Origin: Candidatus Doudnabacteria bacterium
GTDB lineage: Bacteria > Patescibacteriota > Doudnabacteria > UBA920 > O2-02-FULL-48-8
DNA: 45,788 nt
Direction of reading: 5' to 3'
Assembly (NCBI GenBank): GCA_016186915.1
Contig: JACPKU010000007.1
Coordinates: 1-45,788, forward strand
Shown here: positions 1-45,788 of the stretch, piece by piece
Position numbering within the stretch: position 1 is the first letter of the stretch
How the letters are laid out: every line of letters begins with the position of its first letter
The notes under the pieces: model-generated
Databases searched by the model: none
What the model saw: only the letters and a program-made list of their open reading frames with translations
What the model was told of the DNA's origin: nothing
Translations under genes and position numbers: made by a program

Positions 1-491
1 GTAGCACCCGTGTGATCAGAAAGGAAAATCCTTCCCGCGCCGGTAATCACCGTGCCTGCGGAATCAAGATGAACTAAGATACCGCTTGTTTGGGTAATTC
101 CAGTTGCGTCAACGTGGATGGCTTTGCCGGTGGTAATGGCGGCGAGGTCAGACATATCAATGCCTTTGCCAGTTGTTAATGCGCCAAGGGCGATGTCAAC
201 GCCGTTGCCAGAGGTCACTAAGGCGGCGTTGATATCCAAAGCATCCGTGGTTGTGGCCCCGGAAGCAATGGTCGTGGCGCCGGTATGCGTTGTCGAACCA
301 ATAGTGAAGGAACCAGTCGTGTTGCTGGCGCCCAAAATAAAGGCGTCAGCCGCAGCCGTGTCTATGGCCGTGCTCGTAAAGGTCAGCGTAGCCGAGGCAG
401 CGGTTGCCAAAAAAGCAAAGGCGAAAACCAAGACGGCAATCATCAAAGCTTTTTGTCTATTGTTTACAATGTATGCAGTTAATTGTTTCAT
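1..491 (-). CDS. Secreted/surface protein with short Thr/Gly-rich repeats (beta-solenoid-like), runs off the left edge
   Basis: Not in the ORF track. My translation from ATG at 491 gives MKQLTAYIVNNRQKALMIAVLVFAFAFLATAASA (signal peptide), then repeats VTSGNGVDI / LTTGKGIDM / ITTGKAIHV / QTSGILVHL. Frame is open to position 1. Confidence 0.75.
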   Translation of the reverse strand, partial: MKQLTAYIVNNRQKALMIAVLVFAFAFLATAASATLTFTSTAIDTAAADAFILGASNTTGSFTIGSTTHTGATTIASGATTTDALDINAALVTSGNGVDIALGALTTGKGIDMSDLAAITTGKAIHVDATGITQTSGILVHLDSAGTVITGAGRIFLSDHTGA

Positions 492-865
492 TGTTTTATT
501 ATTAATTACTTATTTATTAATTATCTTTCTAACGTATAGACTTTTTGGTTATCCCTATATCGACCAAGGTTAGGGAATTATTTTATAAATAAAAACACAC
601 CTAAATAGGTATGAGTTATTTAACAAAATGAAATTTCTCCAAAGCAAGAACCTGCTCTGAAGTATTATCTATGCAGATAGAATTTAAATCTTTTTCTTTC
701 AATTTTTTATCTTTATTTGTCTTGTTTATTTAGTTTCTTAAGGTGAAGAATTATCCACAAGACACAAAAAGTGTAACACAAACATTTAAAAAAGGCAAAT
801 TTGGAATTTCTAAGCTCAAATATCTCGCAGTTTCCCCTCTCCTTCTGAAAGGAAAAAGAGTCAGA

Positions 866-1126
866 TTACAAATTCTTATAAACGTTTTTGCGATGTCTAA
901 GCCGATGTAAAATTAATCTTGACCGGTCAAAACTATAGACTAATCTATAAACGCCAATGCGTATTCGCCATGCTGGAAAACTGATTTTTAGTTTTTTAAC
1001 TCCAAGATTTGGATCCACCGGATTTTTGCGCAACACAAGAAGCAGGCCATCCGCCTGCTTCTTAATTTCTTCTGGAATACCTTTCAAGTCTTTGCGAAAC
1101 TGCGGCGTAAAAAACAGCTCGCGCAT
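866..1126 (-). CDS. RelE/ParE-family type II toxin
   Basis: 86 aa, basic; F-TPQFRKDLK start and KKLK...WRIRIGVYRLVY motif typical of RelE. Confidence 0.85.
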   Translation of the reverse strand: MRELFFTPQFRKDLKGIPEEIKKQADGLLLVLRKNPVDPNLGVKKLKISFPAWRIRIGVYRLVYSFDRSRLILHRLRHRKNVYKNL

Positions 1127-1131
1127 CGGAA

Positions 1132-1341
1132 TTATATTTCCTTTAGCGAATTAGTCTTTTTCAATTTGCTTGATCGTGCTTGCTTAAAAGACAATTCCAA
1201 GCCTTTAAGAAATTCCTGGCTGAAACTTCCATGAGACTCCAAAATATCTTCTAGGGTATCCGCCAAGTCATTGCTGATCCTAAAAAGTCTATAAGCCTCT
1301 TTTGGCGCTAATTTAAATTCTGTTATATTAGTCCTGGCCAT
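1132..1341 (-). CDS. Putative antitoxin of the RelE-like toxin
   Basis: 69 aa, directly upstream of the toxin; LADTLEDIL..F.KGL..S......GK-like C-terminus. Confidence 0.65.
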   Translation of the reverse strand: MARTNITEFKLAPKEAYRLFRISNDLADTLEDILESHGSFSQEFLKGLELSFKQARSSKLKKTNSLKEI

Positions 1342-1406
1342 GTTCTTATATTGTTTTAGTGAATGAATACTAACACGATTAAACTCCTGGTGTCAAAAAG
1401 TATACG

Positions 1407-1833
1407 AGTTCTAAGTTAATAGTTCTTAGTTCGTAAAGTACTAAGTTATAAAGTCTTAATCAGCCCCGAGATCAATTTTGAGATTTCTACTGTTGCTCTG
1501 TAAATATGCTCGAATTGATCCTTTGTTATATAGCCTAATTCCAAAGCAATATAAGCCATAGATCTGACTTCTGCACAAGAACCCTTGGCTATATACAGAA
1601 ACTTTCTGAATTCTTTATTGCCTTTTCTTTCGAATCCTTCGGCAATATTATTTGACATGCTGACCACGGCACTCCTGATTTGATCGCGGAAACTGAAGTC
1701 GCGATTATCTTTAAAAACTTGGTAAACATAAATCGCCAAGTCCCTAGACTTCTGCCACGAGATTATATCTTCAAATTTTTCTATCACCATATAACTTTAT
1801 GAACTTAGAACTTAGAACTTAGAACTCAGAACT
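1407..1833. repeat. 7-mer (GAACTTA) tandem repeats in inverted orientation on both sides of the four-helix gene; a further patch near 3104-3138
   Basis: gaactta-gaactta-gaactta-gaactca-gaact at 1801-1833; degenerate reverse-complement units at about 1407-1448. Confidence 0.75.
1446..1790 (-). CDS. Four-helix bundle protein (23S rRNA intervening-sequence protein family)
   Basis: FEDIISWQKS, DQIRSAVVSMSNNIAEGFER and FLYIAKGSCAEV motifs. Confidence 0.9.
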   Translation of the reverse strand: MVIEKFEDIISWQKSRDLAIYVYQVFKDNRDFSFRDQIRSAVVSMSNNIAEGFERKGNKEFRKFLYIAKGSCAEVRSMAYIALELGYITKDQFEHIYRATVEISKLISGLIKTL

Positions 1834-1835
1834 TT

Positions 1836-2582
1836 CTATTTGATAACATCCTCTAATAACTTCACGCCCTCTTCGTAAGATAAGCCGTGAGTTCTAAAAA
1901 CCAACGCCCCAATACCCGGGTTAGGGGTGCTTAAGATAGCCGCCGGCCTGCCCGCCGAAGCTTCAGCGAAGGCGGGATCTCCATTCCCGTCTGCTTCCAC
2001 GGTATTTTTAATGATGTAGGCGGTATAAGGCACGAAACTGCCGCTGGGAATAGTGATGGTTTGCTCGACCGTGATCTCTACGACCGGGTCTTGATCAGTC
2101 AGGTGCAGCTTCAATTTATTCCCGACATTTTCAAACCAAGCAGTCTTAAACAAGACAAGACCTAAGTCTGGGCAGTTTTTATACCCCGTGGTGGCATAGC
2201 CAAAATCGAGATTGGAACTGTTCTGAAACGTGCCCACCGCCAAGAAGCCTTCGGAACATTCATATGTTTCTACCCTGACCTCACCGAAACTCGCCGGATA
2301 GGTAAACTCAAATTCGTATTCGGGATTTCTGTAGATTTTCTTGTCCGCCGACTCACTTAAGACAGGGGGCGCCTGAATGTCGCCAACAGTTGCGGGCTCA
2401 CCTTCCTGCGGCACTGAATTTTGATCAGAAGGCTGGGACCCGATCTCGTAAGTTTTTTGCTCGCCCAAAATATCTTGGTTGGGATTCCCAGCTTGGTTAT
2501 TTTTATAAAAATTTAAACCCGCGGCAATCGCGATAACTGCCAGAACCCCTAACCACATTATAATTTTATTTTTGGGAGTCAT
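1836..2582 (-). CDS. Membrane-anchored hypothetical protein
   Basis: N-terminal TM helix, YRNPEYEFEFTYP (PsbP-like CPR motif); an in-frame palindromic repeat encodes PAFAEASAGRP. Confidence 0.7.
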   Translation of the reverse strand: MTPKNKIIMWLGVLAVIAIAAGLNFYKNNQAGNPNQDILGEQKTYEIGSQPSDQNSVPQEGEPATVGDIQAPPVLSESADKKIYRNPEYEFEFTYPASFGEVRVETYECSEGFLAVGTFQNSSNLDFGYATTGYKNCPDLGLVLFKTAWFENVGNKLKLHLTDQDPVVEITVEQTITIPSGSFVPYTAYIIKNTVEADGNGDPAFAEASAGRPAAILSTPNPGIGALVFRTHGLSYEEGVKLLEDVIK

Positions 2583-2609
2583 GTTAAGTAATAAGAATTG
2601 TTAGTTGCT

Positions 2610-3077
2610 TCGCAATCCTGATGACAATCAGGATCTCTTTACAAACTCTTCGTATAAGTCTTTCCATTCTGGGTTATACTTTTCGATTAGCTCTATTTTC
2701 CATTGTCTGTGCCAATTTTTAATTTGTCTTTCCCGTTCTAACGCCTGTTCTACCGTCTCACACGGTTCAAAGTATACAAGCTTCGTCAAATTGTATTTCT
2801 TGGTAAAGCCTTCTACTAACTTCCGTTTATGTTGATCAATTCTTTCCAGACCATAACCTGAACTGCCTGTATATAACACGGTATTCGTCTTATTCGTCAT
2901 TATATAGATCGCGGGTTCTCGGTCGTCCATAATTTTTTGAGATGCTGAATTAAATTCAGCATTACGTGAGAGAGTCAGGGTTCGTCCCTCCTCCCGCAAT
3001 CCTGATGTCATTCAGGATCTCTTTCTTTGAGACCCTGAATCAAGTTCAGGGTTGCGTAAGAGTGTTCAGGATTGCGA
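2610..3077. repeat. Paired REP-like palindromes flanking the GIY-YIG gene
   Basis: CGCAATCCTGATG-CA-TCAGGATCTCTTT at about 2611 and 2995; GAGA--CTGAAT-AA-TTCAG at about 2939 and 3029. Confidence 0.8.
2628..2930 (-). CDS. GIY-YIG nuclease (short UPF0213-like)
   Basis: AIYIMTN...LYTG..ERIDQH...GFTKKY..KLVYFE...ALERERQIKNW..NPEWKDL; start reassigned to the ATG at 2930 because upstream codons are repeat DNA. Confidence 0.9.
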   Translation of the reverse strand: MDDREPAIYIMTNKTNTVLYTGSSGYGLERIDQHKRKLVEGFTKKYNLTKLVYFEPCETVEQALERERQIKNWHRQWKIELIEKYNPEWKDLYEEFVKRS

Positions 3078-3128
3078 AAAAGTCTTCTATTCTAACTTTA
3101 CAAACTCAGAACTTAGAACTTTATTAAC

Positions 3129-3875
3129 TCAGAACTTATTTCTTAGCCTTTGAATCTCGGCCTCATAAATCTCGTAGCTCTCCGGATGCGCTTCTTGGGC
3201 CTTTTGCCACTGCTCGATTGCTCCACTTATGTCGCCAATGCTTTCCAAATACCCAGCAAAGCTGGTAAAGATATCGGTCTTTTCCTTTACCGCTGCTTCA
3301 GCCAAGGCATATAAGTCCCGAATTTCAGATTCCGACCAATCTAATTTTTCCACGGCCAACAGCAGATACCGTCTCCAAGCGTCGGGATTATTCGGCAGGA
3401 GCTCCAAAGATTTTTGAATGCTTGCTTCCGCTTGTTGGTAGTTTCCCATTTCAAAGTAAACTTGGTATAAGTGGACATAAATATTAAAGTTTTCCGGATT
3501 AACCTCGGCCGCTTGAATAAAAACATCCCTGGCCTCGGCCAGCTTGCCTAATCCAGACAGCTGGACGGCCTTGTAAACCAAAGCGTCGGATTTTTCTTGA
3601 TTATCTTTGGCTTCGGCAATAAATCTCTCGGCCTCAACCAAACGGTCTTCGTAAACCTTGCGGTCTTCGTCGCTTAGCTTGCGGTCCACTTCCTCAATGA
3701 AACTGGTTTGCTTCTGTTGCTCCTGCCAAACCGTAAAGCCTATGACTGCGCCGAGTAAAATAATAGCAATTAGGATTCCAAAAATAAGTTGTTTATTTCC
3801 GCCAATAGATTTTGCGCCAGCCGGAGGCTCAACCTTCGGCTGAAGTCCGCCCCCGGCGGACATTTCTTCGTTCAT
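3129..3875 (-). CDS. Membrane-anchored TPR-repeat protein
   Basis: TM helix followed by TPR-like helices (A...P.N..Y..L...Y..MGNY..A); the N-terminal about 25 aa are encoded by a palindromic repeat. Confidence 0.8.
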   Translation of the reverse strand: MNEEMSAGGGLQPKVEPPAGAKSIGGNKQLIFGILIAIILLGAVIGFTVWQEQQKQTSFIEEVDRKLSDEDRKVYEDRLVEAERFIAEAKDNQEKSDALVYKAVQLSGLGKLAEARDVFIQAAEVNPENFNIYVHLYQVYFEMGNYQQAEASIQKSLELLPNNPDAWRRYLLLAVEKLDWSESEIRDLYALAEAAVKEKTDIFTSFAGYLESIGDISGAIEQWQKAQEAHPESYEIYEAEIQRLRNKF

Positions 3876-4002
3876 AAATTATTCATTTAATTGCCTGACA
3901 ATTTTAGCAAAAAAGCTGGATCTTTTCAAGCATAAATTCAACGGGTTGTCATTCTGAACGCAACCTTTTCCTCCTTGTCATCGCGAACTTTTTTCCATTC
4001 TC

Positions 4003-4104
4003 CCATCCCCGCTGAGGATTCTGACGGGTTGGGCGGGGATCTAATCCTCGATCAGGTCGAGGTAAGATCCTCGATTACTTGCCCAACCCTCACCTCGGGG
4101 ATGG
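4003..4104. repeat. Gene-less copy of the inverted-repeat ends that flank the GIY-YIG gene at 32.3-32.6 kb
   Basis: CATCCCCGCTGAGG...GCGGGGATCT then AGATCC-CGA-TACTTG...CTCGGGGATGG; the same two motifs occur at 32265-32302 and 32621-32660. Confidence 0.8.
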
Positions 4105-4224
4105 GCAGGAGGGAGGGAAATCCTCTCCTCGGGGATGGGTGGAAAGTAGGATGGCAATAGTTTCTTAAATTATACCAAATCAAAACCGCCCGATCGGCTG
4201 ACTAGGCGGTAATGTCAAAAATAT

Positions 4225-4485
4225 TTATTGCGGCAGTTCGATGCCGAGTTTGGCCGCGGCCTGTTTGGCCCACTTTTCCAGAACTTCCAGCCGGCGGTGG
4301 ATGACGATATGCTCATCGCGAAAATCTTTGACCAGCTTGGCCAGGTTGTCAATTGATGTTTGGAGAATTCTGACTTGGCTTTCCAGATCGTCGAATCTTT
4401 CAGCAACTAAACGAAACCCTTCGTCCATTTCCTTTCGGCCAGCCAAAGACTCAGTCAGCAATTTTATGTCTTCTTTAGTAAGCAT
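4225..4485 (-). CDS. Small coiled-coil hypothetical protein
   Basis: 86 aa with heptad pattern; MLTKEDIK start; hairpin terminator near 4183-4210. Confidence 0.7.
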   Translation of the reverse strand: MLTKEDIKLLTESLAGRKEMDEGFRLVAERFDDLESQVRILQTSIDNLAKLVKDFRDEHIVIHRRLEVLEKWAKQAAAKLGIELPQ

Positions 4486-4560
4486 AGCGCCCTTTTAAAG
4501 ATTACCTTCCTAATTCATGGTAAATAAATTTTAGTCGCGAAAAAACGCTTTGTCAATAGC

Positions 4561-4589
4561 AAAACCCCGCGCCTGGCTGGCGCGGGGTT
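4561..4589 (-). terminator. Intrinsic terminator of the S-layer-like gene
   Basis: AACCCCGCGCC-N-GGCGCGGGGTT hairpin followed by a T-run on the - strand. Confidence 0.75.
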
Positions 4590-4631
4590 AGGACAATTAT
4601 TCTCGTAATTGCGAACGGTTGAACTAACTTG

Positions 4632-7600
4632 TTAGTTAGTCATTGTGTTCGACGTGGTCGGCAAGAACTTGAGCAAGTGATTGTTGACCCAGTCAAGAGT
4701 GCCGGTGTCGTGGTTGGCCGCTGACATATCGCTCCAGACGAATGTTGCGTCGTCTGCAGTAAGATCATTGTCATTGGTCAGGTATGCGGCGGAGTCAACG
4801 TGCGCCAAGTTGGAGCCAATGTAGGTGGACACGTATTCTCCAGTGGAGATTGCGCCACCTGCGGTTACCCGAACTTCATAGGTCTTAGCGCCGCTCACGG
4901 TTTCTTCCACGTTAAGATCGGCTTTGGTGCCGACGGTAATGAGAAGTTCGCAAGTCGTGTCTGACGCATCGCAATCAGCGTCTGCGCCTTCATCAGAGTT
5001 CTGGAATATTTCCGCGGCTGTAACTTGAGTGTTACCACCGCTGGTGACATCCCATATGCTTGGAACGGTCAAAACCGGATCAAGGCTCTTGCTGATGTAG
5101 ATCAAAACGTCCTTCCAAGCCACTGAACCGGTGCCATTGGTATTCACTGTGAACTTGGCAATGGTCCTGGTGCCAGCTGTTAAGGCGGTGGAAGGCAGGT
5201 TTTCGTAGGTCACGGTCGGTACGGCTTTGTAGACGTACATCACGTTGCCTGCTGGATCAGCCGAAGCTTCAGTGACTGCTGCTGAGACACCTTGTGAATT
5301 TCTGCGGGTGGCAGAAGTCAAGGTGGTCAGAAGCGAGGAACCGGTAGTGCCTGCGCCCACACCTACGCTGGCCATAGTCAGTTCAACTTTCAGCACAACA
5401 TTGTTGTTGGCATCCACAGGCACTGACACATTGTTGAAGGTTGTGGTAGCGGCTGCGGGCTTGCTGGCAACTGTCGTGCCGTCAGCTTTCTTTAGGGTGA
5501 CGGTTGAGACAGCTGAAACATTGGCGATTGTGAAGGTGATGTCTGTGACGGTAAAGCCGTCATAGAGCGATTCAAACTTCCATGCGCCAGAGACCACGGT
5601 GCCGGAATCATCAACCAAGGCGGAAACCGGGGCCGAAGCGTCTTTCGACACTGTCAGGGTTCCAGCTTCAACGGTGATGGTTTGCCCGGTCGCGCCATTG
5701 TCAGTAGCAACGGCGTCGGAGTCAGTGTCGGCATAGACAGTAGTACCAGATTGAGCAGTGATACCAGTGACACGCATGTAAGTAATCATGGTGTCGTCAC
5801 TGCCGGCAGCAGTGATGCTTGAACCAATGGTGGCCCAAACTTCTACGGTCATGCTGCCGTCTATCGGAAGCGTTTCGCTGACTGACCAGGAGTTGGCCAT
5901 GGAGGTGATTGAACCGTCAGCTACCGTTCCTTTGATGGAACTGGTCTTGCCACCGTATTTAAGAAACACGTTGGTCAGATCGTCTGATGGGTCAAACGTA
6001 TCATTGCCCACAAAACCGATGGCCATGGTGTTGAGGTTCACAGCTTCAGTGGCATTTCCCGTAAGGTCAAACGAAGCCAGCTTGTAAGAGCTTTGAGGTG
6101 CAACCGTGCTCTGGTTTGGATAGCTTGGAGTTGAAGCCAAAGCGATCGAGCCAGAAGCAATGGTTAAGCTGTTGGCATTAACGTTCGCGGAAGGAACATC
6201 CAGGGTGCCCAAGGAAACCTGCGGCACCGCGTTGTTGAGAGTAGCGCCGCCAACCAAGGCCACTTGTACTGTGGTCGTAGTTAAGAGCGCGATTTGATCG
6301 GTGCCTTCATTGTCAAAGATGTCGGCACGGAATTCCACGGTGGCCGGGGTTCCAGGGTTAACCAAAAAGTTAACCGTGAAGCTTTGGCCGGTCGCGGCGG
6401 CATCAGCGGCAGCCACATGAGTGGTTGAGCCATATTGCGCGCCGTTGATCATGACGCGGCCATTGCGGAAGGTGTTGTCGGCATCAGTGCCGTTCACATC
6501 AATACCCACAGTCAGGGTTTCCAATTTCACTGCTTCGCCATAGACCGTAACGGTCCAGGTGCCCAATGAAACATCCGATCCGCCAACAGTCACATTTTGT
6601 GATTGTGAGTTGGAGGCCTTGACCACAGTCACAGTGCCGGCGTTAACCGTAAAGGCAGCTGGATCATATGGGAAGGCATCACCCGTGGCCGTAACAATCG
6701 GAGCGGCATTGTATTGGGTGTCAATCACGCGGATATCGTAAGCGCCGCGCAGCGACATTTGGACCGTGCGTCCGGAGCCGCCGATGACGTCAGCGATAAC
6801 TTTGAGCACGCGGGAACCGGTGGTCAAAGTTTTGCTTAGGGTGAAGGTAACATAGCCGTTGCCATCCAAGGCTGCTTGGGAGGCTATTTCCACGCCATCA
6901 ACAAACAATCGGAAGTTCTTGATGTCTACTGATTGAATGGAACCAATTTGGCGCAAAGCCAAACGATTCAGAGTAACATCGCGAGTGGTAACAGAGACAG
7001 TGCCCTGCCAGACATTGATGTCAGTGCCAGGATCTGTGTCGCCAGAGCCGGTAGGCGCAGTGCTTAAGTCAGCGCCTGCCAAAGTGGCGGTGGCGATGGA
7101 GTGGTTGTTGCCAGCAACTGGCAAGCCACCGACTGAGCCGGACGAGAGAGTCACGGCAGTCAATTTCACGCCCACGGTTTCACCGGCGGTAGCGGCCATG
7201 TCAGCTCGGGCAGAAACTGTCTTGGTGCCTGAAACTGAGAACAGACCGCCTGAATTGCTGAAGTTGATCACGCTGCCGGAGGTAACAGAAGCGGCATCAG
7301 TAACTCTGACATCGCCGTCAAACAAATAAACGTTGGTCAGCGAGGTGTCAGCTGAAATGCCGGTTCGCTGCATGGTAACGGCGGTTACAGTGCCAGAGCC
7401 TGAGAACACGAAGTTCGCCAGGACCGCTTGGGATTCGTCGTTGATTAGAGTGGAAGCAGCGGGACCGGACAGCGAAACGTTAAGAGATCCTGTGGGGGTG
7501 GAAACGCTGGCACAAGTGCCGCGAGCTTCCACCAGTCCTTCGTCCGTGGCTGCGAGGTCAGCAGAGTTGGCAGTCACGACTTTGGCCAAACTAAAGCCAT

Positions 7601-8171
7601 GGGAGTTAAAGACGCTCATAGAAGCGATGCCTTTGCGTCCAGTGGCAGTCATTTGCCAAATGGTGCCGGAAGCGTTGACCAGCACGCCTGCACTGTGGCG
7701 TTCGGTGGCGGACTCGAGATTGGCGCCGGTGGGCAGGTCAGCAAAAGTGTTGACTGCCGCGGACATGATGTTAGCAAAGCTAAAACCCAGTCCGGTAAAC
7801 ACCGAGCCGGAAACGAATCCTCGCTTTTGTCCGTTGGCTACTAAGTAGACCAAGGGATCAGAAGGCCCCTTGACTAAAGAGCCGTCTGCGTAGACCTGAA
7901 TGGGACCTACTGGCAGAGTGGCATCTTCAGAGTTAGCGGCAACCACTTGACCGAAGTTATTCCCGTGAGAGGTAAAAACTTCCGCGGAAGTGTAACCCCG
8001 CTTCTGTCCGCCGGTCACCAAATAAACGGTGCCCGACTCATTGATCAGACAGTTGTCGCCATGAGGAGCAGCAAAAGCTACAGGCAAAGCAAATAATGAC
8101 ACACTCCACAAAATCATGGAGATGGCCAATCCGCCTGCCAAGCCTCTGCGTGCTTGAATAGATAATTGCAT
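4632..8171 (-). CDS. Large secreted S-layer-like/cell-surface protein
   Basis: 1179 aa; signal peptide; N-terminal repeats (GTVYLV..GQKR...S..VF...G..F..V); Ala/Thr/Ser/Val-rich beta-sandwich body; SD AGGAG. Confidence 0.8.
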   Translation of the reverse strand: MQLSIQARRGLAGGLAISMILWSVSLFALPVAFAAPHGDNCLINESGTVYLVTGGQKRGYTSAEVFTSHGNNFGQVVAANSEDATLPVGPIQVYADGSLVKGPSDPLVYLVANGQKRGFVSGSVFTGLGFSFANIMSAAVNTFADLPTGANLESATERHSAGVLVNASGTIWQMTATGRKGIASMSVFNSHGFSLAKVVTANSADLAATDEGLVEARGTCASVSTPTGSLNVSLSGPAASTLINDESQAVLANFVFSGSGTVTAVTMQRTGISADTSLTNVYLFDGDVRVTDAASVTSGSVINFSNSGGLFSVSGTKTVSARADMAATAGETVGVKLTAVTLSSGSVGGLPVAGNNHSIATATLAGADLSTAPTGSGDTDPGTDINVWQGTVSVTTRDVTLNRLALRQIGSIQSVDIKNFRLFVDGVEIASQAALDGNGYVTFTLSKTLTTGSRVLKVIADVIGGSGRTVQMSLRGAYDIRVIDTQYNAAPIVTATGDAFPYDPAAFTVNAGTVTVVKASNSQSQNVTVGGSDVSLGTWTVTVYGEAVKLETLTVGIDVNGTDADNTFRNGRVMINGAQYGSTTHVAAADAAATGQSFTVNFLVNPGTPATVEFRADIFDNEGTDQIALLTTTTVQVALVGGATLNNAVPQVSLGTLDVPSANVNANSLTIASGSIALASTPSYPNQSTVAPQSSYKLASFDLTGNATEAVNLNTMAIGFVGNDTFDPSDDLTNVFLKYGGKTSSIKGTVADGSITSMANSWSVSETLPIDGSMTVEVWATIGSSITAAGSDDTMITYMRVTGITAQSGTTVYADTDSDAVATDNGATGQTITVEAGTLTVSKDASAPVSALVDDSGTVVSGAWKFESLYDGFTVTDITFTIANVSAVSTVTLKKADGTTVASKPAAATTTFNNVSVPVDANNNVVLKVELTMASVGVGAGTTGSSLLTTLTSATRRNSQGVSAAVTEASADPAGNVMYVYKAVPTVTYENLPSTALTAGTRTIAKFTVNTNGTGSVAWKDVLIYISKSLDPVLTVPSIWDVTSGGNTQVTAAEIFQNSDEGADADCDASDTTCELLITVGTKADLNVEETVSGAKTYEVRVTAGGAISTGEYVSTYIGSNLAHVDSAAYLTNDNDLTADDATFVWSDMSAANHDTGTLDWVNNHLLKFLPTTSNTMTN

Positions 8172-8647
8172 TATTTTCTCCTGTTTATAGAAATCTTAAG
8201 AAACGATTAATTAATAGTTCATATGAGACCATCAATTACCATTTCATTCGATTTTCCGCCAGAGGTTTTTGCGCCAGCCAGGGGCTGGCCAGCCTTCGGC
8301 TGGGATCCGCTTTTGGCGGACAATAAACATTCTTTCGTTAATTCTTTATGGATACCTGTTGTCCAGATTAATGACAAAGACCGACCGTGCCCTGAACCGG
8401 AAACGTTAGTGACTGATTTCGGGCCAGTGTCTTCTTAAGACAACAAATATAATCCATAATCTAAGACGTTGTTTGCCAATGAAAGTTACAAGCCAAGTAT
8501 GGGCTTGAGGCATTCATGCAAACCCTCAAAAATCAAGGTTAAAACCTAAAAATAACACAAAAACACCGCAGTAAACTTCGAGTTTAGCTGAGGCAGATTA
8601 TGTGGATAATCTTTGAGATTTCAACAACTTCATCTTTGAGTATCCAA

Positions 8648-8676
8648 ATTATAAAGATAATCTACTGTCTTGTCAA
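8648..8676 (-). promoter_or_regulatory. Consensus sigma70 promoter, probably for the S-layer-like gene (about 470 nt leader)
   Basis: TTGACA-17 nt-TATAAT on the - strand. Confidence 0.7.
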
Positions 8677-8769
8677 GTTTGAGTAAATTTGTTAGAATCT
8701 TCAAAGAATGTGCGAAAGTAGCACAAATGGTAGTGCACCTTGCCTTCCCCGCCTGCCAAGGCCTTTGGT

Positions 8770-8843
8770 GCGGGATTAGTATAGTGGTAGTACATCACCC
8801 TTCCAAGGTGAGAGGACGGGTTCAAGTCCCGTATCCCGCTCCA
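8770..8843 (+). tRNA. tRNA-Gly(TCC)
   Basis: GCGGGAT acceptor stem, TCACC-CTTCCAA-GGTGA anticodon arm, GGTTCAAGTCC T-arm, encoded CCA. Confidence 0.95.
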
Positions 8844-9074
8844 GTGGCATCGGCGGGCAGGCAAGGTGGGACGTAGGGTTCTTGAGCACATTTATGAACA
8901 AATATTGGCGAAATCCGCCTAAGTCCAGCGGACAAAGGCGGAGATTCCGGTATCCCGGCTTCAATAAGATAAAAAACCGACTAAATATTGGCGATTTTTT
9001 GTTTGTCCACATAATTAAAAACTGCTAATGATAGGTTCAAAACAATTATTCACATTTTATCTACAACCACACAA

Positions 9075-9974
9075 TCACCTAAATGATCTATAAAATTTCC
9101 AAAGATATCTTAACAACAAAATAATCACAATTAGCAAAAGCCATTGCCTATTCAATATAAATACCAACCCTGACAGCAACCCTTTGTATATCTTTTTCCC
9201 AGTAACGCTATTGTCCTTCTCTTCTCGCACCCCAGCCAATCCCTCCTCTCTGGCTTCCTGTTGTTTGATTTCATGGTCCAAATCTTCAATTTTCTTCTCC
9301 AATTTCTCAGTAACCTGCTCGAGCGCACCACTAGTTTTTTCGCCAAGATTATCTGCTACTTTCTGAACCACTGATCCCGCTCCACTCGTGGGATTGGAAT
9401 TTTGTTTTACTTCTTCACCATCATTTACTCCATCATTGTCAGTGTCAGGATTAAGCGGATCAGTGCCAAGTTTCTCTTCTTGTTCATCGTCCAAACCATC
9501 ATTGTCATCATCAGGGTCTTCCTTGTCTCCAACCTCATCATTGTCTGTGTCAATGTCAACAAATCTTTTATCCACGCTCGAAATGCTAAAGCCCAAATCA
9601 ATTGGTTCAGGATCATTTCCTGCGATGGTTTTGTAAGTGTCTATTAACTTAACATAAATTTCATGTTCGCCTGCGGTTGCCGCCCAATCTGTCCATTTCT
9701 CGATGAGTCTGCCGTCAATTACTTCGAACTCATTCTCACCCAAAACCTGATCCTTATCGAAAAACTGAATCTTGCCTGTGATATCAAATCCAGACTGGTT
9801 TTGGAGCGCAGTGTAAATCCGGACGTCATCCCCGGCAAAAAACGGATACTCTGAATACCAAATCCCACTCACAAACCCCGCATTCACCCCTGGCTCCTGA
9901 GCCGTCACCAAACAAAAAGGCAGAGTCAAGCCTAATAATATTGCAAGGCTATTTTTTAATCTGTTTAATTTCAT
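9075..9974 (-). CDS. Secreted, C-terminally anchored protein with Ca-binding DxDxDG (TSP3-like) repeats
   Basis: Signal peptide, Ig/CARDB-like N-domain, DTDNDEVGD..DPDDDNDGLDD..GTDPLNPDTDNDG, C-terminal TM. Confidence 0.8.
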   Translation of the reverse strand: MKLNRLKNSLAILLGLTLPFCLVTAQEPGVNAGFVSGIWYSEYPFFAGDDVRIYTALQNQSGFDITGKIQFFDKDQVLGENEFEVIDGRLIEKWTDWAATAGEHEIYVKLIDTYKTIAGNDPEPIDLGFSISSVDKRFVDIDTDNDEVGDKEDPDDDNDGLDDEQEEKLGTDPLNPDTDNDGVNDGEEVKQNSNPTSGAGSVVQKVADNLGEKTSGALEQVTEKLEKKIEDLDHEIKQQEAREEGLAGVREEKDNSVTGKKIYKGLLSGLVFILNRQWLLLIVIILLLRYLWKFYRSFR

Positions 9975-10317
9975 AAATATTTCCGTCAGGGCCGCGGAAG
10001 TGAGCCCAGCGAGAGTTGGTGCCTTGGATAGGACCTATAAATCCTATGCCTTTACTCTCTAATTCTTTTCGCGCTGCTTCTATATTATCCACTTCAAAGC
10101 CGGCGACCGGACCAGTGGTGAAATGATCGTGGTTAGGAGCATTAGGGTCGTTGTTGCCATAAATTTCAACCTTATCTCCGTTTGGCATTGCAAACGTAGC
10201 AAACCCTGGTTCAAAATGATCCTGCTCTAGCTTTAGTGTGTCTTTATAGAACTTATAAAGTTCTTCAAATTTATCCGTCTTAACTCCTAAATAGACAATG
10301 CCTTTTATCACTTTCAT
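9949..10317 (-). CDS. VOC/glyoxalase-family protein
   Basis: FYKDTL, FEVDNIEAARKEL..KG and FRGPDGNIYEI motifs. Confidence 0.88.
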   Translation of the reverse strand: MKVIKGIVYLGVKTDKFEELYKFYKDTLKLEQDHFEPGFATFAMPNGDKVEIYGNNDPNAPNHDHFTTGPVAGFEVDNIEAARKELESKGIGFIGPIQGTNSRWAHFRGPDGNIYEIKQIKK

Positions 10318-10396
10318 ACCTCAATCATATCAAAATATTACCTTCTCCGCACCAACTAAAATAACATAAAAATATCTATAGATATTTTTATGTTAT

Positions 10397-10425
10397 TTGA
10401 AAAGTTAGTGGATTTTGGGTATAAT
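10397..10425 (+). promoter_or_regulatory. sigma70 promoter of the tRNA-Pro locus
   Basis: TTGAAA-17-TATAAT. Confidence 0.6.
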
Positions 10426-10537
10426 AATAAAAGTTCGCAGACTTCGGGGACTGGCTCAATCCCGACGCTTGCGGTCGGGACTCCGACTGAAACGTCGGAG
10501 TTGGCTTACAGAGGCCAGTCTTCAAACAACAATCCAT

Positions 10538-10614
10538 CGGGGACTGGCTCAATTGGCTAGAGCGCTCGCTTTGGGAGCGAGAGGTTCCGGGTTCAAGTCC
10601 CGGGTCCCCGACCA
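10538..10614 (+). tRNA. tRNA-Pro(TGG)
   Basis: CGGGGAC acceptor, CTCGC-TTTGGGA-GCGAG anticodon arm, GGTTCAAGTCC, CCA end; hairpin plus T-run terminator follows. Confidence 0.95.
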
Positions 10615-10646
10615 ACATTACCCGCTATGCGGGTTTTTATTTTACT

Positions 10647-10677
10647 TGTAAGATTGTTATGATTATCACGTCATATA
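10647..10677 (+). promoter_or_regulatory. Putative autoregulatory ECF-sigma promoter (second copy at 11272-11302)
   Basis: TGTAAGATT-11 nt-CACGTCATATA occurs twice with identical spacing; CGTC is a typical ECF -10 core. Confidence 0.7.
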
Positions 10678-10683
10678 CAATGT

Positions 10684-11181
10684 ATGTTTAAATCCCAAGA
10701 ACGGCAATTCCTTAAGGCATATGATGAATATGCTGACAGTATATACCGGCACTGCTACTTCCGGGTTTTTCAGAAAGAACAAGCGCAGGACCTAGTGCAG
10801 GACACGTTCACCAAAACATGGGAGTACCTCTCCAAAGGCAACACAATCGAAAACATCAGAGCCTTTCTCTACCGGACTGCCACCAATTTAATAGTCGACC
10901 AATCACGAAAACCTTCCGAGCTGTCGTTGGAAAGCGCGATGGAAGAAGGGTTTGAGCCGCAGGCCGTGGAAAATATTGAAGTAAACGTTGATACAGAAAT
11001 TTTGGTAAATCGGTTGAAAGATTTGGAGGAACCCTACCGCGAGGTTATTATTCTAAAATACATTGAAGGATTTAAGATCAAAGAAATAGCTGAAATCTTG
11101 GATAAATCTGAAAATATAATTTCTGTAAGGCTCCATAGAGGGGCAAAAAAACTTAAGGAAATACTTAAAGAATATGAGTAA
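10684..11181 (+). CDS. ECF RNA polymerase sigma factor
   Basis: AQDLVQDTFTKTW (region 2), FLYRTATNLIVD, region 4 EIAEIL..SEN.ISVRLHRG. Confidence 0.93.
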   Translation: MFKSQERQFLKAYDEYADSIYRHCYFRVFQKEQAQDLVQDTFTKTWEYLSKGNTIENIRAFLYRTATNLIVDQSRKPSELSLESAMEEGFEPQAVENIEVNVDTEILVNRLKDLEEPYREVIILKYIEGFKIKEIAEILDKSENIISVRLHRGAKKLKEILKEYE

Positions 11182-12289
11182 TATTTTTGACCAATTAAAA
11201 ACTGTAAAACTCGACAAATCGGATAGAAAAAGGATCCGTTCAGATTTAAAATTGTTTGTTAAGCAAAATCCTGTAAGATTTTCAGAAGATCCACGTCATA
11301 TATGGCATAGGTCGTTAATATCATTAAAAGAAAGGAAATTTTCTATGCCAGCAGTATTTTTAGCTCTTGTGCTTGCTTTGAGTGGAGGAACAGCCGCCGC
11401 AGCAAGCGACACTTTGCCGGGCGACTTCCTCTACCCTTACAAACTTCATGTCAATGAGAACGTCCGCTCCTTCTTCGCACTCTCAGAAGAGGCCAGAGCG
11501 GATCTGGCAGTAGATCTCGCAAGTCGCAGGCTTAACGAAGCCGAACGGTTGGCTCTCAGACAAGAATTAAGTGCCGAACATCACGCCATGTTGGAAGCGC
11601 GTTTCCAAGATCGAATTGAGCACATGCAAGCAATCATTACTGATCTGGAAGCAGAAGGTAAAACTGAAGCAGCCGCGGAACTTTCTGCCAAACTGGAAGC
11701 AATGCTGAAAGCTCACGAAGAAATCTTAAGCAAACTCGAGGCCAAGGCACAGGCCGAAGGTGAAGTAAATGCCGAAGCAAAAATCAATTCAGGTCTTGGC
11801 CCCTTACTGAAAAACATTAGAATGCGTCATGGAGCAGCCATGGAGCAACGCGCCGAATTAGAGGCTAAGTTGGAAGGCTCGGATGCCGATGACCGAGCCG
11901 AAGTGATGAGTGAAATTCATATCCGGCAAGCGGAACAAAAGCTCAATCTCGCCCAAAATACACTCGTAAGAGCAGAAGGAAAAATTTCAGCCGATTCCAA
12001 AGCCCGAGCCGAAGGTTACATCAATACTGCTAACGAGCTGTTGGTTCAAGCCAAAACCAAATCCGAAGCCCAAGAATTCAGCGAAGCCATACGCTTAGCG
12101 TTAGAAGCCCAGGCGCAAGCCTTAAATGCAGAATTACTGCTCAAAGCCTACTTACGCTTAGACGCCAACCTCAAAACCGAGCTAGAGGTAGAAAGTGAAA
12201 CCGAAACTGATACTGAGGATTCCAATGTCGAGATTGAATCAGGTCTCCATCTGGAGACCGACGCCGATTTCGAACTTCGCCTCCAATAA
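11174..12289 (+). CDS. Anti-sigma-like membrane protein with DUF5667-type domain
   Basis: Overlaps the sigma stop; TM then LPGDFLYPYK..NE motif and a long helical domain; alternative start at 11345 has an SD. Confidence 0.75.
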   Translation: MSNIFDQLKTVKLDKSDRKRIRSDLKLFVKQNPVRFSEDPRHIWHRSLISLKERKFSMPAVFLALVLALSGGTAAAASDTLPGDFLYPYKLHVNENVRSFFALSEEARADLAVDLASRRLNEAERLALRQELSAEHHAMLEARFQDRIEHMQAIITDLEAEGKTEAAAELSAKLEAMLKAHEEILSKLEAKAQAEGEVNAEAKINSGLGPLLKNIRMRHGAAMEQRAELEAKLEGSDADDRAEVMSEIHIRQAEQKLNLAQNTLVRAEGKISADSKARAEGYINTANELLVQAKTKSEAQEFSEAIRLALEAQAQALNAELLLKAYLRLDANLKTELEVESETETDTEDSNVEIESGLHLETDADFELRLQ

Positions 12290-12357
12290 ACAAAAAGCGG
12301 GAATAAAAAAATGCGCCCCTGTAAATCCAAGGCGCATTTTTTTATGAACCAAGCACT

Positions 12358-12391
12358 CCCTCATACTATTTCATATGTTAAAAGATGAGGG
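12358..12391. repeat. Degenerate copy of a 34-bp palindrome, downstream of the PaaX/Cas2-like gene
   Basis: CCCTCATACTATTTCATATGTTAAAAGATGAGGG, 28/34 identical to 12962-12995. Confidence 0.85.
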
Positions 12392-12393
12392 AA

Positions 12394-12939
12394 TTAAATA
12401 TTGAACATTTTCTCTAGTTCGTTCTTCCTGTCCATCTCCTGACAAATAAGTAGTCGGGTATATTTTCTGACGCGGTAATATTCAGCGATAAAATCTACTT
12501 CGTCTTCACACGGATAGGGGCAGACCCAAACACTTTTTTGAAGATACTTAAAGCCCAGCTCCCGCAGTTTGCTGGTAAAAGCCAGACGCGCCGAATTGAG
12601 CGAAACCGGCACATCAAAAATCACTATTCGCCAAAGTTTATCCCAACGCTTCGGCTTCTCTATCTTTAGATCGTCAACTTGATATTTCAAAATTTTTTCT
12701 TTACCGTTTTTAGTGAGTTTCATGACGATTTTGTTGCCTTCATAACTCATAGAAACCAGACCGTCTTTTTTAAGTTTCTCTAACGATCTTTTAAAATTAT
12801 CCTTTCTGGTTTTACTAAAATCACCAAAACGGCCAAATGCTGCAAACAGGTTGGGAGCCGCTGCAGCCACCACTATCACTCCGGCTAATCCCAAAGCCAA
12901 AAGGACTCCCTTCGCCACTTGTTTTCTACTGATTTTCAT
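12394..12939 (-). CDS. PaaX-like protein (wHTH plus Cas2-like ferredoxin-fold domain), CPR type
   Basis: LTKNG..I.KPKRWDKLWRIVIFDVP..R..F..KL.ELGF..LQKSVWVCPYPC. Confidence 0.85.
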   Translation of the reverse strand: MKISRKQVAKGVLLALGLAGVIVVAAAAPNLFAAFGRFGDFSKTRKDNFKRSLEKLKKDGLVSMSYEGNKIVMKLTKNGKEKILKYQVDDLKIEKPKRWDKLWRIVIFDVPVSLNSARLAFTSKLRELGFKYLQKSVWVCPYPCEDEVDFIAEYYRVRKYTRLLICQEMDRKNELEKMFNI

Positions 12940-12961
12940 TCTATTTTGATCCTTTCTTACC

Positions 12962-12995
12962 CCCTCATAATATTACATATGTAATATTATGAGGG
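12962..12995. promoter_or_regulatory. Perfect 34-bp palindrome upstream of the PaaX/Cas2-like gene (operator or recombination site)
   Basis: CCCTCATAATATTACAT|ATGTAATATTATGAGGG. Confidence 0.8.
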
Positions 12996-13044
12996 AAACG
13001 ATTTACGTTAAAGTTAATAAATAAACCAGCTTCTTCTAAATTGA

Positions 13045-13320
13045 TTATCTTACAGCGTCTTTCAAACCTTTGCCGGCTCGGAACTTAGGCACCTTGGTAG
13101 CAGGGATCTGAATTTTCTCAGACGGATTTCTGGGGTTCACTCCTGTCCTGGCGTGTCTTTCCGAAACCGCAAACACACCAAACCCAGAAATACTCACCTC
13201 TTGCCCGGCGCGCAGAGATTCCATTACCACGTCTACAAAGGCATCCAAAACTTTTTCGGCCTCAGGTTTGGTCACCTGCAACTTATTCGCTAAGGCATCA
13301 ATCACATCTTGTTTGTGCAT
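13045..13320 (-). CDS. hup: DNA-binding protein HU
   Basis: VSISGFGVF...ARTGVNPRNP...IPATKVPKFRAGKGLKDAV. Confidence 0.95.
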   Translation of the reverse strand: MHKQDVIDALANKLQVTKPEAEKVLDAFVDVVMESLRAGQEVSISGFGVFAVSERHARTGVNPRNPSEKIQIPATKVPKFRAGKGLKDAVR

Positions 13321-13323
13321 ATT

Positions 13324-15357
13324 TTATATATTTATTTTGCCTTTACTTACCACACTATAACAAAAAATACCCAACATGACAAAGCCTATCAAATCAAAAT
13401 TATACTTGACTCCCGTGGTTGGCAAACTAACTCCTTTGACATCGCCTCTTTCGGCAATCTGATTTTCTTTTCCTGGAGTAATTACCATACTCCATCTAAA
13501 CTCGCCATCCTCGTCAAGGTTATATGATTGATTTTTCAGCGCGTCCTCATACTCTATTTCTTGCATGATTTTATCCTCAGGATCAATCAAACGCACTGTT
13601 TCCTGACCTGAATTATTCAATGCTATTTTACTAACAGACTTGGTAACAAACCCAATTTCTCCAGGCTCTAATACTAAACTTGTTATGGTATATTTGCTCG
13701 CGTTGTCTGCCAGAACCCAGCCAGTCAAATCAGCGACCTCCTCTCCTGTATTTTTTAACTCGATAAATTCCTCGACACCGACATCTGGTTCAGGAAAAAT
13801 TTCATTGATCAAAATTTTAGTAGGATCAAAACTTGCTGTTTCGGCTTCAAACAAATTCGGCTCCTCTGGCGTGGGCGTGGTCCAAGTCCAAACGCCATCC
13901 TCGTTTTTGGCATAACTTAAATCCTGGATGGCTCCCTCATAACTTACATTGTCAATCAAGGTTTTATCAGGCCAGAACAATCTCACCGTTTCTTTCCCGG
14001 TATTATTTAGCGCAAACTTGCCGGCCGGAATTATGATGATAGCCAATCCGCCCGGCTCAATAATCGGGCTTTGAATTTGGTAAGCGCTACTGCCAATAAC
14101 TGCTTCCACCTCACCATCATCCAAAATCCAGCTATGCAAATCCACAACCATGTCTCCGACATTCATTATTTCCACCCATTCATTGCCGCTGTCCTGCCCG
14201 GAAGGATTGGGAAATATTTCATTCAACTTCACTTCTTTATAGGTAACCAAAGATTGTTCTGCTTGTTGTGTCTCTTTTGAAGAAGAATCTGAACCGTTTG
14301 GTACGGACACAGGAAATTTGTTTGAAGCGCCTTTAGTAACAATTGAAGTCCAAGCGTAGCTGTCATCATCCTTTCGAGCATAAGTTTCATCTGAAGAAGC
14401 GGAGCCGGTATAAGTTACCAAACTCACAAGCTGTCCATTGGGCCAAAATAAACGGACCTCGTCTCCGCCAGAATTATTAAGCGCGAAGCTGCCTTCCGGT
14501 AAATCGATGGCCAAATAGCTTTCTGGTTTGATGACTAGGTTTTCTAAAGTGTAAGCGCTGGAACCAATCTCGCCACTTTCCGAATCATCGTCTAAAATCC
14601 AGCCAGACAAATCTACTTGTGCGTCAGATGAATTAAAAAGCTCGATCCATTCCTCCCCGCTGTCAATCCCGTCTGGATTGGGCAGAAACTCTGAAATAGT
14701 TACACTTGATGAATACTGGATGGTGGACGGAGGATTTGTAGTAGGCTCAGAGGGAGAGGGTTGAGGTGAAGGCGCCTCTGGAGCAAAAGACGAGTTGCGA
14801 GGATTGGGGTCAGCCAAGACAAAATCAAGGCTGTTATTGTTTGTGTCATCGCCGAAACGTAACAATACTTTTTCGGATTCCGGCAAAGCAGCGCTTGATC
14901 CTTCCGGAGAATTATTTTCCGAGCCGCCGTAAGCTAATTTATCTACTATGTTCGGATCCGTTCCTGATTCGACAAACTGATTATCATTCACCAAAAAGAT
15001 GGTGCCGCCGCTCCCAGCACCTGAAAGACTAAAACTAGCATGCACATGGTCAGCCGAAACTGCACCATTATAATCACTGCGCGCAATCAAAAAATATCCA
15101 TGCGCCAGCACTGTGGTATCAGGCAAATTTTTCTTGCCGGTTGTAAGGGGAAAATCGCCGGACGCAGATTTGTATTGAATTGACCAGCCGATCAGAGATA
15201 CGGCCTGACCCGTTGGGTTGAAAATTTCAATAAATTCATCGTTCGCGCCATTATCGCCGCTCACTTGAACCTGACTGATAACCAGGTGGTTAGTCGCTGC
15301 CAAAACCAAAATCGGACTGAATAAAGCCAGCCCTAAAATGTATGCTATTTTTTTCAT
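13324..15357 (-). CDS. Secreted protein with four lamin-tail domains and an LPxTG-like sorting signal
   Basis: Repeated I(S/N)E..PNP.G.D..EW(I/V)E..N....VDL.GW.L; C-terminal LPTTG, hydrophobic stretch, Lys tail. Confidence 0.85.
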   Translation of the reverse strand: MKKIAYILGLALFSPILVLAATNHLVISQVQVSGDNGANDEFIEIFNPTGQAVSLIGWSIQYKSASGDFPLTTGKKNLPDTTVLAHGYFLIARSDYNGAVSADHVHASFSLSGAGSGGTIFLVNDNQFVESGTDPNIVDKLAYGGSENNSPEGSSAALPESEKVLLRFGDDTNNNSLDFVLADPNPRNSSFAPEAPSPQPSPSEPTTNPPSTIQYSSSVTISEFLPNPDGIDSGEEWIELFNSSDAQVDLSGWILDDDSESGEIGSSAYTLENLVIKPESYLAIDLPEGSFALNNSGGDEVRLFWPNGQLVSLVTYTGSASSDETYARKDDDSYAWTSIVTKGASNKFPVSVPNGSDSSSKETQQAEQSLVTYKEVKLNEIFPNPSGQDSGNEWVEIMNVGDMVVDLHSWILDDGEVEAVIGSSAYQIQSPIIEPGGLAIIIIPAGKFALNNTGKETVRLFWPDKTLIDNVSYEGAIQDLSYAKNEDGVWTWTTPTPEEPNLFEAETASFDPTKILINEIFPEPDVGVEEFIELKNTGEEVADLTGWVLADNASKYTITSLVLEPGEIGFVTKSVSKIALNNSGQETVRLIDPEDKIMQEIEYEDALKNQSYNLDEDGEFRWSMVITPGKENQIAERGDVKGVSLPTTGVKYNFDLIGFVMLGIFCYSVVSKGKINI

Positions 15358-15429
15358 ATTTGTTTCTCCTCCTAAAAATATTTATATGTTAAATATATAA
15401 TCAGTATTCTCCGGGTTTAAATAGTCCCG

Positions 15430-15894
15430 CTATTTTCCTTTTTCTTTTTTCTTTTCCATTGCTTCGCCTTTTTTCTTTTCTTCTTCTGGCAGGTCCTTAT
15501 ACAAAGTGCCCAAAACACCGTTTATAAACTTCCCACTGCTTTCTCCTCCAAATGTCTTGCCCAACTCCACTGCTTCGTTGATTACCACTTTGGGCGGCAC
15601 TGATTTGGCAAACATTAACTCATAAATGCCAAGCCGTAGGATGTTGCGATCCACCACTGTGATCTGATCCAGTGGCCATTCCGGCGCTGTTTTTACTATT
15701 ATTTCATCAATTTTGGGCAAATTATCTTCGACACCTTTAAGCAAATCAAAAATAAAAACAGGATCTTCTAATCCCGGGCCAAACTGCTTAATGTTGTATT
15801 CTGCAATTTCTGCAAGCGGTTTGACTCGGTCGTTGAAGTCCCATTCGTAAAGACTTTGCATCGCAATTGTTCTGGAGAGATGTCTGTTGGCCAT
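15430..15894 (-). CDS. nusB: Transcription antitermination factor NusB
   Basis: [53 protein letters not shown]. Confidence 0.96.
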
Positions 15895-15896
15895 AC

Positions 15897-16097
15897 CTAA
15901 CTTTTGACTTTTGACTTTTGACTTTTGAGTTTCAATACTTGCTTGCCTTTGTAGTAGCCGCAGTTGGTGCAGGCCTGATGAGGCATCGCTGGGTATTTAC
16001 AATTCTGACAAATGCTGAGATTGATCTTGCTTAGAGCGTCGTGCGATCGTCTTTGGTTGCGCGAGGATCTGGTTTGTCGTTTTTTAGGTACTGGCAT
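15897..16097 (-). CDS. rpmF: 50S ribosomal protein L32
   Basis: [19 protein letters not shown]...PH.AC..CGYY; C-terminal tail encoded by a (TCAAAAG)n repeat. Confidence 0.95.
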
Positions 16098-16202
16098 AAG
16101 GTTAGAATATAGAATGTTGAATGTAGAATATGGACTGTTAATTTATAGCATAAAAAGTTGTGCGAGTCAAAAAAATTACCCTTATATCTCTTTTCTTAGC
16201 GA

Positions 16203-16458
16203 GGAATTCCTGCGAAATTAGCCTTCGGAACCCTGCCCGCGGCAGGGTGAGAACGCAGGGAACGTCTGACGTTCCAGGCTGCGTTTCGTAGCAACGAAAC
16301 GACAGCCGTTAATTTCGCAGGAATTCCGAGCGCTCCCAGGCAGCTGCCGACGAACAGGAGACCAGCGCTAGTTTTGCAAATAGTACTGGATTCGTCGACA
16401 GGTGTCTGAAAACGGGATGGAGAGAGCGCAAGTGCGGTTAAGCTACCGCGCTCTCTCC
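16203..16458. ncRNA. Putative structured RNA/ssDNA domain at the end of cassette 1
   Basis: Perfect 18-bp stem GGAATTCCTGCGAAATTA/TAATTTCGCAGGAATTCC (16203-16220/16310-16327) enclosing three hairpins; GGAGAGAGCGC/GCGCTCTCTCC stem at 16409-16458. Confidence 0.6.
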
Positions 16459-16469
16459 TTGAACGCACC

Positions 16470-16733
16470 TCACGGATCTGGTTCGTCAGCCAGGCCGAAA
16501 GGGACGTTATTGCAGTCCGGGTCTTGCTCGCACTCGGCCAGCGCTTTCTCCATCTTGCGCTGGAAGCGCTGGTCAGGCGTGCGGACTGCTTCGAGCTCCT
16601 GACGCACCTCCTCGCTGGGATTAGGCGCGAGCAGTACAAGCAACGCCCCTATCACCAGCAACGAGACGACCGCCGCAATCACCCACGCGAGCACGCTATT
16701 GCCTTGGGGCGATCCAACGATTTCGCCTCGCAT
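16470..16733 (-). CDS. Orphan single-TM protein (87 aa), cassette 1
   Basis: Start reassigned to the ATG at 16733 behind AAGGGGG; TM helix then charged helix and CxxxxxC. Confidence 0.65.
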   Translation of the reverse strand: MRGEIVGSPQGNSVLAWVIAAVVSLLVIGALLVLLAPNPSEEVRQELEAVRTPDQRFQRKMEKALAECEQDPDCNNVPFGLADEPDP

Positions 16734-16746
16734 AGTTTGTCCCCCT

Positions 16747-16860
16747 TTAGAGCAAGGCCGCCGCGACCACAATGATTGCGATCACGACGATGGCGCCAAC
16801 TACGTACTTGGCCCGCCCTGACTGCTTGGGCGGTTCCGGGTTCAGTAGGATCGACGGCAT
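16747..16860 (-). CDS. Orphan 37-aa membrane peptide, cassette 1 (not in ORF track)
   Basis: GGGAGG-aaaca-ATG; MPSILLNPEPPKQSGRAKYVVGAIVVIAIIVVAAALL. Confidence 0.6.
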   Translation of the reverse strand: MPSILLNPEPPKQSGRAKYVVGAIVVIAIIVVAAALL

Positions 16861-16871
16861 TGTTTCCTCCC

Positions 16872-17036
16872 TCAGTGTACCGTTGGCCGACCCAACGGAT
16901 GAAAACAAACGCGAATGACCACGTCCTCGAGTTCTTGACGCTCAAGCGCGATCTCGTCGCGACTCAAACGCTTGGGACCAGTAGGACCATATCCGAACCT
17001 CGCGAACTTGTTTGGGACGTCAGGACCCTTTTGCAT
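16872..17036 (-). CDS. Orphan 54-aa protein, cassette 1 (not in ORF track)
   Basis: AGGAGG SD; MQKGPDVPNKFARFGYGPTGPKRLSRDEIALERQELEDVVIRVCFHPLGRPTVH; tiles head-to-tail with the next two ORFs. Confidence 0.6.
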   Translation of the reverse strand: MQKGPDVPNKFARFGYGPTGPKRLSRDEIALERQELEDVVIRVCFHPLGRPTVH

Positions 17037-17106
17037 ATAATGGTCCTCCTACACCTCCACAATATAAGATACTTTGAGAATTCATACAAGCATCCTAAAT
17101 TCCAAA

Positions 17107-17395
17107 GGCTTCTCCCGCCGCTAAGCTTGAAGCTCAAGCTCACTGGCGGGAGAAGATCTGAAGTCTTGGGGGACTATCAGATCTCCGTGAAGTTTCCTGG
17201 CGGGGGCCAGTGTAAGCTGGCAGCCTGCGTTTGAAACGCAGTTAGGAAACCTCGGTTTGCCGGTGGATTTTGTGGGTCCCCTATCACCGGCAGGTGGGCG
17301 AACTCCGACGGACCGAGCAGCCGGCCTTGGCGTCAAGTCGAATGACCCGAAGGCCAAGCGCCAAAAGCGCTGCGACAGCGAGAAAGGTGCATAGC
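17107..17395 (+). ncRNA. Putative structured RNA/ssDNA domain at the end of cassette 2
   Basis: Consecutive stems CTTCTCCCGCC/GGCGGGAGAAG, AGATCTGA/TCAGATCT, GTTTCCT/AGGAAAC, CTCGGTTT/GGACCGAG (G-U on +), TGCCGGTG/CACCGGCA, GGCCTT/AAGGCC. Confidence 0.6.
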
Positions 17396-17420
17396 TCAGC
17401 CATCGGACTCCTCCTTCGCC

Positions 17421-17636
17421 TCATCCGAGCCTTCTTTTCCAAACCAACCAAGCGCCGACAACGCCTGGCAAGTATACGATGGCAGCCTCGACAAAGACTG
17501 CCGTGACACCCCAGCCGAGCCCCAACTTAGGCTCCAGCCAGAGCCACAGCGGGTCGTGAACATCGCCGATGGGTCCGCCCTGAAAGGCGAATAGAAAGCC
17601 GGATAGTGCGAGCAAAAACACACCCAGAATTTGCAT
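17421..17636 (-). CDS. Orphan 71-aa two-TM membrane protein, cassette 2
   Basis: AAAAGGAGGA-cttg-ATG at 17636; hydrophobic with a basic WKRR C-terminus. Confidence 0.7.
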   Translation of the reverse strand: MQILGVFLLALSGFLFAFQGGPIGDVHDPLWLWLEPKLGLGWGVTAVFVEAAIVYLPGVVGAWLVWKRRLG

Positions 17637-17854
17637 CAAGTCCTCCTTTTGCGTCCACAATTCAGGATATTTATTCTAAGAAGTTCTGTGAGACTAAAAT
17701 TACTTGATTCTCTCTTAACTTAAATAAATATCCTACTTTTGCGGAAACAAACTAGTTTGCAAGAAGTTTAATCTTTCAACTAACAACTGTCAACTGTCAT
17801 TTCCGATCCTCTGACCTCCACTTCAATACGTTAAAGTATTAAAGTGAAGCCCAA

Positions 17855-17986
17855 GGGAAGGGAGGCTGGACGAAACGCAGTGAAGCGAATCGACCAGCCA
17901 TACTAAGAGGGATCTGTGCGCGGATATGGAATCCGCACAGCGCGGTCACCTTCTTCACGATGTCCACCGGGCGGTGGATCAAGCCG
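17855..17986 (+). ncRNA. Conserved structured element, copy 1 (homologous to 19022-19165)
   Basis: Three-hairpin fold with compensatory changes relative to copy 2. Confidence 0.7.
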
Positions 17987-18239
17987 TCGGGTGGTAAATG
18001 AACCCGCCCAGGTTGTCGGGACTGCACGAGCCGTCGCATACCCCCTTTGGCTCGAACGAGATGTCCTCTGCGTAGCTCACGTTACCGTCCTGGTCGAACC
18101 AGACATGGATCAACCAATCAACGTGAGAGTGGCCGTCGCAACCGTAATTCCTCTGGACTTCCACCTTGCCGAGGCCACCGCGGACATCAGCAGGCTCCTT
18201 GCTCTCCACCTCAACTCCGTAAATTCGGTAACCGTTCAT
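17979..18239 (-). CDS. Orphan 86-aa Cys/His-containing protein, cassette 3
   Basis: AAAAAGGAGGA-cagc-ATG at 18239; CDGHSH...CDGSC possible metal site; a 26-codon uORF (18236-18316) overlaps its start as ATGA. Confidence 0.7.
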   Translation of the reverse strand: MNGYRIYGVEVESKEPADVRGGLGKVEVQRNYGCDGHSHVDWLIHVWFDQDGNVSYAEDISFEPKGVCDGSCSPDNLGGFIYHPTA

Positions 18240-18334
18240 GCTGTCCTCCTTTTTTGCTCGGGTTTGCTCGGGCGAGCGATATTTCGGGCACACTGGTCGC
18301 ACACCTTGTCCTCCATAACTTCTCTGGAACCATT

Positions 18335-18379
18335 CCCTCCCAGAAAATTCCAATTGCTTGAAATGCTCTGGGAGAGAAA
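18335..18379. repeat. 45-bp imperfect palindrome at a cassette boundary; second copy at 20732-20776
   Basis: CCCTCCCAGAAAATTCCAATTGCTTGAAATG(C/T)TCTGGGAGAGAAA, 44/45 identical. Confidence 0.9.
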
Positions 18380-18432
18380 AAGAATTGATTTGATTTTTAA
18401 ATAACAATAAATTATACTAAGATTACTAACTT

Positions 18433-18690
18433 ATGAAAAGACCGAAGATTGCTCTGAGCCACCACGCACATTATCAGATCAAGGAACGGAAACTGTCAAT
18501 TCAGAAAGTCAAAGCAGTCGTTCTTAGTCCAGACAAAGTCACAAAGCAACCTGACAACCGCTTCTTGGCTTACAAACTAGTTAAACGCTCTGATAAAGAT
18601 TATCTGTTAATCGTGATTTATGAACAAACCAACTCAAGGCTTAAAATCGTGACCACATTCTTAACCTCTAAACTTCGTAAATATTTATGA
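18433..18690 (+). CDS. DUF4258-like (RelE-fold) putative toxin
   Basis: LSHHA..QIKERKLS...V..V..SPD...LLIVIYE....KIVTTF. Confidence 0.75.
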   Translation: MKRPKIALSHHAHYQIKERKLSIQKVKAVVLSPDKVTKQPDNRFLAYKLVKRSDKDYLLIVIYEQTNSRLKIVTTFLTSKLRKYL

Positions 18691-18902
18691 AATTCCATTA
18701 CGATAAAAAAATTGACGCTCTCTCTATCCGTTTCAATGACAAACGGTATGTTGAGTCTGACCAGGTTTCGGATGACATCATCTTTGATTATGACAAGCAA
18801 GGACATATCATCGGGATAGAAGTGCTTAATGCTTCCAAACGCTTCCCCAAAGAATTTCACAAACAACTTCATAATAAGCTAATTCCAGTCCAAACCGTCT
18901 AA
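18687..18902 (+). CDS. DUF2283-family protein (putative antitoxin)
   Basis: MKFHYDKKIDALSIRF...DDIIFDYDKQGHIIGIEVLNASK; ATGA overlap with the upstream gene. Confidence 0.85.
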   Translation: MKFHYDKKIDALSIRFNDKRYVESDQVSDDIIFDYDKQGHIIGIEVLNASKRFPKEFHKQLHNKLIPVQTV

Positions 18903-18982
18903 GCAAGGCGCCTGCCCGCCAAAGCTCGAAGAGCAAAGGCGGGGTTTTAATTTATCAAAGAACTTTCCCTTCCTCTACGCTC

Positions 18983-19012
18983 CACTTATAATACGTTAAC
19001 GTATTATAAGTG
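18983..19012. repeat. Perfect 30-bp palindrome; degenerate copy at 17819-17846
   Basis: CACTTATAATACGTTAACGTATTATAAGTG vs CACTTCAATACGTTAAAGTATTAAAGTG. Confidence 0.85.
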
Positions 19013-19021
19013 TAGAACAAA

Positions 19022-19165
19022 GGAAGGGGCTGGACGAACGAATTGCTTGCTGTCCAGCTGCGTTGGTAGGGACTTGTGCGCGAGCAGGATGCTCGCACAG
19101 CGAGGTCACCTTTCACGATGCTTGCCGAGCGGCAGACATCGGCTGGTTTTCTGGTCCAGCAACCA
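19022..19165 (+). ncRNA. Conserved structured element, copy 2
   Basis: GCTGGAC/GTCCAGC; GACTT..CGAGC-AGGAT-GCTCG..AGGTC; CGATG-TGCC-GAGC-GGCA-CATCG. Confidence 0.7.
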
Positions 19166-19167
19166 CT

Positions 19168-19794
19168 TTAGTGCCTCCTGCTAACCACGTAGTTCACTCG
19201 CACTTGGGAACCGGCCGGCAACTTCTGGAACCACAGTTCCACACTGCCGGCCTGGTTGAACTTCACCGTTCCCGTGACGAACGGCTTATGCTCCCAAGCC
19301 TGATCCCCGAACTTGTAGGCGGCGTAGCCCGCACCCGCCTTGAACCGGCCAAAGTCGTACTCGAGCTTCGCCCGGTCGAGAACGTGCTGGATACGTGCAA
19401 TTTTGTTGATCGGCACGTACAGCAGATAGTTGGCCTGCGCGCTCACCCGCTCGGTCAGTTGGAACAGTCCGAGCACGAACGGTTGGACGTATCGCTCGGA
19501 TGTTCCCGGACTGATGGCCTGAACAAAGTAGGTCTCGGCCACCAACGCCATCCGCTTGGCAGGCGTGAGCACTCGGCCGGCACCGACATACAGCTCACGA
19601 TAAACGTCAGAGCCGAAGTCAATGTAGCCAAGATCCCAGGCCACCGTATTGCCTCGAGTCTGATAGACCTCAAGCAACCGATATGTATGGCCGTCGGAGT
19701 TGCCAGCGATGCGGAACTCCGCACTGGTTTCGGTCTGCGCGAAAAGCTGCACAGGCAGGCTGATTACAAACAGAACAACAAGGATTCTGGTCAT
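19168..19794 (-). CDS. Secreted protein resembling an outer-membrane beta-barrel, cassette 4
   Basis: GGAGG-caagc-ATG at 19794; signal peptide (..QLFA|Q); alternating hydrophobic beta-strands rich in Tyr/Gly. Confidence 0.65.
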   Translation of the reverse strand: MTRILVVLFVISLPVQLFAQTETSAEFRIAGNSDGHTYRLLEVYQTRGNTVAWDLGYIDFGSDVYRELYVGAGRVLTPAKRMALVAETYFVQAISPGTSERYVQPFVLGLFQLTERVSAQANYLLYVPINKIARIQHVLDRAKLEYDFGRFKAGAGYAAYKFGDQAWEHKPFVTGTVKFNQAGSVELWFQKLPAGSQVRVNYVVSRRH

Positions 19795-20299
19795 GCTTGC
19801 CTCCATGCGCTTTCGCGCCAAAAAAGAACGATCTAGTTGCTTCCACAATCTTGAACACTTTATTTAAGCATCAAAAATTCTGGAAACAATATTCTCCCTC
19901 ACCCCCGTCCCCTCTCCCCTGAGGGGAGAGGGGAGTTCTAATTTGTAAAAATCATTTGCACAACTCTGGGTGCTAAGAAACTTCTTGGAACTATGGTACT
20001 GAATAATTTTCCTGTTTAACTGCTAACGCCCAGAATGGTGGAAACCAGCCTTCTCCCGGACTTGATCCGGGGTTGGACTGATAAGTAAAATGTATATACA
20101 AAAGTATATACACAGATATAACTTTTTTAATGTTCGATCATATAATATTGTATTATACTTAAATACTGTAAAGTATTTAAGTTTTTCCGATCCTCTGCCC
20201 CGAACCAAATGGTTCTGGGGCAAGGGAAGGGAGAGAGACGGGATTTACTCAATCAAGAGTGTCAACCATCTCTCTTCTTCACACACAAACTTCCTCCAA

Positions 20300-20662
20300 T
20301 CATTTCTGTGATCGGCCCGCTGCTCTCGTCCTGAAGTACTGGACGAGCATGGGCAGAACAATGAGTAGTCCCAACATCCTCATCGCATTGCCGATCAAAT
20401 CGTACTCCGGCCAGAATGAGATGGTCGAACCGACAACCATCCCGACCGCGCCAGTCCAGAAAACCAGACAGGAGAACATGATCTCCGGGACTGTCGCCAG
20501 AGCGCCGCCATACCCGAGAATCGGGAGGCCGTTACTCAAAAGCTCTCCCGACCAGCCCGCAAGAAACGGGAAGTCTTGGATCACCCGTGGGTGACCCACG
20601 AAGAACCCGATGAAGACCAGCACAACGCCGAACTTCAACAAAGCCTTAGCACAGCGGTCCAT
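20300..20662 (-). CDS. Orphan multi-TM membrane protein (120 aa), cassette 5
   Basis: GAGGTG SD; three to four hydrophobic segments, basic C-terminus. Confidence 0.7.
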   Translation of the reverse strand: MDRCAKALLKFGVVLVFIGFFVGHPRVIQDFPFLAGWSGELLSNGLPILGYGGALATVPEIMFSCLVFWTGAVGMVVGSTISFWPEYDLIGNAMRMLGLLIVLPMLVQYFRTRAAGRSQK

Positions 20663-21302
20663 ACTCTATCACCTCGCGCATTATTCCCACGCCTTTGGCG
20701 GGGTCAGCGCAAAAAAGAACGATCTATTCCTCCCTCCCAGAAAATTCCAATTGCTTGAAATGTTCTGGGAGAGAAATACCTATAAATTTTTGAGCGAGGG
20801 TTGTCTGCGAAAAAAGAATCTCGGAGCTGAAACCGCTTAGTTCCTGCGGTTACAGGGAGAGCTTAGCGGCAAATTTTGCGTCCAGTAAAATTTGACCTCG
20901 TCTTTTTTCACAGACACCCGAGCGTTATTTCCACAATTCTGGGCACTGCTGTATGCAAGTGTACGGGCATAAAAAATATGGTTATCCCTCTTAAGCATAA
21001 GTTGAATGCCCAGAACAGTGGAAACAATAACGCGGGATGGCGGGCAGGTTAAACCTCACTTGTCCGCCGAAGTCCCGCAAAGCGGGACGTAGGCGGATAG
21101 AGTGCCCAACATCCGAGAAGCAAAAAATCCCTTGTTCAGGGACTATTCTAGCTCTGCTATAAGCTATCAGCTAAAAGCTATAAGCTTACGGCTTCCGTCT
21201 CCTGAACGGAAAATTATATATAGTAACCCTTCGATTTCGCTTCGCTCCGCTCAGGGATCAAATGTTGCCTGAGCTTGTCGAAGGCGATCATGTAAGGGTC
21301 TA

Positions 21303-21348
21303 TTTTCAAAGAACAGGCAAGTATATACCAAAATCGCAATCTTGTCAA
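21303..21348 (-). promoter_or_regulatory. sigma70 promoter followed by a boxA-like antiterminator, pointing into the cassette array
   Basis: On the - strand: TTGACA-17-TATACT-tgcct-GTTCTTTGAAAA. Confidence 0.75.
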
Positions 21349-21435
21349 CCCCTTTAGAGTAAATATTGGCTAATATAAGCCAATATTTATCTTTTTGATA
21401 TAATAAACCCAAGACCCCAAAGGAGGATATTCGCG

Positions 21436-22239
21436 ATGAAAAGACTGTTGCTTGTGCTGGCACTGACAGTTGGTGCCATGCAGGCACCAGTTGGACAGGA
21501 ACAAACGCCTGAACCGAACCGCATCAAGCGGGTGCCAGAAGACACGCGAGACTGGGTGAATGCCTACTTCCCGCCCGAAGTCATGGAAGTGCTTTGGCTT
21601 ACTGACTACGCTGCCTTAGACCAAGCCTATGAGAACGGCTGGCTGGTTGATATCCCGCAAAACAGCGACCCCTTGGCAGAAGCTCTGGGGATTCGATTGC
21701 AGACAGAAGGCGACTTCCCCATTGCCGAAGCAGAACCCGATCCCAAGCTTAAGGTCAAGCTCTTCCGCCTGGCCAAGCCTGGGGCAGGCTTGCTCTACTC
21801 GATCGCTGATCATGTGCGAGAGGAAGAGAGAAAAGAACGAGAAAGAAGAAAGCTCCAACCAAGGCCGTTCTTGCCCATCGGCGTTACAAGCCTGGTCAGA
21901 ACGGCAGAATACCAAGCCCGCCTGATTCCTCTCAACGCTAACGCAGATACAGAGAGTCAGGGCGTACCAGCGACCCACATAACTGGATTGGTGACTGACA
22001 TCACGCGCGCGAACATGACTACAGCGCGTGATAGAATCGTCTCTAACTATCTGATCGAGCTTAGAGACGCTGATAAGATCCTTTACTTCCGTGAAGGGGC
22101 CAAACAGGCCACCTACCACGTGATCGCACTCCTGCAAACCCGCGAATTCTTCGAGGCCGAGTATGACCGACTGCTCCTTAAGGCCCGGGAACGAATGGCC
22201 GCCGAGGCACAAGGAACAATCGAAAAGCCGAACGACTGA
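21436..22239 (+). CDS. Secreted DUF5715-like / peptidase M15 (LAS)-type Zn protein
   Basis: AAGGAGG SD, signal peptide, VTSLVRT.EYQ..L...N.NA....PATHITG...DI (H-x6-D) and TYHV; hairpin plus T-run terminator at about 22224-22260. Confidence 0.7.
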   Translation: MKRLLLVLALTVGAMQAPVGQEQTPEPNRIKRVPEDTRDWVNAYFPPEVMEVLWLTDYAALDQAYENGWLVDIPQNSDPLAEALGIRLQTEGDFPIAEAEPDPKLKVKLFRLAKPGAGLLYSIADHVREEERKERERRKLQPRPFLPIGVTSLVRTAEYQARLIPLNANADTESQGVPATHITGLVTDITRANMTTARDRIVSNYLIELRDADKILYFREGAKQATYHVIALLQTREFFEAEYDRLLLKARERMAAEAQGTIEKPND

Positions 22240-22336
22240 CTCGCTCGGCTTCTTTTTTTTACAGATTATTGAAACGAGGAATAGTTGCAAAATTAGCCTG
22301 CGCAGGACAACGGTGATTATGCAACCTATTCCTAAG

Positions 22337-24022
<1,686 letters not shown>

Positions 24023-24110
24023 CTACCTGCCTACCGGCAGGCAGGCGAATAACATCCGAATGCCACGAATGGCCTGACCCTCAAGATTCGGATCATTCGG
24101 ATCGCATATA

Positions 24111-24404
24111 TTACTGAACTATCCCGAGGATGTCCTCGTCTTTTAGAAATTTGTATTCGACCTTGCCTTTGCCATCTGGTGATTCCATTTCGACTTCGTC
24201 CCCGGCGTATTTGCCGAACAGCACTTTATCGCCAATCTGCAAATTCAACTTTTTTATTTTCTCGCCGTCGCCGATTGCCACTACTTCGCCCTGCTCTTTC
24301 TTTTCTTTTTCCGCCGTATCCGGCAGCACAATGCCCGACTTGGTCACTTCTTCCTGGGTTAAGGGCTTGACCAATACCCGGTTTCCCAATGGTTTAATAT
24401 TCAT
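24111..24404 (-). CDS. groS: Co-chaperonin GroES
   Basis: IKPLGNRVLV...TKSGIVLPDTA..GDKVLFGKYAG. Confidence 0.98.
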   Translation of the reverse strand: MNIKPLGNRVLVKPLTQEEVTKSGIVLPDTAEKEKKEQGEVVAIGDGEKIKKLNLQIGDKVLFGKYAGDEVEMESPDGKGKVEYKFLKDEDILGIVQ

Positions 24405-24518
24405 AGCTTATCTCCTCGCAAATTGAGTTAATGAAATGTCATCCTGAGTGAAACGAAGGATCTATTTGTTAGATTCTTCACTGCGTTCAGAATGACAAAA
24501 ATTATTTGACCGCCCTTT

Positions 24519-24547
24519 ATTATAATAATTTTTTTCAAGCTTGGCAA
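24519..24547 (-). promoter_or_regulatory. sigma70 promoter of groES-groEL
   Basis: TTGCCA-17-TATAAT; REP-like pair at about 24437-24497 in the leader; no CIRCE seen. Confidence 0.65.
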
Positions 24548-24550
24548 GGG

Positions 24551-25291
24551 CTAAAAATCTTTATTTTGCGCGTAAATGTAAGCCCCTGCAACTTTGACAT
24601 CAAAGCCGGCCTGCCTTAAACAATCGACTAATTGATGGTGACTACGCACACCGAAATTATGATATTCCAAGGCTATTTTTTCTATCCGTTTCAAAATCTC
24701 CGGCTTTATATTCAACAAAATATTATACTCTGCTCCCTCGCAATCGAGTTTCAAAAAATTAATTTTCTCAAGGCCGTGATCAAGCATAAATTGTTCTAAG
24801 GTCATCGTTTCAATCTCTAACTCCCCCTTGCTCCAGGGTTTTTGATACAAACTATGCCCGCCGATATTCTCAGTCAAATACATTCGATATCTGCCCGCAG
24901 TTTCCCACAAAGCCTTGGAAATGATTTCAACGTTTGAGAGCTGGTTAAGCTTTATGTTCTCCGCCAGCGCCTCTAAAAGAAATGGCACTGGTTCAAATGC
25001 AAATACTCGTCCTTTGCTCGCTTGGATAGAAGCGTAAACTGTAAAATAACCTTTGTTGGCCCCCACGTCCACCACGACATCGTGTTTTCCAATTGCAAAT
25101 ACTCGATCGTAAACCTGTCGACCCCAGATATCCAAGAGCATGGACAGTTCCGCGCGCCCCAGAGTTTGGTTTACCGCAAACTGCTGCCCCGAACGCAGAC
25201 GGAGTTGTGCTAAATTTCGAACCAACAGAATCTGTGGCCAGTTCTTAAATAATCGAATCGTCAGCCAAATGTTATATATCAATCTAAACAT
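24551..25291 (-). CDS. FkbM-family methyltransferase
   Basis: VVVDVGANKGYFT, VFAFEP, FLKLDCEGAEY..L, IALEYH. Confidence 0.93.
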   Translation of the reverse strand: MFRLIYNIWLTIRLFKNWPQILLVRNLAQLRLRSGQQFAVNQTLGRAELSMLLDIWGRQVYDRVFAIGKHDVVVDVGANKGYFTVYASIQASKGRVFAFEPVPFLLEALAENIKLNQLSNVEIISKALWETAGRYRMYLTENIGGHSLYQKPWSKGELEIETMTLEQFMLDHGLEKINFLKLDCEGAEYNILLNIKPEILKRIEKIALEYHNFGVRSHHQLVDCLRQAGFDVKVAGAYIYAQNKDF

Positions 25292-25294
25292 GGG

Positions 25295-26200
25295 TCAGGT
25301 GTTCAAGCGATTCTGGAATTCTGCCTTGAAATCTTTGCGCGGATCTAACGCATGGAGTTTTAAGATATCCTTTTCTGCGATGGTCGTGGCAGTCGGCCAA
25401 TGGTTTTCCGGCAGACTGAAAGTATGGCGAATATGAACCAAACGCGCCAACGGCTCCAGCAATTCTGCGGGCAGCCAGAAAATAATCTCCAGCGTTTTTT
25501 TTATGACTTTCAAAATAAAGCTTGGCTCTTTCAATTTCTGAAAACAGCTATCTGGCTCAAAATTCGGCAAATAATCATAAATCCACTGATTTTGTTTCAT
25601 AAATTCTAAATAATCTTCCCGGCCGTACAAGGGCAAAAAAGACGCAAACCAAAAAGCAAATAAAGGATCACTGCCCGGAATTAACACCCGCGATAAATCC
25701 TGATGTTTTTTTGTGACATAAAACCCGAAACAAAACCGATCCTTCACTTTATACTTAGTTTTGTAAAGCCCAAATAATTTGAGGATGACAATGATGATTG
25801 ATCGGGCCACATACAAGCGTCTGGGCGAGGTAATCACAAAAAAATCAATGTCCGACTTTTCGTTGGTATTATTTAGCGCCAAACTGTTGATGATAGAAAT
25901 CTGCCTCACAAACGGCAACAAGTATAATAGCCAATAAAAACGAAAAACCTTTTGCCACTGCTTGTTCACCAAAGTTAATTTCTGTTCGTATCTATCCAGA
26001 TCTGCTTGCGATAAAGCATAATACGCGCCTCGCTTAAAAATTTTTCCCTGATTGAGCAGTTGATTTAGATTATTGTTCAATTCAGACAAATTCGTCTTGG
26101 TTTGATAGAGCAATGCCAAAATTCGTTCCTTGGTGGCCGGAACTTGAAAAATGTTAAAAAAAATCAGGGTCGAAAGAATTCCCCGTTCTATTTCGGACAT
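25295..26200 (-). CDS. Nucleotidyltransferase-fold hypothetical protein (CPR-type)
   Basis: PFVR.I.I.NSLA..N....SDIDFFVIT..RL...R motif. Confidence 0.7.
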   Translation of the reverse strand: MSEIERGILSTLIFFNIFQVPATKERILALLYQTKTNLSELNNNLNQLLNQGKIFKRGAYYALSQADLDRYEQKLTLVNKQWQKVFRFYWLLYLLPFVRQISIINSLALNNTNEKSDIDFFVITSPRRLYVARSIIIVILKLFGLYKTKYKVKDRFCFGFYVTKKHQDLSRVLIPGSDPLFAFWFASFLPLYGREDYLEFMKQNQWIYDYLPNFEPDSCFQKLKEPSFILKVIKKTLEIIFWLPAELLEPLARLVHIRHTFSLPENHWPTATTIAEKDILKLHALDPRKDFKAEFQNRLNT

Positions 26201-26203
26201 ATC

Positions 26204-26551
26204 TTATACCGCAAATTGCTCGGCATCAATTTCCTGCCACTCATCGTCATCTTCGCTCCACTTATAAACCTTTAATTTGTGTGAGAATTCGGAGTCGGAA
26301 AATTTGTATTCCGTGCGGGCCGCCTGACCAGCGCGGTGAGAGTAATGAAACTTTTTATCCAAAACCACCGGTTTCGATTCGCGCGTCAACTTCATCCTGC
26401 CCATCGGGGTTTCAACAACTAAATATTCCACCAACCCTTGCTTGACCGCTCCATCAGCGGTCTCCACGATTAAATCCTCTGTCTTTTCTTCCAAGACACG
26501 GAATTTACTTTTTACGTTCTCTTTTAATTGTTCCCAGCGATCATTATCCAT
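26204..26551 (-). CDS. Conserved hypothetical protein
   Basis: 115 aa, co-oriented in the operon, normal composition. Confidence 0.7.
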   Translation of the reverse strand: MDNDRWEQLKENVKSKFRVLEEKTEDLIVETADGAVKQGLVEYLVVETPMGRMKLTRESKPVVLDKKFHYSHRAGQAARTEYKFSDSEFSHKLKVYKWSEDDDEWQEIDAEQFAV

Positions 26552-26590
26552 AAGTCTTTTAGATTGCTTCGCTAAGGCCGTCGCGGCAGC

Positions 26591-27508
26591 CTATTTCTGG
26601 CAGACCGGACAAAAACTGCCAGTCCGTCCACTAAATTTCATGCTCTTTATTATACTACCACAAACTTTGCATTTCAGTCCTGCGCGCCCATAAACCTTAT
26701 GTAATCGGCCGTATTTACCCCAAGCACCTGAGGGTCTCACAAAATCACCAACCGAGGAGCCGTTATGCCTTACTGCGTCTTTCAAAACCTCTTTTATAGC
26801 CTTAAATAATCTTTGTTCCTCTGACTTAGTCAGGGTTTTTACAATACGACCGGGTCTGATCTTGGCAAAGAACAAAATTTCGTCTGAATAGATATTACCA
26901 ATTCCGGCGATGATTTTTGGATCCATTAAAAACAGCTTTACTTTCATTTTCGGTCGCTTACTTAGGATGTTTATAAATTTCGCGATCGCGAAATTTATTT
27001 TCAGGGGTTCTGGACCAAATTCATTTAATTCTTTAACTTGGTCTATTTCACTGTCTTTCACTAACTTCAAATATCCAAATTGGCGCAGGTCGTTAAAAAA
27101 CAGTTTGGAGCCATCGGTAAAAGTAAAAATTACATGGGTCCATTTGGAAGGTAGGGTTATCGGCTGGAAAGTCTCAATATTTAAAAGTTTGATTTTCTTG
27201 TTTAGCTGCTTCTTTTCGAGAAAAATCAATTGGCCTGTCATTTTCAAATGCACCAAAATAGCGAACTTGCCCGCGATGTCGATAATGATGAGCTTGGCGC
27301 GCCTTTGAACCCCGGTAATTTTTTTGCCCTTCAAAATTTGGGCGAATTTTTTCGCGGCCACGCTATTCGACTTTCGAACATTCGACAAAGTCAAAGGCCC
27401 GACCGCAATAAGTTTCGGCGATCGGACTTCTACTTGTCTGATAACTTTATTCTTCAACAGTGGTCGCAGCTCCGAAACCACAGTCTCGACTTCCGGCAAT
27501 TCTGGCAC
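26591..27508 (-). CDS. mutM: Formamidopyrimidine-DNA glycosylase
   Basis: PELPEVET, HLKMTG, DLRQFG, AGIGNIYSDE, C-terminal zinc finger. Confidence 0.97.
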   Translation of the reverse strand: MPELPEVETVVSELRPLLKNKVIRQVEVRSPKLIAVGPLTLSNVRKSNSVAAKKFAQILKGKKITGVQRRAKLIIIDIAGKFAILVHLKMTGQLIFLEKKQLNKKIKLLNIETFQPITLPSKWTHVIFTFTDGSKLFFNDLRQFGYLKLVKDSEIDQVKELNEFGPEPLKINFAIAKFINILSKRPKMKVKLFLMDPKIIAGIGNIYSDEILFFAKIRPGRIVKTLTKSEEQRLFKAIKEVLKDAVRHNGSSVGDFVRPSGAWGKYGRLHKVYGRAGLKCKVCGSIIKSMKFSGRTGSFCPVCQK

Positions 27509-27640
27509 AAATTTGGTCTTCGACTTCGCTCAGACAACAAATTTATGCCCTGAGCCTGTCGAAGGGCTATTAATCATTGAGGATATTATACCCCCGACAC
27601 TCGAATTAATCGAGGTCGGAACAAAAAAGGCCGCTGCAGC

Positions 27641-27829
27641 TTAACGCTGAACGGCATACAACAATCGTCGGACTTCGGCGGTGACCTCGGCCGGATCCAG
27701 CCGTTCGCACTCGTGGTGATTGATATCGGAGATGATCCGACTAACCACTGGCAAGGTGCCGCGGCTGTTAAACATCCGAATCCAAACCGCTGCCTGATCG
27801 GCCGAGCTGATCACCACCTTCAATGCCAC
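27641..27829 (-). CDS. Orphan 62-aa protein in a GC-richer islet
   Basis: GGAAGGGAG SD before GTG; hairpin/T-run downstream. Confidence 0.55.
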   Translation of the reverse strand: MALKVVISSADQAAVWIRMFNSRGTLPVVSRIISDINHHECERLDPAEVTAEVRRLLYAVQR

Positions 27830-27859
27830 AAAATCTCCCTTCCTATGGCGTATATTCCC

Positions 27860-28105
27860 TCATCCGGCGCAGATCTGCTCGACTTCCACGCGCAGGGAAG
27901 CCCGCAGATAATCCGGCTCGATCGGCCACAGCTCGATCGTGGCTGAATCGAAAGTCACGTGAAGACCCAAATCAGCGGCGATGTGCCTCACCTCTACCTT
28001 CAGATTGTCCCTCACTGAAGGATTCGGCGGGCAAATAAAATGCCTGACAAAGGACACTCCGTCAAACCCGGGTCGCTCGAACCTGGCCGTAAAACCATTA
28101 TTCAT
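27860..28105 (-). CDS. Orphan 81-aa protein in a GC-richer islet
   Basis: AAGGAGG SD; own promoter TTGACA-17-TAGAAT at 28135-28163. Confidence 0.65.
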   Translation of the reverse strand: MNNGFTARFERPGFDGVSFVRHFICPPNPSVRDNLKVEVRHIAADLGLHVTFDSATIELWPIEPDYLRASLRVEVEQICAG

Positions 28106-28178
28106 GGGATCCTCCTTCCTTTCCGAATCTTAGCATTCTATCAATCCCGCTGAACTCTGTCAAAACAAAAAAGCCCTC

Positions 28179-28649
28179 CTAACTTTTATTCTTTTTGTCT
28201 GATTCGTTTATGAGATCGTAGATTTTTTGTTTCAAGAGATTCGGCTGGTCAATGTGCGGCAGCTTAATCTCATGGACTTCCAGCCCGGCGGTGTTGACGT
28301 AAATGCTGCCGCTTTTGAACAACAGCCACTCAAAAAACGGCTGAATGATGGTCACATCCGTAATCCGGTCGTAATCAATACTGATGGTATTGGTTGACAA
28401 CCAGCCGCGATGAATGATGATTCTCCGATCAGTCAGACAATAAATATTGGAAACTTTCAAATAAAAACTCAAAATAAACCAAGCAGCGACAAAAGTAATA
28501 ATGCCCAAACCAAACGCAAACAACAGTGGAATACTGACCAGGGCCGCAATCAGCAGATTGACATTGCGAAACCGATCACTGATCGAAAACTCAAAAACCA
28601 CTTGCTCATCCCGACCCAAATGCTGTTGCCAAAGACGTTGATGTGTCAT
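28179..28649 (-). CDS. Membrane protein with bacterial PH domain (bPH_2/YdbS-like)
   Basis: Two TM then Y.LTDRRIIIHRGWLS....IDYDRITDV...Q...E.L...G.I.V.TAG. Confidence 0.85.
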   Translation of the reverse strand: MTHQRLWQQHLGRDEQVVFEFSISDRFRNVNLLIAALVSIPLLFAFGLGIITFVAAWFILSFYLKVSNIYCLTDRRIIIHRGWLSTNTISIDYDRITDVTIIQPFFEWLLFKSGSIYVNTAGLEVHEIKLPHIDQPNLLKQKIYDLINESDKKNKS

Positions 28650-29233
28650 AGTCCTTCTTCAATGCGCGTGTAGATATGGATCTTCCCTTTCATCCCCCAG
28701 TGTTCAATCTCGTGTGCCGCTTCTTCTGCGGTTTCGGATGCGTGGATTAAATTATGGATCGCGCGCTTGTCTTTGTTCGCAGAGGCCGCAGAATCCACAG
28801 AATAATCACCACGAATGGTCCCCATTTCCGCCAAGGCTGGCTGGGTATTGCCGGCGAGCTTGCGGATCATATCCACCGCATGCACCCCTTGCACCACAAT
28901 CTTCACCACCGGTCCCGACGTCATATAATCAATAAGCCAACCCCTCACTTGCGGCCCAATCTTTTCTGCCTTATCAGTTCCCATCTCTTCCTTGGCATCG
29001 AAGCCATATTTTTCATAAGTGGAAAGTGTCTTTTCCCCCAAACGCGTAATCCAGGCCTCGTCTTTCGGATAATGACGGTCAATCTCTTCTTTGCTCGACT
29101 GGTGCATTTCTAATGCCACAATTTTCAATCCCGCCCGCTCAATCCGTCTGATTACTTCTCCAGCCAGCCCCCGTCTCACACCGTCCGGCTTAATCAAAAC
29201 GAAAGTAGTTTCTTCTTTTGGATGAGGTTTCAT
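28646..29233 (-). CDS. ndk: Nucleoside diphosphate kinase
   Basis: TFVLIKPDGV.RGL.GE, YMTSGPVV, GTIRGD, NLIHAS. Confidence 0.96.
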   Translation of the reverse strand: MKPHPKEETTFVLIKPDGVRRGLAGEVIRRIERAGLKIVALEMHQSSKEEIDRHYPKDEAWITRLGEKTLSTYEKYGFDAKEEMGTDKAEKIGPQVRGWLIDYMTSGPVVKIVVQGVHAVDMIRKLAGNTQPALAEMGTIRGDYSVDSAASANKDKRAIHNLIHASETAEEAAHEIEHWGMKGKIHIYTRIEEGL

Positions 29234-29235
29234 AA

Positions 29236-29871
29236 TTAATCTTTAATAATAGTTATTTTATTAATTACCACATCGGTCAATGGGACAGACACCTCGCCGC
29301 TAAATGGATTGGGTTCCACTGGCGTTTTGCCGATTTGTTCCACCACTGCCATGCCGCTCGTGACATACCCGAACACCGTGTACTGTCCGTCCAAAAACGG
29401 CTGCGCTCCAAGGGTGATATAAAACTGGCTGCCTGATGATTCTCTGTTGGGATTGATCTGGTCTCCCAGTCTGGCCATGGCAATCGCGCCGTTGGTGTGC
29501 TTTAAGCCGATTTCTGCCGGAATGGTATACCCCGGTCCCCCTGTGCCGTCACCGTTTGGATCCCCGCCCTGAATCATAAACCCGGCCACGATGCGGTGAA
29601 ATTTCAAACCTTCATAAAACCCCTCGCGGGCGAGCTCCAAAAAATTGCTCACGGTGCGAGGTGCGGCCTGACCATCTAAGGTAACTTCAAAGCTGCCTTC
29701 GCTAGTCTCAATCTTAACCACTGCCTCGGCCGGGACTGAAGACTCAGAGGCTTCTGGCTGTTGCGGAGAATTGTTATCATCCTCATCCACCGGCTTTTGT
29801 GAATTATTCAATAGCACATACCCTCCAATCGCGATAATAAAAACAAGGAGAATAATAATGGCTTTATTCAT
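29236..29871 (-). CDS. Membrane-anchored cyclophilin-type peptidyl-prolyl isomerase
   Basis: FHRIVAGFMIQGGDP.G.GTGGPGY, SSGSQFYI, LDGQYTVFGYV. Confidence 0.96.
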   Translation of the reverse strand: MNKAIIILLVFIIAIGGYVLLNNSQKPVDEDDNNSPQQPEASESSVPAEAVVKIETSEGSFEVTLDGQAAPRTVSNFLELAREGFYEGLKFHRIVAGFMIQGGDPNGDGTGGPGYTIPAEIGLKHTNGAIAMARLGDQINPNRESSGSQFYITLGAQPFLDGQYTVFGYVTSGMAVVEQIGKTPVEPNPFSGEVSVPLTDVVINKITIIKD

Positions 29872-29913
29872 AGATTTGTTGGTTACTTTACTCTCTTTAG
29901 CTTAGCCAAAATC

Positions 29914-30798
29914 TTACTGTTTGTAAAGATTGGCGCCATCTGAGACAAACCTAATGGTTTGACCCTGATCAGTGCGAAAAACCTGCGATCCAACCTGTTC
30001 CAGCTTGTCCAAAACTTCCTGCGTGGGGTGGCCGTAATTATTTTCCCCGACTTCAATCACGGCAAACTCCGGCGTCACTTCTTCCAAAAACGGTACAGAG
30101 GTGGAATGCCGCGACCCATGGTGCCCGACCTTCAACAAATCAGCATCCAAATTAAACTGCGGCAACAAAATGCTTTCAATATTTATCCCCGCGTCGCCGG
30201 TAAATAATATGCTCGTTTTGCCGAAGCTAAGTTTCCCCACGATTGATGTGTCATTCAAATCTTGACTTGCCTGACTCACAAACCCTTCGGTAAAACTTCC
30301 TCCCGCTGCCTGGCCGTAAGGATAATAAACATCAAACACTGTGGCCTTGTCCAAATAAATCCGCTGTCCCTGTTTGGCATAAACTAATTCAACGCCCTTG
30401 TCGTTTGCCTCGGCCAAAAACTCATCATAGGTTTGGGAATGAAAATCAACTTCGGGCAGAATAATCTTTGTAACCTTATAGCGCCTAAGGATATCTACAA
30501 ACCCTGCCACGTGGTCAGCATGCGGGTGGGTCAAAACCAGAAGGTCAATTGTCCGGTCATAAAACGGCATGTCCTCTCCCAAATATTGCAGAACCTGGTC
30601 TGTCGGTCCACCATCGATCAAAATCTGGTTGCCTTGAAAGGTCTGAATAAATATTGAGTCCCCTTGCCCAACGTCATAAAAATTTACATGCAATAAAAAG
30701 TCGGGTTGGCGCTGCCAGCCAGCAGCCCACACTGCTATGGTAGCAAACAGTAAAGGGACTAAGAAAAATTTAATAAGGTTTTTAGTTTGAGCGTCCAT
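29914..30798 (-). CDS. ComEC-associated metallo-beta-lactamase-fold nuclease
   Basis: DVGQGDS, LIDGG, THPHADHVAG, LFTGD, KVGHHGS, N.YGHP, RTD. Confidence 0.93.
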   Translation of the reverse strand: MDAQTKNLIKFFLVPLLFATIAVWAAGWQRQPDFLLHVNFYDVGQGDSIFIQTFQGNQILIDGGPTDQVLQYLGEDMPFYDRTIDLLVLTHPHADHVAGFVDILRRYKVTKIILPEVDFHSQTYDEFLAEANDKGVELVYAKQGQRIYLDKATVFDVYYPYGQAAGGSFTEGFVSQASQDLNDTSIVGKLSFGKTSILFTGDAGINIESILLPQFNLDADLLKVGHHGSRHSTSVPFLEEVTPEFAVIEVGENNYGHPTQEVLDKLEQVGSQVFRTDQGQTIRFVSDGANLYKQ

Positions 30799-32267
30799 GC
30801 CAAGCGATGCTTATTGATATAATAAATCAAAACCAAATAATACAAGAGCAGCAGCCAGATGCCGAAGTTAGAGAAGTTGATTGAGGCCAAGGGAACCCGA
30901 GCGGTTAATTTAACCACTTGCATGACGTATTCAAGCATGGCCCAAGTGATCCAGGCCAAAGGCAACGCCAGTCCGGTCCAAATCAGACCCAACATCCCGG
31001 CCAAAAACCCAAACAGCATGGCAAAAGGTATCAAGGGCAGAATAAGCACGTTGGTAATGGGGGCAATCAGCGATAATCGGTCAAAGTTCAAAAGCAAGAC
31101 TGGCAGCACGAAAATTTGGGCAGACAACGTTGCAACCACAATCTCCCGCAAATAGCGCCAAAGCCAAACAAAGTATGGTTCCATTCTGGGAGCCAAATAC
31201 ACCAACCCCATGAGGGCCAAGAACGAAAGCTGAAACCCGATATCAAAATGCAAAATTTGCGGATTGATCGCAAGCATTACAGCACCTGTGAGCACCAAAG
31301 CATTGGTGATATTATCGAGCCTGCCGGTATTCAGCGCCAACATCCCTAAAATACCCATCACCGCTGCTCGCACCACTGAAGCCTGCGCCCCAGTCATGAT
31401 GACGAACAACACAATTGCCACCAAGGACAAAATAAACGACACGCGGCGCCGAAACCAATTAAGGAGGAGCCGGTCAAAAGCCTGCGCAATGATGGTGATG
31501 TTAAAACCGGACAAAGCGATAATGTGGGTTACGCCTGTGGTGTTAAAATCGGCAAGCAGTTGTTCAGGAATGCCGCGTCTTAACCCTACCAGTAATCCTG
31601 CCAGGAACGAGTGGTGAGGTTCTGGTAAAATTTCTGAAATTTTCCCGATAAACGCTTGTTTAAACTGAAAAAGCGAGGCTTTCACAAAATTGCCCTGTCT
31701 GGAAGCCAAAAGTTCTATGTCCGGATAATAGACTACCGCTTCAATGCCTGATTTGGATAAATAATTTTTGTAGGAAAACTCTCCCTGGGCTTCCGCATCC
31801 CGCGGGGCTGTGATTTTTTTTCTAAATTGAATTTGGTCGCCGTAGTGGTATTCCGGAAACAAGCTCGTGGTCAGAAGGAGCTTACTGTCAATCTCCCGGT
31901 TATTAACCTTTAATCGCCCGACCGTCAAATAAGTTTTATCTGACCTGACATCCGGCTCATCTACAATCAGTCCAACTACCTCCACTGTTTGATCCAAGTA
32001 GCCACTTAAGTGCTCGGCCTGCAAGCTAAAACTAATCCTGGCCATGCCCAAAACCAAAATCAATCCAGCAAAGCCAATCACCTTGGCCGCCCGACTGCTC
32101 CAACCCAAACTCACGACCATTGCAAAAATCATGGCGCTTAAAGCCATGATTTCGTAAGACGCGTATTTCCCGAGCCAGACCCCAACAATAAATGCGAGAC
32201 AAAAAATGAGGAAGATCTTGGACTTGGAAACCCCTCTCCTTGGAACAAGGGAAGCCTCTTTACCCAT
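30759..32267 (-). CDS. comEC: Competence DNA-uptake channel ComEC (DUF4131 plus competence domain)
   Basis: TGVTHIIALSGFNI, TGAQASVVRAAVM, DIGFQLSFLA; start reassigned to the ATG at 32267 because the annotated start overlaps the GIY-YIG gene. Confidence 0.92.
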   Translation of the reverse strand: MGKEASLVPRRGVSKSKIFLIFCLAFIVGVWLGKYASYEIMALSAMIFAMVVSLGWSSRAAKVIGFAGLILVLGMARISFSLQAEHLSGYLDQTVEVVGLIVDEPDVRSDKTYLTVGRLKVNNREIDSKLLLTTSLFPEYHYGDQIQFRKKITAPRDAEAQGEFSYKNYLSKSGIEAVVYYPDIELLASRQGNFVKASLFQFKQAFIGKISEILPEPHHSFLAGLLVGLRRGIPEQLLADFNTTGVTHIIALSGFNITIIAQAFDRLLLNWFRRRVSFILSLVAIVLFVIMTGAQASVVRAAVMGILGMLALNTGRLDNITNALVLTGAVMLAINPQILHFDIGFQLSFLALMGLVYLAPRMEPYFVWLWRYLREIVVATLSAQIFVLPVLLLNFDRLSLIAPITNVLILPLIPFAMLFGFLAGMLGLIWTGLALPLAWITWAMLEYVMQVVKLTARVPLASINFSNFGIWLLLLYYLVLIYYINKHRLAWTLKLKTLLNFS

Positions 32268-32328
32268 CCCCGCTGAGGTTTTCGTGAGTTGAGCGGGGAT
32301 CTTGCCCCCGATCTTAGTCGAAGGCACG

Positions 32329-32616
32329 CTATTGATTAATCTCATCATAGAGATCTTTCCAAGTGGGATTATGCTTCTCAATCAGTCCGATTTTCCAAGC
32401 GCGGTTCCACTTCTTAAGTTGTTTCTCTCTTTTCAAAGCAGCGTCTCTGTCTTCAAAGATTTCAAAATAGACCAATCTATGTACGTGATATTTCTTGGTA
32501 AATCCCTCGATTAATTCATTCCGATGCGTATAAGTCCTGCCTACCAGTTCATCAGAAAAACCTATGTATAAAACTCCTCTGGGTCTGCTGGCTAAAATAT
32601 ACACGAAGTAATTCAT
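32329..32616 (-). CDS. GIY-YIG nuclease (short UPF0213-like)
   Basis: YFVYILAS..GVLYIG...L..R...H....GFTKKY..LVYFE..A.KREKQLKKW.R.WK..LIE..NP.WKDL. Confidence 0.93.
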   Translation of the reverse strand: MNYFVYILASRPRGVLYIGFSDELVGRTYTHRNELIEGFTKKYHVHRLVYFEIFEDRDAALKREKQLKKWNRAWKIGLIEKHNPTWKDLYDEINQ

Positions 32617-32688
32617 AATAAGATCCCCGACTACTTGACTAATCCTTGACTCGGGGATGGTTTCGGGGAGAAATGGCTACGAATCGCA

Positions 32689-33927
32689 TTACCAAAGCAT
32701 TGACTTCACTTCGGTCACTAAATTTGCCAACTCCACAGTGGTTTGTCTTTTTTCTTGTAAATTCTTGACATTAACTTTTTGTTGCTTGGCTTCTTCGCTG
32801 CCAAAGATAATGGCCAGCTTCATATTTTTGGCAATCGCGTATTTAAATTGCTTGTCCATTTTTACAGGCTCGTAATAAAACTCGCAATCAATGCCGGCTG
32901 CGCGCAAATTAGTCACCATATTGAGGTATTCAGCAGTCAAACTCTCATCCAAATTCATCACTAAGACTTCCGCTGTAGTTTGCGGTGCAATGAGTTTGGA
33001 TTCGGACAAAGCCGCAAACAATCGATCCAAACCGATGGAACCGCCAACGGCCGGAGTTTCTATGCCTGTAACATTTCCAATCAAATTATCATACCGACCG
33101 CCGCCTCCCACACTGCCAAATTCAGGCTTTTCTATAAGCTCGAACTCAAAAATAATCCCAGTATAGTAATCCTGCCCGCGCATCAAGTATTTGTCGAACT
33201 TCATGTTTTCAACGCCCATGCCGGATAACAGATTCTCCATCTCCTCGACATAATCCTTACTTATGTCTTCTATGGTACTGGAATATTTTGTTAAAATATT
33301 TTTTTCAAAACCTTTTTCAACAAGCATCTCAACGACTTTTTTTTCCCCGATTTTAGCGATCTTGTCAATGATACGGAAAAACGCAGGAACCATGTTTTTC
33401 GGAACTTTCAGTTTAGTGAGTGCCTGATCCACCAGTTCGCGGTTGTTGAATTTAACCAAAAAATTTCCGACCTCAAGGCTGTTGTATGCTGCTATAAGGG
33501 CGGCGATTACTTCGGCATCAGCAAGTTTAGAAGTAGTGCCCACAATATCGATATCGCATTGCATCAATTCACGATACCTTCCTTTTTGCGGCTTGTCCGC
33601 ACGCCAGACATTTCCGATCTGATACCGCTTAAACGGTTTAGGTAAATCCCTGTAGTCGGACACGACTCTGGCTAGCGGTACTGTCAAATCGTAGCGAAGG
33701 GAAACCTCTCGACCGCCCAAATCTTCAAACCTGTAAATCAACTTCTCGTCCTCCCCTATTTTCCCCTTGAACAATTCGTATGGCTCCAAAGCCGGCGTGT
33801 CAATCGGAGCAAAGCCGAAGCGTTCGAACACTTCGGAAATTTTGGTAATAATCTTCTTGCGCGCGATCTGCTCGCTGGGCAGATAATCGCGAAAGCCTTT
33901 TAAAACTTGGGGAATTTGTTTGGTCAT
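32689..33927 (-). CDS. hisS: Histidyl-tRNA synthetase
   Basis: KGFRDYLP, LRYDLTVPLAR, RADKPQKGRYRE..QCD.D, RGQDYYTG, GGGRYD.L. Confidence 0.98.
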   Translation of the reverse strand: MTKQIPQVLKGFRDYLPSEQIARKKIITKISEVFERFGFAPIDTPALEPYELFKGKIGEDEKLIYRFEDLGGREVSLRYDLTVPLARVVSDYRDLPKPFKRYQIGNVWRADKPQKGRYRELMQCDIDIVGTTSKLADAEVIAALIAAYNSLEVGNFLVKFNNRELVDQALTKLKVPKNMVPAFFRIIDKIAKIGEKKVVEMLVEKGFEKNILTKYSSTIEDISKDYVEEMENLLSGMGVENMKFDKYLMRGQDYYTGIIFEFELIEKPEFGSVGGGGRYDNLIGNVTGIETPAVGGSIGLDRLFAALSESKLIAPQTTAEVLVMNLDESLTAEYLNMVTNLRAAGIDCEFYYEPVKMDKQFKYAIAKNMKLAIIFGSEEAKQQKVNVKNLQEKRQTTVELANLVTEVKSMLW

Positions 33928-34013
33928 AAATCAATTTTACCACAAAAAAAAGCAAAAAAAAATGGGGAGTGATCACGTGGTAATCACTCCCGCCTCGCGC
34001 GCGTCGACTCACC

Positions 34014-34331
34014 TCACGCTACCAGGTAGGCAGGTAGCAGTTGGCCTGTCTCGTCGAACACCTGCTTTCCTTGTCGCCTGTCAGCGTTGATGAGGGCTGC
34101 GCCTCGCCGCACAGCTTCTGGTGGATCAGGCCGACGGTTCATGACGTCGCACGCCATCCCCTTCAGCCGCGTTCCCATACTCACCGGCACGTTGCAGTTC
34201 AGAATGAGAGAGCTGATGGCATCAACGGTCTCCTGGGCTGCAACGACCACAGGCCCTCGACGTTGCCCATCCACTTGCCAACAATGAAACGGGCCTCCGC
34301 AGTTCACGATCCCAACAATCGGCTCGTCCAT
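34014..34331 (-). CDS. Orphan 105-aa protein in a GC-richer islet
   Basis: GGGGGTG SD, candidate promoter TTGCCA-17-TAGTTT (34363-34391), terminator GGGAGTGAT/ATCACTCCC plus T-run at about 33953-33991. Confidence 0.65.
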   Translation of the reverse strand: MDEPIVGIVNCGGPFHCWQVDGQRRGPVVVAAQETVDAISSLILNCNVPVSMGTRLKGMACDVMNRRPDPPEAVRRGAALINADRRQGKQVFDETGQLLPAYLVA

Positions 34332-34400
34332 GAATCACCCCCCTGTTGGTTTATCAATATTAAAACTACTCCTTGTTTGCGGTTTTGGCAAATCAAGGAG

Positions 34401-34625
34401 TCAGTCAATCTCAATCAATTTATGCGTGCTTTTGTTGCCAGACTTGATATGGATGCTGCTTGGAGCCACATTGAAATGCTCAGCCAAAATTTCGATCACG
34501 GCTTCGTTGGCCCCGCCCTTTTGCGGGATCGCAGTGGTCCAGATTTTGTATTCGTCCAAATCCAGTTCCTCCAACCTGTCTTCATGCGCGTGGGTTTGGA
34601 CGTGCACTCGAATAATGCGTGACAT
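34401..34625 (-). CDS. DUF167 (YggU/UPF0235) protein
   Basis: A.PQKGGANEAVIEILAEHFNV..S.I.IKSG.KS.HK. Confidence 0.88.
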   Translation of the reverse strand: MSRIIRVHVQTHAHEDRLEELDLDEYKIWTTAIPQKGGANEAVIEILAEHFNVAPSSIHIKSGNKSTHKLIEID

Positions 34626-34682
34626 ACATTTCAGAACTCCTCTCTCCCTCAAGGGAGAGAGGCTGGGAGAGAGGGTGCAAGA

Positions 34683-35027
34683 TCACTTAATTGCTCGGAA
34701 AATTTTATCTAAAACGTCTGGTAATTTCTTTTCAATTTCACTATTCCAAAATTTGAGGACTTTATAACCTGCTTTTGTAGCATAATCTATTTTCTTTTTA
34801 TCTTCGACTTTGCCAGTGCCTTTATGACCAAAACCATCCAATTCGATCAACAATTTCTTTCGTTTAGCTCCAAAATCAAAAATATACTGCCCGAGCACAA
34901 TTTGTCTTTTAAATTTAATCCCAGAGTTATTCGCCCTTAGATGTTCCCACAAGAGCGATTCCCAAATGGTTTGCCTCGTTCTTAAGTCCTTGCTATGGGC
35001 AATCATAACACGGGACAACTTAACCAT
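34683..35027 (-). CDS. DUF559 / very-short-patch-type endonuclease
   Basis: LR..QT.WE.LLW..LR..G.KFKRQ..LG.YI.DF......IELDG..H...GY.VL.FWN; flanked by CTCTCC..GGAGAG repeats. Confidence 0.9.
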   Translation of the reverse strand: MVKLSRVMIAHSKDLRTRQTIWESLLWEHLRANNSGIKFKRQIVLGQYIFDFGAKRKKLLIELDGFGHKGTGKVEDKKKIDYATKAGYKVLKFWNSEIEKKLPDVLDKIFRAIK

Positions 35028-35030
35028 AAT

Positions 35031-35546
35031 CTACCTCTCCCTTGTTCCCTCTCCTTTAAAGGAGAGGGAAGATCTATATTGTTGTACCAATTCGTATGCT
35101 CCAAAAAATATACTGACGTAAAACAAATCTCCCAAAACTGTATTTTTGAAAAACGGCAGAGCGTTGATATAAGATGAAAGAATCCCGGTTAGATCGTGTG
35201 GATACATCGTGGGTGAATAGAAGAAAGCAAAATTAGTAATCAGATAAAATAAAACTGATCCGAATAAGGCGCCGCCAAAAATTGTGCCAATATTTTTGTG
35301 TTTCTTAATGGCAAGCCCAATCAGCCCGATCAGAAGGAAAGAGCCGTAAACCATTATCCGGCTTTGGAGTGAATCAAAGCCAATGAAAAAATCTGAAATA
35401 AACATAGCAAGAAGCGGCAGAATTAAGGCTTGTTTTTTATTTAGATAAGTGCCGCCGAAAAGGGCAATGGCTGCGATAGGCGCAAAATTTGCTGGGTGCG
35501 GAATCACCCGCAACAGCGCGCCGATTAGAATAATTATGTAAGTCAT
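35031..35546 (-). CDS. DUF6580-like membrane transporter component (ECF S-component-like), probably for cobalamin
   Basis: LRVIPHPANFAPIAAIALFGG, FYLITNF, Y..ALPFF.NT.LGDL; B12 gene context. Confidence 0.8.
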   Translation of the reverse strand: MTYIIILIGALLRVIPHPANFAPIAAIALFGGTYLNKKQALILPLLAMFISDFFIGFDSLQSRIMVYGSFLLIGLIGLAIKKHKNIGTIFGGALFGSVLFYLITNFAFFYSPTMYPHDLTGILSSYINALPFFKNTVLGDLFYVSIFFGAYELVQQYRSSLSFKGEGTRER

Positions 35547-35552
35547 CGAATT

Positions 35553-35963
35553 TTAGTAATCTCCAATTTTTTCCAACTTCCACTCAATTCTCTCTCCGTT
35601 TTTTGTTTGGTATTGACCGGCCCCGACTTGTGCTTTCTGGCCGTTGGCATAAAACGCCCAAAAATGTGTGTTGGCTGGCTCAATCCCGTCAATCGAAAGG
35701 ACAAACTCTCCAAGCCCGCCAAAATCTTGCGTTTCAACGCTGTGAGCTTCTTTCAGCAACTCTAACGCCGTATGGCCTTCTACGCCTTGATAGGAAATTG
35801 TGCTTGCTGGAGCTTGTTGAACAGCCGGGGCTTCCTGAATTTCTGTTCGGTCAATCGTAAGATCCGCTTGCGGCCGGGACGGTGCGCGAGTGAGAGCAAA
35901 AGCCACGCCAATTACCGCAATGATCACAATGATTACAAACAGTTCTATTCTTTTGGCATTCAT
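35553..35963 (-). CDS. Membrane-anchored DUF4430 (transcobalamin C-terminal-like) protein
   Basis: TALELL......G.GEFV.SIDG......FWAFYANG..A.VGA..Y....G..IEW. Confidence 0.88.
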   Translation of the reverse strand: MNAKRIELFVIIVIIAVIGVAFALTRAPSRPQADLTIDRTEIQEAPAVQQAPASTISYQGVEGHTALELLKEAHSVETQDFGGLGEFVLSIDGIEPANTHFWAFYANGQKAQVGAGQYQTKNGERIEWKLEKIGDY

Positions 35964-35973
35964 AAGTTATTCA

Positions 35974-36573
35974 TTAAGTGCGCCCAAACATACTAGCATA
36001 TTTCTTTTCTTCCTCAAAAGTCATGGGTATATCATCCTGAATCTTGTGCTGCTTACAATATTCGAGGAACAATGTCGAATAACCCTTATTAATCCCTTTG
36101 GTTAAAGACAGTCCTAATTTTGGCAAAAAAACATCCAGGGTGTTTTCCGCCGCCTCTATTTCCAGAAAATCTCCCAAAAAAGGCAGTTTATGAAATTCCA
36201 ATACTAGTCCTTCCAATTCGAATTTCGTCACAAACTTCTCCTTGATACGAAAATGATAAAACCCGATCTTTCTCAAAATCTCATCCATAACTTCGAAATT
36301 CTCTATTTTTGTCTGAATTTCAAATCTTTGCAGCAAATTCTGATGCTCCTCGCCCTTTTCCTTGTACGTAAAAACATTCCCATATGGGGCCTTTCGTAAT
36401 CTTAAATGCTTGCCGGTTGGATTGTCAAAATCAAAGTCTCCGGCTTGATTGTTGTACATAATATCCGACTCCAGTCCTTCTTGCTCGGAAATTTTTATTC
36501 CGCCCAAGGCCGCCACTTTTTTCATCAGAGCTTCCGGGTTGTCTAATTTTATTTTAACCTCAATCTCTTGCAT
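35974..36573 (-). CDS. CYTH / triphosphate tunnel metalloenzyme (class IV adenylate cyclase-like)
   Basis: EIEVK N-terminal motif, LRLR, TYK, E(I)QT, LG.FLEIE, Y near the C-terminus. Confidence 0.88.
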   Translation of the reverse strand: MQEIEVKIKLDNPEALMKKVAALGGIKISEQEGLESDIMYNNQAGDFDFDNPTGKHLRLRKAPYGNVFTYKEKGEEHQNLLQRFEIQTKIENFEVMDEILRKIGFYHFRIKEKFVTKFELEGLVLEFHKLPFLGDFLEIEAAENTLDVFLPKLGLSLTKGINKGYSTLFLEYCKQHKIQDDIPMTFEEEKKYASMFGRT

Positions 36574-36579
36574 AATTGT

Positions 36580-37110
36580 TCAAAAATCTATTCCCCGCTG
36601 CGCTAGTATACCTTTGTAATACGGGTGTTTTATCATTCGCATCTCGGTCACTAAGTCCGCAGCCTCGATTAATTTCTTGATGCGCTTATGGCCAGTCAAA
36701 CACAGGTGCACGGATTTGGGTTTGGATTTAATAATTTTTAACACATCGTCTGTACTTAAAAGTTTGGATTCTATCGCAGAGATTGCTTCGTCCAAAACAA
36801 CCAAGTCGTATTTTTTGCTTTTCAAAGCCTTGATACTTTCTTTCATGGCATTCTTTGCGGCCTTTATATGCTCTTCAATCGGTTTGCGATCTCCCAAGAT
36901 GCCCACGAATCCGCGGCCCATTAGTTTAACTTCAACATTTGGCAAGCTCGCTAAAATTTTCCGCTCCCCTGACGGCCAATCACCTTTGACAAATTGCAAA
37001 AATAAAACCTTAAACCCTGTGCCAGCAGCACGTATGGCTAATCCTGCTGCGGCACTAGTTTTTCCCTTTCCATCTCCTATATAAATTAGGGTTAAGCCTT
37101 TTTGATTCAT
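36580..37110 (-). CDS. cobO: ATP:cob(I)alamin adenosyltransferase (CobA/CobO/BtuR type)
   Basis: YIGDGKGKTSAA.G.A.RA.G, QFVKG..GE, YDLVVLDE, LTG, ADLVTEM..IKHPY..G..AQRGIDF. Confidence 0.95.
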   Translation of the reverse strand: MNQKGLTLIYIGDGKGKTSAAAGLAIRAAGTGFKVLFLQFVKGDWPSGERKILASLPNVEVKLMGRGFVGILGDRKPIEEHIKAAKNAMKESIKALKSKKYDLVVLDEAISAIESKLLSTDDVLKIIKSKPKSVHLCLTGHKRIKKLIEAADLVTEMRMIKHPYYKGILAQRGIDF

Positions 37111-37111
37111 G

Positions 37112-37525
37112 CTATCTAATTAAATTTAAGTCAGCATTTAAAATGGTGGGTTTAATGGCTTGCAGCTCAGTTTTGTAGATTGGATTGTCGGGAATTGGGT
37201 TAAGTAAATATATTTTTTGTTTCAAATAATAGGCAAGCGTGATATCCATAAATGAATTGCCGCCAATATAATTCTTAACGCCGTTTTTGTCGTAATTTAG
37301 GATCAACAACGCATCGCTGTTTTTCATACTATTCCAAAACGATTCGATCGCATTCTCGGAAAACTTTTGTTTCAATTTAATTTGTTCTTTCTCTTTCTGC
37401 GTTTTGCCGACCAGTTTCTCGGTATTCAAAGACAAGAATACCTGGTGGCCCATCTGTTCAAGCTTGCGCTTAACCTCCACCATCTGTTCTGCAAATTGCA
37501 TACTCCCACCCACGGCGATTTTCAT
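37112..37525 (-). CDS. Nucleoside 2-deoxyribosyltransferase-like protein
   Basis: KI..GGSM.F, SDA.L.LN....NYIGGN...D...AY...KKIYLLNPIP; start reassigned to the ATG at 37525. Confidence 0.6.
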   Translation of the reverse strand: MKIAVGGSMQFAEQMVEVKRKLEQMGHQVFLSLNTEKLVGKTQKEKEQIKLKQKFSENAIESFWNSMKNSDALLILNYDKNGVKNYIGGNSFMDITLAYYLKQKIYLLNPIPDNPIYKTELQAIKPTILNADLNLIR

Positions 37526-37724
37526 AAATTCTCTTTCGCTCCAAGCATAATTTTTAAGGCGGCGGTAACCCGCCGCCTTTCCTTTCTTTTCTTTATTCAC
37601 TTTCGAAATGCGGAACGCGAGGCGACGGGCTGCAAATTAACCCGCGCAGCACGACGGTGCAAGCGAGTAGGCTGCTCCGCCAGCAGGCGGAGACAGCCGG
37701 TAATTTACAGTCTGTCGCCGAGCA

Positions 37725-40331
37725 TTAACATTTCGAATACCCACACATTTCGCATTTCGTACACCCTTCTGCCATCACCAGCATATTCCCGCACTCTGGA
37801 CAAGCCGGGGCATGGCCCAAATCCGCCACTGACACTTTCTGCGCCACCATGGTCGTGCCATTGGTCTTGATCTCCGTGGTCACTGACTCATACACCAATT
37901 CTTCTTGCGGCTGGACTAATTTCGGCTCGATCTTGGGCAAATCAAGTTTCAGAGTGGTTTGTCCGCGCTTGGTGTGATTTTCCAAAACATTGGCAATCGC
38001 ATCCGGCAGAGACAAAATCCGCTCGCCGTTGTGAAATACCGGATCCGGCCCTCGGATGCCTTTGAGCTGGTCAATCACGTCAGAGATAGAGATTCCAGAA
38101 CGCAAAGACAGAGAAATCATCCGACAGATCGCCTCGGTTTGCGCGCCAAAGAACCCACCAGCCTTACCCAGCTGGGAAAAAACTTCAAACGGTCCGGTTT
38201 CGTCTTCGTTGATGGTCACGTAAAGATTGCCGTATGCTGTGGATATTTTATAGGTTGAACCCTGCATCACATCCGGCCGTTCTCTGGGTGAGATGTGTCC
38301 TATGTTCACAAGCCCTGGATTGGACTTAAGCTCTGGCGCCATTTCTATCTTTTGGTTCTTGGCCTCCACCTGTTCGGCTGCGTCCTTGCCCAATTTTTTA
38401 TGATCCACGGCCAAAATCTGCTCGTCTCTGGAACCGTCCCGATAAATCGTCCCGCCTTTGCAGCCTAGGTCATACATGGTTTCGTACAATTTTTTGGTTT
38501 GCTCAACAGTGTAATTTTCCGGCGCATTCACGGTCTTGCTAATTGCACTGTCAGTCCAGCGCTGCACCGCGGCCTGCACGGCCACGTGTTCTTCCGGACT
38601 TAACTCCATGGCAGTCGCATAATAATCCGGCAGCTCCTCGCCCGGATGCTCATCCAGCCAATTTTTGGCCAACTTAATATGCTCCTGATGCACACCAAGC
38701 CGGGATTTGCGAAAATAAGTCCAAGAAAAAAACGGCTCAATCCCAGTAGAAGTGCCGACCATCGTCCCTACCGTGCCTGTGGGCGCTTGGGTCATGATAG
38801 TGACATTGCGGATGCCGTACTGGCCGACCAAATGGCGGATATAGTCTGGCATCTGCTTCATATAGCCGCTTTGTAAAAATTTTTCTTTGTCGAATCTCGG
38901 AAACGAGCCTTTCTCGCGCGCCAAATCCACTGAAGTTTCGTAGGCCACCACTGCGATGTACTGGTACAGTTTGTCGATAAACTTCACGGCTTCCGGTGAG
39001 CCATACCGCAGCCCCAGATGAATCAGCATCTCTGCCAAACCGATCGTACCCATACCCACCCGGCGCTCGCTCATCTGCTGAAGCTTGTTCTCCTCAAAAA
39101 AGTAAGGGGTGGCGTCAATCACGTTGTCCTGGAAACGCACCGCAGAAGACACCGTGGTTTTAAGTTTGTTCCAATCCACGTCCTTTTTCTCCATGTCCAC
39201 GTGCTTGGCCAAATTAACATGTCCCAAATTGCACACGCCCCAAGCCGGCAGTGGCTGTTCACCGCAGGGATTGGTGCAGGAAAGAGGGGCAAAGTACCAA
39301 GAGTTGGAATAATGATTCGCTCGATCTATAAAATACATTCCCGGTTCAGCCGAAGCCCAGGCAGAAGAAATGATGTTGTCCCAGATATCCCGCGCCTTCA
39401 CGGTTTTATGCTTGACCACCTTGCCGCCCACTTGCTTCCAGCGCTTGATGTCTCCGTTCCAATACTCTTTATACAAAGGATCAGAAGGGTCAGGAAAAAT
39501 CAGATCCCAGGCTTCGTCATTTTTTACAGCTTGCATAAAGTCATCGGTAATTCCGACCGAAATGTTCGCGTTGGTAATTTTGCCCGCTTCTTTTTTGGAA
39601 TTAATAAAATCCAAAACATCGGGATGCCAGACATTGAGAATGAGCATCAGCGCTCCTCGCCGCGAGCCCCCTTGTTCAATCAGGCCAGTGACAAAGCTAT
39701 ACAAAGACGCCCAGGATACGGCGCCTGAAGACCGGCCGTTTACGCCTTTCACATAGGAATACCGAGGGCGCAGGGAAGAAACATTGATGCCCACCCCGCC
39801 GCCGCGCGACATAATTTCGGCCATTTGCGTCAAAGTTTCAAAAATCCCACCCCGGCTGTCGTCAGGAGACGGGATCACATAGCAATTATAAAAAGTTAAA
39901 TTCTGACCGGTGCCGGCGCCGGTAAAAATTCTGCCGGCAGGCACGTATTTCCAATCATCCATCAGTTCCCGGAACCTGCCTTCCCATTCTGCCTGCAATT
40001 CCTCGGTTTCCTCCACGCTGGCCACGTGGCGCGCCACCCGATCAAACATTTGTTCTGGTGCAGTTTCCAAAGGCTTGTCCACATGCTCGACTGCCCGCGT
40101 CTCTGTGGAGCCATCGCGCATCTTCACGGTCACCTGCCGGTTTGTTTCATCAATGCTTTCCACTGTGCCAATCTCTCGGTGTCCGGTTTTGAGATTGACG
40201 CAGACCACGGCCAAATCGCCGATCTTCAAGGTTTCTTTCTTTGCATCTTTTACCGCGTATCGATCCAGAAAAATTTTTTCACCCAGTTCGCTTAAGGCAT
40301 TTTTGGTTCTTGCCTGCAAGTTCTCGTGCAT
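37725..40331 (-). CDS. nrdJ: Class II (adenosylcobalamin-dependent) ribonucleotide reductase
   Basis: TFYNCYV, GGGVG, QGGSRRGALM, TNPCGEQPL...CNLG, APTGT, ISKT.N, KG.TIYRDGSR, TSCPD-like domain and C-terminal Cys cluster. Confidence 0.96.
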   Translation of the reverse strand: MHENLQARTKNALSELGEKIFLDRYAVKDAKKETLKIGDLAVVCVNLKTGHREIGTVESIDETNRQVTVKMRDGSTETRAVEHVDKPLETAPEQMFDRVARHVASVEETEELQAEWEGRFRELMDDWKYVPAGRIFTGAGTGQNLTFYNCYVIPSPDDSRGGIFETLTQMAEIMSRGGGVGINVSSLRPRYSYVKGVNGRSSGAVSWASLYSFVTGLIEQGGSRRGALMLILNVWHPDVLDFINSKKEAGKITNANISVGITDDFMQAVKNDEAWDLIFPDPSDPLYKEYWNGDIKRWKQVGGKVVKHKTVKARDIWDNIISSAWASAEPGMYFIDRANHYSNSWYFAPLSCTNPCGEQPLPAWGVCNLGHVNLAKHVDMEKKDVDWNKLKTTVSSAVRFQDNVIDATPYFFEENKLQQMSERRVGMGTIGLAEMLIHLGLRYGSPEAVKFIDKLYQYIAVVAYETSVDLAREKGSFPRFDKEKFLQSGYMKQMPDYIRHLVGQYGIRNVTIMTQAPTGTVGTMVGTSTGIEPFFSWTYFRKSRLGVHQEHIKLAKNWLDEHPGEELPDYYATAMELSPEEHVAVQAAVQRWTDSAISKTVNAPENYTVEQTKKLYETMYDLGCKGGTIYRDGSRDEQILAVDHKKLGKDAAEQVEAKNQKIEMAPELKSNPGLVNIGHISPRERPDVMQGSTYKISTAYGNLYVTINEDETGPFEVFSQLGKAGGFFGAQTEAICRMISLSLRSGISISDVIDQLKGIRGPDPVFHNGERILSLPDAIANVLENHTKRGQTTLKLDLPKIEPKLVQPQEELVYESVTTEIKTNGTTMVAQKVSVADLGHAPACPECGNMLVMAEGCTKCEMCGYSKC

Positions 40332-40461
40332 GTTTGTTTCCTTTAGTTAATTCTTTAATTATAATAGCGATCCGAATGATCCAAATCATCATCCGAATTA
40401 TCCGAATCTTAAACTCAAATTATTCGTGTCATTCGGATGTCATTCGTAGATTGGGATCGCA

Positions 40462-40905
40462 TTAAAGTTTTTTCGCTTCGCGGACGAATTCGTCTACGTC
40501 CTGGAATTGCCTGTACACGGAGGCAAAACGAATGTAAGCCACCTGGTCTTTCTTTTTAATCTGTTTCATCACAATACTGCCGATGTCTTTGCTGCCAATC
40601 TCGCTTTTCCCGCTTTTTTGAATGTCCTGTTCAATCGCGGATACAATCTGGATAAAATCATCTCGGGTCAGCGGCCGTTTTTCAAATGCCTTGCGGATAC
40701 CCGACTCGATCTTTTCCCGCATATACGGCTGCTTGGTGCCGTCGCGCTTAACCACGGTCAGATCCAGAATTTCCATCTCCTCATGGGTGGAGAACCGAAA
40801 ACCGCATTTAATGCATTCGCGCCTGCGGCGAATCGCCATACCTTCGTTAAGCGGCCGGGAATCTAGGACTTTGGTATCTTCATGAGAACACTTGGGGCAC
40901 TTCAT
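40462..40905 (-). CDS. nrdR: Transcriptional repressor NrdR
   Basis: MKCPKC...KVLDSR...IRRRREC..C..RF.T.E, ATP cone, VAYIRFASVYR.F. Confidence 0.97.
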   Translation of the reverse strand: MKCPKCSHEDTKVLDSRPLNEGMAIRRRRECIKCGFRFSTHEEMEILDLTVVKRDGTKQPYMREKIESGIRKAFEKRPLTRDDFIQIVSAIEQDIQKSGKSEIGSKDIGSIVMKQIKKKDQVAYIRFASVYRQFQDVDEFVREAKKL

Positions 40906-41033
40906 AAATTTTGGGCTCAAAAAAAATAAAAGAGATTACTCCTGGATTAAGCCTCTCGGTTAAGCTTGTCAAAATGAACGAACTATGTTTGATTTCGATT
41001 TTGTGCCTGCAAACCTTAAGATTTCAAGGTTCA

Positions 41034-41089
41034 ACACAATATATAGTATTAACCTTATTTAATATAGCCCTATATATAGAACCTGTCAA
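41034..41089 (-). promoter_or_regulatory. nrdR-nrdJ promoter with tandem NrdR boxes
   Basis: TTGACA(41084-41089)-17-TATATT; boxes ACACAATATATAGTAT (41034-41049) and GCCCTATATATAGAAC (41067-41082), 33 bp apart. Confidence 0.8.
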
Positions 41090-41443
41090 AAATCGGTTTT
41101 TCCGCAATTTTTTCAAATTTTCCCATAATCTGGAAAAACTTATCAACAAAATCGCCCCTCCCAAAGTTTTCAATGTCAAGGCCAAAGCCAAAGACAAAAA
41201 TGGGATGATAACGTTGTAGAAAAGCATGATTATAATAATTCTGGGTCTCGCCCCGTACCTCCCTTGCCGGCAGGCAGGATGGTGCGGGGTCAAGGCCTCT
41301 CAATCCCTTCTTTTTAGCGAGAGATGGATATAAAACTAGCCTGCGCAGCACGGCGGTGCGAGCAAGCAGGCCGCCCCGCCAGCAGGCGGGGACGGCCGAT
41401 AGTTTTATAGCCCATCTCGAGCGGCATATGCCCGAGCGCTTTC

Positions 41444-41472
41444 TTGACAAACTTTTTTTTGAGGTTTAAGAT
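41444..41472 (+). promoter_or_regulatory. sigma70 promoter upstream of the riboswitch
   Basis: TTGACA-17-TAAGAT. Confidence 0.7.
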
Positions 41473-41494
41473 CAATTTACCTTAATAAATTAAT

Positions 41495-41732
41495 ATCCAG
41501 ATAACTCCCCGCAAGGGGTCGGTTAGGGAAACCGGTGCGTTCGTCTCTAAAAAAGACACTAGTCCGGTGCTGTGCCGCAACTGTAATTGTATCTTTCAGT
41601 TTAGTTCTCCCCTTTTAGGGGAGATGTCACGAAGTGACAGAGAGGTCTATAACCCTCTCTCGGCGCTTCGCGCCACTCTCTCCCTCAAGGGAGAGAGTTA
41701 AGCTGAAGATTACATAAGCCAGAGTACTAACC
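41495..41732 (+). ncRNA. Cobalamin riboswitch
   Basis: AGGGAAACCGGTG...AGTCCGGTGCTGTGCCGCAACTGT...AAGCCAGA core motifs; B12-binding-type gene downstream. Confidence 0.9.
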
Positions 41733-41798
41733 AGTTATTTTGCCAGTTACTCTCTCTTCGAGCAAAGAGAAGGGATTTTGTTTTCTCCAAAAAACAAT

Positions 41799-41832
41799 CT
41801 TACCCGTCTCTTAACCAAGACGGGTAATTTTT
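41799..41832 (+). terminator. Riboswitch expression-platform terminator directly before the ATG
   Basis: TTACCCGTCT..AGACGGGTAA plus TTTTT. Confidence 0.75.
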
Positions 41833-43644
41833 ATGGAGAAAAATATGAGAAAACGAACTGCTTGGGTTTTAATCGGGTTACTAATTTATTTTCCGCTCAA
41901 CGCCTTAGCAACATTTAACTCTTCCGGAGCACAGAGTTACCTTTTGGCGCACGGCAGCAACCCCTGGTCTACGATCGCATTGGTTTCGCTGAACGCTTCC
42001 TCGATACCCACCAATCATCTGACCAATGTTTCCGGTAATTCAGCAATCGAGTACGCCGCCCCGATCCTGGCTATAACCGCGCTGAACAAAGATCCAAGAA
42101 GCTTTGGCAGTACTGACTTGGTTTCGAAGTTAAAATCTTTTCACGACAACGGCCAAATTGGCGATCCCGTAACCCTCAACGACGATTTATTCGGCATCTT
42201 GGCTCTGGTTTCCGCAGGAGAAAGCAAGGCTAGCCCAATCCTTACAGATGCCAAAAACTTTTTGACCTCAAACCAAAACCCAGACGGCGGCTGGGGATTT
42301 ACCACAAGTAGTCCGTCGGATACTAATATGACCGCGGCGGGTATCTTGGCCTTAAAATCTTTAGACATTAACACTGCTGATAATCACATCCAATCGGCCT
42401 TGAACTATTTACAAGCCGCGCAGAACGATGACGGCGGCTTTCCTTATGACCCCCAAAGCTCATTTGGCACAGCTTCTGATTCTTCCTCAACTGCTTGGGT
42501 AATCTGGGCGCTGAACAGCCTTAACATCAATCCCGCGACCTGGAACAAAACCGGCGGGAACCCAACTAGTTATCTGGAAAGCACGCAAACTAACAGTGGC
42601 TTTTTTGAGTATCAATCCGGCTCAGGCGAAGACGCTTTTTCTGCCATCACCACGGCTTACGCTGCAATCGCGCTGCAAGGGAAAACTCTACCGCTAAACA
42701 TTATCAAGTCGGCAAGCAGTCTGCCAGTGATTCCTTTCCGCATTGAAGGATCCCAGTCCACGGTTTGTGAAGGGTCCATCCCTGGCCCGACTGCTTTGGA
42801 TGTAGTGAAAAATGCCGCTGAAATTTGCAACTTCACTTACAATGTCCAGGAACTTAGCTTCGGTCCTTATCTAAAACAAATCAACAATGACACGGCGCAA
42901 GGCTTGATTGGCTGGATCTATCTGGTCAATAACACTCCTCCCAGCGTGGGAGCGGCTGACTTTGTGCTTGGAGCCTCTGACGAACTGCTCTGGTTCTATG
43001 GTAACTTTGACGATAAACCTACCCGATTAAACTTATCCAATCCCCAAATCAGTACAAACCAATCAGCCACAGTAACAGTGGAGTCATTTGCCAACAATAC
43101 CTGGACGCCTCTCAACGCCGCTGAAGTATTTTATGCAACCAGTACTGCCACCACTGGCGCAAATGGACAGGCAACCATCAGCCCAGATGACGGCTTCTAC
43201 AAAATCTACGCAGAGAAACAAGGATTTATCCGCAGCAACCGCAAGCTTCTGAAAGTTGGCGAACCTGCGCAAGGATCAGTCAACCTTTCTGCCAATGTTT
43301 TACCGGGTGACGTGCTTGGCGAAGATAACGAACAATCTTCAGTGAGCTTCACCATGGATCTGAACAGTGTTGATTTTGGCACGCTTAATCCCGGCACAGA
43401 AAAATCCCAAACCATCAAGCTTACCAACACTGGCTCAACTGCCCTGACAATAGAGAGTATTGTGGAAGGTGATAGTCTGTTTGTTGATCATCTGCTCATT
43501 GATCAAAGCTTGTGGAAAGTGTTCAGCACAAAGCTGGCCGTGGATCAAGCAAAAAGCCAGCAGCTCAAACTTAAGATTCCTGCCAGCTATTCAGGCAGCG
43601 GCAGCAAAACCGGCACCCTGACTTTCTGGGCACAAGCCAACTAA
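41833..43644 (+). CDS. Secreted transcobalamin-like protein: prenyltransferase-repeat alpha barrel, DUF4430 and Ig-like domains
   Basis: QNPDGGWG, QNDDGGF, SDTNMTA repeats; then TALD...FGPYLKQIN...GWIYLVN...VGA.D.....D.LLW. Confidence 0.85.
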   Translation: MEKNMRKRTAWVLIGLLIYFPLNALATFNSSGAQSYLLAHGSNPWSTIALVSLNASSIPTNHLTNVSGNSAIEYAAPILAITALNKDPRSFGSTDLVSKLKSFHDNGQIGDPVTLNDDLFGILALVSAGESKASPILTDAKNFLTSNQNPDGGWGFTTSSPSDTNMTAAGILALKSLDINTADNHIQSALNYLQAAQNDDGGFPYDPQSSFGTASDSSSTAWVIWALNSLNINPATWNKTGGNPTSYLESTQTNSGFFEYQSGSGEDAFSAITTAYAAIALQGKTLPLNIIKSASSLPVIPFRIEGSQSTVCEGSIPGPTALDVVKNAAEICNFTYNVQELSFGPYLKQINNDTAQGLIGWIYLVNNTPPSVGAADFVLGASDELLWFYGNFDDKPTRLNLSNPQISTNQSATVTVESFANNTWTPLNAAEVFYATSTATTGANGQATISPDDGFYKIYAEKQGFIRSNRKLLKVGEPAQGSVNLSANVLPGDVLGEDNEQSSVSFTMDLNSVDFGTLNPGTEKSQTIKLTNTGSTALTIESIVEGDSLFVDHLLIDQSLWKVFSTKLAVDQAKSQQLKLKIPASYSGSGSKTGTLTFWAQAN

Positions 43645-43648
43645 ACTT

Positions 43649-44146
43649 ATGAAAAAAATCTGGCTTTCGGCTCTGCTGTTTCCTTCTATGGTGTCTGCCG
43701 CTGGCATTGATATTAGTCCTGCCAAGATCGATCTGGAAACCCACAAAGACCAGACAGCAGAACAAGTAATCACGGTGGCAAATCCCACTGCAGATGTGCA
43801 GGTGTTCGAAGTGTATGCAGATGATTTTAAAAATCTGTTTACCTTTACACCTGCCAGTTTTACCCTGGAAGCAGGCGAGAGAAAAACAGTAACCCTTAGT
43901 TTTGATGGTAAGTCAACCGATTCGGCATTGCTGTCCACCAATATCTCGGTGCTGGCCACCCCTCTGGCAGACGCCAGATTTAATGCCAACACTGGGGTCA
44001 AGATCCCGACCACGGTAAGAATCTCGGAAGGCGGTAATTCTTCGAACTGGGTAAACAAGGATCTGATATTTTTTGGAACGCTTGGACTAGTTCTGCTTTA
44101 CTTAATCTTCAGACTCATCAAAGCCAAGCAGGATCACAATATCTAA
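43649..44146 (+). CDS. Secreted Ig/PapD-like protein with C-terminal membrane anchor
   Basis: Signal peptide, GIDISPAKI, TPASFTLEAGE.K.V, C-terminal TM. Confidence 0.7.
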   Translation: MKKIWLSALLFPSMVSAAGIDISPAKIDLETHKDQTAEQVITVANPTADVQVFEVYADDFKNLFTFTPASFTLEAGERKTVTLSFDGKSTDSALLSTNISVLATPLADARFNANTGVKIPTTVRISEGGNSSNWVNKDLIFFGTLGLVLLYLIFRLIKAKQDHNI

Positions 44147-44342
44147 CGAAAAAAGCAGGGCAGCGATTGTACGGCCCGCCGAACGCGAGCCTTAAAATAC
44201 ACTCTCGGTTTTTGTCCTCACTAACCTACACACTGCTGTTTGTACCAATTACCAAGCGATAGATACGTAGTGGTACAACTTCAATTTAAAACCACTTAAA
44301 ACCACAGTGCCGGATGCGACGTGATGTGGTGATTGAACTATG

Positions 44343-44372
44343 ATAGCACTATAGGTTGATTGTGATACAATT
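44343..44372. repeat. 30-bp direct repeat flanking the second PaaX/Cas2-like gene (partner at 44964-44993)
   Basis: ATAGCACTATAGGTTGATTGTGATACAATT vs ATAGCACTATAGGTCGATGATGTTACAATT, 26/30 identical. Confidence 0.85.
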
Positions 44373-44395
44373 CATCATCACCGACTCGGACTTGC

Positions 44396-44962
44396 TTATA
44401 GACTAAAAAATTTACGCAACTCTTTGTCTAAATCCGTATAAACTACTTCCGCGAATAATGTATACTTGGCCACCTCATAGTATTCTGCCACTGTTTGAAG
44501 TTCCTTCCGACAATCATAAGGATATGCAAATAAGCTGCGCTGAATGTTATAACAACCTAGCGATTTTAACTTCCGTCGCATCATATTTCTGGCGGTGGTC
44601 AATTCCTGTGGTATATCAAAACTAAACAAACGCCACTTGCCGTCCCAGGCCTTGGGCTTGGGCAGGGCCAGCTTCTCAAACTCGACTCGCTTAAGCCACT
44701 TTCGTCCTTTTGGCAAAAGCCTAATTAACCAGCCCTCGTTGGTTTTAGTCAAGGCCACATATCCTTTCTTTTGCAACTTTTTAACTTCACGGTTAAACTC
44801 GTAACGGCGAAAATAGTATCTCGTAGCCCCGATTACTAAAGCGTACAAAGCAAAAGGAGATGTAATAGCCGCCGGGATTATAAAGGCCCAGATTAACCCA
44901 TCCGCAATTTTGTCCGCAATGCCCTTGGTTTCAATTTTCGGCTTCTTCTTCAATTGGTACAT
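44396..44962 (-). CDS. Second PaaX-like (wHTH plus Cas2-like) protein
   Basis: PKAWDGKWRLFSFDIP....AR...RRKL..LG...IQRSLF.YPYDC; start reassigned to the ATG at 44962. Confidence 0.85.
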   Translation of the reverse strand: MYQLKKKPKIETKGIADKIADGLIWAFIIPAAITSPFALYALVIGATRYYFRRYEFNREVKKLQKKGYVALTKTNEGWLIRLLPKGRKWLKRVEFEKLALPKPKAWDGKWRLFSFDIPQELTTARNMMRRKLKSLGCYNIQRSLFAYPYDCRKELQTVAEYYEVAKYTLFAEVVYTDLDKELRKFFSL

Positions 44963-45107
44963 AATAGCACTATAGGTCGATGATGTTACAATTTTTATAT
45001 ATTCAGTATAGCACAACTGTAAAAATTTCCATGTCAACAAAAAGCAAATTAGACAAAAAAATAGGCGGTGCGAGGGGTTAACCCACTCGCCCGCCTTTTG
45101 GTTTCGG

Positions 45108-45314
45108 TCAGCTCGAGACAGCCACTTCGTCTTGCTTCGCGAAGTAGTAGCCCTTACCGTCGTCGAGACAGACCGCGTTGCGCTCGCCGAGCGTCTCGGC
45201 CAGCTTGAGGAACTGGCCATCTGTGCCCGACGAATGCCGGGCGTAGAATTGTCCCGCTGGCGCCACCATCTCGAACGTGGTATCCGGCCTCGGCGGCCTC
45301 GCCCCTCGAATCAT
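45108..45314 (-). CDS. Orphan 68-aa protein in a GC-richer islet
   Basis: AAGGAGGA SD; terminator GGCGG-GCGAG..CTCGC-CCGCC plus T-run at about 45056-45096. Confidence 0.6.
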   Translation of the reverse strand: MIRGARPPRPDTTFEMVAPAGQFYARHSSGTDGQFLKLAETLGERNAVCLDDGKGYYFAKQDEVAVSS

Positions 45315-45330
45315 GCGTCCTCCTTAGACT

Positions 45331-45788
45331 TCAGTTCACATCCTGCTGTTGCAGCCAGAGTTCGTTCCAGTTCGGTTTGCCCTTGACCACGGGTGACCCC
45401 GCCGCACAGTAGGGGCAATGATCCGGTTCGTAGGTCTGGACATCAAAGTGAAACGGAGAACGAACCGGTGTCCCGTCCGTCAACTCCCAATCTCCGCTCC
45501 GATGCACCAGCACCACCGCAAACTCGTCGAATTGCACCGGATGAGGGTTGGACTTCTGTACGGCCAGCTTGGTGGTGTACGTACTGCCGCCCCCCGTTGT
45601 CATGAGTTCATTCATGACAAGCACACGCTCCCCTTCCGGAATCTCACCGTTGAAGACCGTGGGGTTACCTTCTGCGTCCTTCTCCACAAAGGCGTACTGG
45701 GCACCCAATTGACGAGCCAATTCAGAGCCGAGAGTAACCGCCGCCATGGCCGAACTGACAACCCAGTCAACAGTGTCCATATCCTGCA
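45331..45788 (-). CDS. Orotate phosphoribosyltransferase-like (type I PRTase) protein, 5' end beyond the window
   Basis: ELARQLG..AFVEK, GERVLVMNELMTTGGGS (PRPP loop, NE in place of the usual ED/DD), Y.PD.CPYCAAG...VK C-terminus typical of short PyrE. Confidence 0.7.
   Translation of the reverse strand, partial: QDMDTVDWVVSSAMAAVTLGSELARQLGAQYAFVEKDAEGNPTVFNGEIPEGERVLVMNELMTTGGGSTYTTKLAVQKSNPHPVQFDEFAVVLVHRSGDWELTDGTPVRSPFHFDVQTYEPDHCPYCAAGSPVVKGKPNWNELWLQQQDVN

Follow-up and report, generated by a model that had tools for sequence, protein, structure and literature searches.

What kind of genetic unit is the row of small GC-rich blocks between rpmF and groEL in a groundwater Candidatus Doudnabacteria genome (CPR/Patescibacteria, 0.73 Mb, 0.46 GC, 97% complete)? 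The window analysed here comprises 45,788 nucleotides. An earlier note had described in it five hairpin-delimited cassettes running GG...CCA under one promoter, and had offered three readings: (a) genome-encoded replicon-like RNAs, (b) an integron-like collection mobilised in trans and (c) messages for export to a host. The array is real DNA, since contigs from two independent groundwater studies match it at 100% identity. The reading that we favour, to which we assign an even chance, is a lineage-specific platform for cassettes in one Candidatus Doudnabacteria family, which resembles an integron but has attC-like sites of a non-canonical kind. A promoter and a leader lie on its groEL side, and behind them follow co-oriented small ORFs, mostly promoterless and of strongly foreign composition. 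Across genomes the genes of the row differ almost completely, while hairpin elements and flanks are kept. The earlier interpretation is retained in part, (b) agreeing with the comparative data and (a) lacking support.

Unit ends and gene content

Within 16200-21350 the GC content in 200-nt windows is 0.56-0.63 inside the five blocks and 0.33-0.47 between them (GC-rich spans 16200-17000, 17100-17650, 17850-18300, 19000-19800 and 20250-20700). With 300-nt windows, spans above 0.56 GC are 16194-17060, 17071-17669, 17794-18327, 19000-19830 and 20288-20745. As had been claimed, GG directly follows CAA or CAAA in four of five blocks (17107, 17855, 19022 and 20224; not 16203), and TCCA or TCCCA closes them at 17055, 17654, 18335, 19841 and 20732. 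As free-standing signals these ends did not survive scrutiny: GG is the right arm of hairpin element A (CAAGGGAAGGG), and CCA the left arm of element B or of a 46-nt repeat (TTCCAC / TCCCTCCCAG).

This bears on option (a), in which the units would be templates of a Q-beta-type RNA replicase or discrete satellite RNAs. Dense structure and the letters at the plus-strand ends agree with it, but the GG and CCA arms recur as conserved DNA repeats in different genera, and the ORFs are encoded on the strand opposite to the one read as GG...CCA. Searches of the 97%-complete genome for RNA_replicase_B and RVT_1 gave no match; the control set of the RNA_replicase_B search was silent, so that blank is weak. 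We regard the probability of such replicons as negligible.

All five blocks carry minus-strand ORFs with GGAGG-type Shine-Dalgarno sites (Table 1). Two of the three cassette 1 ORFs have a predicted membrane helix; none matched a Pfam or PADLOC family, and the cassette 2 ORFs gave no match over Pfam cut-offs. The cassette 3 protein has a relative (36% aa identity) within array L040. The description of the ORFs as orphans applies to cassette 5, whose protein yielded its self-match and one weak repetitive match in two protein libraries, but not to cassette 4 with 23 relatives. The model of the cassette 4 protein (pLDDT 90.1) is a 12-strand beta-barrel with the KdgM, OmpG and NanC porins as best PDB matches. 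According to this model the product has an outer-membrane-porin fold, which Acidobacteria share. This predicted fold is the sole hint at option (c), which is speculation.

Divergent from the array promoter lies c6, a secreted protein that some arrays have and others lack. Relatives occupy the same position in L030, L033, L066, L070 and L072. The protein c6 is no recombinase.

Table 1. Features of the rpmF-groEL locus (R1, R2: covariance models of elements B and A; z: folding score, plus/minus strand)
Feature	Position	Strand	Remarks
nusB	15430-15894		just past rpmF, outside array; ORF list
rpmF (L32)	15897..16097	-	conserved flank, distal array end; ORF list
P1, 128-nt palindromic element	16203..16330		18-nt perfect arms; z -10.3/-11.0 (RNA parameters); related left arms at 20790 and 22272
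D element (CTGCCGACGAACAGGAGA...TCGTCGACAG)	16338..16408		terminal hairpin adjoining rpmF; z -2.7/-4.2
Cassette 1, three small ORFs	16470..17036	-	16872-17036, 16747-16860, 16470-16733; GC ~0.60
Degenerate B-like hairpin (CTCCACAAT...)	17045..17110		-19.8 kcal/mol; z -3.1, minus strand only; directly 5' of cassette 1 first ORF in ORF sense; missed by R1
Cassette 2, structured GC-rich 3' part	17107..17283	-	z -4.9/-8.1; inverted repeat I4
Cassette 2, two small membrane-type ORFs	17284..17636	-	17421-17636, 17284-17406
B element, attC-like hairpin	17648..17753	+	R1 60.4 bits, E 6e-13; 3' end (ORF sense) abuts cassette 2 Shine-Dalgarno site
A element (TCCGATCCTCTG-hairpin-CAAGGGAAGGGAG)	17798..17869	+	cassette 3 3' end; R2 76.1 bits; 91% identity over 67 nt with copy in L039, other genus
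Cassette 3	17870..18239	-	ORF 17979-18239, 86 aa, Cys-rich, plus 3' part with two hairpins; CGCACAGCGNGGTCACCTT common to them and cassette 4
46-nt repeat, copy 1	18334..18379		hairpin; z -3.4/-5.5; like permuted B element
Toxin-antitoxin pair, low GC	18433..18902	+	opposite to array ORFs; Pfam: DUF4258 18433-18690, 29.7 bits (cut-off 25); DUF2283 18687-18902, 69.1 (cut-off 23); then terminator-like hairpin ~18905-18950
A element variant	18962..19033	+	cassette 4 3' end; R2 65.2 bits; z -8.1/-7.9; perfect stem plus 28-bp AT palindrome; 91% identity over 46 nt with L035
Cassette 4	19034..19794	-	ORF 19168-19794, 208 aa, signal peptide, plus 3' part
Short B element	19836..19892	+	R1 26.9 bits, E 1e-3; GTTCTTT (19823-19829, minus strand) 3' in ORF sense
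B element	19951..20050	+	R1 63.4 bits; right arm common to L032 (two copies) and L039
AT palindrome + A element	20155..20239	+	cassette 5 3' end; z -7.1/-8.7; R2 54.5 bits for 20182-20238
Cassette 5, 120-aa membrane ORF	20300..20662	-	orphan
46-nt repeat, copy 2	20731..20776		98% identity with copy 1; GTTCTTT (20714-20720, minus strand) 3' in ORF sense
P2 palindromic element	20790..20922		z -4.4/-4.1
B element, first past leader	20924..21030	+	R1 77.9 bits, E 1e-17
Leader	21031..21312	-	boxA-like GTTCTTTGAAAA 21303-21314; z -5.4/-6.4; hairpin with loop TTCAGGAG (21195-21209); terminator-like hairpin 21128-21142, T run 21122-21127
Promoter TTGACA-17-TATACT	21320..21348	-	reads into array; TTGACA 21348-21343, TATACT 21325-21320
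c6, secreted 267-aa protein	21436..22239	+	DUF5715 26.6 bits (Pfam cut-off 26.8)
groEL	22337..23992	-	conserved flank, promoter end of array; ORF list and relatives

Hairpin elements and the variable locus

Excess folding was confirmed: with RNA parameters, 15 of 19 tested elements reach z <= -3.1 on at least one strand, the exceptions being the 3' parts of cassettes 4 and 5, a hairpin at 19893-19940 and the B element at 19951-20050. The minus strand of P1 gives the lowest value (-11.0; -12.4 with DNA parameters). Mean z is -0.2 for 30 random 100-nt windows and -1.0 for 16 windows in cassette ORFs. Dense stem-loops after every GG, as the earlier note had it, are strong in cassettes 1 and 2 (z -4.9 to -11), moderate in cassette 3 (-3.6), weak in cassette 4 (-1.1/-2.7) and absent from cassette 5 (-1.0/0.0). 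Inter-ORF gaps of arrays have a median z of -3.43 with 62% below -3 (n=37), compared with -0.86 and 8% for tandem-gene gaps elsewhere in the genome (n=52; Mann-Whitney p = 3e-7).

Two element families, each with its copies in one orientation, recur between genera, with the consensus TTCCAC-AAY-TCTGGG...CCCAGA-AYN-GTGGAAAC for B and TCCGATCCTCTG...CAAGGGAAGGGAG for A. In the window's own genome, exact element motifs occur at the rpmF-groEL locus only. B is built of an outer box (6 bp), a partly mismatched spacer of 3 nt, an inner box (9 bp) and a variable tip of 20-110 nt, and in ORF sense its 3' end lies ~5-25 nt ahead of the next Shine-Dalgarno site. Across 22 aligned copies, pairing in the outer stem of 17 pairs amounts to 85.3% (32-46% with the partner slid), and 11 of 17 pairs have changes on both sides. 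Such cells number 34, against 12.5 +/- 2.7 after shuffling, and none of 500 shuffles was as high. Elements from different genera are 86-96% identical over 41-88 nt, which is above groEL DNA. Six other arrays (L032, L033, L035, L036, L037 and L039) also carry the D motif at their rpmF-proximal end.

The boundary motifs were also sought in relatives, and the matches lie at this locus save two weak ones. R1 matches occur in 21 of 25 family genomes and form one cluster by groEL or rpmF in 20 of these; the exceptions are two weak matches, one from a different contig (G012:C10, E 0.004), the other the single match of G032 (E 0.003), to which no position could be assigned. R2 detects 12 of 25 genomes, with 24 of 24 rows within arrays. 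It is very unlikely that the elements are selfish miniature repeats of the MITE, REP or Correia type that happened to gather in an island obtained by horizontal transfer. In size (50-150 nt), in having terminal inverted repeats and in forming sequence families they are similar to such repeats, but the 31 B copies in 11 arrays (chosen by motif) have a single orientation throughout, apart from the two weak matches there is one locus per genome, a Y1/HUH transposase is absent and target-site duplications were not noticed.

The content of the locus varies: across the taxonomic order the distance between rpmF and groEL ranges from 0.9 to 9.8 kb, and almost all genes in it differ from genome to genome. 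Of 19 loci in relatives, 14 have the two genes around a gap of 947-7356 nt; 4 further genomes extend the range to 9829 nt, and nusB accompanies rpmF in relatives too. All-against-all protein comparison of the gaps of 15 arrays found only ~10 shared ORF families (30-88% identity). Arrays of the same genus, meaning pairs with 71-78% nucleotide identity in the flanks, share short repeats and two ORF-sized stretches, no more; the flanking genes can be aligned over their full length. Of the ORFs preceded by a Shine-Dalgarno site in 20 arrays, 122 share the strand of rpmF and groEL and 24 are opposite to it, and GC3 of array ORFs is mostly 0.6-0.88, compared with 0.46 genome GC. A search for a strain-level relative returned none, the closest NusB in metagenome contigs being 85% identical. 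No direct sign of cassette movement and no circular junction was seen; in the single contig joint that would remove cassette 4, one side has just 26 letters. A collection lacking its own integrase, as in option (b), fits these comparative data because the content is variable, the structured boundaries are co-oriented and restricted to the locus, and a promoter is conserved at one end.

Transcription and possible RNA-level functions

The predicted promoter and boxA-like motif pointing into the array were borne out on the minus strand. Of 20 arrays searched, 10 have a TTGACW-N16-18-TATACTT promoter at their groEL-side end. The motif downstream is similar in 7 of these 10 (exactly GTTCTTT in 4), and 7 of 10 have leader hairpins and a terminator-like hairpin ahead of the first B element, a layout seen in L032, L033, L035, L036, L039 and L040. 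The ORF-sense strand has 25 copies of GTTCTTT and the other strand 7 (4.0 +/- 1.9 in shuffles); the motif is located after the promoter and after hairpins. Promoter, boxA-like motif and leader terminator may provide conditional expression of the row.

A role in shaping the mRNA is also probable for the hairpin elements, because folding is slightly better on the ORF-sense strand than on its complement (B 15 of 22, p 0.03; A 11 of 16, p 0.07). In integrons, by contrast, the bottom strand is recombined. The better ORF-sense folding leans towards an RNA role. A possible alternative, to which we give clearly less than an even chance, is that the elements act at the RNA level only, keeping each foreign gene separate through processing, stabilisation or control of translation. 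The row would then be one long, conditionally antiterminated operon, whose content changes via transformation and homologous or illegitimate recombination rather than site-specifically. The strand preference agrees with this, as does the excess of A.C over G.T among the non-Watson-Crick cells of the B stem (37 and 22 on the plus strand), since A.C corresponds to wobble pairs on the transcribed strand. Elements end just 5' of Shine-Dalgarno sites, and in L033 a hairpin arm contains the next one; the enrichment of GTTCTTT, the conserved leader terminator and the adjoining nusB point in the same direction. However, purely RNA-level functions leave the single-locus occurrence in up to 21 genomes unexplained, as well as the precise position of unrelated foreign genes amid conserved arms and the conserved outer-box mismatches, which are typical of protein recognition sites.

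Recombinases and comparison with integrons

The earlier note had seen no integrase, transposase, reverse transcriptase or RdRP in the window, and the window indeed contains no recombinase, reverse transcriptase or HUH gene. Searches of the genome for IntI, HUH enzymes, serine recombinases and reverse transcriptases were likewise negative, with a best TIGR02249 score (integron integrase) of 144 bits (cut-off 265). Of tyrosine recombinases the genome encodes a single intact one, a distant Xer-type enzyme. None of the 25 family genomes has a tyrosine recombinase gene within or next to an array; where array and Xer-type gene share a contig, which is so on four contigs, 60-131 kb separate them. The reported absence of canonical attC cores was reproduced, with 0 complementary RYYYAAC/GTTRRRY pairs in 14 arrays (1.0 expected by chance).

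A decayed classical integron (CALIN), in which the integrase was lost and the attC sites drifted, we judge unlikely. Promoter, co-oriented cassettes, hairpin sites and a toxin-antitoxin pair fit the integron scheme of PMC4889954, according to which most CALINs are without a recognisable intI pseudogene nearby. However, no IntI or remnant was found within or close to the array in 25 family genomes, in a search that read through stop codons. The sites are not drifting, given their identity between genera and their compensatory changes; canonical cores are lacking, and the family as a whole keeps the platform ends.

In the favoured cassette platform, the B, A, 46-nt repeat, P and D elements would act like attC, as folded single-strand recombination sites at which cassettes may be inserted, excised or exchanged. 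The recombinase would differ from the integron integrase. The genome-encoded candidate is the single Xer-type enzyme; alternatively, an enzyme could be supplied in trans.

The platform resembles an integron in its promoter, co-oriented cassettes, hairpin sites and internal toxin-antitoxin pair. Such pairs are common in large chromosomal integrons. The layout of B, with outer box, spacer, inner box and variable tip, is similar to that of attC. In contrast to an integron, the array has neither an integron integrase nor canonical attC cores. Furthermore, each cassette of a classical integron comes with a single attC, whereas here B stands in front of the cassette and A, a different type of element, behind it, with an AT-rich linker.

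Layout of the array between rpmF and groEL

The genome of this bacterium comprises 727,988 bp in 7 contigs, of which the window is contig C5, with a GC content of 0.45-0.47 and a reported completeness of 97%. Between rpmF and groEL lie 6.2 kb in which GC swings between 0.56-0.63 and 0.33-0.47. The array in this interval makes up ~0.9% of the genome; in relatives it reaches up to ~10 kb. The five GC-rich blocks proposed in the earlier note are real, as a 300-nt GC window gives back their claimed limits almost to the base. In all five, the minus strand encodes between one and three ORFs, each preceded by a ribosome site of the GGAGG type, and a promoter of the form TTGACA-17-TATACT, followed by GTTCTTTGAAAA, points into the array. 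Since blocks, minus-strand ORFs and inward promoter were all found, the underlying observation is correct. Judged by sequence, a single promoter appears to lead into co-oriented, promoterless cassettes. The ends that had been assigned to each unit have to be read differently. The letters GG after CAA and the closing TCCA are present, but they are pieces of repeated hairpin elements, the families of which are listed in the table. An assembly artefact is ruled out, since the array occurs in contigs from two studies and the same architecture is found in more than 20 genomes.

Read in ORF sense, a unit starts with a B element or a 46-nt repeat, followed by a short stretch, often with GTTCTTT, and by an SD site with its ORF or ORFs. 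A GC-rich 3' part, an A element and an AT-rich linker then lead to the next B element. In mid-array, two small genes of low GC, belonging to Pfam families DUF4258 (29.7 bits, cut-off 25) and DUF2283 (69.1 bits, cut-off 23), overlap by 4 nt. As adjacent small genes of these two families, they classify as a type II toxin-antitoxin pair.

Features of the array and its surroundings in the window
Feature	Position	Strand	Remark
LTD protein gene	13324-15357	minus	677 aa
rpmF	15897-16097	minus	
rpmF promoter	16135-16165	minus	TTGACT-17-TATAAA
A elements	17798-17869, 18962-19033, 20182-20239		n=3
B elements	17648-17753, 19836-19892, 19951-20050, 20924-21030		n=4
46-nt repeat	18334-18379, 20731-20776		two copies, 98% identical
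Palindromes P1, P2			
Terminal D hairpin			
Toxin-antitoxin pair	18433-18902	plus	DUF4258 + DUF2283
c4 gene (cassette 4)	19168-19794	minus	
Array promoter	21348-21320	minus	TTGACA-17-TATACT
Palindrome	21360-21390		TAAATATTGGCTAATATAAGCCAATATTTA
groEL	22337-23992	minus	

Both ends of the array recur in relatives. Of the 20 arrays searched, 10 have a promoter of this form at their groEL-side end, and in seven of these ten the first B element is preceded by a hairpin with the loop YTCAGGAS as well as by a terminator-like hairpin accompanied by a T run. The D hairpin marks the rpmF end in seven arrays. Therefore, variation is confined to the middle of the platform, and its two ends are conserved. 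At the rpmF side, the gene has a promoter of its own between itself and the array, and the array transcript consequently need not feed rpmF-nusB. A terminator-like T run follows the D hairpin in L032, an array from a relative. At the other end, a palindrome separates the array promoter from the divergent gene c6; similar TTGGCTAA..TTAGCCAA palindromes occupy the same position in the related arrays L030, L032 and L040. By its sequence, this palindrome looks like an operator.

Folding and distribution of the boundary elements

With RNA parameters and dinucleotide-matched shuffles as reference, 15 of 19 elements have, for one strand or both, a folding z no higher than -3.1. The lowest value belongs to the minus strand of P1 (-11.0 with RNA and -12.4 with DNA parameters), whereas random windows have a mean z of -0.2 and the interiors of cassette ORFs one of -1.0. 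The four exceptions are the 3' parts of cassettes 4 and 5, the hairpin at 19893-19940 and the B element at 19951-20050. A stem-loop-rich part had been claimed for each unit; it is present in three of the five. In cassettes 4 and 5 the 3' parts are weakly structured or unstructured, so that the claimed layout is valid for three units. In the arrays of the family, inter-ORF gaps have a median z of -3.43 (n=37; dinucleotide-preserving shuffle) in contrast to -0.86 for tandem-gene gaps elsewhere in the genome of the window (n=52; p = 3e-7), a comparison somewhat weakened because the median gap lengths differ (118 vs 70 nt).

The B element is known from 31 copies in 11 arrays, selected by motif, all in a single orientation. 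It reads TTCCAC-AAY-TCTGGGTRC, a variable tip of ~20-110 nt and GYRCCCAGA-AYN-GTGGAAAC, i.e. boxes of 6 bp and 9 bp, between them a 3-nt spacer that always carries a mismatch, and the tip. Among 22 aligned copies, 85.3% of the positions in the 17-pair outer stem are paired, compared with 32-46% with slid partners; in 11 of the 17 pairs both partners change, and none of 500 shuffles matched the observed covariation. Pairing is kept in the variants TTCCGC/GCGGAA, CATTGGG/CCCAATG and TCTGAAT/ATTCAGA. No extrahelical bases were identified in the B element. For the folded attC site, the excerpted text of PMC4889954 describes R and L boxes on either side of an unpaired central spacer, plus a terminal structure that varies, and the predicted fold of the B element has the same architecture.

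The main rival explanation has real support: the elements may act as structures in the RNA of a long operon under antitermination. Among the non-Watson-Crick cells of the B stem on the plus strand, 37 A.C stand against 22 G.T, a strand asymmetry in favor of this explanation, and there is a modest energy difference; together these do not decide the strand. The boxA-like motif GTTCTTT points the same way, since it is reiterated along the arrays. It occurs 25 times on the ORF-sense strand versus 7 times on the other in 14 arrays (shuffles 4.0 +/- 1.9) and is also found downstream of the promoter. RNA structure and recombination at the same elements are compatible and not exclusive readings.

The A element consists of TCCGATCCTCTG, a variable hairpin and CAAGGGAAGGGAG, and folds into three short helices with constant 2x2 and 1x1 mismatches between them. 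Element stretches of 41-88 nt are 86-96% identical across arrays of different genera, and one 55-nt element retains 93% identity on the downstream side of ORFs whose proteins are just 38% identical. Two B copies from different genera (L030 4662-4756 and L033 5902-5993, in coordinates of the oriented rpmF-groEL gap) share a 68-nt tip with 95.6% identity; their outer arms both differ, in a compensatory manner, and the sequences give the impression that the stems have traded their tips.

Covariance models were built from the B elements (R1) and the A elements (R2); their E-values are rough, the copies used for building match by construction, and the related genomes are not independent samples. 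Within these limits, R1 matches 21 of 25 family genomes and R2 matches 12 of 25, all 24 R2 rows lying within arrays. The R1 matches form a single cluster adjoining groEL or rpmF in 20 genomes, and the better-scoring strand is opposite to nusB in all nine genomes with nusB on the same contig. Weak R1 matches outside this pattern were obtained in G012:C10 (E 0.004) and in G032 (E 0.003, context not recovered). Across the order, B elements occur in 19/24 genomes of this family, 3/9 of a second, 2/70 (weak) of a third and 0/17 of three others. The long arrays of G013 and G034 have B copies at the promoter end only.

The whole-genome search for the boundary motifs suggested in the earlier note confined the exact motifs to the array locus. 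A strict exact-pattern scan of genome contigs returned two records, both from Candidatus Doudnabacteria, and the short palindrome TTCCAC-N-GTGGAA has one unconvincing match elsewhere in the genome. Beside relatives of the c4 gene in other CPR orders, the boundary motifs were not found. An Rfam scan of 15000-23000 gave no matching family; its four miRNA/snoRNA-type matches at E<=1 are all far below gathering scores. MITE or REP repeats are rejected on the grounds of the single orientation and the one locus per genome, with two weak exceptions, and a RAYT/Y1 transposase (PF01797) has no match in the genome.

Variable content, cargo and recombinases

With NusB as the query, the locus could be found in 26 of 31 related genomes. 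Of 19 loci fetched, 14 have a patchily GC-rich gap of 947-7356 nt bordered by rpmF and groEL, and four further genomes have gaps of 3.7-9.8 kb. The earlier note had suggested checking whether cassette content varies at this locus, and the gap genes are indeed almost never alike between relatives. When the gap ORFs of 15 arrays were compared all against all, only about ten shared families emerged, with 30-88% identity. Same-genus pairs have only short repeats and two ORF-sized stretches in common, while their flanks align end to end with 71-78% nucleotide identity. In 20 arrays, 122 ORFs lie on the strand of rpmF and groEL versus 24 on the other. The array ORFs have GC1>GC2<GC3 as in real genes, with GC3 mostly 0.6-0.88. 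A NusB scan for close kin in metagenomes gave best identities of 85% and 79% and no strain-level relative. Public runs were examined as assembled contigs; one contig of run X2 (depth 54) joins 19011 to 20155 through the AT palindromes of two A elements. This joint would delete cassette 4 and two B elements; its side of 26 letters is too weak to count.

Most cassette ORFs are without a family: no match to Pfam exceeded the cut-offs, PADLOC returned nothing for 10 array proteins, and a search of two very large libraries with c5, the orphan of cassette 5, found itself alone. The c4 gene has relatives in Acidobacteria and at least five CPR groups. It forms a GC-rich island in three CPR genomes (0.55-0.62 vs contig means of 0.44-0.52), whereas in most Acidobacteria contigs its relatives have a GC at or slightly under that of the contig. 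In the c4 tree, which has a midpoint root only and thus does not give the direction of transfer, rows from CPR and from Acidobacteria are intermixed, and those from Doudnabacteria group in a single well-supported clade. Although c4 has no Pfam family at the sequence level, its predicted structure is a 12-strand barrel (pLDDT 90.1). Foldseek found 63 PDB chains with E<=0.001, mostly barrel porins, among them 4fqe (E 5e-7, TM 0.63/0.75), and the best PDB matches are the porins KdgM, OmpG and NanC. With a signal peptide and a closed barrel within the range of 12-14 strands, the model suggests a small outer-membrane porin of the KdgM/NanC/OmpG type. CPR cells are not known to have an outer membrane, and a porin-like cargo is therefore odd.

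Beside the array, in the conserved synteny HU-LTD-nusB-rpmF, lies a gene for a protein that has four lamin-tail (LTD) domains and a C-terminal membrane anchor and that weakly resembles ExeM, an extracellular nuclease. From its sequence, this protein may be part of DNA uptake.

For tyrosine recombinases (PF00589), the genome contains one Xer-type gene (C4:354418; span C4:354124-354984), outside the array contig, and one broken remnant. The Xer-type gene has no counterpart to the middle of the IntI profile and scores 144 bits against TIGR02249 (cut-off 265); the XerA-type model is the sole NCBIfam model that it passes (239.5 vs 220). The absence of an integrase reported for the window extends to the whole genome, as nothing matches TIGR02249 at its cut-off and no IntI is present. 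Within the arrays of the 25 family genomes PF00589 was not found, and 23 of these genomes have the Xer-type gene; in the four cases with gene and array on one contig, 60-131 kb separate them. The proposed search for HUH enzymes and reverse transcriptases detected neither a Y1/HUH transposase nor a reverse transcriptase in the genome, nor was a serine recombinase found there. The levivirus replicase family PF03431 had no match, but control genomes were silent too. The attC core consensus is RYYYAAC/GTTRRRY. In 14 arrays, no complementary pair of such cores was present on either strand at a distance of 50-150 nt (shuffles 1.0 +/- 1.2), which bears out the earlier statement on the boundary hairpins. 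A dif-like 28-bp site was not recognized in the elements.

Two further places in the genome were noticed. The broken tyrosine recombinase at G000:C7:30484-30784 (L002 ~1317-1623) retains N- and C-terminal pieces only, and a small toxin-antitoxin-like gene pair lies nearby (L002 2315-2823). From G000:C6:46583 onward, a 16S rRNA gene contains, ~80 nt after its start, an AT-rich stretch with many TTTTCAA repeats; the sequence looks like an insertion, and the contig ends within the gene.

A possible capture platform and its likeness to known systems

We infer that some enzyme recombines the hairpin sites, the recombination itself and the identity of the enzyme both being part of this inference. 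A more specific proposal, which we regard as possible but rather unlikely, is an integrase-independent analogue of an integron. The chromosomal landing pad between rpmF and groEL would take in genes acquired from GC-rich neighbors or hosts, and the single Xer-type recombinase of the cell, acting on folded single strands, would place each gene between native hairpin sites. The row would be expressed via a boxA/NusB-type antitermination leader. Acidobacteria would be a likely source because of the porin cassette, and some of the cargo, such as the outer-membrane porin, might exert an effect on the host.

Integrons are the textbook example of a device with which bacteria capture genes, and they have so far been tied to IntI and mid-sized genomes. 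No mechanism is established for the making of their cassettes. If the proposed capture platform is true, cassette genesis would be in progress in a 0.7-Mb epibiont. An IntI-free platform with other structured sites in ultra-small CPR would show that integron architecture can arise or persist with other machinery, and it would indicate the way in which reduced epibionts sample the genes of their neighbors. Since GC-rich foreign genes stand between AT-rich native sites, the capture step itself would be open to study. A full-text search of main texts gave no paper tying integrons or attC cassettes to Doudnabacteria, CPR or Patescibacteria in the present sense, and the excerpted text of a paper on horizontal gene transfer (HGT) in Patescibacteria mentions neither integrons nor cassettes. 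In the excerpts of an HGT survey of aquifer Patescibacteria, the chaperonin gene groS is among the 'horizontally acquired' genes (PMC12455944); islands like this array beside groES-groEL might contribute to such calls.

With leviviral (Q-beta) templates the array shares strong structure and one strand with GG and CCA at opposite ends. In contrast to them, no replicase was found in a search with equally silent controls, the ends are pieces of DNA repeats, and the ORFs are antisense to the GG...CCA strand. REP/BIME and Correia repeats are likewise short structured intergenic repeats with a possible effect on mRNA stability and termination. They are dispersed in both orientations, whereas the array elements are at one locus in one orientation in a genome without RAYT/Y1. 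Xer-dependent elements resemble the proposed platform in that accessory DNA is the substrate of a housekeeping Xer recombinase: XerCD integrates the folded single-strand hairpin of CTX-type phages, which has a mismatched center, and pdif modules are found on Acinetobacter plasmids. Unlike these, the array elements have no recognized dif-like site, and Xer action there is conjecture.

The closest likeness in layout is to sedentary chromosomal integrons and CALIN, clusters of attC sites without an integrase, as defined in the excerpted text of PMC4889954. Shared features are a single promoter at one of the ends; small ORFs of unknown function that are co-oriented and mostly lack promoters; inter-ORF imperfect palindromes in which two boxes pair, the spacer is mismatched and the tip varies; sites ending just upstream of the next ORF; a toxin-antitoxin pair within the row; and content that differs among relatives. 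Unlike integrons, the array has core boxes TTCCAC/GTGGAA and TCC..TCC/GGA..GGA instead of RYYYAAC/GTTRRRY, its genome and family are without IntI, and its cassettes are much GC-richer than the host. Moreover, two element types flank each cassette, and the platform has two conserved ends and is anchored between housekeeping genes. The genome has 0.73 Mb, a size class for which the excerpts of PMC4889954 report no complete integrons. Since neither IntI nor canonical cores were found, and in view of the two element types, the fixed ends and the 0.73-Mb genome, we do not file the array as an integron, although it appears to work like one.

Follow-up and report, generated by a model that had tools for sequence, protein, structure and literature searches.

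Sense-strand folding of spacer hairpins in an integron-like gene array beside groEL in a candidate-phyla bacterium

In integron cassette arrays, including the integrase-less CALIN form, the ORFs are co-oriented, unrelated, mostly orphan and of atypical composition, and a structured, imperfect palindrome, conserved at its base and variable at its top, follows each one. Toxin-antitoxin-like pairs are embedded among these ORFs, and gene content differs at the same locus in related genomes. The folding strand of the attC site is its bottom strand, which is the antisense of the cassette ORF. Intergenic structure also punctuates polycistronic sense transcripts, as in the RNase III hairpins of phage T7 early mRNA and the REP-type stem-loops that act as 5' or 3' stabilisers. 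In prophages, clustered hammerhead ribozymes flank variable genes and are proposed to divide long transcripts into mRNAs of gene length (Perreault et al. 2011, PMC3088659).

The locus described here shares features with each of these systems. The window, by which we mean the whole analysed stretch of 45,788 nucleotides, comes from a candidate-phyla, Doudnabacteria-like bacterium, and at about 16.1-21.1 kb it holds an array of GC-rich orphan genes in a scaffold of structured non-coding modules of at least four families. The array lies downstream of groEL and, as it reads best, has its cassette genes on the minus strand, which we call sense throughout the fold comparisons; chromosomal housekeeping genes identified by profile scan flank it, rpmF/nusB on one side and groEL on the other. 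GC3 is 0.55-0.88 in 19 array ORFs versus 0.43-0.59 in groEL, nusB, rpmF, hisS and nrd. Three loci were compared, two of them 4 kb long each: the window array and two loci, L003 and L019, from other candidate-phyla genomes, in which the same modules surround entirely different genes. At E 0.01 the three arrays have no ORF in common; the modules are common to them, and in L003 a scaffold like that of the window occupies the same chromosomal position adjoining groEL.

The differences from the known systems are equally specific. Unlike integron and CALIN arrays, the window array has neither an R''/R' consensus nor IntI, its elements are multi-stem and belong to at least four families instead of one, its folding bias is towards sense, and its hairpins are found on both the 5' and the 3' side of genes. 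It resembles the prophage hammerheads in placing sense-strand structured RNA around single genes or short blocks of inconstant identity, and in the related array L019 a type III hammerhead core, complete and on the sense strand, lies in a cassette 3' region; this candidate is sub-threshold at 33.4 bits (E 3e-4) against the Rfam gathering score of 48.5. However, the context here is a chromosomal candidate-phyla array and not a recognisable prophage, no hammerhead was found in the window, the recurring modules match no Rfam ribozyme, and self-cleavage would be hypothetical. Like the T7 and REP-type stem-loops, the window hairpins closely precede ribosome-binding sites or closely follow stop codons, but their end motifs are invariant, and they stay within one array and recur in several genomes in which the intervening genes differ.

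Nearest rpmF, 16470..17036 (minus strand) contains three small GC-rich ORFs at 16470-16733 (87 aa), 16747-16860 (37 aa) and 16872-17036 (54 aa), each preceded by a GGAGG-type ribosome-binding site and with GC3 of 0.55-0.79; the 87-aa and 54-aa ORFs, which were scanned as such, match no Pfam, NCBIfam or PHROGs family. Two further small GC-rich ORFs follow on the minus strand at 17284-17403 (39 aa) and 17421-17636 (71 aa). The latter matches no family above cut-off, and a longer, TTG-started reading of it (17421-17660) has a weak sub-threshold match to DUF2231 (E 0.0078). The 86-aa product of 17979..18239 (minus, GC-rich) belongs to no known family. On the opposite, plus strand, 18433..18902 carries a low-GC pair (GC3 0.42-0.43) of DUF4258 (Pfam E 8e-7), which has a RelE/barnase-like nuclease fold, and DUF2283 (Pfam E 3.5e-19), judged from sequence to be probably a toxin-antitoxin pair; the terminator-like hairpin 3' of it was read by eye and is missing from the list of the program scan. 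The remaining GC-rich minus-strand ORFs are 19168..19794, encoding 208 aa with a signal-peptide-like N-terminus, and 20300..20662, encoding a predicted orphan membrane protein of 120 aa. A search with the former returned 12 proteins including the window's own, among them one from a named Candidatus Doudnabacteria MAG, and a word-index search with the latter matched the window's own protein only.

The spacers between these genes hold hairpins of a family, R1, and a 45-nt repeat, all on the minus strand. R1 is a 5' element with conserved ends and a variable middle. Short forms lie at 17046..17114 (cmsearch 42.5 bits, E 1e-6), ending beside the ribosome-binding site of the 16872-17036 ORF, and at 19832..19900 (52.4 bits); long forms lie at 17644..17760 (78 bits, E 4e-14), with a promoter-like minus-strand site just upstream (17793-17765), at 19947..20057 (81.6 bits) and at 20920..21037 (83.7 bits). 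This last copy, at the 5' end of the array, towards groEL, is 73% identical over 109 nt to L003 1351-1450, and both adjoin groEL. The 45-nt hairpin (direct repeat D2) occurs as copy a at 18334..18379 and copy b at 20731..20776, with 98% identity. The best-scoring R1 matches are co-oriented with the ORFs in 12 of 12 cases (5/5 in the window, 3/3 in L003, 4/4 in L019), and elsewhere in the window no match fell below E 0.1. All module families fold far better than shuffled sequence (z -3 to -11.5). In an 11-copy R1 alignment drawn from the three genomes, pairing holds in 90.3% of 248 cells. Shuffles give 81.0%, none of 500 attaining the observed figure, and sliding the partners gives 38-50%; 13 of the 23 helix pairs show changes on both sides.

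These hairpins fold preferentially as the sense strand, as the earlier note had claimed for the boundary hairpins. Minimum free energies (MFE, RNA parameters, sense versus antisense) are -19.8 versus -7.0 for 17046-17114 (-20.1 versus -7.0 for 17040-17112), -32.0 versus -24.5 for 17645-17760, -21.2 versus -9.1 for 19832-19900 (strand z 2.92), -41.4 versus -36.7 for 20920-21032, and -27.0 versus -17.9 and -27.3 versus -17.8 for copies a and b of the 45-nt repeat (strand z 2.29 for b); the sole window copy lacking the bias is 19947-20057 (-23.6 versus -25.3, z -1.06). Base composition accounts for part of the bias, yet with dinucleotide shuffling as the control, sense is favoured in six of the seven window hairpins (z 1.6-2.9). 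The R1 consensus, built from seven copies (five from the window and two from a relative), reaches -23.6 kcal/mol with 23 pairs in sense versus -7.6 kcal/mol with 13 pairs in antisense. Wobble pairs point the same way: there are six G-U pairs in sense and none in antisense at 17046-17114, and 25 G-U versus 2 A-C cells in the seven-copy consensus. Across 12 copies the count is 37 versus 7, the antisense reading of the same helix pairing 79.8% of cells, and in copies outside model building the ratio is only 12:5, on an alignment fitted to the sense-strand model. The A-C 1x1 mismatches that the note had seen on the plus strand do occur in the plus-strand MFE structures, two per 45-nt copy and one each in 17645-17760 and 19832-19900.

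Spacer hairpins thus behave as single-stranded elements of sense polarity, and the earlier proposal that a sense transcript is punctuated or processed at the spacers is therefore plausible; the hammerhead core in L019, an RNA-only device in a related array, lends it indirect support. We give an even chance to the reading that this is an integron-like cassette array whose modules are sense-strand RNA elements acting in the sense transcript. Each gene or short block would be framed by a 5' R1 or 45-nt hairpin, to which a branched element, and a small GC hairpin next to the ribosome-binding site, are sometimes added, and closed by a multi-stem 3' element beginning at the stop codon. The modules might then delimit the mRNAs of individual cassettes, shield them or process them, by cleavage or stabilisation, in the way that phage polycistronic RNAs are cut up by ribozymes or RNase III sites, with the genes as presumably exchangeable cassettes. 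RNA, more than DNA, is suggested as the acting molecule: with DNA folding parameters the strand asymmetry is almost gone; spacer hairpins belong to 5' leaders, and the distance to the ribosome-binding site is in some cases a few bases; and the GCGC-GAAA-GCGC hairpin at 19807..19818 (minus), directly 5' of a ribosome-binding site, presents its GNRA loop on the sense strand, as the note had read it.

G-T pairs are tolerated in folded single-stranded DNA too, and a DNA-level role for the hairpins is possible on that ground. The corresponding reading, which we regard as unlikely yet deserving of weight, takes the hairpins, or the terminal hairpins of the 3' elements, as single-stranded DNA recombination sites analogous to attC, folding on the DNA strand that bears the sense sequence and used by a recombinase that inserts and excises cassettes. 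The integron-like layout suits it, with co-oriented, unrelated orphan ORFs of foreign composition, an imperfect palindrome, conserved at the base and variable at the top, behind each ORF, a toxin-antitoxin-like pair in reverse orientation, a locus whose genes are wholly different in relatives, and modules (the 45-nt hairpin, a 17-nt leader motif) that are mosaic between cassettes. So does the G-rich composition of the sense strand, which is usual for, and presumably marks, the leading strand; leading-strand sequence is the one exposed on the lagging-strand template. However, canonical attC sites are absent from the array, the R''/R' search of 16000-21500 giving one candidate pair away from cassette ends; no tyrosine or other recombinase was found among the ORFs scanned across the 45.8 kb; the polarity is opposite to that of attC; and the short hairpins are very weak as DNA (-5 to -8.5 kcal/mol). 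Furthermore, no cassette was seen in two contexts among the compared loci, so that mobility stays hypothetical.

Rather improbable, in our estimate, is that the asymmetry is a functionless by-product of palindromic DNA repeats (MITE/REP-like or protein-binding) combined with skew and strand-biased mutation. GC skew on the plus strand of the window is steadily negative, the raw MFE of the whole array leans towards minus, and by the shuffles composition by itself yields much of the raw difference (8.4 of 12.8 kcal/mol at 17044-17115). Since the sense strand is G-rich and presumably leading, strand-biased C-to-T mutation could add to the G-U excess; shuffles control composition and not mutation history. 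Against this, 13 of 16 hairpins from the three genomes keep the bias under dinucleotide shuffling; besides 19947-20057, it is absent in two of the seven hairpins of the relatives (L003 1344-1453 and L019 3574-3677). The combined strand z is about -6 by our own arithmetic, in which the two 45-nt copies are non-independent. The compensatory changes in the R1 helix argue for single-strand pairing and not a double-stranded binding site, and the co-orientation and confinement to the array are unlike dispersed MITE or REP elements.

The 3' elements, all on the minus strand, carry a weak strand signal. Element A (17797..17978), multi-stem and beginning directly downstream of the 17979-18239 stop codon, folds at -83.1 sense versus -74.0 antisense (strand z 2.09 towards sense) and shows compensatory changes in six pairs relative to its homologue B (18960..19167; -92.5 versus -89.3). 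The terminal hairpin of B is topped by a perfect, AT-rich palindrome of 28 nt (18984-19011), identical in L003 3186-3213. The shorter subtype C (20184..20299; -47.6 versus -48.6) has a terminal hairpin with a conserved pyrimidine-rich/purine-rich base, and D (17105..17283), after the 17284-17403 ORF, comprises a palindrome at 17109-17155 and the CTCGGTTT helix region (-82.4 versus -88.1; whole-element strand z +1.87 towards sense). The helices quoted in the earlier note are all present: the arms CTCGGTTT (17251) and GGACCGAG (17310, slightly beyond the 17307 it gave) form a helix with two G-T on plus, GACTT (19071) and AGGTC (19103) one with a single G-T, and GCTCGGG (18256, also 18266) and TTCGGGC (18283) one with three G-T.

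The both-strand comparison upheld the note's sense preference of spacer hairpins but not its plus preference of cassette interiors, so that the strand-asymmetry observation stands in part and its interpretation is partly supported. Conserved 3' elements have 26 G-U pairs in sense versus 30 in antisense; with composition controlled, 8 of 11 across the three genomes lean towards sense; and a U-G conserved in five of five aligned copies of the terminal hairpin favours sense, while at least one wobble conserved in A and B favours plus. The plus preference of 17156-17283 (-54.5 on plus versus -42.1) is due to base composition (G 42 and T 35 versus C 28 and A 23 on plus), shuffles reproducing the difference (mean -11.5, z -0.26). 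Among 82 sliding windows of 120 nt over 16100-21100, 62% lean sense beyond composition (mean z -0.35), and the only strong plus outlier, at 20960, splits a hairpin in half. The note's model, in which both polarities are single-stranded and an antisense copy carries the conserved cassette fold as a replicating RNA or RT template/cDNA, is very improbable and largely refuted here: it can draw on a few helices with G-T only on plus, the wobble shared by A and B, and the slight raw advantage of C and D on plus, but the conserved 3' elements fold as well or better in sense, the scanned window ORFs (Pfam, NCBIfam, PHROGs; 45.8 kb) include no reverse transcriptase, integrase, transposase or replicase-like gene, and the array sits between chromosomal housekeeping genes, as the L003 scaffold sits at the same position beside groEL. 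The evidence points to the hairpins being RNA processing or stabilising signals instead.

The other modules include two branched 'TWJ' elements on the minus strand that show no strand bias. One, at the rpmF-proximal end of the array (16203..16327; inverted repeat I4), has an 18-bp perfect closing stem and folds at -79.2 sense and -81.6 antisense (z about -11.5 on both strands); its relatives are the second window element (20799..20919; inverted repeat I7), L003 ~2594-2700 and L019 3664-3800. A 5' leader module also recurs, running from a U-run through a small GC hairpin, such as that at 19807..19818, to the ribosome-binding site, and analogous small hairpins were read in L003 and L019, again upstream of ORFs. 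Modules are combined as a mosaic, one 45-nt hairpin occurring with different leaders and one 17-nt leader motif with different hairpins (repeats D2 and D10).

The window resembles a stretch of candidate-phyla (Patescibacteria) chromosome, with a GC content of 40-50%, a minus strand that carries most of the genes and a plus strand whose GC skew is steadily negative. Pfam assigns housekeeping functions to several of its genes (rpmF, nusB, groEL, hisS, a class II ribonucleotide reductase, nrdR and comEC) and also recognizes a Lamin-tail-domain protein and other proteins typical of small genomes. Between rpmF (15897-16097) and the ORF preceding groEL (22337-23992) lies an island, at about 16.1-21.1 kb, of eight small minus-strand ORFs of 55-64% GC, each preceded by a GGAGG-type ribosome-binding site and separated from the next by an AT-rich spacer. 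The GC3 of these ORFs is 0.55-0.79; that of five host genes (groEL, nusB, rpmF, hisS and nrd) is 0.43-0.59, and values of 0.58-0.60 also occur in two window ORFs outside the island, at 21436-22239 and in a 1179-aa ORF (4632-8171, minus strand). The latter sits in a stretch of 50-56% GC, is not flanked by the modules of the array and could not be assigned with confidence by Pfam, NCBIfam or PHROGs.

The same three databases gave no confident match for the cassette ORFs that were scanned. With the 208-aa cassette protein as query, 12 proteins were retrieved, one being that of the window itself and the sole named one coming from a Candidatus Doudnabacteria MAG, and a length-restricted word-index search with the 120-aa cassette protein returned only the query itself. 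BLASTN of 16100-21400 found no match among phages and, among plasmids, a single 40-nt match attributable to chance. Inside the array, on the opposite (plus) strand, is a low-GC pair of genes at 18433-18902 encoding DUF4258, which has a RelE/barnase-like fold, and DUF2283; this is probably a toxin-antitoxin pair, a kind of gene pair that is frequent in chromosomal integron arrays.

The non-coding modules of the array, whose sense strand is the minus strand, can be distinguished into four families. The spacer hairpins, here called R1, are 69-118 nt long with conserved ends and a variable middle (17046-17114, 17644-17760, 19832-19900, 19947-20057 and 20920-21037). A 45-nt hairpin occurs in two copies that are 98% identical (18334-18379 and 20731-20776). 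The third family is a branched element closed by a long stem, with copies at 16203-16327 and 20799-20919. The fourth family consists of multi-stem 3' elements that start at stop codons: A (17797-17978), B (18960-19167), C (20184-20299) and the divergent D (17105-17283). In addition, a small GC hairpin recurs directly 5' of the ribosome-binding site in some leaders, as in GCGC-GAAA-GCGC at 19807-19818. Every module folds far more stably than its dinucleotide shuffles (z -3 to -11.5). With Rfam 15, only two tRNAs in the window pass the gathering thresholds, and at E up to 5 the region 16000-21500 yields only sub-threshold noise of the microRNA-hairpin type, with no module matching a family. Nor do the hairpins behave as intrinsic terminators: no R1 or 45-nt hairpin is among the seven terminator-like sites of 16000-21500, whose number is not in excess of that in shuffled sequence (6.7). 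We also considered that the hairpins stabilize 5' ends, with a promoter directly upstream of each; this fits 17793-17765 before the hairpin at 17644-17760 and not the other copies.

The earlier note had proposed that the spacer hairpins fold in the sense transcript while the cassette interiors fold antisense to their ORFs. All of the helices it quoted are present in the sequence, and its account of the boundary hairpins holds: in six of the window's seven hairpins, the minus strand is the more stable as RNA, by 4-13 kcal/mol, and the plus-strand folds contain the A-C mismatches it described. Part of this bias is base composition. The plus strand of 17044-17115, for example, has 6 G and 22 C, and shuffles predict 8.4 of its 12.8 kcal/mol difference; in six of the seven hairpins, a residual sense bias is left after shuffling (z 1.6-2.9). 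The consensus of seven R1 copies computed with RNAalifold is likewise much stronger in the sense orientation (-23.6 kcal/mol with 23 pairs) than in the antisense (-7.6 kcal/mol with 13 pairs), and its cells comprise 118 Watson-Crick pairs, 25 G-U, 2 A-C and 14 others.

The cassette interiors do not fold as the note supposed. Elements A and B fold better in the sense orientation, C is even, and D alone does better on the plus strand, a preference to be expected from the G+T-rich composition of that strand (z -0.26 for 17156-17283); taken in full, D leans to sense (z 1.87). Among eight 3' elements, the count of G-U pairs is 26 sense versus 30 antisense, of which D supplies 10, and a sliding-window scan located no interior window with a real preference for plus. 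Single wobbles conflict with one another, as a U-G in the terminal hairpin, kept in all five aligned copies, favors sense and a T-G beside the central hairpin of A and B favors plus. Once the control for composition is applied, half of the reported pattern disappears: the two-strand comparison leaves hairpins that are sense-biased and interiors that are not plus-biased. An asymmetry between G-U and A-C pairs is usable as an indicator of strand only when base composition has been controlled in this way.

Relatives of the array were sought by scanning genomes for a degenerate 3'-element signature, which gave 21 loci where, by our own estimate, some 25-35 matches would be expected by chance. A covariance model of R1 identified two of the 21 as true relatives, the remaining 19 giving no hit at E up to 1, so that the comparison covers three loci, two of them 4 kb long with flanks of 2 kb. 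The first relative, L003 (Candidatus Doudnabacteria, MFER01000012.1), carries its array right after groEL and in the same orientation as groEL; its modules are a branched element, four 3' elements and three R1 hairpins, including one that was new to the model (E 2e-8). The second, L019 (CAYOPE010000001.1, an uncultured Candidatus Saccharibacteria according to the record title), has four R1 hairpins, two hairpins of the 45-nt type, a branched element and a canonical 3' terminal hairpin. The order of its leader is that of the window: hairpin, branched element, 45-nt hairpin, U-run, small GC hairpin and ribosome-binding site. The arrays contain 19 ORFs in total, all GC3-rich (eight on the minus strand in the window, five in L003 and six in L019), and BLASTP between the arrays of the three loci gave no match among them at E 0.01. 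It is the non-coding frame, not the gene content, that is conserved.

Some smaller features of the frame recur across these loci. A perfect 28-nt AT-rich palindrome, with arms of about 11 nt and a 6-nt center, is identical at 18984-19011 in the window and at 3186-3213 in L003, in each case capping the terminal hairpin of 3' elements that have otherwise diverged; degenerate versions lie at 17820-17845 and 20157-20182 in the window. This palindrome could be a protein-binding site or a recombination core site. A Xer/dif-like site was considered and is left as an idea, because there are only two exact copies and a recombinase is absent. An identical 17-nt motif, repeat D10, follows R1 in one leader (19819-19835) and the 45-nt hairpin in another (20710-20726), and a similar motif comes after a hairpin of the 45-nt type in L019 (about 3866-3880). 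Since the motif accompanies different types of hairpin, the modules are mosaic between cassettes. The branched element (16203-16327 and 20799-20919 in the window, about 2594-2700 in L003, 3664-3800 in L019) has a short GC-rich motif, itself conserved, on its flanks, and at three of the four sites an R1 hairpin precedes it. The element shows neither a strand bias nor an Rfam match, and it is a family by single-sequence folds only, MAFFT and RNAalifold giving zero consensus pairs with three or with four copies. Separately, a non-coding stretch of 377 nt at the start of the L019 array (440-816, plus strand) folds at -142.0 in the sense versus -126.3 in the antisense orientation (strand z -2.4) and matches nothing in Rfam at E up to 1.

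The R1 helix itself has been maintained across the relatives. In an alignment of 11 copies to the model, 90.3% of 248 cells pair, compared with 81.0% in shuffles (0 of 500 reached the observed value) and 38-50% when the partners are slid; 13 of the 23 helix pairs show changes on both sides. Read as antisense, 79.8% of the cells would pair, by our own arithmetic. Twelve sense copies hold 37 G-U against 7 A-C cells, a ratio somewhat flattered because the alignment was fitted to the sense model; in the five copies outside the training of the model, it is weaker, at 12 to 5. The shuffle-controlled strand score favors sense in 13 of 16 hairpins overall: six of seven in the window (R1 and 45-nt together), two of three R1 copies in L003, three of four R1 copies in L019 and both of the 45-nt-type hairpins in L019. 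The 3' elements of the three genomes lean the same way in eight of 11 cases.

In regard to the level at which the frame acts, several points indirectly favor a role as RNA. With DNA parameters, the strand difference nearly vanishes (for example, -24.1 versus -24.5), and the short hairpins are marginal as DNA, at -5 to -8.5 kcal/mol, compared with -20 to -21 as RNA. The hairpins are located in 5' leaders, some within a few bases of the ribosome-binding site. L019 also contains, on the sense strand in the 3' region of a cassette (2653-2708, plus strand), a candidate type III hammerhead with a complete catalytic core. It scores 33.4 bits against RF00008 (E 3e-4), under the gathering score of 48.5, with the core and stems II and III aligned; its minimum free energy fold is not a hammerhead, and its centroid keeps stems II and III. 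The hammerhead core motif has no match in the window. According to Perreault et al. 2011 (PMC3088659), clustered hammerheads in prophages flank genes of changing identity, and the authors propose that they cut long transcripts into gene-length mRNAs. This is the closest published parallel that we found.

The reading we prefer, with middling confidence, is that unrelated, exchangeable GC-rich genes make up an integron-like array whose conserved frame acts in the sense transcript, where its modules would mark off, stabilize or process the cassette mRNAs. Alternatively, the hairpins may be recombination sites in single-stranded DNA. The overall layout is strikingly integron-like in its co-oriented unrelated ORFs, its structured site after each ORF and a content that varies between relatives, and CALIN clusters are by definition without an integrase. 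In the attC consensus, R'' (RYYYAAC) and R' (GTTRRRY) boxes delimit an imperfect palindrome of 50-160 nt, and the recombinogenic fold of the site is that of the bottom strand, antisense to the cassette ORF. In contrast, the array in the window lacks such boxes at cassette ends: a regular-expression scan of both strands of the whole window found three pairs complementary at 5 or more of 7 positions, of which one falls within 16000-21500 (20014-20078), not at a cassette end. An integron has a tyrosine recombinase adjacent, whereas we found none in the window, as Pfam detects no Phage_integrase or other recombinase domain in 52 ORFs, and NCBIfam and PHROGs add nothing in 16 ORFs (12 from the window and four from L003) that Pfam had left without a confident assignment or that had previously been unscanned. 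Furthermore, the polarity is opposite to that of attC, with hairpins that favor sense and 3' elements that are neutral or sense-leaning, and we consider DNA recombination sites unlikely.

That the asymmetry is a non-functional by-product of skew and mutation bias seems quite doubtful. Composition does account for part of it, but a bias persists in the shuffle controls, helix pairs change in a compensatory manner and the copies are strictly co-oriented, all of which oppose this explanation. All 12 of the best-scoring R1 copies are co-oriented with the array ORFs, and in the 45.8-kb window the R1 model has no match below E 0.1 outside the array; MITE or REP elements, in contrast, are dispersed and lie in either orientation. 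Single strands of both polarities, belonging to a replicating RNA or to a reverse transcriptase template as the earlier note inferred, are highly improbable, given that a retron, DGR or similar RT-templated element would have a linked reverse transcriptase and a template fold opposite to the mRNA, whereas here no antisense-specific fold exceeds composition, no reverse transcriptase domain occurs in the ORFs scanned, and the array has a chromosomal setting, near groEL, that recurs in L003.

Our preferred reading of a sense-acting frame combines an array of the cassette kind with punctuation of polycistronic transcripts by structured RNA, and is not categorically new. A bolder version, which is conceivable and which we offer tentatively from the window and MAGs labelled Doudnabacteria and Saccharibacteria, is that of a previously undescribed candidate-phyla cassette platform downstream of groEL, in which at least four new structured-RNA families (R1, the 45-nt hairpin, the branched element and the multi-stem 3' element) would form a fixed scaffold for unrelated GC-rich orphan genes and serve both as cassette boundaries and as cis-acting processing devices. 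The modules might then be new self-cleaving or nuclease-recognition motifs, interchangeable with the hammerhead, in an integron-like system punctuated at the RNA level, with or without a recombinase. In open-access papers and preprints, we found no description of integron-like arrays in Patescibacteria, the Candidate Phyla Radiation or Doudnabacteria. The genomes of candidate phyla are tiny, and the acquisition and expression of accessory genes by these bacteria are poorly understood; a conserved non-coding scaffold around foreign genes that keep changing at one chromosomal site would represent a novel organization of accessory genes, and it would offer several unclassified structured RNAs for tests of cleavage or protein binding.

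Some further observations concern other parts of the window. Just upstream of the array is a strong promoter-like site (TTGACA, 17 nt, TATACT; 11 of 12 positions) at 21348-21320 on the minus strand. About 180 nt beyond it, on the same strand, is a hairpin that resembles a terminator and has a U tract (21144-21126). The stretch 21348-21126 may be a small RNA or a leader, and it includes a repeat of what we take to be a kind common in candidate-phyla genomes. A gene for a 23S rRNA intervening-sequence protein lies beside a GIY-YIG nuclease gene at 1446-3011 (minus strand), with short hairpin-type repeats nearby, for example around 3940. By eye, the tRNA-Gly at 8770-8843 appears embedded between GC-rich inverted repeats (8741-8870, plus strand), which, to judge from their sequence, could form a long stem like a processing stem.

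Follow-up and report, generated by a model that had tools for sequence, protein, structure and literature searches.

A conserved stem-loop element in a hypervariable gene array of Candidatus Doudnabacteria, probably acting as RNA on the coding strand

Between the housekeeping genes rpmF (15897-16097) and groEL (22337-23992), the window, by which we mean the whole 45,788-nt stretch of DNA analyzed here, contains a hypervariable run of small GC-rich genes punctuated by a hairpin element. What is this element, and does it act as DNA or as RNA? The array, delimited by synteny in relatives and by the GC content of ORFs versus hairpins, is read from groEL toward rpmF on the minus strand. Its ORFs have GC3 values of 0.55-0.79 versus 0.41-0.59 for core genes, and only 12 of 130 array ORFs have a homologue in the array of another genome. 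Hairpins were located with two covariance models, R1, for which 18 copies were used (five from the window), and R2, a stricter four-helix model. The features of the array are the following.

16098..22336, minus strand: the variable array
16470..17036, minus strand: three tightly packed small ORFs under hairpin 1 (GC 0.55-0.62)
16470..16733, minus strand: ORF of 87 aa with one hydrophobic stretch
16747..16860, minus strand: hydrophobic ORF of 37 aa
16872..17036, minus strand: ORF of 54 aa, the first behind hairpin 1
17050..17111, minus strand: hairpin copy 1, the most divergent member (R1 33.0 bits, E 1.2e-4)
17284..17636, minus strand: two small membrane-type ORFs under hairpin 2, 17421-17636 (71 aa) and 17284-17403 (39 aa)
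17648..17751, minus strand: hairpin copy 2 (R1 65.7 bits)
17796..17872, minus strand: palindromic hairpin module with end GAGGAUCGGAAA, between ORF 17979-18239 and hairpin 2
17979..18239, minus strand: 86-aa ORF under the 46-nt repeat (tblastn, 36% identity to the array locus L016 of genome G009)
18334..18379, minus strand: 46-nt repeat copy 1, a second type of leader hairpin, 94 nt upstream of ORF 17979-18239
18433..18902, plus strand: toxin-antitoxin-like pair, DUF4258 (RelE/barnase-like nuclease) and DUF2283, of native low GC (0.38)
19168..19794, minus strand: 208-aa secreted ORF under hairpins 4 and 3 (GC3 0.72)
19836..19890, minus strand: hairpin copy 3, a short form without helices P3 and P4 (R1 45.1 bits)
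19951..20048, minus strand: hairpin copy 4, R1 family (R1 66.2 bits)
20300..20662, minus strand: 120-aa membrane ORF under the 46-nt repeat
20731..20776, minus strand: 46-nt repeat copy 2, 68 nt upstream of ORF 20300-20662
20924..21028, minus strand: hairpin copy 5, R1 family, long form (R1 79.2 bits, R2 67.7 bits)
21436..22239, plus (opposite) strand: secreted protein of 267 aa with DUF5715, at the array's groEL end

All five inverted repeats of the original prediction were located by R1 on the minus strand; copy 1 is absent from the R2 matches. The outer motif TCCACAA, thought to be kept in every copy, is present in four of five, the 19956 copy reading TGCACAA, and the GGAAAC end was correctly described as occurring in four, being missing at 17103-17108. 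Three copies closely precede an ORF: 13 nt separate copy 1 from the ATG of ORF 16872-17036, 41 nt separate the end of copy 3 from that of ORF 19168-19794, and about 11 nt separate the 3′ end of copy 2 from that of ORF 17421-17636, with GGAGGA directly after the stem and a promoter-like TTGACA-17-TAAACT nearby at 17793-17765 (promoter scan 10/12). As originally noted, the copies at 19951 and 20924 have no ORF directly behind them; both belong to tandem hairpin series that precede the next ORF, copy 4 standing with copy 3, and copy 5 ahead of a further long hairpin and then the 46-nt repeat. Copy 4 shares 77% identity with a copy in another genome (G012:C6:22518-22621). A second repeat type ahead of ORFs had also been proposed, and corresponds to the two 46-nt repeats, which are 98% identical. 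Additional copies of the palindromic module, itself 91% identical to a sequence in genome G006, were found at 18960-19034 and about 20142-20207 (repeat families D3 and D5). Among the array genes, the ORFs at 16470..17036 matched no Pfam family in a profile search, ORF 19168-19794 looks like a small outer-membrane beta-barrel, and the DUF5715 protein is encoded at the equivalent position in five relatives (six loci, tblastn).

The element is 45-157 nt long, comprises four helices and matches no Rfam family. Its lower stem of about 22 stacked pairs opposes UUUGUUUCCAC-N-UUCUGGG.. to ..CCCAGAAUUGUGGAAGYAAC, and corresponds to helices 1 and 2 (22 pairs) in the pair analysis of aligned copies. It is topped by an A/U-rich loop and two smaller helices, P3 and P4; this upper part is missing from short forms, and some copies have an extra GC hairpin inserted there. 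In a structural alignment of 47 copies from 19 genomes (33 pairs in four helices), 85.8% of the cells are paired versus 76.5% in shuffles, none of 500 of which reached the observed value, and 36.7-51.2% when partners were slid. Compensatory changes on both sides affect 27 of the 33 pairs, with 165 both-side-changed cells seen for 58.6 expected, and RNAalifold recovered the lower stem unaided, 12 of its 15 pairs being compensatory. Invariant and near-invariant columns fall mostly within stems. The structure is thus almost certainly real and under selection. The variable interior of the original prediction holds in that inner stems differ yet stay paired, as in AGGATATTTATT/AATAAATATCCT and TTCTGGGCA/TGCCCAGAA; P3 and P4 are nevertheless retained and covary across genera, with double changes in 7/7 and 4/4 pairs, respectively.

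The fold also has a strand. Predicted RNA folding energies on the minus and plus strands are −19.8 and −5.7 kcal/mol for copy 1 (minus-strand z −3.9), −31.4 and −24.3 for copy 2 (z −5.4), −21.2 and −8.8 for copy 3 (z −7.1), −23.6 and −25.3 for copy 4 (19950-20050; z −1.66), and −41.3 and −34.4 for copy 5 (z −6.2). Copy 4 alone is not significant, since 11 of 200 shuffles fold as well. Folding is far stronger as RNA than as DNA: as single-stranded DNA, the minus strands of copies 1-5 reach only −5.0, −17.1, −8.5, −6.8 and −19.7, and shuffled sequences fold as well as two of them. Across the aligned copies, G-U cells outnumber A-C cells (162 versus 56, of 1489), which indicates that the fold belongs to the coding strand, and covariance-model scores in the sense orientation are about twice those of their antisense twins (e.g. 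90.5 versus 47.3 bits). A minus-strand fold bias is common to the other hairpin types of the array (−27.0 minus versus −17.9 plus for 46-nt repeat copy 1; −31.4 versus −25.4 for the palindromic module).

Of 24 genomes from the family to which the window belongs, with relatives titled Candidatus Doudnabacteria, 19 contain matches to the covariance model, and in every genome checked all copies lie inside one array located between groEL and rpmF-nusB, on one strand, which is that of groEL and of the ORFs. The genome-wide scatter against which the original prediction had set itself was not seen, R2 matching only this array across the whole 728-kb genome apart from one weak match (E 0.019); the pattern TCC[AG]CAA..GGAAAC has 7 matches in the genome, 3 of them inside the array. 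The proposed link to GC-rich orphan ORFs is borne out: a Shine-Dalgarno (SD) site, a start codon and an ORF of at least 30 aa follow within 52 nt in 34 of 52 hairpin copies, versus 17.7% of random sense positions and 7.1% of antisense positions (nine arrays). In these close copies the hairpin lies 1 to 52 nt from the start codon; 7 copies have a qualifying ORF only at 88-156 nt, and 11 of the 52 have none within 250 nt. Many array ORFs lack an R1 hairpin (genome G013 has just 3 copies in a 9.8-kb array), and the last copy lies at 0.32-0.84 of array length in nine arrays. The related genomes G006 and G001 share a short copy along with its linker and a homologous 127-aa ORF, and their DNA becomes similar within the 3′ arm of the hairpin. 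On the other hand, an ORF need not keep its leader: one that stands behind an R1 hairpin in G024 follows another, palindromic hairpin in G013. The hairpin family is conserved in a single group of ultra-small groundwater bacteria, Candidatus Doudnabacteria.

The repeats are therefore, as originally proposed, structure-specific elements that mark boundaries in a cassette-like array and share a conserved base, and it is likely that they act as RNA on the coding (minus) strand. Their best overall reading, to which we give a probability of roughly 0.45, is that a transcribed stem-loop stands at the head of every cassette unit, where it signals processing of the RNase III type or stability of the message. 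We infer that transcription of the array would follow the groEL strand and yield mostly long transcripts, each hairpin copy heading a unit of one to three ORFs. Recognition of the stem-loops as double-stranded RNA would fall most simply to RNase III; alternatively, they might serve as protective stem-loops at 5′ or 3′ ends. Each unit would in this way become a discrete, stable mRNA whose Shine-Dalgarno site, immediately downstream, is left free. The specific role in processing or stability, with the cleavage and the effects on stability or translation that it implies, has slightly less than an even chance of being correct. A candidate RNase III role fits the anatomy, namely the stem of about 22 stacked pairs, its location on the presumably transcribed strand and between cistrons, and the presence of an RNase III gene (rnc, C6:31615-32007, 142.6 bits). 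A candidate type III hammerhead located between cassettes in sense orientation in two related arrays (G006 and G001) hints at cleavage of array transcripts between units; its RF00008 score of 38.0 bits is below the gathering score of 48.5, and the genome of the window has no such candidate. Confinement to one locus argues against a general processing signal, which other operons should show too. Also weighing against the processing reading are the copies whose next ORF is distant or that are devoid of one within 250 nt, the many ORFs devoid of a hairpin, and the ORF found behind different leaders. Among the listed sequencing runs that contain this DNA, none is recorded as RNA.

Because the upper helices and loop are conserved and would be unneeded for simple RNase III recognition, a specific protein partner may act on the element. 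A regulatory 5′ leader, bound by a specific protein or factor rather than cut by a general double-stranded RNA nuclease, would co-regulate all units through translation or decay; we hold this unlikely. It would account for the conservation of P3, P4 and the A/U-rich loop across genera with double changes throughout both helices, for G-U wobbles at fixed positions (31 of 47 copies keep U-G at columns 5/193), for the closeness to the SD and start codon, and for the single locus, as a dedicated regulon predicts. Yet short forms of 52-62 nt without P3 and P4 still head ORFs, the distance to the start codon varies as described above, and the SD is paired at three or more bases in only 14 of 32 minimum-energy folds, so that a consistent sequestering switch does not emerge. 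No protein was identified as a candidate binder.

A role as attC-like recombination sites, folded in single-stranded DNA and used by a recombinase encoded elsewhere, such as the genome's single Xer-like tyrosine recombinase, is a weaker and less probable rival of the RNA reading. Cassettes would then be inserted, excised or shuffled at a fixed chromosomal platform, in an integron-like manner without an adjacent integrase. The array does look like an integron: one-way hairpins separate small, mostly orphan, compositionally foreign ORFs of variable content, a toxin-antitoxin-like pair lies inside on the opposite strand, the hairpins have two conserved boxes of about 7 bp with a small mismatch between them below an upper part of variable length, one subtype precedes unrelated ORFs in different genera (by eye), and copies are concentrated toward the groEL end. 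However, the array contains no complementary RYYYAAC..GTTRRRY pair (shuffle mean 0.26), and a profile search found no integrase in the window. The only full tyrosine recombinase of the genome scores as XerD/XerC/XerA at 240-265 bits and reaches 144 bits on the integron-integrase model, for which the cut-off is 265; Y1/HUH transposases and serine recombinases are absent from the genome. The favored strand is the coding one and relies on G-U pairs, two of five single-stranded DNA folds are not significant, and the conserved, covarying P3, P4 and loop are unlike a free variable terminal structure. The G006/G001 hairpin stays with its downstream ORF, not with the upstream one, and contigs of a second study carry an identical array with no supported indel. 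The attC-like membership offered in the original prediction is thus disfavored.

It is improbable that the hairpins are DNA-level repeats without an RNA function of their own, either palindromic relics of mobile elements or homology anchors through which whole cassettes are swapped by ordinary homologous recombination after DNA uptake. Inverted-repeat ends, multiple copies and nested GC-hairpin insertions in some of them would suit such repeats, as would within-array duplicates (two G012 copies with identical arms, the near-identical 46-nt repeats of the window) and the occurrence of the array's other hairpin families elsewhere in the genome and in relatives. R1 and R2 matches are not dispersed, though, but confined to one locus per genome on a constant strand, and their strong strand-specific covariation with G-U pairs is unexpected for a double-stranded DNA repeat. 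The persistence of the element in 19 of 24 genomes whose cassette ORFs are no longer recognizably related speaks for purifying selection acting on the fold. The idea of a new self-cleaving ribozyme class is suggested only by the hammerhead candidate that G006 and G001 carry 70-75 nt upstream of R1 copies, known ribozyme classes tending to cluster together. It is very improbable given that the element lacks a block of highly conserved unpaired nucleotides, that short forms miss half of the structure, and that window copies match no Rfam ribozyme family even at E values up to 5.

Several known systems can be compared with the element. As in arrays of integron attC sites and in attC clusters that lack an integrase (CALIN), one-way imperfect hairpins with two conserved boxes at the base and a variable-length upper part bound small, variable, foreign and mostly orphan ORFs, including a toxin-antitoxin-like pair, on one chromosomal platform. 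Unlike them, our array has neither RYYYAAC/GTTRRRY cores nor IntI, its hairpins fold on the coding strand through G-U pairs, are weak as single-stranded DNA and have conserved upper helices, and the hairpin lies 5′ of the ORF, can be conserved with the downstream ORF and is missing from some cassettes. The pdif modules of Acinetobacter plasmids and the folded single-stranded attP of CTX phage depend on a housekeeping Xer enzyme and have no integrase of their own close by; they share with our array cassette-like units or folded strands, and its host genome has exactly one Xer-like enzyme, but the two lower-stem boxes are not inverted copies of each other (by eye) and there is no evidence of recombination. 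Like ERIC/IRU of enterobacteria and Correia elements of Neisseria, the latter known to be processed by RNase III, the element is an imperfect palindrome of about 50-150 nt in (presumably) transcribed intergenic regions with compensatory changes; those are dispersed in tens to hundreds of copies, whereas ours keeps to one locus and one orientation. RNase III processing stem-loops also separate genes in the early and late transcripts of phage T7. Our candidate processing elements differ from these in belonging to a chromosomal array of a cellular organism, in being much longer and in having conserved upper helices; they resemble them as a related family between cistrons of (predicted) long transcripts, with about two helical turns of double-stranded RNA and small internal loops just upstream of the next ribosome-binding site.

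The array under study, a variable interval of cassette ORFs read on the minus strand from groEL, belongs to a genome of 728 kb in 7 contigs (97% complete), of which one entire 45.8-kb contig makes up the window. Its small minus-strand ORFs have a GC content of 0.55-0.63 and a GC3 of 0.55-0.79, compared with a GC3 of 0.41-0.59 for the core genes of the window, and the spacers between them are AT-rich and full of hairpins. The original prediction described five related inverted repeats here; all five are present, four being clear members of one family and the copy at 17050-17111 being divergent.

Features of the array and its flanks (window coordinates)
15430-16097, minus strand: rpmF-nusB, array flank
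16098-22336, minus strand: variable array between rpmF-nusB and groEL-groES
17050-17111, 17648-17751, 19836-19890, 19951-20048 and 20924-21028 (hairpin 5), minus strand: the five hairpin copies
17796-17872, 18960-19034 and about 20142-20207: second hairpin family, a near-perfect AT-rich palindrome with ends CCCUUCC.../...GAGGAUCGGAAA
18433-18902, plus strand: overlapping genes for a DUF4258 (RelE/barnase-like nuclease) and DUF2283 pair of native low GC (0.38), inside the array
19168-19794, minus strand: 208-aa cassette protein with a signal peptide, looking like a small outer-membrane beta-barrel
20799-20919: 121-nt long hairpin between hairpin 5 and the 46-nt repeat, a second type of leader hairpin
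22337-24404, minus strand: groEL-groES, array flank

A DNA search of 60 relatives revealed counterparts in other genera for several spacer elements of the array, including two of the five hairpins. We built a covariance model (R1) from 13 copies of relatives aligned with the five window copies, and a four-helix model (R2) from 47 copies. R1 matched 23 of 61 genomes, the window's own counted; with the latter excluded, matches came from 19 of 24 genomes of its own family, 3 of 9 of a second family (weak matches only) and none of 27 in the four remaining families. When 146 genomes of the class were searched with the cut-off at E 1e-4, the corresponding figures were 18 of 24, 1 of 95 and none in the rest. 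Matches in relatives occupy a single locus, between groEL and rpmF-nusB, and share the strand of those genes in every genome with fetched surroundings (checked in G001, G003, G006, G007, G008, G009, G012, G013, G014, G021 and G022); on the contigs of G002, G005, G010 and G015, at least groEL adjoins the matches. The groEL-to-rpmF interval spans 3.4 to about 9.8 kb and holds 1-7 copies, and the groEL-to-nusB interval of other families of the class, 1.1-4.5 kb long, contains the lone weak matches of G116 and G027. groEL and the start of the first copy are at most about 440 nt apart in 6 of the 9 arrays mapped, and several first copies are directly preceded, after groEL, by a stem and U-run that by eye resemble a terminator. 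The ORFs on the rpmF side carry no R1 hairpin, since the last copy of the mapped arrays lies at only 0.32-0.84 of array length.

At gathering thresholds, Rfam 15 yielded only two tRNAs in the whole window; in the array, at E up to 5, it gave weak miRNA- and snoRNA-type chance matches, none of them on the five hairpins. The paired pattern matched 0 times in viral contigs, and the exact pattern was found at 3 loci among genome contigs, in two Doudnabacteria MAGs and on one contig of a MAG titled Synechocystis sp., which we take as a chance match because the 5′ UUUCCAC arm and the stem-loop context are missing. Those portions of the searched literature that were available (Doudnabacteria, CPR integrons and cassettes, Patescibacteria, RNase III) contain no description of such an element or locus.

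The structure was derived from a MAFFT alignment of 47 long copies from 19 genomes, from which five short forms (window 19836 and 17050, and L018:3717, L052:9235 and L057:8191 in loci of relatives) were excluded because their upper part is missing. The element ends in UUUGUUUCC.../...GGAAGYAAC and forms four helices, P1 and P2 in the lower stem and P3 and P4 in the upper part, and 85.8% of the cells of these four helices are paired versus 76.5% in shuffles (0 of 500 reach this value) and 36.7-51.2% when partners are slid as a control. From helix 1 to helix 4, paired cells amount to 91.0%, 85.8%, 73.4% and 81.4%, the counts for P3 and P4 leaning somewhat to our reading because these helices were drawn by hand from the alignment; RNAalifold unaided returned the lower stem only. 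Both-sided changes occur in 27 of 33 pairs, and the cells with such changes number 165 versus 58.6 expected. For example, UUUCCAC/GUGGAAG in P1 alternates with UUUCUAG/CUGGAAG, UUCUGGG/CCCAGAA in P2 with AUGUUGGG/CCCAGCAU or UUCUGAAUA/UAUUCAGAG, and AGGG/CCCU in P4 with AGAG/CUCU, ACGG/CCGU or GGCG/CGCC. There are 162 G-U cells versus 56 A-C cells in a total of 1489. The minus strand folds far better as RNA than the plus strand in four window copies, the exception being that at 19950-20050, and folds as single-stranded DNA are weak (-5.0 to -19.7 kcal/mol), two of the five copies doing no better than shuffles. The fold is real, under selection and coding-strand-specific, with its probable placement on a transcribed strand deduced from the G-U bias and ORF orientation. 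We read the element as RNA because it is coding-strand-specific, G-U-dependent and much stronger as RNA than as DNA. It provides a well-supported structured element for the Candidate Phyla Radiation, a lineage whose non-coding RNA is almost unexplored.

An SD sequence, a start codon and an ORF of at least 30 aa follow within 52 nt in 34 of 52 copies; a qualifying ORF lies at 88-156 nt in 7 further copies, and 11 have none within 250 nt. By the same 52-nt criterion, random positions in nine arrays scored 17.7% in sense and 7.1% in antisense orientation. Median length and GC of the 34 hairpin-headed ORFs are 75.5 aa and 0.55, and 17 of them contain a hydrophobic segment. Array content is highly variable: among 130 candidate ORFs from 12 genomes, a few of which are probably not genes, only 12 have a BLASTP match (E up to 1e-4) in the array of another genome. 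A short hairpin, a linker and a homologous 127-aa ORF are kept as a block in G006 and G001, with differing upstream sequence. The leaders of an ORF common to G013 and G024 (71% identity) differ, one genome having another palindromic hairpin there and the other an R1 hairpin; similarity of the DNA is limited to the stretch between the SD and a point shortly after the stop. In same-genus comparisons, the G013, G022 and G024 arrays have isolated segments in common only, those of G019 and G003 have nothing in common, and the match between G010 and G021 is restricted to groEL and the adjoining stretch. A single cassette protein family recurs in five arrays (G007_618, G012_633, G008_552, G022_2303 and G003_1641; 88-98 aa, 52 aa in G003), the sole such case, and has no counterpart in the window. 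The element marks a hypervariable locus that keeps a fixed place in the chromosome; the small secreted and membrane proteins encoded there turn over fast and could plausibly serve in cell-cell interaction.

We propose that the hairpin would act as a processing or stabilising stem-loop at the head of each unit of one to three ORFs. This reading fits the hairpin's location immediately 5′ of ribosome-binding sites, the roughly 22 pairs of its lower stem and the RNase III encoded in the genome (PF14622, 142.6 bits, C6:31615-32007, in a 228-aa open frame). Judged by its anatomy, the element is compatible with a processing or stability signal of RNase III type: such stems comprise about 20 bp or more of near-continuous double-stranded RNA, and helices 1 and 2 supply 22 pairs (91.0% and 85.8% paired in the 47 copies). 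A plain RNase III site is a poor fit for an element that is confined to a single locus and missing from many array ORFs. The conservation of the upper helices does not fit it either and suggests a dedicated partner. An independent hint that array transcripts may be cut between units comes from candidate type III hammerheads in two related arrays, at L018:4313-4368 (G006) and at about L052:9845-9899 (G001). These 55-nt segments, 93% identical between two genera, have a full core (CUGAUGAG, stem II, CGAAA) and lie in sense orientation just 3′ of the homologous 127-aa cassette ORFs, the next R1 hairpin following after about 70 nt. The RF00008 score of 38.0 bits (E 4.8e-7, 251 nt searched) falls short of the family's gathering score, 48.5, and the hammerhead pattern has 0 matches in the genome of the window. 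Should the stems act as processing signals, they would be a tiny genome's way to express foreign-looking genes from one common transcript.

Other elements occur in and near the arrays. Members of the second hairpin family follow three cassette ORFs on the 3′ side, accompanied by a conserved GC stem (GUGCGC..GCGCAC). The family is also represented in the arrays of G007, G012, G013 and G006, the G006 copy showing 91% identity, and several R1 hairpins stand 0-60 nt beyond its 3′ end. The hairpin CCCCUCUCCCCUGAGGGGAGAGGGG at 19893-19936, also flagged as terminator-like on the plus strand, belongs to a repeat that is abundant in numerous genomes of the family (dozens of matches) and, unlike R1, is not confined to arrays. 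The 121-nt hairpin has related copies at C7:612-729 of the same genome (75% identity) and in G012, G014 and G024, and its strands fold about equally (-46.7 and -50.1). An element of about 75 nt at 21212-21289, near the array head, has three copies on C2, another contig of this genome, at 85-87% identity and is also found in G002, G032, G041 and G046. Unconnected to the hairpin finding, window 10538-12289 and 1446-3011 contain a tRNA-Pro followed by an ECF-type sigma factor and a DUF5667 protein and, elsewhere, a 23S-rRNA-intervening-sequence protein and a GIY-YIG nuclease gene.

The 208-aa ORF provides some information on cassette origin. Its relatives are named by their sources as Doudnabacteria, Parcubacteria, Nomurabacteria and one Patescibacteria group bacterium. 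A single-protein scan of metagenomes returned no relatives, and a profile scan returned 36 loci, none of which has an R1 match at E up to 0.1. GC outside the gene was 0.50-0.65 in 16 of 17 measured metagenome loci, and neighbours (15 ORFs; L067, L079, L082, L089 and L095) include a TonB C-terminal domain, a large outer-membrane beta-barrel and RibBA. In the Atlas, the predicted fold adjoins small beta-barrel porin-like clusters of KdgM/porin type (TM 0.66-0.82), and we treat as a lead only that the protein may be a small outer-membrane beta-barrel of this type. These genomic contexts suggest that at least this cassette comes from a family also represented in GC-rich double-membraned bacteria. 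A beta-barrel cassette is odd in a lineage considered to lack an outer membrane.

The original prediction also considered attC-like recombination hairpins, a proposal that fared poorly. Mutually complementary R″ (RYYYAAC) and R′ (GTTRRRY) cores spaced 45-140 nt apart occur 0 times on either strand of 16100-22300, for which shuffles give a mean of 0.26. No recombinase domain was detected in the 25 window ORFs scanned, array-flanking ones included. The only full tyrosine recombinase of the genome (L055:1111-2097) is Xer-like (about 262-265 bits on XerD/XerC models) and reaches 144 bits on the integron integrase model TIGR02249, whose cut-off is 265; a second match is a fragment, and the genome yielded neither a Y1/HUH transposase nor a serine recombinase. 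attC sites fold for recombination on the bottom strand, the template of the cassette ORF, and lie 3′ of their own ORF, but here the coding strand is favoured, and in G006 and G001 the hairpin is conserved with the downstream ORF, which argues against the attC position. A strain comparison showed no supported joint, contigs from two independent studies (X1 and X2; X5 and X6) being identical over the compared pieces; the five joints listed were rejected as unreliable, their sides being 23-27 letters long and between repeats. Among the 7 sequencing runs listed for the stretch, none is recorded as RNA. Summed contig depth rises 10- to 50-fold at 15744-15987 in all four DNA runs, and many loose ends gather around the rpmF/nusB junction (15898-15933), where a short stretch is evidently common to many other organisms' contigs.

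Every testable defining feature of attC was either absent or gave no decision. Some weight remains with the integron-like reading, since the array as a whole resembles a capture platform: its composition is foreign, its ORFs are orphans, its variability is extreme, and it contains a toxin-antitoxin-like pair (whose DUF2283 gene shows 73% DNA identity to G058). It seems to us improbable that the groEL-rpmF array serves an ultra-small, probably symbiotic bacterium as a platform for gene capture without an integrase; in that reading foreign ORFs would be placed behind a conserved hairpin 'adapter', which would be both a single-stranded DNA recombination boundary and an RNA processing or expression signal, the whole being an integron analogue of different parts driven by a housekeeping recombinase or DNA uptake.

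Further explanations were rejected. A switch sequestering the SD is not supported by the minimum-energy folds, of which only 14 of 32 pair at least 3 bases of the SD; GCUUCC 3′ of the stem is complementary to both the 3′ arm and the SD. A sigma-70 promoter before each hairpin was discarded, only 9 of 52 copies having at least 8 of 12 consensus matches. Antitermination through boxA/NusB at the recurrent GUUCUUUUUG after the hairpins found no support on comparison with the rRNA leader of the genome, which has GCCUUUGAACAA-type sequences instead; GTTCTTTT followed by G is counted 27 times genome-wide. A dispersed palindromic repeat (MITE, REP or ERIC-like) in both orientations fails since the R2 search of the window's own genome matched the array only, plus one match at E 0.019, so that the motif is not scattered genome-wide.

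Systems to which the element can be compared include integron attC sites, T7 RNase III sites, ERIC and Correia repeats, pdif modules and the CTX attP. No conserved extrahelical base was seen in the element. If the hairpins were recombination sites, they would constitute an integron-like system without an integrase. Their outline of P1, a 1x1 mismatch and P2 is similar to that of attC, but the terminal part, variable in attC, holds two conserved covarying helices.

Follow-up and report, generated by a model that had tools for sequence, protein, structure and literature searches.

A locus-specific hairpin and compensating tails behind orphan-gene cassettes beside groEL in Candidatus Doudnabacteria: a possible RNA 3'-end or intercistronic module

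The window, i.e., the whole stretch of DNA that was analyzed, comprises 45,788 nucleotides of contig JACPKU010000007.1 (assembly GCA_016186915.1) from a Candidatus Doudnabacteria bacterium, a groundwater bacterium with a genome of 0.73 Mb (728 kb) of the candidate phyla radiation (CPR) type. A hypervariable island is located between groEL and rpmF-nusB, measuring 6.2 kb here and 3.5–7 kb across the family. The crucial features of the island are given below, where J denotes a hairpin at the cassette junctions and the bit scores are those of two covariance models (CMs), R1 for the three-hairpin (type 1) tail and R2 for J.

17801-17864, plus strand: J copy A, flanks TTCCGATCCTCTG and CAAGGGAAGGGAG; CM R2 75.8 bits
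17862-17978, plus strand: type-1 tail A, with stem 1 at 17864-17899, stem 2 at 17908-17951, linker TTCTTCACGATG and stem 3 at 17963-17978; CM R1 137.5 bits
17979-18242, minus strand: ORF of cassette A, 87 aa, Shine-Dalgarno and ATG, no Pfam/NCBIfam family; stop codon 17979-17981
18334-18379, minus strand: 46-nt direct repeat (D5), 98% identical to 20731-20776
18433-18902, plus strand: DUF4258/DUF2283 gene pair (Pfam E 8e-7 and 3.5e-19), toxin-antitoxin-like
18965-19030, plus strand: J copy B, flanks TTCCCTTCCTCTA and CAAAGGAAGGGGC; CM R2 63.8 bits
19026-19167, plus strand: type-1 tail B, with stem 1 at 19028-19059, stem 2 at 19068-19111 and stem 3 at 19121-19136; CM R1 123 bits
19168-19797, minus strand: ORF of cassette B, 209 aa, Shine-Dalgarno and ATG, no family; stop codon 19168-19170
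19955-20050, minus strand: M1, a long hairpin in the 5' UTR whose conserved arms are TTTCCAC.ATTCTGGGC and complement
20185-20233, plus strand: third J (J-C), CM R2 57.2 bits; J and its tail span 20185-20299
20300-20662, minus strand: membrane-like ORF, 120 aa, whose 3' end faces the third J copy

Each type-1 tail is situated immediately behind a gene, with tail A directly abutting the stop codon of the 87-aa ORF and tail B ending at that of the 209-aa ORF, and the two ORFs are unrelated, blastp giving nothing between them at E<1e-3. The product of the 87-aa ORF is not hydrophobic and has a 36%-identical homolog in the island of the relative G009. The N-terminus of the 209-aa protein is hydrophobic and secreted-like, as read from its sequence; nine such proteins were found counting itself, the other eight being mostly from short metagenome contigs, a homolog is found in 2 of 400 genomes of the phylum, and the type-1 tail motif is absent beside its homologs. 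The ORFs of the cassettes are GC-rich (55–60%, the genome as a whole having 46%). The AT-rich DUF4258/DUF2283 pair that separates cassette A from cassette B runs in the opposite orientation and carries its own terminator, a hairpin followed by a T-run. The repeat D5 lies in the 5' leaders that precede the 87-aa ORF and the 120-aa ORF, and M1 recurs at 20925-21035 and, in degenerate form, near 17655-17745. M1 is the non-coding module besides J that is conserved in the islands of relatives, the two together making up nearly all of the island DNA (6.2 kb) that can be aligned to relatives.

Phage, plasmid and replication genes were not found in this island. Searches for a recombinase, transposase or reverse transcriptase came up empty both there and among 146 island ORFs of eight relatives (149 minus three that overlap nusB/HU at the edge of L033), of which just four have a Pfam family (DUF5715 twice, PDDEXK_3 and DUF3228), and neither the window nor the scanned island ORFs showed a RAYT or IS200-type transposase. 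A sequence-only reading of this DNA had proposed a replication, packaging or processing signal. Nothing in the gene content of the island points to the first two, nor do the viral contigs, in which neither the tail motif nor J had a match, and processing can be presumed to be the most plausible of the three.

Alignment of tail A (17862-17978) with tail B (19026-19137) gave 81% column identity over 118 columns, and in blastn the two copies match at 71.7% across 166 nt, with E 6e-12 when the island alone is searched and E 2e-11 for the entire genome of 728 kb, which bears out the sequence-only reading of two look-alike folded stretches behind unrelated ORFs. The motif is present where that reading had placed it, but the homologous unit begins about 60 nt earlier (17800 and 18964) and the last 28 nt of B (19138-19165) are without counterpart in A, an extra hairpin at 19141-19163 being found only in B. 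The three stems form a 29-pair structure in which 98.3% of the cells of both tails pair. The inner part of stem 2 swaps three pairs and stays paired, as had been noticed from the letters, and two double compensations in stem 3 raise these to five; one-sided changes turn four pairs into G-U and break one pair. Invariant linkers, GGTCACCT and TTCACGATG, separate the covarying stems. When partners were slid by 1–3 columns as a control, just 30–43% of cells paired. The pairing values of the tail were reached by 12 of 500 column shuffles of the two sequences, and A and B both surpassed their shuffles in folding on either strand, the z values being -3.6 and -2.5 on the plus strand and -4.1 and -4.2 on the minus strand. 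As just two tail copies exist, the tail covariation amounts to one pairwise comparison. A coding role of the motif was rejected since alignment gaps of 4 columns and 2 columns between A and B break any common frame, and a short ORF beginning in the stem-2 loop was set aside, its frames parting after six common residues. The view of the stretch as a non-coding structured element common to gene cassettes is supported.

The earlier impression of an unrecognized RNA was also upheld, as none of the 4227 families of Rfam 15 matched the motif. Two tRNAs were the only Rfam matches in the window at gathering score; at E<=10, ten weak matches appeared in 15800-22400 (best 26 bits against a gathering score of 85 bits), none of them in the tails. 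CM R1 retrieved nothing but A and B from their own genome and gave no real match over 150 relatives, the sole match having 14.3 bits (E 0.96); with filters off, the best score in eight syntenic islands was 12.6 bits. Exact-pattern scans yielded 18 stretches in GTDB species genomes, 2 in JGI metagenomes and 5 in IMG/VR, and these were dismissed as chance, the best CM scores being 16.4 and 14.7 bits and the top CM match of each set lying off the pattern itself.

What had been taken for a free-standing motif of two copies is actually the variable tail of a larger module, the conserved core of which, J, lies outside the portion first noticed. J is 41–73 nt long with the fold.(((..((((.((hp)).))))..))), a variable apex of 18–47 nt and one mostly unpaired position in the upper stem (10 of 15 copies), and its consensus (alignment A3) starts with TTCCGATCC and ends with AAGGGAG. 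Copy A is 91% identical to the J of the relative G006, copy B is a degenerate, nearly perfect 62-nt palindrome (inverted repeat I3), and J-C, located 3' of the 120-aa ORF, is followed by a short and different tail of one stem, AGAGA..TCTCT, and then CTTCTTCAC. With CM R2, J was detected in 13 of 24 other family genomes (14 of 25 counting this one) against 0 of 126 genomes outside the family. In 12 of the 13 J-bearing relatives it is located on the groEL contig at 0.7–6 kb from groEL, and its orientation relative to groEL was the same in all eight loci examined. For 19 of 20 J copies an ORF on the opposite strand ends 39–197 nt away, and these small neighboring ORFs are mostly unrelated, with just four related pairs. 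The identity of J to that of relatives is 81–91%, against 68–78% for nusB, rpmF and groEL DNA, and the similarity between J copies ends exactly at the J edges. For example, two J copies (a and b) of G007 are 91.5% identical over 71 nt and nowhere else alike, and a mosaic module was seen in G021, whose third copy shares the upstream region and J with G008, and the 3' flank of J and the tail with G004.

In a set of 15 J sequences from 10 genomes, 10 of 20 pairs had both partners replaced (34 cells of this kind), and none of 500 shuffles reached the score; the J core thus passed the covariation check with more homologs aligned that the sequence-only reading had called for. Covariation of the tail or of J does not tell RNA from single-stranded DNA. 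A and B can tentatively be regarded as paralogs, each a copy of a single non-coding module that measures about 180 nt and is made up of J and the three-hairpin tail. The module could instead have no function of its own and be a decaying, duplicated cluster of intergenic palindromes, in which paired changes arise by template switching in inverted repeats at replication. Such a cluster would suit a tail known as two copies in one genome, the 12 shuffles as good with two sequences, the near-perfect degenerate palindrome of J in copy B and the conflicting strand signals described below, which are expected if neither RNA is selected. It is nevertheless improbable in view of the conservation of J across genera above that of housekeeping DNA amid surroundings beyond alignment, J covariation that beats every shuffle, three independent tail hairpins that still pair at ~19% divergence and a second type of tail retained in three genera.

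This type-2 tail has 30 pairs, six of them compensated on the gene strand, and its compensated structure includes a closing helix between the post-stop AAGGAGGAAG and the pyrimidine flank of J. Candidate type III hammerheads (RF00008) with a complete core were found on the gene strand in the relatives G006 and G001 at 38 and 33 bits, both below the gathering score of 48.5; as they reside in one homologous cassette, they count as one observation. They hold the same cassette-junction position as J, directly 5' of M1, in the order ORF-tail-[ribozyme]-M1, a slot filled elsewhere by J. The genome under study (G000) gave 0 hammerhead matches, with none at E<=10 in 15800-22400, and the hammerhead core is absent from both tail and J. 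A literature search returned no paper joining hammerhead ribozymes with the candidate phyla radiation, and a broader one had nothing relevant among the papers listed. Several classes of ribozyme first came to light in gene neighborhoods rich in hammerhead and twister, and this precedent, together with the candidate hammerhead in the J slot, the compact multi-stem build with invariant linkers between covarying stems and the lack of a match to known ribozyme families, would suit a self-cleaving ribozyme of an undescribed class doing the same job in the tail or in J. We consider this highly improbable, because the tails differ wholly between cassettes, unlike a catalytic core, the conserved part of J is a plain interrupted helix, and the invariant linkers of two copies may reflect recent duplication.

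The reading that we favor, though tentatively, is that the module on the minus (gene) strand is a processing or stabilizing unit at the 3' end of each cassette transcript or between cistrons, and that it also serves as a recombination breakpoint. The hairpins of the tail would shield the 3' end and may sequester Shine-Dalgarno-like purine tracts by pairing. J, as an imperfect duplex of ~25 bp with invariant flanks, could be the site of a double-strand-specific endonuclease or a dedicated protein, and cutting or binding there would separate successive cassette mRNAs, RNase III, which the genome encodes on contig C6 at 31615-32007, being the candidate nuclease. J may double as the point at which cassettes are reshuffled, since it is almost the sole sequence common to otherwise unrelated cassettes. 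The strand evidence is mixed. For 11 of 15 J copies the gene strand gives the more stable fold (G-U pairs 28 vs 19), and on that strand the inner stem 2 of both tails forms a 9-bp helix without interruption, including one U-G pair, but needs a 2-nt bulge on the plus strand; on the other hand, the four changes that affect one side only between A and B all preserve pairing on the plus strand alone, and two conserved wobble pairs in the lower stem of J also belong to the plus strand. Moreover, the cassettes apparently carry their own leaders and promoter-like sequences, which would make cleavage between cistrons less necessary.

The module is not a standard intrinsic terminator, given that no U-tract follows the hairpins; the minus strand after J reads CAGAGGATCGGAAA, and a terminator scan of 15800-22400 gave eight terminator-like sites, none in 17800-17990 or 18960-19170. 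Hairpins that are cut by RNase III between cistrons or in 3' UTRs are known from the early region of phage T7 and from the transcribed Correia elements of Neisseria. Like those, J is a long imperfect duplex between cistrons, its upper stem keeps structure over sequence, and its host encodes RNase III. It differs in its sequence-invariant flanks, unusual for such sites, and in that its cleavage here is putative; unlike Correia elements, J is not spread around the genome.

The plus-strand signals could point to another product, a convergent or antisense sRNA of ~150-200 nt that starts from a palindrome in or beside J, takes in J, the tail and a pyrimidine-rich anti-Shine-Dalgarno-like stretch, and stops at, or runs into, the 3' end of the ORF that it would control. 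The palindrome AATACTTTAACGTATT is part of the apex of J in A and B and lies directly 5' of J-C; elsewhere in the genome it precedes a start codon by no more than 30 nt at six of seven sites (by ~106 nt at the seventh), and this position makes it look like a promoter or operator. The sRNA is further suggested by the four single-sided changes being G-U compatible on plus only, by the two U-G pairs in the lower stem of J, by the plus-strand tail of G021, in which a terminal hairpin and nine T stand just ahead of the ORF stop, and by TTTT after stem 3 in copy B. We regard it as unlikely. A plus-strand terminator is absent in A, C and most relatives, the better fold of most J copies is on the other strand, and the palindrome, being symmetric, could just as well promote the next gene on the minus strand, on which a promoter match of 10/12 is present at 17793-17765. 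In type I toxin-antitoxin systems the sRNA is convergent with, and overlaps the 3' end of, a hydrophobic toxin ORF of less than ~60 aa, whereas the adjacent ORFs here encode 87 aa (not hydrophobic) and 209 aa (secreted-like).

The invariant flanks, variable apex and sharp boundaries of J fit a DNA recombination site equally well. It is possible, albeit doubtful, that J is an attC-like folded DNA site of a cassette array without integron integrase, the ORF, tail and J being mobile as a unit and the tail a cassette-specific spacer; that a single Xer-type recombinase or an unrecognized enzyme acts on it in trans is doubtful to the same degree. attC hairpins measure ~57-141 nt, and CALIN arrays are by definition without integrase. 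J resembles them in being a single imperfect hairpin with conserved, imperfectly paired flanks, fixed mismatches and unpaired bases, and an apex that varies from 18 to 47 nt. Each cassette has one site, the sites share one orientation and lie 3' of unrelated ORFs (three J copies in 2.4 kb, on one strand), and the family of repeats is homogeneous and lineage-specific, with like 3' elements behind the unlike ORFs of A and B. The restriction of J to a single hypervariable locus in the 14 J-bearing genomes among the 25 of the family, the toxin-antitoxin-like pair within the array, the GC-rich ORFs, the breaks of similarity at J edges (G007) and the mosaic modules (G021) point the same way.

Against this stands the enzyme. 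No integron integrase was found in the whole genome; there are two PF00589 matches, and the one full protein, on another contig (C4), reaches 143 bits with the integron-integrase model TIGR02249 against a cut-off of 265 bits and matches XerA/XerD models best. Neither this island nor those of the relatives supplies a recombinase, transposase or reverse transcriptase, and the canonical 7-nt inverse-core/core sites are missing at the ends of J. Unlike integron cassettes, those at J have their own leaders and promoter-like sites, there are 1–3 J sites per genome, the locus keeps its place between groEL and rpmF throughout the family, and the structured tails outside the hairpin evolve by compensation, which an attC-like site leaves unexplained. 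Contigs matching the window in four DNA runs from two studies had no cassette gain or loss, and the read depth was alike inside and outside the cassettes. A literature search on integron attC in Patescibacteria returned, in the parts of the sources available, resistome surveys only. Taken further, J could be the recombination site of a previously unknown cassette system without integron integrase in one CPR family, in which a lone Xer-type or unrecognized enzyme swaps orphan genes with structured tails beside groEL and the hammerhead or J processes the transcripts; we hold this to be rather unlikely.

J also shares with REP, BIME and MITE elements the character of a small extragenic palindrome past gene ends and of a discrete, sharp-edged unit. 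REP elements and MITEs typically occur as tens to hundreds of scattered copies, whereas the tail (two copies) and J (three, within 2.4 kb) are confined to the island, and every J-bearing genome has J at one syntenic locus; a match to a REP family, which the sequence-only reading had named as a possible refutation, was accordingly not borne out, the copies not being dispersed.

CPR (Patescibacteria) genomes are tiny and mostly without known mobile-element machinery, yet must vary their surface and interaction proteins. In this family a locus-specific hairpin marks the ends of orphan-gene cassettes in a hypervariable island, together with structured, compensating tails and sometimes a candidate ribozyme in the same slot, and J is therewith a testable handle on how CPR bacteria express, and possibly exchange, orphan genes. 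Should J prove to be an RNA processing site, it would be a new cis element and would probably belong to a new RNA-protein pair; a DNA site would denote an integron-like system without integron integrase. The covariance models R1 (tail) and R2 (J) can be used on CPR metagenomes and metatranscriptomes.

A join of 19011 to 20155 in contigs of the DNA runs was read as an assembly-graph artefact, since one side is just 26 letters long, both ends fall within palindromes that resemble each other and the depth of cassette and flank is the same.

The genome comprises 727,988 bp in 7 contigs (97% complete, 45-47% G+C), one entire contig of 45,788 bp being the window, and DNA of the window region is matched by groundwater metagenome runs. 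By its size and gene complement the genome is CPR/Patescibacteria-like. The elements of interest lie in a 6.2-kb island between rpmF-nusB and groEL, whose small ORFs have no Pfam or NCBIfam family and are in several cases G+C-rich (up to 0.55-0.60 in 500-nt bins).

15430-15894, minus strand: nusB, island flank together with rpmF
15897-16097, minus strand: rpmF, island flank
17979-18242, minus strand: 87-aa ORF with Shine-Dalgarno sequence and ATG
19168-19797, minus strand: 209-aa ORF with Shine-Dalgarno sequence and ATG; hydrophobic N-terminus, as read from the sequence
20185-20233: third copy (C) of the junction hairpin J, behind a 120-aa ORF (20300-20662, minus strand) and with a quite different short tail
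22337-23992, minus strand: groEL, the other island flank

The sequence-only reading had described two copies of a three-stem motif behind unrelated ORFs, with compensatory changes that included three swapped pairs in inner stem 2 and with no known riboswitch or ribozyme recognised in it, and the analysis bears out each of these points. Copies A (17862-17978) and B (19026-19137) of this type-1 tail share 81% column identity, and a 29-pair structure leaves 98.3% of cells paired; five pairs are changed on both sides yet remain paired (three in inner stem 2, two in stem 3), four have become G-U through a single-sided change, and one no longer pairs. Two sequences being compared, these pairing and compensation values were equalled by 12 of 500 shuffles, while partners slid out of register were merely 30-43% paired and both copies folded better than shuffled controls on both strands (z -2.5 to -4.2). 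Within the island blastn detects the pair at E 6e-12, and in a search of the genome at E 2e-11, with no third copy of the three-hairpin part. Gaps of 4 and 2 columns in the A/B alignment exclude a shared reading frame; the real genes are the mutually unrelated 87-aa and 209-aa ORFs, so that the motif begins at, or 30 nt past, their stop codons. Rfam at gathering score returned only two tRNAs in the whole window and nothing in the motif, and at E<=10 just far-sub-threshold chance matches in 15800-22400. The covariance model built from the two copies, as had been proposed, recovered A (137.5 bits) and B (123 bits) alone in the own genome and no real match in 150 relatives, the best score in 8 syntenic islands with filters off being 12.6 bits. 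Scanning for exact patterns yielded 18 stretches among GTDB genomes (one per species), 2 in JGI metagenomes and 5 in IMG/VR, all of them chance matches by the score of this model.

The motif had been drawn too short, since the A/B alignment reaches about 60 nt further upstream, into J (17801-17864 and 18965-19030), an imperfectly paired hairpin some 64 nt long with flanks TTCCGATCCTCTG and CAAGGGAAGGGAG. In relatives' islands the same flanks enclose hairpins of 18-47 nt. Aligned, 15 copies from 10 genomes give 20 pairs, 10 of which differ on both sides (34 cells); pairing holds in 84.6% of cells, none of 500 shuffles reached the covariation score, and one upper-stem position is unpaired in 10 of the 15. 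Beside these values, a neutral palindrome appears an improbable account of the module. A covariance model of J matched 13 of 24 other family genomes versus 0 of 126 genomes from ten other families; a looser sequence pattern matched 13 and 6 respectively, with the hairpin absent in those 6. All but one of the 13 genomes have their matches on the contig that carries groEL, at 0.7-6 kb from that gene. J keeps a single orientation relative to groEL in all 8 loci examined, and it has no Rfam match. Of 20 J or J-like copies, 19 face an opposite-strand ORF (50-226 aa) whose end is 39-197 nt distant, just four pairs of such ORFs being related. J is thus a family-wide element, unlike the tail.

In all 8 same-family relatives examined, a variable stretch of 3.5-7.1 kb again separates groEL from rpmF and nusB, in that order; the genes that these stretches have in common with the window are limited to DUF5715 and a homolog (36% identical) of the 87-aa ORF. 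Alignable island DNA is confined to J (81-91% identity, above the 68-78% of nusB, rpmF and groEL), the leader module M1 and one promoter region. M1 is a long hairpin in the 5' leader, ahead of each cassette's Shine-Dalgarno sequence; its 18-20-nt arms hardly vary, and its inserts measure 60-150 nt (window ~17655-17745, 19955-20050 and 20925-21035; 3733-3790 in L032, the G001 locus; 4269-4490 in L036, the G006 locus). From genus to genus the islands have no conserved non-coding DNA besides M1 and J, which abut directly in some relatives. Inside the cassette array, at 18433-18902, sits a DUF4258/DUF2283 gene pair that resembles a toxin-antitoxin module; it has 39% G+C and a classical terminator and runs on the strand opposite to every cassette.

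Copies A and B share J and tail, and their likeness ends at the ORF stop codon. In relative G007 two J copies are 91.5% alike across exactly J's 71 nt and nowhere else, and in G021 the third J shares its upstream region and J with G008, its J 3' flank and tail with G004 and G012. Judging from these sharp edges and mosaic sharing, tail and J are passed on as a module separately from the ORF in front. An attC-like DNA site would explain the architecture of J, its single-locus confinement and the sharp edges equally well. It falls short on two features that define integrons, the integrase and the core sites, and leaves the structured tails unexplained; we regard it as unlikely. No integron integrase was found in the genome, where the one full tyrosine recombinase is of Xer type and encoded on another contig, and no recombinase was seen in the 146 ORFs from relatives' islands. 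No cassette polymorphism showed in the contigs from four DNA runs (two studies); one apparent joint was an artefact, having one side of just 26 letters and the same depth inside as outside.

A type-2 tail common to three genera likewise forms three hairpins with compensated pairs (CTG/CAG vs GTG/CAC; CGGC/GCCG vs CCGC/GCGG), and two of its loops are mutually complementary. In its closing helix a Shine-Dalgarno-like AAGGAGGAAG at or just past the stop codon pairs with the pyrimidine flank of J; the matching place on the gene (minus) strand reads GAAGAAGGTGACC in A and GAAAGGTGACC in B. In the slot filled elsewhere by J, the Rfam scan of relatives' islands found two candidate type III hammerheads, each the only hammerhead match of its genome; both run on the gene strand and follow homologous ORFs with a common tail.

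L036 4213-4268 (G006:C9:286312-286367), plus strand of the locus: candidate hammerhead, 38 bits, abutting the M1 leader hairpin
L032 4344-4399 (G001:C1:75843-75898), plus strand of the locus: candidate hammerhead, 33.4 bits, about 75 nt upstream of an M1-like arm

Both fall short of the 48.5-bit gathering score but have three stems and a complete CUGAUGAG...CGAAA core. The window has no hammerhead, either by Rfam at E<=10 in 15800-22400 or in the own-genome search, and that its module is itself a new self-cleaving ribozyme seems very improbable.

Strand signals contradict each other. The plus strand is favoured by the four single-sided A/B changes, G-U there only, and by two conserved U-G pairs in the lower stem of J, and a plus-strand sRNA is a rather doubtful rival. 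For the gene strand speak the greater stability of J in 11 of 15 copies (28 vs 19 G-U pairs), inner stem 2 (in both tails a continuous 9-bp helix containing a single U-G, which on plus would need a bulge), the type-2 tail (30 pairs, 6 compensated, -28.9 kcal/mol, vs 28, 5 and -25.0) and the location of the candidate hammerheads. No RNA run matches the region, a result that is given no weight. We tentatively favour an RNA role on the gene strand, with J also a conserved recombination anchor, because this reading alone explains all three of tail compensation outside J, placement at stop codons and a candidate hammerhead in the same slot. The tail would protect the 3' end and sequester purine tracts; J could form a sequence-specific duplex, cut or bound so as to separate cassette mRNAs, and may double as the anchor where cassettes recombine. 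The genome encodes RNase III. The module resembles both cassette-end hairpins and RNase III-type intercistronic stems and belongs to none of the families tested; a literature search turned up no such element from the CPR.

The apex of J in A and B is the palindrome AATACTTTAACGTATT, which in copy C lies just outside J (17825-17840, 18990-19005 and 20162-20177). At six of seven other genomic places (C4:47424, 47848, 71785, 175076, 254270, 336529, 337222) it stands at most 30 nt upstream of a start codon, the nearest ORF found at the seventh starting about 106 nt off, and from this placement it looks like a promoter or operator. The ten places lie within a ~28-nt symmetric site with TATAAT-like halves; one gene behind it encodes, by eye, a small TrpR/YerC-like protein with a second site just after the gene, and the sites may form an operator regulon.

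A further structured repeat, roughly 100-130 nt long and without an Rfam match, occurs in at least 11 copies genome-wide and has a long closing stem of variable sequence around a conserved core (..AAAAYTAGCCTGCGCAG..GACGG..GCGAGC..GCAAAATCAGCAGATTTTGAC..CCGGTAGTTTTGC..).

16190-16330, 22275-22335, 37619-37706, 41318-41405: window copies
C2:11877; C4:6551, 16467, 195261, 235546, 237191; C7:7993: copies in the rest of the genome
L034:1812: copy in a relative's locus

Three of the four copies folded reach -63 to -82 kcal/mol, the short 22275-22335 copy -19 to -21; copies stand on both sides of the orphan-gene island and flank the nrdJ-nrdR block. At 21040-21105 a ~40-nt hairpin-containing stretch (TCCGCC..TCCCGC..GCGGGA..GGCGGA) has contig depth 5-30x its surroundings in two of four metagenome runs, with many loose ends at 21058 and 21101, and must therefore be present in numerous further genomic contexts or organisms in those samples. 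Clusters of short tandem and inverted repeats (units GAACTTA and ATCCGAAT) occur at 1406-1834 and 3093-3144 and at 24027-24118 and 40354-40446, the latter two inverted, 16 kb apart and bracketing groES through nrdR.
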